Below, piece by piece: positions 1 through 41,153 of a DNA stretch of 41,153 bases; the stretch's first letter is position 1, and each line of letters starts with the position of its first letter. The DNA is taken from the IMG/VR virus record IMGVR_UViG_3300045988_161654; one strand, 5' to 3'. Source of the DNA: a virus. The position numbers and the translations under genes are program-made. Under the pieces are notes generated by a model. The model was not told the DNA's origin, made no database searches, and worked only from the letters and a program-made list of their open reading frames with translations.

Positions 1-119
1 GCCTTTACAATATTTATATAAGTTTCTACAATTCCTTTTAATGCATTCCAAATTGTCTCAAAGAAGCCTTTTATTGCTTCCCATATACCTGTAAAGAATG
101 TTTTTATTCCTTCCCAAGC
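1..119. repeat. Terminal redundancy, left copy (identical to 41035..41153)
   Basis: Direct base-by-base comparison of both window ends shows a 119-nt exact match. It lies inside the tape measure reading frame. Confidence 0.95.
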
Positions 120-2279
120 TTTACTCCAATCTCCTGTAAAAACACCAACAATAAAATCAATTAATCCTTTGAAAGTATCAATAATTCCTCCAATTGTATC
201 TGCTATTGAACCAAATACATTTTTTATAGTATTCCAAATGCTTTCAAAAATAGGAACTAATACTGGAATGATGTTAGCAATAATCCAATCAATTAGTGGT
301 TTTAACCACATTTCCCATAAAGTTTGAATTGCTGTAACAATAGAACCGACAAATTCGCCTATTTTATCTACCAATGGTCTTAAGTGTTCTTCCCATAGGC
401 TTCCAAGGCCATCTGCTATATTGTTCATAAATGGCACAACATATTCATTGTAAACATCTAAGAATTTGCTAAATGTATCACTAAGTCCAGTTTTTAGGCT
501 TTCCATAAAAGGACTAATATAATTGTCATATACTTCGTTCCATTTATCCCCCACATAAGTCATTGCATCTGCAAGAGTTCCTGTTACCGTTTGTATTGGA
601 GTTAATACATTATTAAAAGTTTCCTTTAATTTATCAACATTATCTATAATTGGTTGGAATAATATTCCCTTTATATCTTTGGCAAATTTTGCACATAATT
701 CGTTTGCACTCATTATTGGATTTGCAAACATTGCAATAATATTTGCACCTATCTGCTTTGCTTTATCACTTTTAAATACATCTGATAATTCCCCTAATGC
801 TTGTGCAAAATTTCCTGATAGAGCCATATCTTCACTTGAAATATCGAACATATTGCATATATGTGTTTTTATTCTGTCTACATATTGCTCTAAGTATATG
901 TCTATACTCCCTACAAAAAACTCTGCAATATTAGTTCCTATTCTCGCTACTGCACCTGTCATTTGCCCTAGTGAATATAGACAAGTATCAACCCATTGTT
1001 GTGCCGAATATAAAACATCTGGGTCAGTCCATATATCGACAATAGCATTTTTTATATTTAATAAATGATCTAGTATTCCATCAAAATTCGTGTCACCAAA
1101 TCCTGCATCAAATCCTTCTTTGAATATACTTGCTAATTCTTTTACTTTTTCTATTAATCCTGTGAATACAGATGTATCTTCCTGGACTGTACTTGAAACA
1201 TCTAATGATTCTTTTATTCCACCTGAAGAACCACCAGAGCCACTACCACTTCCTGAACTACTATCACTATTATCATCCAGCTTATTTATTTCGTCCCAGC
1301 CAGCCAATGATTTTTTTATTTTTTTAGCTGACTTTGAAGCACTATCTCCTACACTTCCTACAGCATCCGATGCTTTATCTGCATTTGTCGCCATATCTCC
1401 AATGCCATTTGAAACTGTTTCAACACTATCTGCTTTTAATCCAAACAAAGATAATAACCCAGCTAACGATGTAAACAACTTTGTTATAGCATTTGTTGCT
1501 GCAGTTATCATTGGAACGAATAATTTAGCAAGTGGCTGTATTACATTTCCAATAGCTGTTTTCATATTTGTAAAAGCAGTATTTAATTGTGCTATTTTTC
1601 CAGAATAAGTATTTGCATAAATTGCTGCATCATTACTTTGAAATTTTGTTTCCTCTAAGATACCATTTACTTCTGCTTGTATTTTTTGTTCTTGTGTCAA
1701 TTTATCTCTTGTAGTTCCAATAGATTTTGCATAGTCTTCCCACATTTTTGCAACATTTTTGGTTACACCAGCATTATCTACAACAACGGAATTTTCATTT
1801 TTCAAACCTTCTGTTGCTGTTTGAACTGCATCACCAAGTGAATATGTACTTTGCCTTGCAAATGTAGCACTATTTTTTAATGCATTCATTGTCTTTTTTA
1901 TTTGGTCTGAACTATATCCTCTTAATGCCAAGTTTTTATATGCAGCAACAGCATTATTTAATGGTACTAAACCATCTGAAACATAATCGTTTATAAAAGA
2001 TTTAGCTTGTTGAAAACTTTTTCCTTGTCCTGTTAATATAGAATTTAATCCTATCCAGGCATTTGCTGTTTCACTTGCTACACTTACACACTCTTTACCA
2101 AATTTGGCTATTGCTGTAACAGAAAAAGCTGCAATTGCAGCCTTTCCTATCTTTGCTAATGATGATGAGATTTTAGAAGAAGCGGTATTTGCCTGTCCAT
2201 CAATGTTCTTTAGTTGTGATTTGAATTTATCACTATTAAGTATTAAACTTAAATCAATTTCCCCTACATTTGTGCTCAT
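1..2279 (-). CDS. Tail tape measure protein, N-terminal about 760 codons (gene continues at 40200..41153 through the circle junction)
   Basis: My own minus-strand translation is uninterrupted from ATG at 2279 (MSTNVGEIDLSL..., GGTGAG-type RBS upstream) to position 1. Joined with 40200..41034 the length is 3114 nt, divisible by 3. Sequence is Gly/Ser-rich and helical-repeat rich. Position is after the tail chaperones. Confidence 0.85.
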   Translation of the reverse strand, partial: MSTNVGEIDLSLILNSDKFKSQLKNIDGQANTASSKISSSLAKIGKAAIAAFSVTAIAKFGKECVSVASETANAWIGLNSILTGQGKSFQQAKSFINDYVSDGLVPLNNAVAAYKNLALRGYSSDQIKKTMNALKNSATFARQSTYSLGDAVQTATEGLKNENSVVVDNAGVTKNVAKMWEDYAKSIGTTRDKLTQEQKIQAEVNGILEETKFQSNDAAIYANTYSGKIAQLNTAFTNMKTAIGNVIQPLAKLFVPMITAATNAITKLFTSLAGLLSLFGLKADSVETVSNGIGDMATNADKASDAVGSVGDSASKSAKKIKKSLAGWDEINKLDDNSDSSSGSGSGSGGSSGGIKESLDVSSTVQEDTSVFTGLIEKVKELASIFKEGFDAGFGDTNFDGILDHLLNIKNAIVDIWTDPDVLYSAQQWVDTCLYSLGQMTGAVARIGTNIAEFFVGSIDIYLEQYVDRIKTHICNMFDISSEDMALSGNFAQALGELSDVFKSDKAKQIGANIIAMFANPIMSANELCAKFAKDIKGILFQPIIDNVDKLKETFNNVLTPIQTVTGTLADAMTYVGDKWNEVYDNYISPFMESLKTGLSDTFSKFLDVYNEYVVPFMNNIADGLGSLWEEHLRPLVDKIGEFVGSIVTAIQTLWEMWLKPLIDWIIANIIPVLVPIFESIWNTIKNVFGSIADTIGGIIDTFKGLIDFIVGVFTGDWSKAWEGIKTFFTGIWEAIKGFFETIWNALKGIVETYINIVK

Positions 2280-2289
2280 TCATCTCACC

Positions 2290-2673
2290 TCACTTATCAG
2301 CCATGGATTTAAACATATTCTTTATGTTTTCCATTGCTGTATTATAATTTTCCTCACTTATTTGAGATGCAGATTTTCTTAGCCATTCATTTCTAATTCG
2401 ATTTTCTTCAGGAGTAAATCTTTTTAATGCTTCTGGGTCAGTTTCTTTTCTTATTCTTACTATATTCCCTAATGGTGTTTCGCCATTCAATCCTGCAATA
2501 TCACTAATTAATTCTCCCCAATCTAAATCACTTATTTCTTTTCTTATACTATATCCATATTGTGTCTTTAAGCTTGATGCTATTAAATCCCAATCTTCAA
2601 ATAAATCATATCCTGGATCATACGTTGATGTATTATTGAAATCGTTTCTCCATTTCCTCGAAATCCACTTCAT
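2290..2673 (-). CDS. Tail assembly chaperone, downstream (gpT-like) ORF
   Basis: Overlaps the upstream chaperone ORF by 41 nt. No SD sequence precedes its ATG. It sits directly upstream of the tape measure gene. Confidence 0.55.
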   Translation of the reverse strand: MKWISRKWRNDFNNTSTYDPGYDLFEDWDLIASSLKTQYGYSIRKEISDLDWGELISDIAGLNGETPLGNIVRIRKETDPEALKRFTPEENRIRNEWLRKSASQISEENYNTAMENIKNMFKSMADK

Positions 2674-2938
2674 TTACTATTGCTGATAAAGCAATAATTA
2701 CTGTTCTTAGTCCAGGTATTGTAAGTTTCATATCTTTTATTGTTTGTAATGCTTCTTTTCCTAAAAGCATCTCAATCATTTCATACATAACTTCAATAGA
2801 AAATTCTTTGTTTTTTAATTTTTCTTGTACTAACAAATAATTATCAGCACTTGTATCTACTTCATAAACCTTTCCTTCAGCTATTTTTATTGTTTGTTTT
2901 TCTTTTCCTAATTTTGTACTAATATCTACTACTGCCAT
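2633..2938 (-). CDS. Tail assembly chaperone (gpG-like)
   Basis: Small acidic ORF between the major tail and tape measure genes. Start moved to ATG 2938 (MAVVDIST...), which has a GGAGGA RBS 7 nt upstream. Confidence 0.6.
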   Translation of the reverse strand: MAVVDISTKLGKEKQTIKIAEGKVYEVDTSADNYLLVQEKLKNKEFSIEVMYEMIEMLLGKEALQTIKDMKLTIPGLRTVIIALSAIVNEVDFEEMEKRFQ

Positions 2939-3009
2939 ATTAAATTCCTCCATTTCATTATTTTAAATAAAAAAAATAAGCCCCAGTATGAACTATACTG
3001 AGGCACTTT

Positions 3010-3459
3010 TTATGCTGCTGGTGTTACAGTTGGTTTTCCGTTTGACATAACCTCAAATTCTAAAGGTGCTACATTTGTACTGTCTCCTGTTCCTGCATTG
3101 CTTACAGATATTAAGCAATCAAATTCTACAGTAGTACCATCTGCAAATTCCCATAAGAATTTAGATTCTACACTTTTTCCTGATGCAAATAGTTTTGAAG
3201 CGACATAATCGTTTCCTGCATCTCCTACATTTCTCTTACCAGAAATACTAATAGAAAAACCTTTTCCTGTTTGCATTCTTCTAATCCAACCTTCTGTTGT
3301 CATAGGAGTCCACTCTTCAACATTATTGTCCATAGATAGTGAAAAAGTTTCGCAATCAGCGATTGTTTTCATATCTTCTTTTGTTGAAGTAGAACCTTTT
3401 ACTCCTATTTTAAACACATTATCATATACTGGATAAACTCCAGTTGTAACTGTTGCCAT
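3010..3459 (-). CDS. Major tail protein
   Basis: 149-aa ORF immediately upstream of the chaperone pair, with beta-rich composition. Call is based on synteny. Confidence 0.6.
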   Translation of the reverse strand: MATVTTGVYPVYDNVFKIGVKGSTSTKEDMKTIADCETFSLSMDNNVEEWTPMTTEGWIRRMQTGKGFSISISGKRNVGDAGNDYVASKLFASGKSVESKFLWEFADGTTVEFDCLISVSNAGTGDSTNVAPLEFEVMSNGKPTVTPAA

Positions 3460-3462
3460 GGC

Positions 3463-3957
3463 TTACTCCTCCTTTTTTTCATAATAAAAAGTCGCTTGTA
3501 TAACCCTTTCATAGATGTTTTTACTATCAGTTCCAACATCTATTGGTTCAGGTACAAGCAACTTAATAAAGTTTATTTTTATATCATTTATTTTGAAATT
3601 TCTTAAGCACAAAAGTTTGTTATACAAATCAAGTGCTTTTAATTCAGTTTCTTTTGCATTAGTATTCCAATGAATTAAAATACTAACTGACTTCTCCATA
3701 GTTTTTGTAGTATTTAGTCCACCAATAGCAATAGTTGGATTGCTACTTCTCTCTAATTGATACACTCCTATGGATTTATCTTTTTTATTATCTAATTTTC
3801 CAATATAAAAGTAATCTGCAATAATACAACTATCTTTTGATAATTGTTTTAGTGTTAAATTATTCAATTCCTTTACAGACATTTTTTGAAGATCAGAAAC
3901 TGATACTACATCAAGTTGTTTTAGCCAATCCTTAATATCAGCTAATCCTAACATCAT
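3463..3957 (-). CDS. Tail terminator / tail-to-head joining protein (position-based)
   Basis: Sits in the head-tail joining cluster. Its start shows ATGA overlap with the preceding stop. Confidence 0.45.
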   Translation of the reverse strand: MMLGLADIKDWLKQLDVVSVSDLQKMSVKELNNLTLKQLSKDSCIIADYFYIGKLDNKKDKSIGVYQLERSSNPTIAIGGLNTTKTMEKSVSILIHWNTNAKETELKALDLYNKLLCLRNFKINDIKINFIKLLVPEPIDVGTDSKNIYERVIQATFYYEKKEE

Positions 3958-4337
3958 AAACCAGCCTCCTTTTTATATAATTTTGAAAATGTTTTACTAC
4001 AAAAATCTTTATTTTTCCCACTTATCCATGGTTCGTACCATTCGCCTCTTGCATTTGCATTTTCGGCTTTACTAAAGTTGTATTCAGGATGATAATACAT
4101 TCTTCTAGTATAAGGTGTAGATGTTATTAAATCCACCTTTCCTTTTTTACTATTTGAATAATCTGGTGCTGTATTATCATTTTGCATATTTCCTGTTTTA
4201 AATGGCATTACTTGTGATTCTACTACTTCTGTATATAAAGCATCAACTGTCTGTTCTAATGCTTTTACTGTTGCATTATCTAATTGAGTTATCTTTGCTC
4301 TATTTATTTTTATTTTTGAAGAGACACATTTACTCAT
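3954..4337 (-). CDS. Head-tail joining protein (HK97 gp10-like, position-based)
   Basis: Start set to ATG 4337 (MSKCVSSK...), 1 nt after the upstream TAA stop. Lies in the head-tail joining cluster. Confidence 0.45.
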   Translation of the reverse strand: MSKCVSSKIKINRAKITQLDNATVKALEQTVDALYTEVVESQVMPFKTGNMQNDNTAPDYSNSKKGKVDLITSTPYTRRMYYHPEYNFSKAENANARGEWYEPWISGKNKDFCSKTFSKLYKKEAGL

Positions 4338-4338
4338 A

Positions 4339-4677
4339 TTACATAATCTCCAATTTAACATAGTTTACAGAACCATCAGGATTCCTTGCTTTAGTACCTT
4401 GATATATTTCTCTAGTTTCGCCAAATATCGTAGCTTTTCCGCCAGATATTACAGCTAAATCAGGAGCAATATCTTTGGAAAATAAAGCTACAGCATTTAT
4501 TTGTATAATTACTTTCTCAGTAGTTAATACTCTTTTTGCTTTATCTTGATAATTACATTTAAAGTCTCCTTCTAATGCAATTATAGGACTGCCCTCTTCT
4601 GATACTCCTTCACTATATAAAACAAGGTGTATGTCAGTTTTGCAATCTTTTTCTCTAACTAAACTAGGATAATTCAT
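4339..4677 (-). CDS. Head closure / head-tail adaptor protein (position-based)
   Basis: 112-aa ORF, tightly packed between the connector and joining genes. Confidence 0.4.
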   Translation of the reverse strand: MNYPSLVREKDCKTDIHLVLYSEGVSEEGSPIIALEGDFKCNYQDKAKRVLTTEKVIIQINAVALFSKDIAPDLAVISGGKATIFGETREIYQGTKARNPDGSVNYVKLEIM

Positions 4678-4678
4678 C

Positions 4679-5062
4679 TTAATACCTCACATTTCTACAA
4701 GTTAATCCTGTTTGAGCCAATAAACAATAATAGTCCTTTGGTATAGCAACCCCATTTTGTATTTGAACATTCCAACTTTTGCCGAAGCTCATTGATACCC
4801 CATTTATTGCATAGCTTGAAAGTGGTGTTTTTAGTATATCTGCATTTTCATATTCAAAATCAGCAAGTTTGCATACTACTTCTCTTATAATGCTTTGTTG
4901 AAATTCAGTTAAATTATCAAACTTTTTTCTAACAATTCGATTATAAGTTAAAGTATCTATATGCATACTTGCTTCTTTTATTTTTTCTTCAAATTTATCT
5001 TCAGGAATTACATCACCTTTATATGTATCTTGATAATATTTTTTATCTACATACATATTCAT
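4679..5062 (-). CDS. Head-tail connector (gp6-like)
   Basis: Follows the capsid gene. The N-terminus (YVDKKYYQDTYKG...) resembles gp6-like connector proteins. Start set to ATG 5062, 9 nt after a GGAG. Confidence 0.5.
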   Translation of the reverse strand: MNMYVDKKYYQDTYKGDVIPEDKFEEKIKEASMHIDTLTYNRIVRKKFDNLTEFQQSIIREVVCKLADFEYENADILKTPLSSYAINGVSMSFGKSWNVQIQNGVAIPKDYYCLLAQTGLTCRNVRY

Positions 5063-5077
5063 ATATATCAACTCCGA

Positions 5078-5980
5078 TTAGCTTTGTTTTTCAATATAGA
5101 ATTGAATAGCATCGTGTTTTTTATTAAAGATGAATACATCTTCAAATGATTCTTCAAAATATGTCCATTTACCTTGTGATAATGAACTTGGAGCACCTAA
5201 TTGTGCAAAGTCATAAGCAATTACTGGTATAACTGCAGATGGATGAACTAATATCATTTTTACATTTTTTGCATCACTAGCAACTTCAAATCCATCATCT
5301 GTAAAGTTATATGCAGATTTCATTGCAGTAGTTGGAACACCAATTACTTCAACTTCTCCTATTCTGTCTAATGATCTAGCAACAGTTGTATCTTGTGCTG
5401 ATAGATTTCTAGCAGCTTCTTTTGCTGTATCTATTAATGTTTTTGTATATGTATCAGCATATAGTAATCTTCCTGCTGCAGGAACTCTTTTTTCATCCAT
5501 TTTGTCCATCATTGCATCAAACTTTGTTAATACATTTGCTAATGTAAGAACATCGCCTTCAGTAATAGTTTCTATTTCATTTTTTAATTTATATAATGCT
5601 GTGATCATTTCAGCATCCATTTCAGGAAATTTTTCCTCTTCATTCATAGTTTTAGTTATATTTTGTATTGTTGCAACATGGTTTGTTTCATCAATATCTC
5701 TTGGATGGATAAGTGTATCCCATGTTCTATGAGTTTTTAGTTTCTTTGGTTCTTCATCATTATTGAAGTTTCTTCCAAAAGTACCTATTGAATCCCTATC
5801 TCCATTTTTTCTACCTTTAACAGATAATGATGGTAGAATTACTGTATCGTTTCTTAAAAATTTAACATCTGGTTTTACTGCACTCCATAATGCACCAAAA
5901 AATAAAGTGTATGGATATGCTTGAGCTAAAGCTTGTGAATATTCTTTAGCATAATTTAATCCTGTTTTTTCAAATGCCAT
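5078..5980 (-). CDS. Major capsid protein
   Basis: 300-aa ORF directly after the scaffold gene, with a strong RBS. Typical size and position. Confidence 0.7.
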   Translation of the reverse strand: MAFEKTGLNYAKEYSQALAQAYPYTLFFGALWSAVKPDVKFLRNDTVILPSLSVKGRKNGDRDSIGTFGRNFNNDEEPKKLKTHRTWDTLIHPRDIDETNHVATIQNITKTMNEEEKFPEMDAEMITALYKLKNEIETITEGDVLTLANVLTKFDAMMDKMDEKRVPAAGRLLYADTYTKTLIDTAKEAARNLSAQDTTVARSLDRIGEVEVIGVPTTAMKSAYNFTDDGFEVASDAKNVKMILVHPSAVIPVIAYDFAQLGAPSSLSQGKWTYFEESFEDVFIFNKKHDAIQFYIEKQS

Positions 5981-5992
5981 AATAATTACCTC

Positions 5993-6607
5993 CTATTTTT
6001 TTCTAGGTCTTACACCAGTAAATCCAAAATCAAATACTCCATTATTTGAATTTGTACCATTATTAGTGTCAGCACCAACTGTTATCCCAACGACTCCTTG
6101 TACTTGTTTTTTTAGTCCTGGAATATCATCAACGACCTTTTGTAGTGCTACTTTTAATGTGTCTTCTTGAATCTTTCCATCTTTACCCATACAATTATTT
6201 AAATCTGCCATTTTCAATAAATATGGCATTGTCTTAATATCAACATTTAAATCATCGACATAGTCATAAGCTTTCTTTTCTATTTCTAGTCTTTGTTTTT
6301 CTAGTTGTATTTTTTGTAAAGATGCTTGAACTTCAGACAATTCCTTGTTTTGAGCATTAGCTTGATTTGCTTTTTCCGTTTTAAATGCACTTATTGCACT
6401 TTCCATTTCTTCAGCACTCAAACCTTGCTTTTGAAAATAACTTTTTAATATGCTATCTTCTGTTTTTACATTTCTTGCATCAATCATTTCTTGAATTTTG
6501 TTATAATCAATAGCATTAGATGCTTGATTTGTATTGTTGTTTTGCCCTGTAGTGTTTTGGGCATTTGGATTAGAATTTACATTGTTATTTGCTTCATTTC
6601 CTTCCAT
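5993..6607 (-). CDS. Capsid scaffolding protein
   Basis: Low-complexity N/Q-rich N-terminus followed by coiled-coil sequence, immediately upstream of the capsid gene. Confidence 0.65.
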   Translation of the reverse strand: MEGNEANNNVNSNPNAQNTTGQNNNTNQASNAIDYNKIQEMIDARNVKTEDSILKSYFQKQGLSAEEMESAISAFKTEKANQANAQNKELSEVQASLQKIQLEKQRLEIEKKAYDYVDDLNVDIKTMPYLLKMADLNNCMGKDGKIQEDTLKVALQKVVDDIPGLKKQVQGVVGITVGADTNNGTNSNNGVFDFGFTGVRPRKK

Positions 6608-6715
6608 TTCACTACCTCCTACTTTTTTAAGTCTTGAATGACTATTAATAAATTACACATGCTTTTATTCTCATCAGTGTTTGGAGCATATAAAAAAGAG
6701 CCTTTCAGCTCTTAA

Positions 6716-7030
6716 TTAATCTGTATATAAACTTCTTTGTAATTCTTCGTATCTTTCTTTTGATACTTTATATTTTCCTTCTCCTGCTTTTACAGGCTTG
6801 TTTCCTTCTATTTTTTCATCTTTGATAAATACATCTTTGGGATTATACACAATATTTGCATCGTATTTATCTCTAAACATTTCTATTACTGTTACAACTT
6901 TCTCTTTTGAAACACCTTCATCTTCAGATGTTTTTTCTTCTACTATTTCTTCTGTAGTTGTTATTTCTTCATTTTTTTCTACTGCTTCATTTACATCCTC
7001 TTCTTTTAATTCTTTTTTGTTTTTAGCCAT
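6716..7030 (-). CDS. Acidic hypothetical protein
   Basis: 104-aa E/K-rich ORF with an RBS. No motif recognised. Confidence 0.4.
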   Translation of the reverse strand: MAKNKKELKEEDVNEAVEKNEEITTTEEIVEEKTSEDEGVSKEKVVTVIEMFRDKYDANIVYNPKDVFIKDEKIEGNKPVKAGEGKYKVSKERYEELQRSLYTD

Positions 7031-7042
7031 TTTATTTACCTC

Positions 7043-7333
7043 CTATAATATTTTTATAAATTTTCCATATTCTTGAGCAACTTGAAATTCTATTCGACAG
7101 CCTCTAGCCTGTTGCCAGCCTAGCATAAATATAACTCCATCTACTTTTCCTATATATCTTATTGACTGAGACAGCATATATATTGCTACATCTTCATCTG
7201 TTGGTGCATTTTCAAATACCGTATCTACCACTTCATGTCCTTCTGCTTCCAACTTCAATATTAGTTCAGCTCTTTCTGCTCTTATTTGTTCATTTGTTTT
7301 CCCTCGCATAGGTTGACTTATCATTAATTTCAT
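7043..7333 (-). CDS. DUF4406 / nucleoside 2-deoxyribosyltransferase-like protein
   Basis: MKLMISQPMRGK...GWQQARGCRIEF pattern recalled from the DUF4406 family. Start set to ATG 7333 after an AAGGAGGG RBS. Confidence 0.45.
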   Translation of the reverse strand: MKLMISQPMRGKTNEQIRAERAELILKLEAEGHEVVDTVFENAPTDEDVAIYMLSQSIRYIGKVDGVIFMLGWQQARGCRIEFQVAQEYGKFIKIL

Positions 7334-7347
7334 ACTTTTCCCTCCTT

Positions 7348-8538
7348 TCACTCATCATAAAATTGTGCTTGACTATTGCTTTTAAATCTTTCTTTGTAAT
7401 TTTGCCAAGCTATTCTTTTATTGTGATATTTTTCAATATTTTCTTTATCTGTACTTCCAAGTTCAAGTCTGGAATATTTATCAATATTTCTTTCTATATA
7501 GTTTAGTTTTTGTTCTTTTATGTAATTTTGTCTTTTAATTTCCAGTTGTTCCTCTGTAGGTGGTGTTGGTCTGGTATTAATACCTGGAAAATAAGTTACT
7601 GTCGTATCCTTACAATTTGGATGAAATAATTTTTCCTTAACTGCTGCACTTAACAAAGGATATCCAGTTTCTTTGCTTTCCGCTTCTATTCCTCCACTCC
7701 ATACATCATCAATAAAAACTTTTCCTTGGAACTTAATGCAATAAGGACATCCTCCTCCACGATTAGGAACTAGAACTGTATGTACTCCCCATTCATTTCT
7801 TTTTGTTCCTTCGCCTTGTAAGTATGCCCTTTTATTGGCTGTTCTTATTGCCATTTCAGCATAAGATGAAATATTTACCATTGCACCATTTGCATATTCA
7901 ATATTATTTATTCCTTTTGCCAGAAAATCCTTTGTAGCCATATCAACTGCTTGTTGAACAGTCCCTGACCCTGTATTTGCATATACCTGTGCTTGGTATA
8001 TTGTTTTTCTATATTGATCATTGGTGTACCTCAATATTGACATTTCTGCTTTTTTAAAATTATCTGTTGTTTCATTTATTAGTGCTTTTAATTTTCTTTC
8101 ATTTATTTTAAAAAAGCTTCCTTCCGTTTGATTCACTAAATCATATATTCTGGTCAATTGTTTCTTTTTTATTCTTTTATTTTTACTGGTCTTGTAAATA
8201 TGCCACATTTTATTTATTTTTTTATTGCTACTACTAAAATTTCCTTGCTTTATTGCTTCTAATATTACATTTTCTTGTTTTAATTTTCCATTTTCATAAC
8301 TTTTCTTTATTAGTTCTTCAATGTCTTCATTTATAGTAGAAAAATCATTTTTAAATAATTCCTTATTATCTTTTTTAAATTTTTCAAGTGATTTTAATTG
8401 TTCTGTTTGCCAAGCACTCCAATTCATATCTTCCATTTTTTCCTCTTCTAAGTGCCTTGTAAGATTTCTTTTCATTGATTCAATTAAGGTGGTTTCTATT
8501 CTTTGAAATGCTTGTTTAATATCATATTCATTATTCAT
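7348..8538 (-). CDS. Head morphogenesis protein (SPP1 gp7 / Mu F-like)
   Basis: 396 aa, directly after the portal gene. C-terminal region carries a GGGCPYC motif typical of F-like minor head proteins. Confidence 0.65.
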   Translation of the reverse strand: MNNEYDIKQAFQRIETTLIESMKRNLTRHLEEEKMEDMNWSAWQTEQLKSLEKFKKDNKELFKNDFSTINEDIEELIKKSYENGKLKQENVILEAIKQGNFSSSNKKINKMWHIYKTSKNKRIKKKQLTRIYDLVNQTEGSFFKINERKLKALINETTDNFKKAEMSILRYTNDQYRKTIYQAQVYANTGSGTVQQAVDMATKDFLAKGINNIEYANGAMVNISSYAEMAIRTANKRAYLQGEGTKRNEWGVHTVLVPNRGGGCPYCIKFQGKVFIDDVWSGGIEAESKETGYPLLSAAVKEKLFHPNCKDTTVTYFPGINTRPTPPTEEQLEIKRQNYIKEQKLNYIERNIDKYSRLELGSTDKENIEKYHNKRIAWQNYKERFKSNSQAQFYDE

Positions 8539-10093
8539 TTACAACTTTCTCCTGGTCTTTTTTATCTTCTTTTTGACCACTTTCTTGATTTTCTACTTTG
8601 GTATCGACATTTGTGTCGGTACCATTATCGTTCATTTCTAAATCATAGTTCACAGCTGGCTCTTCAATATCAATAATTCCCTGTTCTGCCTTTAACCTTG
8701 CAACTTCTAGTGTTTTCCACTCTTCGTCTTTGTCATCTTTGTATAATTCCTCAACACTTGCTTCAATTGACATTATTCCACCTTGTTTTCCTTTAGCAAC
8801 TGTTTCAACTTGTGCCTCAAAAGATGGATTTGCATATTCTCCAAATTTCAATGATACATCAATATCCGCTGGAATAGGCTTTTTATCTATTTGAGCTTTT
8901 GACTTCAAAACCATATTTATAACTTTTGGTATAAAATCAGTTAATGTATCTATGATTAAACCTCTAGTATATAAAGTGGTCTTTTCTTTTTCCCTTTGTG
9001 CTTCAGCATTATCGAGTTTCTTATTATCAATTCCAAGTGTACTTGGACTAACTATTCCTTGTAAACACAAATCTAAAAATGTGATATAAGATTGCAAATA
9101 ATTCTCTGTTGGAATTTCTGCTTGCTCTATGTCGATTTTATCCTGGTTATTTTCATTCATAGCTGCATCTGCTTTTATAAACTTATTGTCGAATGGATTA
9201 CTTTCATAGATGGCCAATGTTCCATCTTCTGGGTCTTTTGGAATCATACTTTCAGGAATATATTTTATTGCTCTGCCTGCTCTAACCGCTTCTACCCATT
9301 GAGAAATTATTTCATCCAAACTATCAAAAGAGTCATATTTTCCATCGAAAATTGACTCTCCTCTACCTTTATATTTTGCTGATTCGTTAAACATCAATGG
9401 CACTGCCCACATAACAGTTTTATCAAAATAAAGATTTTTTAATTTTGACAATCCTTGAACTGTCTTCAAAGGTACTTCTTTATCATCTTTTTTTAATACA
9501 TATTCTATATACCCCATACCATAATGCTCTTCTAATAAATAAGTTGTATTGTTTTCTTCGTGAAATGATTTAAAAACAAGTTCTACTAAACGACCTCTTT
9601 TATATATAAAATCAATTTTTGAACCATCAACCCATTCTAATATTGCTTTATCAGAAATTTCTGGGTCATAATTTATTTTAATTGCACCATCTCCAATATA
9701 TAAAGCCTCACCTAAAAGAGTCTTTATCATTTTAGTATCAAACTTATTTTCTTCATTGACAGCTTTCCAATATTCATCTTCAACATCGTCACCACCATAA
9801 TCAGTCATAACCGTATTTATAATTGTTTTTATCATAAGTTTTGGTAGTCCTGAATGTGATTTTTTCATTCTTATTTCTGCTGTTTGTGAAGCTCCCCAGA
9901 AAGTATCTTCTGCATAAGGAAGTTGTCCATAAAATTCAGATAATTCTCTACTATCGCCTCTATACCATATTTTATTTCTTATGCAATTCGCTTGAAAATC
10001 CATGTTTTCATTAACTACAAATGTTTGACCTTGTGCTGGTCTGATATCTAACCACGATTTAATCATATCTTTCACTCTTTCTCCAAATTTCAT
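8531..10093 (-). CDS. Portal protein
   Basis: 520 aa, immediately downstream of the large terminase, with an acidic C-terminus. Confidence 0.75.
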   Translation of the reverse strand: MKFGERVKDMIKSWLDIRPAQGQTFVVNENMDFQANCIRNKIWYRGDSRELSEFYGQLPYAEDTFWGASQTAEIRMKKSHSGLPKLMIKTIINTVMTDYGGDDVEDEYWKAVNEENKFDTKMIKTLLGEALYIGDGAIKINYDPEISDKAILEWVDGSKIDFIYKRGRLVELVFKSFHEENNTTYLLEEHYGMGYIEYVLKKDDKEVPLKTVQGLSKLKNLYFDKTVMWAVPLMFNESAKYKGRGESIFDGKYDSFDSLDEIISQWVEAVRAGRAIKYIPESMIPKDPEDGTLAIYESNPFDNKFIKADAAMNENNQDKIDIEQAEIPTENYLQSYITFLDLCLQGIVSPSTLGIDNKKLDNAEAQREKEKTTLYTRGLIIDTLTDFIPKVINMVLKSKAQIDKKPIPADIDVSLKFGEYANPSFEAQVETVAKGKQGGIMSIEASVEELYKDDKDEEWKTLEVARLKAEQGIIDIEEPAVNYDLEMNDNGTDTNVDTKVENQESGQKEDKKDQEKVVNE

Positions 10094-11526
10094 TTTCTTA
10101 CTCCTATCTTATCTACAAAAGGAATCCAGCTATATTGACAACTATTAACCATGTGATCGTTTGCATCTTCTGGTTCATTGTCTTTGTCCTCTTTCCAGCT
10201 GTAGACATCTAATTCATTACAATAGTTTTCACAGGTATCAACAATAAAATAACACTCATCCTTGAACCAACCAAGTTGAGTGTTTATTCTGTCTATTATC
10301 TCCATTTTTGCTTTCCAAGCATTATTAAATATGTATATACAACCAGTTTTTCTCTTATATTTTGCAAATTCTTTTATTGTTGCTTGGTCTGCACTATCAA
10401 TAAATGTGTTTTTTGCCAATCCCCACTCTTTTCTGTTTCTCTCTAAGAAATCAATAAAATTCTTTACTGTATCGCTAGGTGCAAGTGGTTCTTCTAAATC
10501 AGCATTGTTATAAACTCTTTCATCTAGTAAAATATATTTTCCTTTGTTAGTTATACCTGCAAAAGACATTGCAATAGTATCAGGGCTTAAAGAACTATAA
10601 GATGTATCTAATGCTGCCGTAAATTGTATAAAATGTTCATTTGTTTCTTTTTTAGTTTTATATTTTATATTTAACTGTATAACTTCCGCTTCGTTTTGAT
10701 TTTTTAAATATTGTTTTGCCTCTTCTTTCGTTATACAATGTTTTCTTCTATCAAAATTAAGAAAAACAAGCCCTGTTGACTTGCCTCGTAAACCTTTTAT
10801 TTTATTTTTCCATAATTTTGTACCTACAGGAACAGAATCAATAATCTTCTTTTTCTTTTCTGGTGTTAAACTTTTATTATGGTCAAAAGTAAAATACCAC
10901 CAAGTCCAATCATCCGTTTGAGGTTGATTTAACATTTCAAGCAACTCAAGTGGAGCATCATTTTTATATTTATCTATTGGCCTTGCATGATTAACAAATT
11001 GTGAATAACATTCTTTGTTTGGATCATCTGGATTCATTGTACATAACCTGTAGTCTGCCCTCATAAATGCTTCTCTAACAAATTCCATATCTGCTATGTT
11101 GAACTCGTCTATAAATAATCCATAACATTGGCCACCTAATGCTTTCTTCCATCTTGCTTTGTTGTCATATCCTAAAACATAAATAATTTTATTGCCTTTT
11201 GGTGTATGATAAACAATATGAGGTAGTTTGATATTCTTTGCACCATTTGAGTGATATTCTATCGCTCCACCTTTCTCATAATCTCCAAATATATCTATCA
11301 AACCATGGTCTGAATTAATTATGTTTTTTTCTATTGTTCCTAAGTCTAATCCAGCAATAATGCTTGGTTTTGAAGAATTATCATTTGCAACCTTAAACAT
11401 AAACTTTGGAATACCAACTGTTGTTTTTCCTGCAAATGTTGTTCCTTCCAGAAATTCTGTACTTGCATCATATTTTAAAAAGTCAATATATTTTTCTGAT
11501 AGTGGAAATGCTTCATCTTCATTCAT
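10090..11526 (-). CDS. terL: Terminase large subunit
   Basis: Walker A-like GTTFAGKTT and Walker B-like LFIDEF. C-terminal nuclease-type acidic residues. Start ATG 11526 follows AGGTGGTGG. Confidence 0.85.
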   Translation of the reverse strand: MNEDEAFPLSEKYIDFLKYDASTEFLEGTTFAGKTTVGIPKFMFKVANDNSSKPSIIAGLDLGTIEKNIINSDHGLIDIFGDYEKGGAIEYHSNGAKNIKLPHIVYHTPKGNKIIYVLGYDNKARWKKALGGQCYGLFIDEFNIADMEFVREAFMRADYRLCTMNPDDPNKECYSQFVNHARPIDKYKNDAPLELLEMLNQPQTDDWTWWYFTFDHNKSLTPEKKKKIIDSVPVGTKLWKNKIKGLRGKSTGLVFLNFDRRKHCITKEEAKQYLKNQNEAEVIQLNIKYKTKKETNEHFIQFTAALDTSYSSLSPDTIAMSFAGITNKGKYILLDERVYNNADLEEPLAPSDTVKNFIDFLERNRKEWGLAKNTFIDSADQATIKEFAKYKRKTGCIYIFNNAWKAKMEIIDRINTQLGWFKDECYFIVDTCENYCNELDVYSWKEDKDNEPEDANDHMVNSCQYSWIPFVDKIGVRK

Positions 11527-12169
11527 TTGCACCACCACCTAATTGCCTGTTTATACTTTCTAATAATGGATTAGTTGCAACAACATTTAAATTTAATGTT
11601 TTATCCTCACCATCATTTATCTTATTTAAACTTTCTATACATTTTCTTTTGGCTTCTTGAACCCTTGTAAGTCCCTCTTCTATTCTTTGAATTAAATTTA
11701 TTGTCGGTTCTGCTTCAGTTATTGTTTCTGTTTCCGACTTACTATTTTTCTTTCTTATAAAATCTATTGTCATATCTTTTTGTTCATTTAATTTTTTTAT
11801 TCGTTTTAACATTCTTTTTTCTCTAATAGTAAGAATCTTATATTCTTCCATCAATAACTGCTCTACATCATCAACTTGATAATTTTCATATAAATCTAAT
11901 TCGTCTTCATCTAATACATCTTTATATATATTTTCATATTCTCCTGTAGTAACAGCATTTTTATTTCCTATTTCTGCACCTGTTCCACCTTTGTTTCCTA
12001 GTGCATTTTTATTTCCCATTTGTGCTTTGCTTTTTGTCCTGGTTAATTTATATTTATATACTATACTTCGTAATTCTGCTTGTGTAATGTTGTATTTTTG
12101 CTTTATGTCATTGTATTTCATACCTTGTAAATAATCATTTTTTATTTGTTCTATTTTTGCTTCTGTCAA
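11519..12169 (-). CDS. terS: Terminase small subunit
   Basis: N-terminal HTH-like segment and repeated GNKNA motifs typical of small terminases. Directly upstream of terL. Confidence 0.7.
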   Translation of the reverse strand: MTEAKIEQIKNDYLQGMKYNDIKQKYNITQAELRSIVYKYKLTRTKSKAQMGNKNALGNKGGTGAEIGNKNAVTTGEYENIYKDVLDEDELDLYENYQVDDVEQLLMEEYKILTIREKRMLKRIKKLNEQKDMTIDFIRKKNSKSETETITEAEPTINLIQRIEEGLTRVQEAKRKCIESLNKINDGEDKTLNLNVVATNPLLESINRQLGGGANE

Positions 12170-12188
12170 TACAAATCACCCACCTCCA

Positions 12189-13379
12189 TTACTTTTCTAG
12201 AATTGCTTTTTCTCCAGTTAGGTTTTCCCATCTTTTTATTATTACATCACAATATTTAGGATCAAGTTCCATTGTATAGCACCTTCTTTGTGTTTGTTCT
12301 GCTGCTATCAATGTCGAACCACTTCCACCAAATAAATCAAGTATTAAATCATTTTCTTTACTTGAATTTTTAATTAGATATACTAACAAATCAACAGGTT
12401 TCATAGTTGGATGTTCTGCATTTCTTGAAGGCTTGTCAAATTCTAAAACTGTACTTTGTTTTCTATTATCTACAAAATAATGTCCTGCTCCTGGTTTCCA
12501 TCCGTATAAAATAGGTTCGTGTCTCCATTGATAATCTTGTCTACCCATAACAAACGTATTCTTTACCCATACCAAACATTGTGCTAATTTAAAACCACAC
12601 GATTTAAAAGCATTTCTAAAGTTTAATCCTTCTGTATCTGCATGAAATACATAAGCTGAACCTCCATATTTTATTGAATCAAACATATTTTTAAATGAGT
12701 CTAATAGAAAATTATAAAATTCTGTTTCACTCATATTGTCATTTTCAATTTTTAATGCTTCTGATGTTTTTCCTTCATAATCCACATTGTATGGTGGATC
12801 AGTAAGAAGCATATCCGCTTCTTGGCTATTCATAAGGTGCATAACATCTTCTTTTTGTGTACTATCACCGCACATCAACCTATTTTTACCTAATATCCAA
12901 ACATCGCCTCTTTTTGAAATTGGTTCTTCAATTTCATCTAATGCCTGGTCTAAATCAAAATCATCTTCTTTTGACCCTGTTATGTCTTTTAGTATTTCGT
13001 CAACTTCATCAAAACTAAAACCTGTGATATCCATATCAATATCCGTTTGCTTTAATTCTGCAAGCAATTCTTCAAGTTTATCATTATCCCAATCGCCACT
13101 AATCTTATTTAATGCAATATTTAGTGCCTTTTCTTTTTTTTGGTCTAAATCCACAACAACACATTCAACTTCAGTATAACCTAGTTCTTTCAATACTTTT
13201 AATCTTTGATGGCCACCTATAACTGTCATATTTGAATTAACTATTACAGGTGCTACATACCCAAATTCAGTAATGCTTTTCTTTATTTTTTGATACTCTT
13301 CGTCTTCTGGTTTTAAATCTTTTCTTGGATTGTATTCCGCTGGTTTTAGACTTTCTATTTTTATTTTTTGAATATTCAT
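12189..13379 (-). CDS. ParB-like nuclease domain fused to DNA methyltransferase (DPPY type)
   Basis: ParB motifs (IESLKPAEYNPR, GGHQR). Methyltransferase motifs DPPY and FGGSGS. Start set to ATG 13379, 7 nt after AAGGAG. Confidence 0.8.
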   Translation of the reverse strand: MNIQKIKIESLKPAEYNPRKDLKPEDEEYQKIKKSITEFGYVAPVIVNSNMTVIGGHQRLKVLKELGYTEVECVVVDLDQKKEKALNIALNKISGDWDNDKLEELLAELKQTDIDMDITGFSFDEVDEILKDITGSKEDDFDLDQALDEIEEPISKRGDVWILGKNRLMCGDSTQKEDVMHLMNSQEADMLLTDPPYNVDYEGKTSEALKIENDNMSETEFYNFLLDSFKNMFDSIKYGGSAYVFHADTEGLNFRNAFKSCGFKLAQCLVWVKNTFVMGRQDYQWRHEPILYGWKPGAGHYFVDNRKQSTVLEFDKPSRNAEHPTMKPVDLLVYLIKNSSKENDLILDLFGGSGSTLIAAEQTQRRCYTMELDPKYCDVIIKRWENLTGEKAILEK

Positions 13380-13478
13380 TTTCATACTCCTTAGAACAAC
13401 TGTTTTCATATCTGCAACATTTGCACTTTCTTAACATACATCTTCCCAAATCCATAGATTTACCTCTTTTGTAATTAT

Positions 13479-13552
13479 TGGTTGCGGACATAGGATTCGA
13501 ACCTCGTCTAGGAGTTATGAGCCCCTTGTGCTTCCATTGCACCATCTCCGCA
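13479..13552 (-). tRNA. tRNA-like element with CAT anticodon (Met/Ile2 type), imperfect cloverleaf
   Basis: The minus strand reads GCGGAGA TG GTGC AATGGAA GCAC A AGGGG CTCATAA CTCCT AGA CGAGG TTCGAAT CCTAT GTCCGCA A CCA. D arm, anticodon arm and GTTCGAATC T-loop are good. The T-stem has only 3 Watson-Crick pairs, and the acceptor stem has a G/G mismatch or register problem. Confidence 0.55.
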
Positions 13553-13556
13553 ATAT

Positions 13557-13580
13557 AAAAAAGCCACCGCTTCTGGTGAC
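13557..13580 (-). terminator. Rho-independent terminator candidate
   Basis: The minus strand reads GTCACC AGAAGC GGTGGC followed by TTTTTT. The stem is 6 bp with one G-U pair. It lies 5 nt upstream of the tRNA-like element. Confidence 0.5.
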
Positions 13581-13617
13581 TTCTCGAAAGGAAAAAATAT
13601 GAACAACTAAAGGCATT

Positions 13618-13669
13618 GTATTACAGTAATACCAATTATAATTATAACAGATTGTTTTTTGCCATTCTA
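13618..13669 (-). promoter_or_regulatory. Extended -10 promoter (TGTTATAAT, tandem TATAAT) with a 15-bp perfect palindrome just downstream
   Basis: On the minus strand: TAGAAT (13664..13669), a 17-nt spacer, then TGTTATAAT (13641..13649). The palindrome GTATTACTGTAATAC lies at 13618..13632. Confidence 0.45.
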
Positions 13670-13700
13670 CGGACAAAATATGTAAATTTTATAGACAAAA

Positions 13701-14126
13701 TTAAGACATTTTGTTTTTATTGTATTCTTTTTGCATAATTCTTATTGATCTATCAATAGTTTTTTGTATAGCACCATATCCTCTGTCTTTTTTAGTTGCA
13801 ATCTCTTCAATACTCATCATTTGATAATATCTCATATCAATAATGTCTTGGTTATACTTTTTTAGAGTTTTTACTAAATCTTCTACAACTTTTATTTTGT
13901 TTTCAGTCTTTTCAATATACCTTTCTTTTTTTCTAATTTTGTCTTCCCTATTTATAATTTCCTCTTCTATATTTGAAGCAGTATAACCCTTAGGCTTTGG
14001 CATACCATCTAAGTTTGCACTTTTTAAGTCTCCAATTTCATTTTGCAAGTCTTTTATTTCTCCTTGTACTATTGTTATACTTGCTTTAATAGAATTATAA
14101 TTTTCTAATACTTCCTGCACATTCAT
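13701..14126 (-). CDS. Late transcription regulator candidate (sigma-70 region 4-like HTH; ArpU/RinA/DUF1492-like)
   Basis: Coiled-coil N-terminus. C-terminal segment (DIIDMRYYQMMSIEEIATKKDRGYGAIQKTIDRSIRIM) resembles a region-4 HTH. It occupies the classic position upstream of the packaging genes. Start ATG 14126 lies 8 nt after AGGAGG. Confidence 0.55.
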   Translation of the reverse strand: MNVQEVLENYNSIKASITIVQGEIKDLQNEIGDLKSANLDGMPKPKGYTASNIEEEIINREDKIRKKERYIEKTENKIKVVEDLVKTLKKYNQDIIDMRYYQMMSIEEIATKKDRGYGAIQKTIDRSIRIMQKEYNKNKMS

Positions 14127-14138
14127 CTTTTGCACCTC

Positions 14139-14303
14139 CTAAAACTTAAATATAGCAAATGTAAGCATTATGCTAACAACTATTTCAATTAAATTCATAA
14201 ATCTATTTTTGTTATCTTTATATTGGTTATTCATTCCATCAACAATTTTTGAAACTGCATAGAACCCCATAAAAAACACAAAAATTGCTTTAATTATAGC
14301 CAT
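14139..14303 (-). CDS. Small membrane protein (54 aa, below ORF-track cutoff)
   Basis: My translation is MAIIKAIFVFFMGFYAVSKIV...IEIVVSIMLTFAIFKF. A GGAGGTG RBS sits 6 nt upstream. The stop overlaps the RBS of the next gene. Confidence 0.45.
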   Translation of the reverse strand: MAIIKAIFVFFMGFYAVSKIVDGMNNQYKDNKNRFMNLIEIVVSIMLTFAIFKF

Positions 14304-14343
14304 ATTTAACACCTCCTACTCATTAGTTATTCGAGTTTGTTTT

Positions 14344-14544
14344 TTATTTTGGGAAAGAAAGGATGTCTCCTTTACTTTCCTTTTGAAGTATATTTATTTC
14401 TTCTGGTTTAACTCTGTGAATTATAACTTCCACATCCTTGTTGCTATTTATTAATTGAACTTCATATATATTTGCATCTTGATGTTTCATCATATTTAAT
14501 ATAATTCCTTTTCTACCTCTAATTTCTACTTCCACATTTAACAC
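14344..14544 (-). CDS. Hypothetical protein
   Basis: 66-aa ORF overlapping the stop of the upstream gene, consistent with translational coupling. Confidence 0.4.
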   Translation of the reverse strand: MLNVEVEIRGRKGIILNMMKHQDANIYEVQLINSNKDVEVIIHRVKPEEINILQKESKGDILSFPK

Positions 14545-14831
14545 CTCTTTTCAAAATATTCTCTAATACATTGTTCACACTCGCCTAAGCTCATTGGATC
14601 ACAATTATTATGCCTTTTTGTTTTGCAACATATAGTTTCTTCATTATCTAGGGATGCTATATATTGACACATAGCATCTATAATCTTATTTTGTTTTTGC
14701 AACATACCTTTGTATGTTTTATATTTTTGTCTATCTGTTTTCATATATATACATTTAGAACATATTTCTTTAGCAACCTTATCTCGTGCTGCATAACCTT
14801 TATAAAAATCGTCATTTTCTATATTATTCAT
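14538..14831 (-). CDS. Cysteine-rich hypothetical protein
   Basis: 97-aa ORF containing nine Cys residues (several in CxxC-type spacing). No family recognised. Confidence 0.4.
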   Translation of the reverse strand: MNNIENDDFYKGYAARDKVAKEICSKCIYMKTDRQKYKTYKGMLQKQNKIIDAMCQYIASLDNEETICCKTKRHNNCDPMSLGECEQCIREYFEKRC

Positions 14832-14833
14832 GT

Positions 14834-15331
14834 TTACTTTTCCTCCACTTCAACATAAGAAAAATTATAATGTTTTGCAATTAAATATGATGTATAGCCA
14901 TCAATTAAATTATTTTGATTATCTACAACAATTGGAACTTCAAAATTTTGATTCGTATCAAAATATGTATATCTTCTTTTAAGCTTATCCTTATTTGGTG
15001 CTTTAAATTTTCTAGGTATTTTTATATCTGATATTTTTATTATTTTTTTCTTTTTATTAATATGTTTTAATAAATCATTTATCATATTGTCTTGTATTTT
15101 AATATGTTCTTCTTGTAGATCTACTATCACATCCTTTCCTTTTATCAATTTTGCATTACAATATTCTATTACTGCAATATTTCCCCATAACAAAGCAACT
15201 ATTATCCAAACAAATTCTTTTTCAACAATTGCCATAATTATTTCAAAAATAACCATTAAAATATAAAAAGCTATCATTCTTTTATTTCTTTTATCTAATT
15301 TAGTCATTTCTTTCCAAGTTTTATTATCCAT
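14834..15331 (-). CDS. Membrane-anchored protein with ParB N-terminal-like domain
   Basis: Two N-terminal hydrophobic helices. C-terminal segment ISDIKIP...PIVVDNQNNLIDGYTSYLIAKHYNFSYVEV follows the ParB/Srx pattern, with DGYTSY replacing DGHHR. Confidence 0.45.
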   Translation of the reverse strand: MDNKTWKEMTKLDKRNKRMIAFYILMVIFEIIMAIVEKEFVWIIVALLWGNIAVIEYCNAKLIKGKDVIVDLQEEHIKIQDNMINDLLKHINKKKKIIKISDIKIPRKFKAPNKDKLKRRYTYFDTNQNFEVPIVVDNQNNLIDGYTSYLIAKHYNFSYVEVEEK

Positions 15332-15336
15332 TATTT

Positions 15337-15654
15337 TTATTCCTCCTTCAATAATTCTTTTAAAGTTCCAATTTTCAACGAAATGTCATCGCACATTTCT
15401 CCATCAAACTCTCCATCCTGCCATTCTGCATGTTCTCTACCTGCATAAAAATCAAACTCTTTTTCCAATTCTTTTATTTTATTTTTAATTTTTTCTTTAC
15501 TTATATAATTTTTATCAATAAATTTTTGCAACTTTTTTTCAAAATTTTTATTTAATGTACTTACCGCACTAACTCCATCAGGATTGCTCTTAAAAGATGT
15601 ATTCCAATCACTTTTATTATCAGCTTCTGGAAATTTTATATCTTTTATTTCCAT
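15337..15654 (-). CDS. Hypothetical protein
   Basis: 105-aa ORF in the early operon, tightly packed. Confidence 0.4.
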   Translation of the reverse strand: MEIKDIKFPEADNKSDWNTSFKSNPDGVSAVSTLNKNFEKKLQKFIDKNYISKEKIKNKIKELEKEFDFYAGREHAEWQDGEFDGEMCDDISLKIGTLKELLKEE

Positions 15655-16092
15655 TTAAACCACCACCCATTTTAACTTTTGTTGTTCTTCTGTTGGATTC
15701 CATTGTTTCCATATATCTTCACTATATTTAATTAACCTCATTTTATTTTTATCATATTCTGTAATACAATATTCATTAGCTTTAAATCTATCATTAAAAC
15801 CACATAGCAAATTTACCAAATCTTCCATAGGATTTCCTGTACTTTTTATCGGTCTTGCATAAATTCCATAAGTTCTATTCAAATTCTCATTAGTTTCAAA
15901 TACTGCACATACATCGAATGTTGCTATTCCACTTAAAAAGTGCATTGCCTCTTCTGGTTTATATTCTTCTAAGTTTAGGAAACAAAAACCAATTGAATTT
16001 GTTCTTCCTTCATGTTTTTTATTATTTTTCAAAGTAAAACTATTTCTATACTTTTCAAATTCTACTTTTGACATAAATCTAAATACTTTCAT
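15655..16092 (-). CDS. Hypothetical protein
   Basis: 145-aa ORF in the early operon. Confidence 0.4.
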   Translation of the reverse strand: MKVFRFMSKVEFEKYRNSFTLKNNKKHEGRTNSIGFCFLNLEEYKPEEAMHFLSGIATFDVCAVFETNENLNRTYGIYARPIKSTGNPMEDLVNLLCGFNDRFKANEYCITEYDKNKMRLIKYSEDIWKQWNPTEEQQKLKWVVV

Positions 16093-16609
16093 TTAATTCA
16101 TATCCTACTTTCTCTAATTCATTTTTCGTTATAATCTTTTTTATTTTTATTTGGTTAAGAGCATATCCATCTACTCCCAAATAAGACTTGTTTGCTCTGT
16201 ATGTATATTTTCTCACTACTCCAGTTTTTGTTATTTTGGATGTTATTGAATAAATTACAATATCTCCTTCTTCTATTAGTTCTGTTATTTTCTTATTATG
16301 TTTCAAAATTTGATCATCACCAATACTATCTAATGCTTCTAACTTAGAATCATCCTCAGTATAAATTGGCAATAAACAAACCTTATCTATTCCATAAATT
16401 TGATATTCCTCATCTATAACTTCAAAACTTACAATTTTTCTAATTGCTCCTGTACATGTCTTTATATATTCATTTAGTTCAATTAAAACTTTTTCATTTG
16501 AACATCTATAATTTCCATCCATTGTCTTTACTATATTACATAAATCTTTAATATTATTTCTATTTATACACTTTGAACATCTATTTTTTATGTATTCTTT
16601 TTCATTCAT
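16079..16609 (-). CDS. Hypothetical protein (N-terminal Cys cluster)
   Basis: 176-aa ORF. Its stop and start overlap the neighbouring genes. Confidence 0.4.
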   Translation of the reverse strand: MNEKEYIKNRCSKCINRNNIKDLCNIVKTMDGNYRCSNEKVLIELNEYIKTCTGAIRKIVSFEVIDEEYQIYGIDKVCLLPIYTEDDSKLEALDSIGDDQILKHNKKITELIEEGDIVIYSITSKITKTGVVRKYTYRANKSYLGVDGYALNQIKIKKIITKNELEKVGYELNESI

Positions 16610-17028
16610 TTATTTTTTCCTCCTAGTATATTTATTAAATCCCAACTGGGATTACCTTCTGCAGATATTGTTTTGCTCCCTCTTTTTAATGTTGCTATTG
16701 CTGTGTCTACATCTATCATCCTTACATCAGTTCCTTCAAAGCATATTAAAAAATATGCTTTGAGTCCTGCATTTTTACATTTCTTCATTTCATCACATTG
16801 CTTTATATCTTTATCAACCATTCGCCATTTTCTGGTTTTACATTCTTTTGCATCAAATACTGCTTTATAATTTGGAAGAAATATCTCATAATCAAATGGT
16901 TCTCCTTTTATATATGTTCCATCTTGTAATCGTTCTGCATGATTTTTGTGTGCATGTCCCCCTATTGCCTCTACATACTCACATACTTTTTTAATTTGAT
17001 TTTCAAATATGTATCCTCTTCTTGGCAT
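16606..17028 (-). CDS. RecU-like Holliday junction resolvase
   Basis: GEPFDY...FDAKECK pattern matches the D...D-x-K-E catalytic arrangement of RecU-family resolvases. Size is 140 aa. Confidence 0.6.
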   Translation of the reverse strand: MPRRGYIFENQIKKVCEYVEAIGGHAHKNHAERLQDGTYIKGEPFDYEIFLPNYKAVFDAKECKTRKWRMVDKDIKQCDEMKKCKNAGLKAYFLICFEGTDVRMIDVDTAIATLKRGSKTISAEGNPSWDLINILGGKNK

Positions 17029-17262
17029 TTAATCACCTATCTTTCTTCCACACATTGGGCAATAATTTATATCAAAAAAGACTCCATTTCCCCCACATTC
17101 AGTAATCATTATTCCTGCCTTTTTATCAGATGCCCCTTTCATAATCCAACTTCTATATTTTATCCATTCTTCCTTGTATCCTGCTGTTTTTTGCAATTCA
17201 AAATCTTTTCCACTAAATGCTTCAATTCTGTTATCATAATCATTGCAATATTTACATTTCAT
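17029..17262 (-). CDS. Small zinc-ribbon protein
   Basis: CxxC pairs at both ends (CKYC ... CPMC). Confidence 0.4.
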   Translation of the reverse strand: MKCKYCNDYDNRIEAFSGKDFELQKTAGYKEEWIKYRSWIMKGASDKKAGIMITECGGNGVFFDINYCPMCGRKIGD

Positions 17263-17273
17263 ATACTACTCAC

Positions 17274-18776
17274 CTACCTATAAAATAATCTATTCAATAT
17301 TTGTGTTGCTTGCATCTTATTTAATTGATCAGTATCAAAGTCCTTCATAAATCTTTTAATCATATTTACTTGCTTTTCACTCGCAGGTACTTTTCCCCAT
17401 TTTCTCATCATATCAACATTCCAAATATATTCTACATCTGCATAATTTTCTTTCAAATATAAATATGCTTCGTCAAAGGCTCTTTGCATAGTTACTTTCT
17501 TCCCATTCCAAATTGTTTTTCCAAGTTCATCTTGTGCAGGAATTACAATCCTTCTTTTAGGAATACTTACAACCATATTCCCATTTGGCATTTTGAAATA
17601 ATTTACTCCATGAGTATTGTAGCTTTGCTCTTTCGCCCATAAATCAACTATTTCAACATTTCTTATCCAACTACCTGGGCAATCTGATTTTTTAGTTATT
17701 ATCTCAGGTAGTTCAAATAAATCTCCTTGAATTTCATCTTGCTTATTTGCAGGAACAGTATTTATATCTACACCCAACAATGATGGGGCTGTACACAAAT
17801 TTGCTCTTCCTGTTGTTCCTACTAAATCTATTAGTGTCAATTTATCTTTTCCTGGATAAAGCCTTAATCCTCTTCCTACCATTTGAGTATATAAAGAACT
17901 GTTTGAAGTTGGCCTTGCTATCATTACTGTTTCAACAAGTGGCATATCCGTTCCTTCTGTAAATATCATACAATTAACAAGTACAGGTATTTCTCTATTA
18001 GTAAATTTTCTTATTAATTCTTCTCTATTTTTTGTCTTTGCCGTTACAGCTACCGCTCCTGGTATTTTCTCTGCAATTGCTTCAGCATGTTCTACACTAC
18101 AAGCAAATATTAGTGTTTGTCCTTTTGCATATTTCTTGTAAGCTTCAGCTATTGCATTGTTTAATACATCTTGGTTCATTGCTTCTTCAAGTTCTCCTGG
18201 TGCAAAATCCCCCATCCTTCTTGCAACTTTTGAAATATCATAACCAATATTTACTCTCATGCAATAAATATCCGTTAAGTAATGATTTTTTATTGCCCAT
18301 TTTATGTCTCTTTCAAAAATAATATCTTGAAATACATCATCTAATCTTACATTGTCTCCCCTATTAGGTGTCGCTGTAAATCCCAAGTGCAATCTTGGCT
18401 TAAAATATTCATATATTTTTTTATAACTAGTTGCTGCAGCATGATGTGCTTCGTCTGTAATTATCATATCAAAATCATCTGGCTTGAATTTTTCTAACCT
18501 ATGTGTTAAACTCATTACTGAAGCAATTACGACTGGTTCGTTGTTGCTCTTATGATTTGCCATTTCAATTCCAACAGGGCAATCATAATATTTGATTGGT
18601 TGTGTAACTAGTTCTTCTCTGTGTGCTAAAACTAGTACACGACCTTTCCTTTTTATATTCGTAAAAGTTGCAGTTTTTCCACATCCTGTTGCCATTTGTA
18701 TTAAATATGACCCTGGATCTAATTTGTCTATTATTTCAATACATTCTTCTTGATAATCTCTTAGTTTTAATTTCAT
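17274..18776 (-). CDS. SF2 DEAD/DEAH-box helicase (type III restriction res-subunit-like)
   Basis: Walker A (ATGCGKT), DEAH box (ITDEAHH), motif III (TATP), motif VI (QMVGRGLR). Confidence 0.8.
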   Translation of the reverse strand: MKLKLRDYQEECIEIIDKLDPGSYLIQMATGCGKTATFTNIKRKGRVLVLAHREELVTQPIKYYDCPVGIEMANHKSNNEPVVIASVMSLTHRLEKFKPDDFDMIITDEAHHAAATSYKKIYEYFKPRLHLGFTATPNRGDNVRLDDVFQDIIFERDIKWAIKNHYLTDIYCMRVNIGYDISKVARRMGDFAPGELEEAMNQDVLNNAIAEAYKKYAKGQTLIFACSVEHAEAIAEKIPGAVAVTAKTKNREELIRKFTNREIPVLVNCMIFTEGTDMPLVETVMIARPTSNSSLYTQMVGRGLRLYPGKDKLTLIDLVGTTGRANLCTAPSLLGVDINTVPANKQDEIQGDLFELPEIITKKSDCPGSWIRNVEIVDLWAKEQSYNTHGVNYFKMPNGNMVVSIPKRRIVIPAQDELGKTIWNGKKVTMQRAFDEAYLYLKENYADVEYIWNVDMMRKWGKVPASEKQVNMIKRFMKDFDTDQLNKMQATQILNRLFYR

Positions 18777-19174
18777 ATTGTCACCCCATTTCTCTGCATT
18801 TTTTCTTTTGAAAATTCTATTACTTTTTTACATTGCTCTATTTCAAACATTCCAATGTGTGTCTCTTCTCGTGGAAGTCCCATTTTCCTTGCTAAATATC
18901 CATAAGCATTATATCTTGTTGTTATTCTAGTTGGTTTTTTCCATATTCGGTCAAACCAAAAATGTGCTTCTTTTCTCCATTCTCGTAATTCAGCATTTGC
19001 TAGTGTTCCTAGTGGTGTATCTGTTCCTGGATGAACCCCTACAAATGCTCTACAATTTCTGCATAAATAACATTTTCCTGTTCCATATTCTTTGCCATAT
19101 ATTTCTGCATTTGAAGTATAAACTACTGGACTTCCACAATACCTACATATTGTTGGTTTTTCCACTTTTTTCAC
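18773..19174 (-). CDS. Zinc-finger protein (DUF3268-like)
   Basis: CRYCGSP...CYLCRNC zinc ribbon. GTG start in a GTGA overlap with the upstream small ORF. Confidence 0.45.
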   Translation of the reverse strand: MKKVEKPTICRYCGSPVVYTSNAEIYGKEYGTGKCYLCRNCRAFVGVHPGTDTPLGTLANAELREWRKEAHFWFDRIWKKPTRITTRYNAYGYLARKMGLPREETHIGMFEIEQCKKVIEFSKEKMQRNGVTI

Positions 19175-19263
19175 TCCTCTTCATCTCTTACTATTTGCAA
19201 AATACACATTAGAGTAACTCCTATTAAATTTCCTATAAATAATCCAATTAAAAATTTAATCAT
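19171..19263 (-). CDS. Small membrane peptide (30 aa)
   Basis: MIKFLIGLFIGNLIGVTLMCILQIVRDEEE. ATGA overlap with the upstream stop and GTGA overlap with the downstream start. Confidence 0.35.
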   Translation of the reverse strand: MIKFLIGLFIGNLIGVTLMCILQIVRDEEE

Positions 19264-19655
19264 ATAAATTCCCCCTTAAACACTTTACTTATAATTTCCA
19301 TACAAATATTTAATGTTTCGCAAAGTCTTTCTTCAGTTACTGGCTTAGCTTCTTCTGCTTCTCCATTTAACATTTTGTGTAATTTTACTCTTGCATTTTC
19401 TGTTGCTTTTAAATTTTCTATATGTTCTTGAAACATAGATGTTTGAAAATCATATTCCTTACATCTCTTTTCATATTCTGCTAATATCAATTGCTTTGTT
19501 TTTGTAGCATTTTCAGTTCTTATCTGTCTATTATGAAACATAATCAATAACTGTTTTAATGCTAAAAAACAATGTATTTCTAATAAGTTATAATCTGCAG
19601 GAGGTGTTTCAAGTTTTATAGAATCATTTATAATTTGTTCTTTACTTTTTCCCAT
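19260..19655 (-). CDS. Hypothetical protein
   Basis: 131-aa ORF with a GGAGG RBS. It is the first gene after the iteron region. Confidence 0.45.
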   Translation of the reverse strand: MGKSKEQIINDSIKLETPPADYNLLEIHCFLALKQLLIMFHNRQIRTENATKTKQLILAEYEKRCKEYDFQTSMFQEHIENLKATENARVKLHKMLNGEAEEAKPVTEERLCETLNICMEIISKVFKGEFI

Positions 19656-19656
19656 T

Positions 19657-19917
19657 GTCTAACCTCCGTCTTACATTTTTTGCTTACCTCAAATATGCTA
19701 TTTATATAATGGTCTGACCTGTCTAACCTTTTTCCAAGGATATATTTATATTTTTTATAAATATTTAATTTTTCTCAAGTATAAAAAATTTTTTCCATGT
19801 GTATAATATTATTTTGTTAGACGTCAGACTTTTTGTTTTTTATTTAATAAAAGTCGCTTGGCTCTATGTTTTTCAATGGGTCTTACCTTAGTCTTACCTT
19901 TTTTTATTAGGTTAGAC
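19657..19917. repeat. Iteron-rich intergenic region (putative origin of replication or regulatory hub)
   Basis: GTCT(A/T/G)AC(CT) copies at 19657, 19668, 19712, 19721, 19880 and 19891. Inverted copies at 19816, 19823 and 19909. They flank an AT-rich core of about 85 bp. Confidence 0.55.
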
Positions 19918-19918
19918 T

Positions 19919-21823
19919 TTAGAATGGCAAGTCCTCTAAATTTGATTGCTCATAATTTTCTTCATAAGCAATATCTGACTTTTCAGGTTCTAATCTAAAT
20001 TTTATGTATGCTCCCTTTATTCCAAATGCTTTCGTAAAGTGTGTAAACTTTCCTTGTGAATTTCTTTCTATTTGATTTCTATCTGCAAAATTTCTTATTA
20101 CTGCATTAAAGTCAAAACCTGCTTTATTCAAAGCTTCTGTATAAACACTTTTGTTTACTAAACATAGATCTTCGTTTTCTATATATTTACCCCAAATTTC
20201 TCCATTTTCATTTTCTTTAAATCTATTTATATTTTGAGAAATCCAGTTCATAGTCCACTCATAAGCTCTTGTACTAACATCTACTTCTTTTGAACTTGTT
20301 AGCCAATTCTTTACATCATCTATATTTAATTTTTCATCCTTAAATATCAGATTTGTAGATATTTCATCAGCTAAAAGTATTGTTGCCATCGCCATTGCTT
20401 GTTTATCAGTAGTATCAGTTTTTTCTAATATTTCCTTAAATATTTCTCTGTATCTTTGTTGCAATTCTTCTTGTTCAGGAAGATTTTTTATAAAATCTTT
20501 TCCAGCAAATCCATAATTTTTCCTTACAAAATTACTAATGTAATTACCATCCTCAATAACCTTTTCTGTTGCCTCAATTTCTATTACTCTATTTTTTACT
20601 CCTCCTCCAGAAGTTGCTTTTGTGATTGGCTCTTCTCCTGTAAATAGGAAACAACAATTCCATTCTTTTAATATTTCAATACCACCATAAGCTTTACCTC
20701 TGCCTCTATCAACCCCTTCAGTCAAGTACATTACTAGATTATCAAAGCTATCCCATCTATTTTTTATGGTTTGTAATTCATCTCCTGCGAATGGAATATC
20801 ATGTACAAAAGCTGCATATCTTGCCAATGCTACTTGTGTTGCATTTAATGTTCTTACCATTTTTCCTACTTCAGGATTTCCCCAAATAGACATTGCAAGC
20901 ATCAATCCTACAGTTTTTCCTGCTCCTGTTCCTCCCCATATATGTACCACAAATGGCAATACTCCCAATTTTTGATTAAGTGTACTAGCAAATGATGCGG
21001 CCAATAATATATGAGCAATTTTACTTTGCTTTCTCACTTTTCTACACACATCTTTCCAATCTTCATATTTTCCAATTCCTTTTATGCTAGCATATACATC
21101 TTTAAATGCCATATCTCCATCATATTTAAGATTTTCCACATAAGGTGCAAATTCATTTTCTATCCATCCAAGCCTGTCTGTACTTCTGCTTACTGGTATT
21201 TCCTTTGCATTTAATGATACAACATCAGCAATATATGAAACCAGATCCTTTGCATTCTCCGAATTTACTTCTACACCTCTGTCTGATAATTGGATAATAT
21301 TAGATTTATTTGCTACCATACTTCTCTCAATTGTTATGTACTGCCATTTATCATCTTTGAAAAAAGCTAATTTAATTTTTTCAGTTTCTGAGTCTACATT
21401 AATCAATCTTTCCACTGGTAGTATAGGATGAGGGCAAGCAATAATTGTTTGCGGTATCATTCCTGCACCCATTGTACTTTTTGTTACACCTGAATCCTCA
21501 CACTCCCATTTTCCACACTTTAGACCTTCAATTGGTGGTTGTGTAAAATGAATGATATTACTTCCCTTTTGTTTATATCTTTGAGCAAATTCCGTTTGGT
21601 ATGCCTTTAATAATTTATCAAAACTTCTTATTATTCCAAGTTCTCTTGCTTTATCTTCTAATTTTATTATCAATTCTGTTTTAGCAATCGAATTATCTAT
21701 TGAAAAAATATATTCAAATACTTCTCTTCCTAAAATTTTATCTTTTGTTAATTCATCAATTTCCCCAAAAGGTGTAAATCCTTCATTCATTAATTTTTCT
21801 GAAAGTTCTAACTCTTGATTCAA
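19919..21823 (-). CDS. Replicative SF3-type helicase / DUF927-like primase-helicase
   Basis: Walker A (WGGTGAGKT), downstream acidic Walker B, 634 aa. C-terminus ends in EDLPF. Confidence 0.7.
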   Translation of the reverse strand: MNQELELSEKLMNEGFTPFGEIDELTKDKILGREVFEYIFSIDNSIAKTELIIKLEDKARELGIIRSFDKLLKAYQTEFAQRYKQKGSNIIHFTQPPIEGLKCGKWECEDSGVTKSTMGAGMIPQTIIACPHPILPVERLINVDSETEKIKLAFFKDDKWQYITIERSMVANKSNIIQLSDRGVEVNSENAKDLVSYIADVVSLNAKEIPVSRSTDRLGWIENEFAPYVENLKYDGDMAFKDVYASIKGIGKYEDWKDVCRKVRKQSKIAHILLAASFASTLNQKLGVLPFVVHIWGGTGAGKTVGLMLAMSIWGNPEVGKMVRTLNATQVALARYAAFVHDIPFAGDELQTIKNRWDSFDNLVMYLTEGVDRGRGKAYGGIEILKEWNCCFLFTGEEPITKATSGGGVKNRVIEIEATEKVIEDGNYISNFVRKNYGFAGKDFIKNLPEQEELQQRYREIFKEILEKTDTTDKQAMAMATILLADEISTNLIFKDEKLNIDDVKNWLTSSKEVDVSTRAYEWTMNWISQNINRFKENENGEIWGKYIENEDLCLVNKSVYTEALNKAGFDFNAVIRNFADRNQIERNSQGKFTHFTKAFGIKGAYIKFRLEPEKSDIAYEENYEQSNLEDLPF

Positions 21824-22394
21824 CTCTGCTCACCACCTTTTTTTCGTGTTTCCAAAACCATATTTTATCATCAATAGTTCCGTCAATAAAAATGCAATCT
21901 ATGATGTATTCAATATAGTCTTTGTTATGCAATGCTTCTATATATAGTTCGTCTATTTCATCTTCAGGAAACTTGGGAGATTTTTCTTTTTCCCAGTGCC
22001 ACATTAGATGTAAATAATCGCATAACAATTGCAATGTTTTATTTTCCCATTGCTTAAACATTTCTTCTGTTTTTCTTTTTTCTTTATATTTATTTACTTC
22101 AAAATAATTTGTTCTTGCCTGGTCATTTAATCCCAATCCTAAAGTATGATTAATACTTTTTGCTGCCTCTAGTGCATTTACATTTAATAATTCTGATACA
22201 AGAGAAATTGCATCTCCACCCTTTCCACATCCAAAGCATTTCCATATTTGCTTAGATGGAGATACTGAAAGTGATGGTGTATTTTCCCTATGAAATGGAC
22301 ATATACACTTATACGACCTATCTAGTTTTAATCCATAATATTCTGCAACTTTTACTATATCGCTTCTTTCCTTAACTTCTCTTATCAAATTCAT
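21783..22394 (-). CDS. CHC2 (DnaG-type) zinc-finger protein without TOPRIM domain
   Basis: CPFHRENTPSLSV...WKCFGCGKGGD is the canonical DnaG N-terminal zinc-binding motif. The remaining roughly 120 aa show no TOPRIM motifs. Confidence 0.7.
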   Translation of the reverse strand: MNLIREVKERSDIVKVAEYYGLKLDRSYKCICPFHRENTPSLSVSPSKQIWKCFGCGKGGDAISLVSELLNVNALEAAKSINHTLGLGLNDQARTNYFEVNKYKEKRKTEEMFKQWENKTLQLLCDYLHLMWHWEKEKSPKFPEDEIDELYIEALHNKDYIEYIIDCIFIDGTIDDKIWFWKHEKKVVSRVESRVRTFRKINE

Positions 22395-22403
22395 TTGTAC
22401 CTC

Positions 22404-22958
22404 CTAGAATGGCAAATCGTCATTATCTGCTACATTTGTTGAAAAATCATCGAATGCCTCACCTTTTTGTGCCAATTTCTTTGGTGCTGGAATTTTTGCT
22501 TCTTCAGCTTTATCGTATGATACTGCAAAGAATGGTTTTACACTTGTGTGTAGTTGTCCATCTTGTCCTTCAAATTCCTCTTCTCTAAATACAAGTCCTA
22601 CTTTTTTATTTACCAATTCTTGCTCATTAAAGTTGAATTTGAATCCAGTATTAGAAGCTTCTACAGAAGTTATTAATCCCTTAAATTTAGGATTAGTAGT
22701 TCCTGGATTATATCCTTCTGTGAATACAGTCCAAATACCACTCCACTTTGGTTCTGGTCTTGCATCATTTGCAAATTTCTTCTGATAAAAATCTTTATAC
22801 TCTCCTTCAGCAATATCAAATCCTATTTTCAAATATTCTTTTCCTGCTTGTGTCTTCTCACAAACTACTTTTTTTATTAAGCATTTATATCCTCCAGCAG
22901 GTATTGTTTCAAATTCTCCAAAGGCTTGTGCCTCATCATATCCTTGTGGTTTTTCCAT
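22404..22958 (-). CDS. DUF669-type phage SSB-like protein
   Basis: 184 aa with an acidic tail ending DNDDLPF. Sits in the position typical of Sak4-associated SSB. Confidence 0.6.
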   Translation of the reverse strand: MEKPQGYDEAQAFGEFETIPAGGYKCLIKKVVCEKTQAGKEYLKIGFDIAEGEYKDFYQKKFANDARPEPKWSGIWTVFTEGYNPGTTNPKFKGLITSVEASNTGFKFNFNEQELVNKKVGLVFREEEFEGQDGQLHTSVKPFFAVSYDKAEEAKIPAPKKLAQKGEAFDDFSTNVADNDDLPF

Positions 22959-22976
22959 TTTAAATTCCTCCTATTT

Positions 22977-23207
22977 TTAATCATTTAATCCTATTGCTGA
23001 ACCTATTACTATACCTAACCAAGCAATAAGCCCTCCTATTTCACAAAATATTATTTTTGCTATTCCTAGTGCTATTCCTAATCCATTTACAGGATTTATT
23101 GAATTAATTATTTGTGTTATTCCGCCTACAAACATTAGCCAAAATCCTACATATATTCCTAAAGCAATTCCTATAATTGCTATTATAATTCCTAATATTT
23201 TTCTCAC
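22977..23207 (-). CDS. Small glycine-zipper membrane protein
   Basis: 76 aa, almost entirely hydrophobic, with GxxxG-rich helices. Confidence 0.5.
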   Translation of the reverse strand: MRKILGIIIAIIGIALGIYVGFWLMFVGGITQIINSINPVNGLGIALGIAKIIFCEIGGLIAWLGIVIGSAIGLND

Positions 23208-23425
23208 TATTTTTTCTCCTCTCCTGTTATTCTTGCTATAAAATCCATTATTTTTTTAGCTTCTTCTCCTTCTACCTTTACAACTCCATGTATATTATTT
23301 TCTTCTTGGTTTATTGGATTGTTTTCTTTTTTTTCTTCTTCTTTAACTAAGTCTTCTGCTATATCTGATATTTTTAATCCTGACATAAAAGCTAATCCTA
23401 TAATTTCTAATGTACTAAAATCCAT
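23207..23425 (-). CDS. Hypothetical protein
   Basis: 72-aa ORF. Its stop overlaps the next start. Confidence 0.4.
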   Translation of the reverse strand: MDFSTLEIIGLAFMSGLKISDIAEDLVKEEEKKENNPINQEENNIHGVVKVEGEEAKKIMDFIARITGEEKK

Positions 23426-23565
23426 TATTTATCACCTCTCTTTCTCTTTTGAAACCATGACCAAAATCCTTTAAAATCTGATCTGTATCTTTTTGCTACT
23501 CCTTTGTTATGTTCTTTCCATTGTTGTTTCAACTGTGTTCTTTCAATTCTTCTTTGTAAACTCAT
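23425..23565 (-). CDS. Small basic protein (46 aa, below ORF-track cutoff)
   Basis: MSLQRRIERTQLKQQWKEHNKGVAKRYRSDFKGFWSWFQKRKRGDK. GGAGG RBS 7 nt upstream. TAATG overlap with the next gene. Confidence 0.45.
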   Translation of the reverse strand: MSLQRRIERTQLKQQWKEHNKGVAKRYRSDFKGFWSWFQKRKRGDK

Positions 23566-23576
23566 AATTTAACCTC

Positions 23577-24044
23577 CTAAAATGGTATATTTTCTTCATA
23601 ATCTTCTTGAATATAGTTTTTTGATGAATCTATTAGTGGAATTACAACATCATTATTTTTTATTTTTTTATATTTGTCTAAAAGTTCTTGTGCACTTGGA
23701 TCATATTTTGCGATTGCTTCATATTGCATTATTCTAGACATTTCTTTTGCCTTTTTATTTAATATTTTTTCGATTTCTTTTAGCTCCTGTTCCATTTCTT
23801 TTTCCTTATAATAATTTCCATCTAACTTAGTGGCAATCTTTGCTACTCCTTCTGTATAACAATTACAATTTGCCTCTACATCATTTTTTTCATATACAAC
23901 AGCTATTGAATATCCAAATTTCGTTATTGCTACTACATAATCTCCTCTTTCAAGGTCTAATTCAGATTTGAATATATAAGTTTGTCCTTCATAAAAATCT
24001 CTTGATCTAAAATCAGGTTTAAATATTAATTGATAATAATTCAT
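23577..24044 (-). CDS. Hypothetical replication-module protein with SSB-like C-terminal tip (EENIPF)
   Basis: Start set to ATG 24044 (MNYYQLIF...) after a GGAGGAG RBS. C-terminus is DYEENIPF. Confidence 0.5.
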   Translation of the reverse strand: MNYYQLIFKPDFRSRDFYEGQTYIFKSELDLERGDYVVAITKFGYSIAVVYEKNDVEANCNCYTEGVAKIATKLDGNYYKEKEMEQELKEIEKILNKKAKEMSRIMQYEAIAKYDPSAQELLDKYKKIKNNDVVIPLIDSSKNYIQEDYEENIPF

Positions 24045-24045
24045 T

Positions 24046-24681
24046 TTATTTTTTCTCCTCCTTGTTTTCTTTTTTATTAAGTTCATAATATTCTCTTATT
24101 GTTGTATCTACCATTTTTAAGTCATTATCTATTTTTAAATCGAACATTCCCATAGGACTTTTACAAGTACTATATCCATCACTTTGAGTTTCAAAATAAT
24201 GTTCTTGCCCATCAGTTTTACAAAGCAAAACTATTGAAAATAATCCTTCCAGTGTAAGCTGATTATCTAGCATTTTTCCTGATGTTTTTGCCTTTATTTT
24301 TCCTGTTTCTGTTGTTTCTGTATGATGTAAAAAATATACTATTGTATCTGCAGGTGTTCCTTTTATTACAAAATCTACAAGACTTCTAAAATTTAATGCA
24401 ACATCTGTAAATTTGTTGTATCCAACTTCCTTTGCTCTATCAAACATCTCAAAGGCCATTAAATATTGTGAATCATCTATTACATAAGTTTTAAAAAGTC
24501 CTTTTTGCATATTGCTTTTTATTTGTGAATATGTAACATTATCTGCTTTATTTAAGTGTTTCTTAAATGGGAGTGGCTTTCCTGCTATGTTATATATAGC
24601 AACATCATCTTTCTCAAAATTTCTTAAGCTGCAGCTTTTTCCACTACCTGATTCTCCTAGAATTAAAACTGGTATTCCCAT
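24046..24681 (-). CDS. Sak4-like / AAA_24 RecA-fold ATPase (recombination)
   Basis: N-terminal Walker A (GESGSGKS), about 210 aa. Neighbours the Gp157-like and DUF669 genes. Confidence 0.65.
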   Translation of the reverse strand: MGIPVLILGESGSGKSCSLRNFEKDDVAIYNIAGKPLPFKKHLNKADNVTYSQIKSNMQKGLFKTYVIDDSQYLMAFEMFDRAKEVGYNKFTDVALNFRSLVDFVIKGTPADTIVYFLHHTETTETGKIKAKTSGKMLDNQLTLEGLFSIVLLCKTDGQEHYFETQSDGYSTCKSPMGMFDLKIDNDLKMVDTTIREYYELNKKENKEEKK

Positions 24682-24914
24682 TAGTTTTCATCTCCTTTTT
24701 TTTCTTTTAATAAATCATTTTGTGTCTTTTTGTACTTTTGACTTTCAACTATACTTAAATATGTCATTAAATCATTATCTTCATCAATTGTTAATTTATC
24801 TTTATATCCTAATCTTGTATGGTTTAATATTAAATCTAATATAATTTTTAATTTTTCACTATCAGTTCTCAATTTTATTAATTCTTCAATTTTTATTTCA
24901 GTTTTTTCTTCCAT
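24681..24914 (-). CDS. Hypothetical protein
   Basis: 77-aa ORF. Its stop overlaps the next start. Confidence 0.4.
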   Translation of the reverse strand: MEEKTEIKIEELIKLRTDSEKLKIILDLILNHTRLGYKDKLTIDEDNDLMTYLSIVESQKYKKTQNDLLKEKKGDEN

Positions 24915-24928
24915 TTTATATTCCTCCT

Positions 24929-25417
24929 TTATTTAATTCTCAAGCTTTCTCCTCTTGGTTCTAAATGAGCAAAAGTTAATTTCTCTCCTTTTTCTAATGC
25001 TTGCCTAATTTTGTCTGTATCATTTTCAGTAATCGTTTTTGTATATTCTTCAGGTACTTCTCCATCTATTGTTAAAGTTTGTTTTCCACCGTTTTTTGCT
25101 ATATTAAAACTAAATAAATCAGTTGCAAATTTTGTTTTTCCTGTTGCCTTCATTGAGTTAAATAAGTTACTTTTTAAGGCTTTTACTCTATTTTCAAATA
25201 CCTTTGCACTTTCAGTTAATCTTTTTGCTTCTTCTTTTCTAGCATTTTGTTTAGCCTCTAGTTCTTTTATAATTTTTGCATAGTTATCGGCTTTATCTTC
25301 AATTTCTCCTTCTATCGATTCTAATGTATCAAGTATCATTTCTTCATCAGCATCTTCGTCATATAGCATATTTAATACAGTTTCATAATCATTTGTTAAT
25401 TGGTATAAATTACTCAT
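24929..25417 (-). CDS. Siphovirus Gp157-like protein
   Basis: MSNLYQLTNDYETVLNML...EEMILDTLESIEGEIEDKADNYAKII matches the remembered Gp157 family pattern. Start ATG 25417 follows AAGGAGGAG. Confidence 0.6.
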   Translation of the reverse strand: MSNLYQLTNDYETVLNMLYDEDADEEMILDTLESIEGEIEDKADNYAKIIKELEAKQNARKEEAKRLTESAKVFENRVKALKSNLFNSMKATGKTKFATDLFSFNIAKNGGKQTLTIDGEVPEEYTKTITENDTDKIRQALEKGEKLTFAHLEPRGESLRIK

Positions 25418-25646
25418 CTTTTTTCTCCTCCTTGACAAACATATTATCTTTCATTGTATGTAATACAACCATTCCAGCTAACATAGTATTAAGCTGAAAA
25501 ATAGGATCTTCTGTTTTTTCTTTTGCTTCTTTATCCTCTATTTTTCCAAAAGGGTTATTAATAGTCTCTTTCATTGCATTATTGAAAACCTTTTTAATTT
25601 CCTCGTATGTATAATTTTTTCCTTTTTCTATTTTTAAATTTTCCAT
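25410..25646 (-). CDS. Hypothetical protein
   Basis: 78-aa ORF with an RBS. Confidence 0.4.
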   Translation of the reverse strand: MENLKIEKGKNYTYEEIKKVFNNAMKETINNPFGKIEDKEAKEKTEDPIFQLNTMLAGMVVLHTMKDNMFVKEEKKDE

Positions 25647-25719
25647 TTTTCTTGTCCTTTCTAACTTTTTATGTTACAATTACATAAGAAGTATTTATAT
25701 AAATATTTTTGTGAATCAT

Positions 25720-25869
25720 CTATTTTTCGATTTGGTTGTCGGTAGATGGTTCATTTTTTAAGTTTTCTTCACAGATGAATAAAATCTCTTGTAGTATTTC
25801 TCTTAATTCAGCTTCATTATGGTATTCGTCAATGTCTGAAATAAGATCCTTAATTTTTTGATATCCCAT
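25720..25869 (-). CDS. Small acidic protein (49 aa, below ORF-track cutoff)
   Basis: MGYQKIKDLISDIDEYHNEAELREILQEILFICEENLKNEPSTDNQIEK. GGAGGG RBS 7 nt upstream. Confidence 0.4.
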   Translation of the reverse strand: MGYQKIKDLISDIDEYHNEAELREILQEILFICEENLKNEPSTDNQIEK

Positions 25870-25986
25870 ATTATTTCCCTCCTTTCAAAAGTTGTAAATT
25901 ATTTTTCATAATTCTTAATGTAGTTCTCATGTTGTTATATCTATATATGATAAATAAACTTTTGACATATTGTTTTATATTCATAC

Positions 25987-26196
25987 TTACCTCCTGTTGC
26001 TTTCCTCATATACTGTTTCAATAATCATTACAATTATAAATCCTATTATTGGAATTAAATATTCTCCTCCAAATGCTTGATGTCCTCTTTCTAAAGCTGC
26101 ATAATTGATTGCTGCAGGTGTTAATATACTTGTACATAATATAACTATTAAATCTAATATTCTTGTTATAAATTTTCTTCTATTTGTAATTTTCAT
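25987..26196 (-). CDS. Small membrane protein
   Basis: 69 aa with two hydrophobic helices. Confidence 0.45.
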   Translation of the reverse strand: MKITNRRKFITRILDLIVILCTSILTPAAINYAALERGHQAFGGEYLIPIIGFIIVMIIETVYEESNRR

Positions 26197-26198
26197 AT

Positions 26199-26438
26199 TT
26201 ATTTTCCTCCTATCAAAACTTTTTTCAATAATTCGAGTTTTGTTTCTGCTTGTATTCTTTTTTCTTTTTCACTTTCGTATAGTTCTCGGCTTACTGTATT
26301 ACCGCCAATTTTTATTCTAAAATGGCCACCATCTGATTGTTTATACTCAAGTTCATTGTTGTCTATCATTTTTTTTACTTCTTTGTATCCTATATGAAAT
26401 CGTTTCATATATTCCGTTAAACTAATCCATTCCTCCAT
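26199..26438 (-). CDS. Excisionase/MerR-like HTH DNA-binding protein
   Basis: EWISLTEYMKRFHIGYKEVKKMIDNNELEYKQSDGGHFRI resembles excisionase-family HTH_17 domains. Confidence 0.5.
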   Translation of the reverse strand: MEEWISLTEYMKRFHIGYKEVKKMIDNNELEYKQSDGGHFRIKIGGNTVSRELYESEKEKRIQAETKLELLKKVLIGGK

Positions 26439-26510
26439 TTTATTTCCTCCTTATTTGTGTGTCGTCTCGCTTTTTTTATCTTTTCCATTTTTCTCCTTTC
26501 TTGTATCTTT

Positions 26511-26729
26511 TTAAGACACTTTTGAATTAAAAAAAATTTGATCTACTTCTTCACTTGTTAATGAATATTTTTCTTTTATCTTTAGAATTTCATTTTGTGT
26601 AAATTCAGAGCCGTTTGTTTCATTCATTTTTGAAGATAATGTAGTTCTTGAAATTTGTAAATACGTTGCTAAATCTCCTCCATTGTCGCCATACAAGGCC
26701 ATTTTTGACTTTAGTTTATTTATATCCAT
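26511..26729 (-). CDS. Cro-like / early HTH regulator
   Basis: Start set to the internal ATG 26729 (MDINKLKSKMALYGDNGGDLATYLQISRTTLS...) with an AAAGGAGGGG RBS. Divergent from the CI-like gene. Confidence 0.65.
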   Translation of the reverse strand: MDINKLKSKMALYGDNGGDLATYLQISRTTLSSKMNETNGSEFTQNEILKIKEKYSLTSEEVDQIFFNSKVS

Positions 26730-26746
26730 TTTTGCCCCTCCTTTCC

Positions 26747-26884
26747 TGTATCTTTTTAAGACACCCACATAATATAATATTTGTTTTTCATTGTCAATAG
26801 TTTTTTGAAAATTTTTTAAATTTTTAAGACACTTTTTTAAAAATACTTGTAAAATTTGCAAATATATGATAATATAAAGACACT
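26747..26884. promoter_or_regulatory. Divergent immunity promoters with repeated (TTTTT)AAGACAC operator motif
   Basis: Leftward promoter: TTGACA (26792..26797), 17 nt, TATTAT (26769..26774). Rightward promoter: TTGTAA (26847..26852), 17 nt, TGaTAATAT (26870..26875). AAGACAC copies at 26758..26764, 26826..26832 and 26877..26883. Confidence 0.6.
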
Positions 26885-26899
26885 TTGGAGGTGTATAAT

Positions 26900-27502
26900 A
26901 TGAATATGGGAGAACGAATAAAACAATTAAGAATTGCAAATGGTCTTACTCAAGAGGAATTAGGCAAATATATCGGTGTTCAAAAGGCTGCTATTAGAAA
27001 ATATGAAAAAGGCGAAGTAAAAAATATGAAAAGAACTTCTATTCAAATTTTGTCTAATCTTTTTAAGGTTTCCCCTTCTTATCTAATGTGTATAGATGAA
27101 AAAAATTCATCTTCATTAAATAATAAAGAATATTTCAGTATTCCACTAATATCTGAATATAATGAAAATTTGGAAACTTCAATAAAAAAATCATTTGTAA
27201 AAGAAATTACTCTAACCGACTCTTTACCGCAAAACACTTTTGCATTACAAATAAATGATAATTCTATGTTACCTCTATTGGGAATTGGAGATATTGCTAT
27301 TATAACAGAAACCTTCGACTTTGAGTCAGGTCAAACTTGTTTAATACTTAATAATGATATTATAATGATAAGAAAAGTTACAAAAATAGATAACGAATAT
27401 GAATTACAAGCAATGAATCCATATTACCCAGTTGAAAAAACAAAAGAATTAAAAATACTTGGAAGAGTTATTAAAGCTGAAAATAATAGTGCTTTTAAAT
27501 AA
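26900..27502 (+). CDS. CI-like repressor (XRE HTH + S24 LexA-like peptidase domain)
   Basis: HTH segment GERIKQLRIANGLTQEELGKYIGVQKAAIRKYEKGE. C-terminal NDNSM...IRKV Ser/Lys dyad pattern. Start ATG 26900 lies 6 nt after GGAGGTG. Confidence 0.8.
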   Translation: MNMGERIKQLRIANGLTQEELGKYIGVQKAAIRKYEKGEVKNMKRTSIQILSNLFKVSPSYLMCIDEKNSSSLNNKEYFSIPLISEYNENLETSIKKSFVKEITLTDSLPQNTFALQINDNSMLPLLGIGDIAIITETFDFESGQTCLILNNDIIMIRKVTKIDNEYELQAMNPYYPVEKTKELKILGRVIKAENNSAFK

Positions 27503-27519
27503 GAAGGGATGTGAAATAA

Positions 27520-27732
27520 ATGTTAAAATGTAAATATTGTAATAGCACTAATGTTACAGTTCAAGCTGTAGAAAAACAAAAGAAAAGAGGAATTATAATG
27601 TCTATTATATGGATCTTGTTAGCACTTTGCACTTGTGGAATTGCATTACTAATTCCAATACTTACTAAAAAAGGAAGTAAAACCAAATCCGTTATTGTTT
27701 GTCAGGATTGCGGAAAAATAACTAAAATATAA
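27520..27732 (+). CDS. Zinc-ribbon membrane protein (immunity-region moron; possible superinfection exclusion)
   Basis: CKYC...CQDC pairs flank one transmembrane helix. Co-oriented with the repressor. Confidence 0.5.
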   Translation: MLKCKYCNSTNVTVQAVEKQKKRGIIMSIIWILLALCTCGIALLIPILTKKGSKTKSVIVCQDCGKITKI

Positions 27733-27736
27733 AAAA

Positions 27737-27775
27737 GGATAATGTGTTTCATTTGCGAGACGACACACATTATCC
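27737..27775 (+). other. 11-bp perfect stem hairpin with 17-nt loop
   Basis: GGATAATGTGT (27737..27747) pairs with ACACATTATCC (27765..27775). The 15-mer GCGAGACGACACACA (27755..27769) spans most of the loop and the first 5 bases of the 3' stem arm; it recurs inverted at 26456..26470. Confidence 0.5.
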
Positions 27776-27782
27776 AGAGCAT

Positions 27783-27809
27783 AACCACTTTGAAAAGTGA
27801 TTACTTTTT
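27783..27809 (+). terminator. Rho-independent terminator candidate
   Basis: AACCACTT TGAA AAGTGATT (7 of 8 pairs) followed by ACTTTTT. Confidence 0.45.
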
Positions 27810-27882
27810 GTATTATATACAAAAAACCTTCATTTTTCAAGTGTTTATATAAAATAAATTAAAGAAAAATGGAGGTATTTTC

Positions 27883-29034
27883 ATGGCAGTAAAAACTAAC
27901 TGCGTCAAAAATGGAGTTCCTTATTTTAGGATTCATAGAAAAATAAATGGAAAATATGAAGACTTTTATGGAAAAAACAAATCTGATGCAGAAGAACAAT
28001 ATTACGAAAGAAAAAAAGAAGCTGAAATAGGTGTAATACAAACAAAAGATGTAACCACAAAAATTTTATTACATAAATGGCTTTTCTCCATTAAAACACA
28101 TGATTTAAAAGATTCTTCTTTAGAATCTTATGAAAGCACTTACAGAAATCATATAAAACCATTTGAGTTTTCTGATATACCTATAAAAAGTATATCTAGT
28201 ATTGTTGTCCAGGATTTCTATAATTCACTTTTCAAAAAAGAAAGATCCTCAGAGACTATTGAAGATGTTCATAAATTGTTGAGGCAATTTTATGGATATT
28301 GTGAAAAAGAAGGTTTTATTGGAAAAAATCCATGTAACAAAGGATTAGTAAAAATTCCTAGGGATAAAGATATGGATGTTGATTCTATTATAGAAAAGCA
28401 AAAACTACCTTTTAAATACTTCAAAGATGATGAAATAGAATTATTAAGAAAAGCATTTATTGGAAACAAATACGAAAAGGTGGTGGACTTTGCTCTTGGT
28501 ACTGGAATGAGAGAAGGCGAAATTGTAGGTTTGAAATGGATTAATCTTAATTTTGATAATAAAGAAATCTATGTAAAAAATAATACTACACGTGTCGCAG
28601 TATTTAACGAAGAAGGACAAAAAACTGGATATAAAACCAAAGATGGTACACCAAAAACTGAAAGTAGTATTGATATTATACCTATGTCAGATTTTATCTA
28701 TAATTTATTAATTAATCTTCCTAGAACATCCGAATATGTATTTACCGCTAATGGGCATCAAATAGATAAAAAGGATTTGCAAAAAGTATTTAAGAAAATA
28801 ATAGAAAGTCTAATGAAAGAAAATGATGGATTTGTATATAGAGTATTTCATGATTTAAGACATACTTTTGCTGTAATGTTATTATTAAATGGTGTAGATT
28901 TATATACAATTATGAAGTTATTAAGACATAAAAAAATTTCATCAACTGAAATGTATCTTGCAGTTTTACCCAAAACAAAAGATACATCTGTAAACAAATT
29001 AAACTATTTATTCAAAACTAAAGTGGGAAATTAG
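27883..29034 (+). CDS. int: Tyrosine integrase
   Basis: Catalytic-domain pattern of R, then HDLRHTF (H-x-x-R), then LLRHKKISSTEMYLAV (H...Y). 383 aa, adjacent to attP. Confidence 0.85.
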   Translation: MAVKTNCVKNGVPYFRIHRKINGKYEDFYGKNKSDAEEQYYERKKEAEIGVIQTKDVTTKILLHKWLFSIKTHDLKDSSLESYESTYRNHIKPFEFSDIPIKSISSIVVQDFYNSLFKKERSSETIEDVHKLLRQFYGYCEKEGFIGKNPCNKGLVKIPRDKDMDVDSIIEKQKLPFKYFKDDEIELLRKAFIGNKYEKVVDFALGTGMREGEIVGLKWINLNFDNKEIYVKNNTTRVAVFNEEGQKTGYKTKDGTPKTESSIDIIPMSDFIYNLLINLPRTSEYVFTANGHQIDKKDLQKVFKKIIESLMKENDGFVYRVFHDLRHTFAVMLLLNGVDLYTIMKLLRHKKISSTEMYLAVLPKTKDTSVNKLNYLFKTKVGN

Positions 29035-29041
29035 TGGGAAA
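29022..29041 (+). repeat. Two direct AGTGGGAAA repeats (putative integrase arm-type sites, P arm)
   Basis: Copies at 29022..29030 and 29033..29041. The same 9-mer is repeated on the other side of the core. Confidence 0.45.
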
Positions 29042-29051
29042 AAGCAAAAAT

Positions 29052-29084
29052 AGCAAGGTGTTACAAATCTCTGTAACCCTTGCT
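29052..29084 (-). terminator. Strong hairpin terminator following the tuf-like terminal codons (also downstream of int)
   Basis: On the minus strand, AGCAAGGGTTACA GAGATT TGTAAC(A)CCTTGCT followed by ATTTTTGCTTTTT. Confidence 0.6.
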
Positions 29085-29097
29085 ATTACTGTATTTA

Positions 29098-29139
29098 TTA
29101 TTCAATGATGTCAGCAACAACACCTGAACCAACTGTTCT
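29098..29139 (-). other. attP core candidate: 3-prime end of an EF-Tu (tuf) gene, 13 codons plus stop
   Basis: The minus strand reads AGA ACA GTT GGT TCA GGT GTT GTT GCT GAC ATC ATT GAA TAA, which translates to RTVGSGVVADIIE-stop. This matches the conserved EF-Tu C-terminus (...GGRTVG(A/S)GVV...). Confidence 0.6.
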
Positions 29140-29240
29140 GTTCTAATATTATTATACATTTTCAAACACTCTTGAAATGCTTATATTTCAACATTTATTA
29201 TTTTTATATTTTCAAACATTTTTAATCGTTTTTGTACTAG

Positions 29241-29268
29241 AGTGGGAAAAAAGTGGGAAAGTGGGAAT
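29241..29268 (+). repeat. Three direct (A)GTGGGAA(A/T) repeats (putative arm-type sites, P-prime arm)
   Basis: Copies at 29241..29249, 29252..29260 and 29260..29268. Confidence 0.45.
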
Positions 29269-29366
29269 TATCTATTCCAATTAAATCCATCTTGAACACC
29301 CTTTTTATAAATTTTATTAGAATATTTTTTAAATATATGTAAAAGTATTTTGTCAATTAAATTCAA
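29268..29366 (-). CDS. Possible small basic ORF (32 aa, TTG start)
   Basis: GGAGGAGG RBS 7 nt before TTG. Sequence is MNLIDKILLHIFKKYSNKIYKKGVQDGFNWNR. An extended -10 (TGATATAAT, 29411..29419) lies upstream. Confidence 0.25.
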   Translation of the reverse strand: MNLIDKILLHIFKKYSNKIYKKGVQDGFNWNR

Positions 29367-29435
29367 CTTATTACCTCCTCCTTTTATTTATTGGAGATAT
29401 CTCTATTTTTATTATATCATATTATGTAAATTTTA

Positions 29436-29458
29436 ATAACTACTTTACAGCATAGTTA
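29436..29458. promoter_or_regulatory. Inverted-repeat motif ATAACTA-N9-ATAGTTA, copy a
   Basis: Arms are identical to the copies at 29740..29762 and 34203..34225. It lies 19 nt upstream of a minus-strand TATAAT (29411..29416). Confidence 0.45.
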
Positions 29459-29538
29459 TTTTCTTTCAAAACCCTTGCTATGTCTAATTTACAAAATTCG
29501 ACTTTTTTCTACAAAATACCACAAATTACCATTTTTCA

Positions 29539-29706
29539 CTATTTTAAATCATCAATTAAATTATCTATATATTCACTTGCTTTATCTTGCTGAGCCAATA
29601 ATTCATATTTGACATTCTCTATCAAATCTATTGCATCATCATATTTTTTATTTTCTATTGTACTTTTTATATAATCTAATTTTTGAATTAAGTCTTCTGT
29701 ATCCAT
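29539..29706 (-). CDS. Small acidic helical protein (55 aa, below ORF-track cutoff)
   Basis: MDTEDLIQKLDYIKSTIENKKYDDAIDLIENVKYELLAQQDKASEYIDNLIDDLK. AAGAGGTG RBS. An extended -10 (TGATATAAT) lies upstream. Confidence 0.45.
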   Translation of the reverse strand: MDTEDLIQKLDYIKSTIENKKYDDAIDLIENVKYELLAQQDKASEYIDNLIDDLK

Positions 29707-29739
29707 TTCAACACCTCTTTGTATAGATTATATCATTTT

Positions 29740-29762
29740 ATAACTATTTTGTAAAATAGTTA
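29740..29762. promoter_or_regulatory. Inverted-repeat motif ATAACTA-N9-ATAGTTA, copy b (11-bp perfect palindrome arms)
   Basis: ATAACTATTTT GT AAAATAGTTAT. It sits between the divergent small ORF (29706, minus) and the HTH gene (29841, plus), 7 nt from the minus-strand TGATATAAT. Confidence 0.5.
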
Positions 29763-29840
29763 TTTTATGACCAAGTTGCTTTTAGGCTAGTTAAAATAAA
29801 TGTAAGTTTGTTCTAAAATATCTATATAGGAGGTGATTAA

Positions 29841-30086
29841 ATGATTTGTATAAATGTAGATCAATTATTAAAAAAACAAAAGAAAAGTAAATATTGGTTT
29901 GTAAAAAATATGGGTGGTAGCTATCAGTCCTTATCTAATTTAATAAATAACACAACTACAAGTATTCATTTTGAAACACTTGAAAGAATTTGTGAAATTT
30001 TAGATTGCGAACCTGGAGATATAATTATCAGAAAAAAAGGAAAAAGGAGGAAAGATAAAAATGAGCAAACTACTAAAGCAGTATAA
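29841..30086 (+). CDS. Cro/C1-type HTH regulator (HTH_26/YozG-like)
   Basis: SKYWFVKNMGGSYQSLSNLINNTTTSIHFETLERICEILDCEPGDII matches the HTH_26 pattern. Basic tail. Confidence 0.65.
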   Translation: MICINVDQLLKKQKKSKYWFVKNMGGSYQSLSNLINNTTTSIHFETLERICEILDCEPGDIIIRKKGKRRKDKNEQTTKAV

Positions 30087-30462
30087 TGAATTAAAACAAA
30101 AAGATAAAAACAAAGTCTATTTATTTAAAGTTGGAATCTTTTATAACATAATAAATGAAGATGCTAAAATCATCAACGAGAAACTAGGCCTAAAGCTCAC
30201 AGATTTGGGGCCTAATATTTCAAAATGTGGCTTTCCTATTTCTCAATTAGATAAATATATCATACTACTAAATAAAATGAAAATAAAGTACAAAATTATA
30301 GATAATTTACCTAATAATTCTAATATCAATGACTATATGAAAAATATTGAAATTAAGAAAATACTAAATAAAATTACAACTACGGATATGGATAATATAA
30401 CTTTTCATCAAGCCTTCGATATTTTACTTGATATTCAAACTAAATTAAAAAATATAGAGTAG
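30061..30462 (+). CDS. Stand-alone MutS domain I-like protein (133 aa)
   Basis: LLKQYNELKQKDKNKVYLFKVGIFYNIINEDAKIINEKLGLKLT...CGFPISQLDKYIILLNKMKIKYKIID aligns by eye to the MutS N-terminus (MQQYLxLKxxxPxxLLFxRxGDFYELFxxDAxxxxxxLxIxLT...AGxPxxxxxxYxxxLxxxGxxVAICEQ). Confidence 0.6.
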   Translation: MSKLLKQYNELKQKDKNKVYLFKVGIFYNIINEDAKIINEKLGLKLTDLGPNISKCGFPISQLDKYIILLNKMKIKYKIIDNLPNNSNINDYMKNIEIKKILNKITTTDMDNITFHQAFDILLDIQTKLKNIE

Positions 30463-30479
30463 AGGATTTTTTCCTCTAC
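30459..30479. terminator. Bidirectional hairpin terminator between convergent genes
   Basis: GTAGAGGA TTTTT TCCTCTAC, an 8-bp perfect stem lying between the stop codons at 30462 and 30481. Confidence 0.6.
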
Positions 30480-30480
30480 T

Positions 30481-31665
30481 TTATATTTTTAAAACTTGTC
30501 CAGGATATATTTTATTTGGATTTGCAATTCCATTTTTTCTTGCAATTTCTTGATATGTAGTACCATATTTTACTGCAATTGCTGACAATGTATCCCCAGA
30601 TTTTACTGTATATGTTTTTGAAACATCTTGTGTATTTGTTGTATTATTCGTTGCTCCATTTATTTTTAAAACTTGCCCTGGATATATTTTATTTGGATTT
30701 GATATACCATTATCTGATGCAATTTTTTGATATGTAGTGCCATATTTTGCTGCAATTGCTGATAGTGTATCTCCTCTCTTTACTGTATATGTTGTGCCAT
30801 TATTAGATGTTGGATTTGTATTTGTTGTATTTGCTCCTGGAATAACTAAAGACTGACCAACATAAATAATATATGGACTTTTTATTCCATTTGCACTTGC
30901 TATATCCTTCCAATTAACTCCTAATCTACTTCCTATTGCTGATAGGCAATCCCCACTTTTTACTCTGTATATAGAAGTCGTTGTATCAGAATTATCAGAT
31001 GGGTCTTCAGTTGGAACAGGAGTAGGATTAGTATTTCCATTTTTATTTAGTACAAAATCTTTATATGCATAGTTCATATCAAGGTTTCCACTATATCCAT
31101 TCAATTTTCCCTCTGATGTAAATTGCCATATACCACAATTATTTGCATTTTCTCCATCAGGAGATGTTGCATTTCCTTTTTGTTTTCCAGCAGAAACTGG
31201 CCAATGAGCAACCCATTTATCAAACCTTGTTAGTCCTGCCAATTGATTCTTAAACCAACTAGAATTTGCATATACTATTGCATAATATCCTGCATTCTCA
31301 AATATTTCTCCTTCAGCTGTGCATATAGCCTTAAGAGTTTCATTTGAAGGCATACCATTTCTTCCCTTATATCCGTCTGCATCTTCCATATCAATACATA
31401 AAAACGCTGGTTTTATTGAATAACTATTTGCAAGTTCAACCAATTTTTGAGCTTCCTCTTTTGCTTTTTCAACATTTAATGCATATGAATAAACATATAA
31501 GCCATATGGCTTTCCATTTTGAATTGCTAAATTAACATTTCTATCAACTTTACTATCTTTTTTCCAAGCAAAAGCTCTAAATATAAAAAAGTCCACTTGT
31601 GAACTTAATGCTTTTATATCTATATCTCCTTGCCAGGCAGATATATCTGGTCCTTTATAAGCCAT
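30481..31665 (-). CDS. Endolysin: GH25 muramidase + three LysM repeats
   Basis: N-terminal [16 protein letters not shown]...CIDMED pattern of GH25. Three C-terminal Y(R/T)VKxGDxLSAI...YxGQxLxI LysM modules. Confidence 0.85.
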
Positions 31666-31763
31666 TATTCCTCACCTTCCTCTTCATAATTTCTTAAATT
31701 TTCTGCATTTCCTAATTCTATTGCTAATTCTTTGCCTTCTTCCATATTGCATTACCTCCTTAT

Positions 31764-31802
31764 AAAAAATAATACTGGAAGATTTTTTATTTTTCTTCCA
31801 GT
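31764..31802 (-). terminator. Hairpin plus T-run between the holin and endolysin genes
   Basis: ACTGGAAGA (31774..31782) pairs with TCTTCCAGT (31794..31802), a 9-bp stem with an 11-nt loop. On the minus strand it is followed by ATTATTTTTTAT. Confidence 0.4.
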
Positions 31803-31834
31803 ATTCTATATATACCGTAATTTTTTTACGGTGT

Positions 31835-32014
31835 TTATTCAGTTTTATTTGTATTACTTTCTTTCAGTTGTGTTCCAAAATAAAAAGCAATTATCATTAA
31901 ATATATTTGTTCTATATTCATTTGTCCCATTATTGCTTTATATGCAACTACTAATGTTAAGATCAAGGTTACTAAACTTTTTACATTTATTAATTTTGCG
32001 ATTTTATCTTTCAT
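31835..32014 (-). CDS. Putative holin (59 aa, two hydrophobic segments; below ORF-track cutoff)
   Basis: MKDKIAKLINVKSLVTLILTLVVAYKAIMGQMNIEQIYLMIIAFYFGTQLKESNTNKTE. AGGAGG RBS 6 nt upstream. Lies upstream of the endolysin. Confidence 0.55.
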   Translation of the reverse strand: MKDKIAKLINVKSLVTLILTLVVAYKAIMGQMNIEQIYLMIIAFYFGTQLKESNTNKTE

Positions 32015-32024
32015 AATAGACCTC

Positions 32025-32321
32025 CTATTTACCTAATTTATCTTCAATTCTTATTAATTTTTCATTAATATTGCTAAATTGTTGAATTGCTCTATCATCG
32101 TGTTGTCTATATTCTGCTGTATTATTATCAATGCTTGTTTTTAATAGATTAAGACTTTCTGCTATATTATTATTTGAATTGGAAAGTTCTTTTAAGACTT
32201 GTGTATTATTTTCTTTTTCCTCTTTTTTGTCTTTCCTATCAGCAACAAAAATATAAATAAAAAGAGCTGCCAAAACGACAGTTCCTCCATAATTAAATAT
32301 TAAGTTTGCAAACTCTTCCAC
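32025..32321 (-). CDS. Lysis-associated membrane protein (BhlA/XhlA-like: one N-terminal TM helix plus coiled coil)
   Basis: NYGGTVVLAALFIYIFV helix followed by a K/E-rich coiled coil. Position is between the fibre chaperone and the holin. Confidence 0.45.
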   Translation of the reverse strand: MEEFANLIFNYGGTVVLAALFIYIFVADRKDKKEEKENNTQVLKELSNSNNNIAESLNLLKTSIDNNTAEYRQHDDRAIQQFSNINEKLIRIEDKLGK

Positions 32322-32324
32322 ATT

Positions 32325-32852
32325 TTATTCCTCTCTTTCATCATTAGTATTTGGTTCAATAGGAAATTCAACATTATATGGAAAACCCTCTTGTTTTGTT
32401 ATGTCTCTTAGTGCTTGTCTATATTTTGCATAATTTCCATTGATTGATTCTCCTAATCCTTCAAAGAATTTCTTTACTACTGATATAATAGTCCCTGTAG
32501 TTATATTTTCAGGTATTTCTATCCCAAGTCTATCTAGGCACATATATTTATCACTTTCTTGTAATAATTTATTTCTTTTTTCTCTGATTATTGTTGCCAA
32601 TTCATTAAATTCTGTATCTTTTGCCAATTGTAACCACTCTTTGTATTTTTCAATATCATCATTTAATTCTTTTTCTAATTCATCTCTATAATTTGCTTTT
32701 AATCTATATGTATCAAATGAATACTTTTTTTCATTTTCTTCTATTGCTTCTATTTCCTGAACATTGTCAAAAAATACAATATCACACTTTCCGTCAATAA
32801 TATTTTCTATTTCAAATTTGTTTTCTGGTTTTAAATTGCTTTCTACTTTCAT
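32325..32852 (-). CDS. Tail-fibre assembly chaperone-like protein
   Basis: IIREKRNKLLQESDKYMCLDR resembles the R..LL..SDW motif of phage tail assembly chaperone domains. Acidic, and downstream of the fibre genes. Confidence 0.45.
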   Translation of the reverse strand: MKVESNLKPENKFEIENIIDGKCDIVFFDNVQEIEAIEENEKKYSFDTYRLKANYRDELEKELNDDIEKYKEWLQLAKDTEFNELATIIREKRNKLLQESDKYMCLDRLGIEIPENITTGTIISVVKKFFEGLGESINGNYAKYRQALRDITKQEGFPYNVEFPIEPNTNDEREE

Positions 32853-33877
32853 TTCTAATCACTCCCTTGCATTTGTTCAAATCCACATAGGGTTTGACAT
32901 ATTTTTGATTAAAGTTATATGAATTGCAATGTTTTAGCCACCCATAATAACTTAGAGATGCACTAGCATCCGTATAACTAATATTATTTTTTTTATAAAT
33001 CTTTTTGTATCTTCTTTTTATTCTCAAAAAATTACTTTTTCGTAAAGTAGTATATCCTCTATAAAACCTATAACCTAAAAAATCAAGTGGTCTTGAATCA
33101 ACTTTAAATAATTGCCAATTCTCTTTTAGTGTCAATTTTTCCTGTTTTAAAAATATTTCTATTTTGTCTTTTATTTTATGCAATTCCTTTTTATTTCTAT
33201 GAAATAGCACCATATCATCCATATATCTTAAATAATATGGAACTTTCAACTCCTCTTTAATATAATGATCCAAGTCTTGTAAAAAGAAATTTGCAAACCA
33301 TTGACTGGTATAATTTCCGTATTGGAACTCCACTTTCTGTACTATCTATAATAATATCTATTAAATCCAAAGTGTCCCTATCTTTTATAATTCGCAAAAA
33401 TTTATTTTTTAATATTTGTTTATCTATACTTGGATAAAATTTTTTAATATCTAATTTCAAACAGTATTTAGTATTTTTTCTATTTCTCACAAGTATTTTC
33501 TTTAAATATTTCATCCCATGCATTATTCCTCTATTTTTTACTGAGCCACAGCAATATTCATACATTCCCTTCATTATAAGTGGTTGTATTTGTTGCATTA
33601 AAGCCCAATGAACAATTTGATCAGGATAAAAACATGGTTTATATATAATTCTCTCTTTTTTTCTTACTCCATCATGAATTTTCATTTCTACATAAGGCTT
33701 TGGTTTATATGTTTTTGTTGAAAGTTTTTTATATATTTCCTCAACATAAAATACACTATTATTTATTACTTGACTCACATTTTCTCTTTGTTTTTTACCT
33801 TTTGAAGCATTAAGCATAGCTTTATATATATTGTTTTTATCAATTATTTTAGGATAAATATTTTTAGCTGTTTTCAT
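32812..33877 (-). CDS. DGR reverse transcriptase, interrupted by a 1-nt frame change near 33319 (ORFs 33257..33877 and 32812..33333)
   Basis: Motifs seen: YKPCFYPDQIVHWAL, LKLDIKKFYPSID, GVPI|GNYTSQWFANFFL (the DGR-specific SQ-FAN motif, split across the two frames), RYMDDMVLF (YxDD) and FLGYRF. Combined length is about 354 aa. Confidence 0.85.
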
Positions 33878-34014
33878 TTTTACTCCTGGTTATCTTATTT
33901 TTGTCTACCGACTTTTCATTTAAAAGAAACTACTAGGCCAGTCCAGTTCGACTAATTTTCAGCAAGGGCTGTGGAAAATGATGTGTAATAATAAATTATT
34001 ATTTTCAAAAATAA

Positions 34015-34126
34015 AAACACGAGCCCCGCAATTCCAATTCGCATTCGAAGAGTCATTGTTCAAATTCCAATACCACAAGCCATCGTTAGTACCATTGTTC
34101 GAATTACCGCCAACACGAGCAACCCT
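34015..34126 (-). repeat. DGR template repeat (TR), 112 bp
   Basis: 97 of 112 positions are identical to the VR. It contains 25 coding-strand adenines, including 10 AAY codons. The frame reads RVARVGGNSNNGTNDGLWYWNLNNDSSNANWNCGARV. Confidence 0.9.
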
Positions 34127-34202
34127 AAACGAGAAACAAATGCTAGAACTCCTACACATCAAATCCCATTGCCAAATATTATACTAAAATAAAAACAAAA
34201 AA

Positions 34203-34225
34203 ATAACTACTCTACAAAATAGTTA
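34203..34225. promoter_or_regulatory. Inverted-repeat motif ATAACTA-N9-ATAGTTA, copy c, upstream of the putative TR/RT promoter
   Basis: Same arms and same 19-nt distance to a minus-strand TATAAT (34178..34183) as copy a. It could also act as a weak terminator, since a T-run follows on the minus strand. Confidence 0.45.
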
Positions 34226-34233
34226 GGTTAGCT

Positions 34234-34259
34234 GGGAGGCTGGTCGCCCCCAGACCCCC
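34234..34259 (-). other. GC-rich imperfect hairpin immediately 3-prime of the VR (DGR target-recognition element candidate)
   Basis: GGGAGGCTGG TCGCCC CCAGACCCCC gives 8 of 10 pairs. It starts 4 nt after the fibre stop codon, inside a GC-rich island in an AT-rich genome. Confidence 0.55.
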
Positions 34260-34262
34260 ACT

Positions 34263-41153: not shown

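Follow-up and report, generated by a model that had tools for sequence, protein, structure and literature searches.

A phage attachment site at the 3' end of the gene for elongation factor Tu in uncultured gut Clostridia

Introduction

Why should a phage genome carry, beside its integrase gene, the last codons of a host gene for elongation factor Tu? The question arises from the window analysed here, a stretch of 41,153 nucleotides of viral DNA (IMG/VR record IMGVR_UViG_3300045988_161654). A first-pass annotation, made from the letters of this DNA, had reported the C-terminus of EF-Tu on the minus strand and read it as the sign of a phage that integrates into the 3' end of tuf and restores the gene.

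We followed this reading through assembled metagenomes, in which the hosts are all uncultured and recombination is seen in its natural products. Window positions 29022-29267 are the attP of a temperate phage whose hosts are uncultured, AT-rich Clostridia of the gut. The best explanation for the locus as a whole is that this attP directs integration into the tuf 3' end, that the phage replaces the gene end and its terminator, and that the flanking repeats are arm-type sites; we give this reading a probability of about 0.92.

Results

The ends of the window overlap by 119 nt, which makes the phage genome a circle of 41,034 bp, and since the window is circular the tuf-adjacent site is attP. Among 50,697 GenBank phage records, neither megablast of 27800-29500 nor blastn of 29020-29270 gave a match, and tblastn of the integrase against these records never exceeded 28% identity, so that no characterised relative was available for comparison. 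The features of the site are as follows.

27883..29034, plus strand: tyrosine integrase gene (383 aa); tuf converges on it once the phage is integrated
29022-29029 and 29033-29040, plus strand: two AGTGGGAA repeats of the integrase-proximal arm, conserved across integrase lineages
29039..29091, minus strand: hairpin resembling an intrinsic terminator, from the predicted fold (stem 29045-29091, T-run 29039-29048), facing tuf transcription
29095-29100, minus strand: double stop TAA TAA, which closes tuf in the lysogen
29101-29139, minus strand: tuf tail RTVGSGVVADIIE, from translation of minus strand 29095-29139
29101..29128, minus strand: gene-restoring segment (third base of a Gly codon and the last nine EF-Tu codons, SGVVADIIE), phage-supplied in lysogens
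29129..29139, minus strand: crossover region AGAACAGTTGG (tuf sense, 11 nt), the only part identical in every attP/attB pair
29158-29168 and 29208-29218, plus strand: two ATTTTCAAACA copies between the core and the distal arm sites, found by eye
29241-29248, 29252-29259 and 29260-29267, plus strand: three AGTGGGAA repeats of the distal arm, oriented like the proximal pair

The integrase matches Pfam families PF00589 (83 bits, cutoff 27.1) and PF14659 (38.5 bits, cutoff 22.6). The catalytic residues R210, K258, H323, R326, H349 and Y358 are invariant in 26 homologues of 47-100% identity, and the HxLRH and Y motifs align with those of P2 integrase. An AlphaFold model (pLDDT 84.9) found its best Foldseek matches in Tn1549 Int (E = 6e-16, target-normalised TM-score 0.72), XerA and lambda Int (E = 3e-9). 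Family matches and model together point to a tyrosine recombinase of the phage integrase family, with a predicted core-binding and catalytic fold. No convincing excisionase was found; two ORFs, at 26199-26438 (79 aa) and 29539-29706 (55 aa), gave sub-threshold Pfam matches, and the better candidate is the 79-aa ORF, with a weak match to HTH_17 (E = 0.08).

The proposal that the phage integrates into the tuf 3' end and restores the gene is borne out by its natural recombination products. In public gut metagenome contigs that carry an identical integrase, 64 nt separate the integrase gene from a complete EF-Tu gene (399-400 aa), whose product has all three Pfam domains. These loci come from six independent assemblies; the four that reach past tuf (L001, L002, L003 and L005) continue into fusA, rpsG and rpsL, and contigs L007 and L008 stop within a gene that stands at the same position. 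The target is thus the last gene of the rpsL-rpsG-fusA-tuf operon. One scaffold yielded both prophage junctions (L002 and L015), whose cores share a strand and are separated by about 41.4 kb. The same species also provided an empty site (L024), with flanks 98.5-99.5% identical to those of the scaffold. The EF-Tu encoded at L002 is identical in amino acid sequence to that of the empty site, so the reading frame is kept intact in the lysogen. All four sites, attP, attB, attL and attR, are therefore observed, and they are consistent with reciprocal exchange.

The attB lies within the tuf coding sequence near its 3' end, with the core 13 codons before the stop in L024 and in at least 100 other tuf genes. 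The scan of GTDB genomes gave at least 120 loci. Host tuf genes share the tail sequence, the identity on which the annotation had made its case depend, and lysogens hold the prophage there. Related prophages occupy the same place in species-representative metagenome-assembled genomes (L126, and L071 with L104 on one contig). Cross-species lysogeny is suggested by hosts that share only 82% identity in their tuf-fusA regions, since 11.2 kb of the prophage DNA in their tuf genes is 100% identical. In one host, integration altered the EF-Tu tail from VVSDIIE to VVADIIE.

Other tuf-adjacent integrases are 44-80% identical to that of the window, and at least four integrase lineages keep the tuf tail with the same boundary, to within 4 nt. 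Cousins with integrases of about 45% identity integrate into tRNA-Glu; they are a separate lineage and do not contradict the targeting of tuf.

How much of the tail takes part in recombination can be read from the junctions. The EF-Tu C-terminus and its stop are present as first described, with coding sequence at 29101-29139 and stops at 29095-29100, and no tuf sequence lies upstream: similarity to host tuf breaks exactly at 29139/29140 in six independent contigs, which sets the left limit of the crossover. An in-frame TAG stands two codons upstream of the tail in the window. Host CAG:245 sets the right limit, since its attB departs from attP at core nt 12 and 18. At these differences attL (L003) is phage-type and attR (L020) host-type, so strand exchange is confined to core nt 1-11 (29129-29139). 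The same division is seen in the third-position variants, which are phage-type in attL junctions and host-type in attR junctions.

The block shared by attP and the host is 44 nt long, with 29 positions identical. The whole block was considered as the core and rejected, since CAG:245 is lysogenized even though it departs from attP at core nt 12, 18 and 25 and elsewhere. Hence the view that the attP core comprises the last 13 codons of tuf holds for the match itself, which is real, but only the first 11 nt at most are core; the other 33 nt of the block, together with the putative terminator, are the phage's replacement for the tuf end. The boundary splits a Gly codon, GG ending the crossover region and the third base opening the gene-restoring segment. 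The replacement cassette differs from host tuf at synonymous sites, and for some hosts it also alters the EF-Tu tail. Among phage-borne tuf tails, 11 of the 14 variable sites fall at codon position 3, a bias that suggests selection on the tail.

Within the crossover region, a 7-bp overlap, CAGTTGG, is predicted at 29129-29135; the prediction draws partly on integrases of other lineages, whose cuts may lie elsewhere. The first bases of the identity in other lineages are GTACAGTTGG or CAGTAGG. The flanks of CAGTTGG in attP, AGAACAGAA and TTCAGGTGT, match as an inverted repeat at six of nine positions when aligned by eye, and may represent inverted half-sites around the overlap; by the same inspection, such a model fits the window lineage but has no clear fit in the lineage of L169.

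The first-pass annotation had placed a strong hairpin and T-run immediately after the tuf stop, as a phage-supplied terminator. The structure is there (29045-29091), and the minus-strand RNA of 29030-29100 folds with -23.1 kcal/mol (z = -5.9), a stability reached by none of 200 shuffles. Its origin needs qualification. Of the 114 tuf 3' ends examined, 11 have a terminator of this hairpin's sequence family, and among these 11 there are at least five prophage junctions or remnants. Either the hairpin is host-derived, then, or some host terminators are scars left by phages.

The hairpin is probably an intrinsic terminator for tuf transcription. It is unlikely that it serves mainly to end int transcription, or that it is a palindrome for protein binding, with no terminator activity. 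It does lie only 10 nt past the int stop codon, and in lineage L154 T-rich tracts flank the hairpin on either side, but in the window an unbroken U-run (UUUUUGCUUUUU, directly after the stem) is found on the tuf-sense strand only, the int-sense side reading AUUACUGUAUUUAUUAUU. Moreover, empty sites have the native tuf terminator in the equivalent position. That a rule-based and consensus terminator scan of 28500-30000 returned 0 sites, and so did not call the hairpin, could favour a non-terminating palindrome; against this, the stem pairs covary, with compensatory changes in six of the 17 pairs over 19 variants. Lineages L154 and L143 have unrelated hairpins in the equivalent position.

The repeats that flank the core are over-represented in the window, where AGTGGGAA occurs six times against 1.14 expected from shuffles, none of 100 shuffles reaching six. 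Five copies flank the site on the plus strand (starts 29022, 29033, 29241, 29252 and 29260), as had been described for a GTGGGAA motif. The first proximal repeat lies inside the last int codons and the second begins in the int stop codon. The copies are about 90-130 bp from the crossover on both arms (2 + 3), all direct and distinct from the core; such spacing and direct orientation are typical of the arm-type sites of lambda-type integrases. The distal repeats are invariant in all 11 aligned sequences (the window and ten prophage right arms).

Comparison across lineages supports the suggestion that these are arm-type sites. AGTGGGAA is kept in integrase lineages of 73-100% identity, other repeats are found where the integrase N-terminal domain differs, and the distal-arm positions in other lineages hold each lineage's own repeat. 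Two kinds of integrase separate the domains. Those that target tRNA-Glu and have AGTGGGAA repeats are 67-71% identical to the window integrase in the N domain and 39-43% elsewhere, whereas a lineage that targets tuf but has other repeats reaches 41% identity in the N domain and 73% in the catalytic domain. Over five lineages, repeat identity tracks the N-terminal domain despite differences in target and catalytic domain.

The AGTGGGAA repeats are thus likely to be bound by the integrase N-terminal domain. It seems improbable that they bind some other protein, such as an excisionase, a repressor or a host factor, or that they reflect int-coding constraint alone. One copy overlaps int codons, but the three far-arm copies are outside any gene, the position and orientation of the repeats are typical of arm-type sites, and their identity follows the N-terminal domain over five lineages. 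An arm-binding domain was not detected by the Pfam search, in which integrase residues 1-66 matched no family; the model of the N domain gives three strands (7-9, 12-21 and 24-30) and a helix (33-51), with pLDDT 73-88, a shape that may correspond to the three-strand-plus-helix form of the lambda and Tn916 arm-binding domains. The two ATTTTCAAACA copies resemble a motif, TTTTCAAAC, in the attP of L144 and L147, and are tentative candidates for binding of an accessory protein, for example Xis or a host factor.

Discussion

Phages do acquire flanking host DNA, and the tuf fragment could in theory be passive baggage, picked up once by imprecise excision and without a role in integration, which would take place elsewhere or not at all. 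The resemblance of the hairpin to 11 of 114 tuf terminators, some of them at prophage junctions or remnants, would suit such an origin. This is very unlikely, given that the similarity between phage and lysogen breaks exactly at the fragment edge in each of the six contigs, that a reciprocal recombination within the fragment accounts for the two junctions and the empty site, and that four or more integrase lineages have retained the tail with virtually one boundary. It is equally improbable that the phage-tuf junctions are chimeras assembled from the shared 44-nt sequence. The data are all short-read assemblies, and tuf is conserved, a kind of region that tends to trouble assemblers; but the shared stretch is far below the k values in the contig names (k119, k127 and k141), and therefore the junction k-mers must exist in the reads. 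In addition, the junctions recur from one sample, assembler and host species to another, the int side invariably carries the phage-type variants and the far side the host-type ones, and the species-representative genomes place related prophages at the same point. Both explanations are rejected, as is chance resemblance of the tail to tuf, which the attL, attR and attB sequences exclude.

Integration into tuf with replacement of the gene end proceeds as follows. The N-terminal domain of the integrase, on the five arm sites, would support assembly of the intasome, and the integrase recombines AGAACAGTTGG (11 nt or less) with the same sequence in the Arg-Thr-Val-Gly codons of tuf, 13 codons from its end. 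The last 9-13 or so host codons, the stop and the terminator are severed and left as an orphan at the far end of the prophage, and the phage copy (29095-29128) and the putative terminator hairpin (29039-29091) take their place. As the phage copy of the gene end replaces that of the host, EF-Tu stays full length. Without a terminator, tuf transcription would cross int and the repressor gene antisense and then the lytic genes in the sense direction; most likely, the hairpin insulates the immunity region from one of the strongest promoters in the cell.

The targeting of the near-invariant RTVG codons of tuf could be more than the choice of a safe harbour, and amount to a strategy for host range and regulation, though this is rather doubtful. 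If it were so, the 11-nt core would let one phage lysogenize different species or genera. The phage would also rewrite the C-terminal residues and terminator of an essential gene, leaving heritable scars, and leak-through from the tuf promoter, antisense to int and the repressor gene and in the sense of the lytic genes, could couple prophage stability or induction to the translational state of the cell. A conserved attB may help gut prophages to cross species boundaries, near-identical phage DNA being found in hosts that differ by 18% in the ribosomal-protein operon.

With this locus tuf, among the most conserved and most highly expressed of bacterial genes, joins the phage attachment sites on record, with the crossover window, both arms and the natural recombination products mapped. 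It also provides an example of insertion at a very strong transcription unit in which gene and phage would both be left unharmed by means of a phage-borne gene end and a terminator that faces the incoming transcription. The set of related integrases, with tuf or tRNA-Glu as target and four types of arm repeat, forms a natural series on the separate evolution of arm and core specificity, and could yield integrases for which many Clostridia already have an attB.

Insertion into a gene 3' end with rebuilding of the gene is a well-known mechanism; it is the target for which we found no earlier report, in a full-text literature search for phages or islands attached at tuf or EF-Tu. The only near match is the esp island of E. 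faecium, described as 'downstream of tuf' and put down to rearrangement (PMC2858755). In the att-site table of PMC12540744, tuf is absent and icd present. The closest case found is that of the Listeria phages B054 and LP041, whose integration site is the 3' end of tsf, the gene for EF-Ts (PMC8303350; table in PMC12540744). Like the window phage, B054 is a temperate phage of Firmicutes that uses the 3' end of an essential elongation factor gene, but the gene is tsf rather than tuf and the host group is a different one. The repeat reported for it is 12 nt long (TGATAACAAAGC), and its integrase is unrelated at the level searched, all phage records being at most 28% identical to the window integrase.

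The integrases of Tn1549, Tn916 and lambda share with that of the window the R-K-H-R-H-Y set and a three-part architecture with a small N-terminal domain, at only 14-20% sequence identity. Integrases of the Tn916 type tolerate heterologous overlaps and are loose in their choice of target; the window integrase, in contrast, is strictly site-specific.

Coliphage 21 and the e14 element integrate into icd and, like the window phage, insert in the 3' part of a coding gene. They carry an alternative icd end, so that a functional, slightly altered reading frame is rebuilt. The icd duplication, of about 165 bp, is longer than the replacement at tuf, which is 13 codons and comes together with the putative terminator. 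The tRNA-Glu(CTC) lineage (L155-L158) belongs to the same integrase family and has the AGTGGGAA repeats and a hairpin after the gene end. Its crossover, too, falls at the 5' boundary of the identity block, and what remains of the block rebuilds the gene 3' end. The window phage differs in that its target is protein-coding and in that its integrase shares only 39-43% identity with that lineage in the core-binding and catalytic domains. A crossover on the 5' side with a restored gene 3' end is also the logic of tyrosine integrases that target tRNA genes generally, and at tuf the same logic is applied to a gene for a protein.

The phage attachment site and its tuf tail

Read on the minus strand, 29095-29139 encodes RTVGSGVVADIIE and then two stop codons, and it is in this EF-Tu tail, recognized as such in the first-pass annotation, that the phage attachment site lies. 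As was also read there, the rest of tuf is absent upstream of the tail. A TAG lies two codons ahead of the Arg codon. The features of the region are as follows.

27883-29034, plus strand: int, tyrosine integrase gene
29022, 29033, 29241, 29252 and 29260: five copies of AGTGGGAA around attP, in a single orientation (repeat count)
29045-29091, minus strand: hairpin directly 3' of the tuf tail (-23.1 kcal/mol, z = -5.9, 0/200 shuffles fold as well), followed on that strand by UUUUUGCUUUUU
29095-29139, minus strand: tuf tail
29158-29168 and 29208-29218: ATTTTCAAACA, twice, at a spacing of 50 nt, in the stretch from the core to the distal arm repeats

AGTGGGAA has six copies in the 41-kb window, where 1.1 would be expected, and the five around attP are the GTGGGAA repeats earlier described as flanking the core. 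Either an excisionase or a host factor might bind the ATTTTCAAACA copies; a similar motif is found in the attP of two other loci (L144 and L147).

The int product matches PF00589 and PF14659 above their cutoffs. Residues R210, K258, H323, R326, H349 and Y358 are unchanged across 26 homologs, and the structure model (pLDDT 84.9) is closest to Tn1549 Int and lambda Int. A gene for a CI-like HTH/S24 repressor and a 70-aa ORF lie upstream of int, and genes for an endolysin and tail proteins are found across attP from them. Overlapping plus-strand genes at 29841-30462, which separate attP from the endolysin gene and run against the late genes, encode an 81-aa HTH_26 protein and a 133-aa protein made up of a stand-alone MutS domain I, an arrangement resembling a moron cassette. 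Positions 1-119 repeat 41035-41153 exactly, an overlap equal to the assembler's k, so the window, which matches ENA contig ERZ27229728 k119_309755, is a circular, complete genome of unique length 41,034 bp carrying attP, that is, the free phage form.

Junctions and empty site

The exact integrase protein is present on many public gut metagenome contigs; the index of the assembly collection lists it in 139 blocks. In six contigs (L001, L002, L003, L005, L007 and L008) an opposite-strand gene starts 64 nt past int, while the phage right arm follows in L004 and in L006, which is the contig of the window itself. L007 and L008 stop within the adjoining gene; in the four longer contigs, where the neighbours can be read, this gene encodes an EF-Tu of 399-400 aa with all three EF-Tu domains and is followed by fusA, rpsG and rpsL. 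In an alignment, lysogen and phage sequences agree as far as 29139, and from 29140 they show no relationship. At the far junction, located via a 55-aa ORF at 29539-29706, the phage right arm enters the same AGAACAGTTGG... block and then host DNA, with plsX, acpP and rnc downstream in L013, L015, L017 and L018, plsX, acpP and then an RNase III gene in L014, and differing neighbourhoods at other loci. One far junction (L015) and one int-side junction (L002) share a scaffold, their cores on the same strand and ~41.4 kb apart in record coordinates. When species-representative genomes were scanned for the 24-nt core, at least 120 loci matched, nearly all of them, among the matches listed, tuf 3' ends of AT-rich Clostridia; also among the matches listed is an empty site (L024) in the species of L002 and L015, its flanks 98.5-99.5% identical.

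Composition of the four attachment sites
Site; left flank; core variants; right flank
attB; host; GAT ATA ATC; host
attP; phage; GAC ATC ATT; phage
attL; host; phage type; phage
attR; phage; host type; host

To judge from these sequences, the pattern is the outcome expected of reciprocal site-specific recombination within the block. That the phage-tuf junctions are chimeric assemblies is unlikely, the 44-nt common block falling well below the k values given in the contig names and the variants being reciprocal across junctions in every case. The observation of a tuf tail in attP is confirmed. With host tuf genes carrying the core, attL, attR and empty attB recovered at that position and EF-Tu full length, the interpretation of integration into the 3' end of tuf with restoration of the gene is supported. 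Elsewhere, one scaffold (ena:ERZ28615699 scaffold_200; L165 and L166) carries the same 64%-identity integrase twice, ~36 kb apart, once in an attP-like context and once joined to tuf, a layout that fits a tandem double lysogen with an internal attP.

Position of the exchange

In the species of L024, host and phage agree over the first 29 nt of the block, and the exchange can therefore be placed only within them. Clostridium sp. CAG:245 (L053), whose attB is AGAACAGTTGGATCAGGAGTTGTTTCTGATATAATTGAA, is more informative. The bases of its lysogen L003 (98.4% flank identity with L053) are of phage type starting at core nt 12, and those of L020, an attR junction with CAG:245 downstream DNA, are of host type from nt 12, which places the exchange within AGAACAGTTGG, 29129-29139. 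In other integrase lineages, host identity of the tuf tail starts at GTACAGTTGG (L169 vs L167) or CAGTAGG (L165 vs L166). From the minimum common to the lineages, CAGTWGG, we infer a candidate 7-bp overlap at 29129-29135.

Replacement of the EF-Tu tail

All lysogen sequence 3' of the exchange is phage-supplied: nine codons, TAA TAA and the hairpin. The EF-Tu of lysogen L002 equals that of the empty-site L024 in amino acids. Among eleven phage-borne tails, 11 of the 14 variable sites fall at third codon positions; of the non-synonymous tails, SEIIE and ADIIA also occur among host tuf genes and ADILE is close to tails present there. This third-position variation, together with the matching or near-matching tails, indicates selection on the encoded peptide, though the fragment is untranslated in the free phage. 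Where host and phage tails differ, lysogeny alters the EF-Tu protein, as in CAG:245 (VVSDIIE) and its lysogen L003 (VVADIIE); a VVSEVIE-tailed host is likewise used (L033, L016, L019).

The hairpin and its origin

A hairpin with a U-run on the tuf-sense strand is present in all lineages examined. Compensatory changes affect 6 of 17 pairs among 19 sequence variants, and the hairpins found at this position in L154 and L143 are unrelated. The rule-based terminator scan did not call the 29045-29091 hairpin. Read in the tuf sense, int and the repressor gene of the prophage come first, in antisense, and the early and late genes after them, in sense. Read-through from tuf would counter repressor expression and drive lytic genes, and a tuf-facing terminator would be an obvious safeguard against it.

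The hairpin, read earlier as phage-supplied, belongs to a family (TAGCAAGG...CCTTGCTATTTT) that is also present after tuf at 11 of the 114 tuf 3' ends covered, some of them sites without a prophage. In one species representative (L049; CAKPJK010000010.1, ~1780 downwards, minus strand), tuf continues into a phage-type tail; the hairpin, a pair of TTCCCAC repeats and the stop codon of int come next, and the return to native DNA coincides exactly with the T-run that the native terminator has in relatives L052 and L079. At least this locus is a scar, a fossil junction whose tuf terminator comes from the phage; L084, L061 and L076 resemble older remnants. In L011 and L012 (~6610-6700), a second hairpin and decayed TTCCCAC-type repeats lie just past the orphan tuf tail at attR, a remnant left at this site by an earlier element, beyond the current prophage; reverse-transcriptase (RVT_1), bAvd and MutS_I genes lie further downstream in L011. 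Since the family occurs at host tuf ends that include scars and remnants, the phage hairpin could be host-derived, or some host terminators phage-derived.

Putative arm repeats and integrase lineages

Relatives drawn from IMG/VR, genomes and metagenomes carry differing repeats at the same two positions.

Integrase lineages, arm repeats and targets
Identity to the window's integrase; arm repeat; target
73-100%; GTGGGAA; tuf
61-64%; GTCGTTAA; tuf
46-47%; GTGATAA; tuf
44%; TGTGTTAA; tuf
about 45%; GTGGGAA; tRNA-Glu(CTC)

The type of repeat tracks the integrase N-terminal domain and not the remaining protein. The tRNA-Glu lineage, with the same repeats as the window, is 67-71% identical to its integrase over N-terminal residues 1-58 but 43% in the core-binding domain and 39-40% in the catalytic domain, whereas L154, with other repeats, gives 41%, 53% and 73%, respectively. 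Such co-variation would be expected if the N-terminal domain binds the repeats as putative arm sites. This domain is modelled as three strands and one helix, and Pfam returned no family match for it. The reading of the repeats as arm sites gains from the co-variation. The cousin integrases (about 45%; L155-L158) have the same AAAGTGGGAA arm repeats and a hairpin beside tRNA-Glu(CTC), ~75 nt past the integrase stop. Comparison of the loci shows a switch of target between a tRNA gene and tuf within one integrase family.

Host range

On the phage side, L002 and L003 (1-11215 each) are 100.00% identical over 11,215 nt, and L005 is 99.96% identical to both. The host tuf-fusA-rpsG-rpsL segments of the three are only 82-86% identical (L002 vs L003, 82.3%; host parts 11216-15800), and past this segment their host DNA has essentially no alignment. 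The nearest species representatives among the matches listed differ: L024, CAG:245 and L125. Because identical prophage DNA adjoins host segments 82.3% identical, the same phage appears to be lysogenic in at least three species, one L024-like, Clostridium sp. CAG:245 and one L125-like.

Three unrelated, AT-rich Alphaproteobacteria single-cell genomes (L040, L044, L115) also have the exact 24-nt tuf core, with an apparent tRNA gene after tuf. An integrase match sought in these loci was not found, and shared codon usage is the likely source of the core. In an alphaproteobacterial MAG (L021, 3929 downwards, minus strand), EF-Tu continues past its usual end (…VVSEVIEGTPKREPAKNVKPAKEK…), either as a C-terminal extension or through a lost stop codon.

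Comparison with known systems

No report of tuf as a phage attB was found in the full-text literature, and large databases of islands may well hold cases unremarked. A similar attP is absent from GenBank phages, where integrase matches never exceed 28% identity. A 2025 attachment-site table includes tsf, icd, hlb, geh, sigK, comK and others, with tuf absent (PMC12540744). The system is of moderate interest for its target gene and the very short identity required, for a near-identical prophage across species, and for integrases that form a natural series in which arm and core specificity can be separated. Mechanistically, it follows the classical scheme of integrases aimed at gene 3' ends, and the nearest published case found is Listeria phage B054/LP041, which inserts in the 3' end of tsf, the gene for EF-Ts (PMC8303350).
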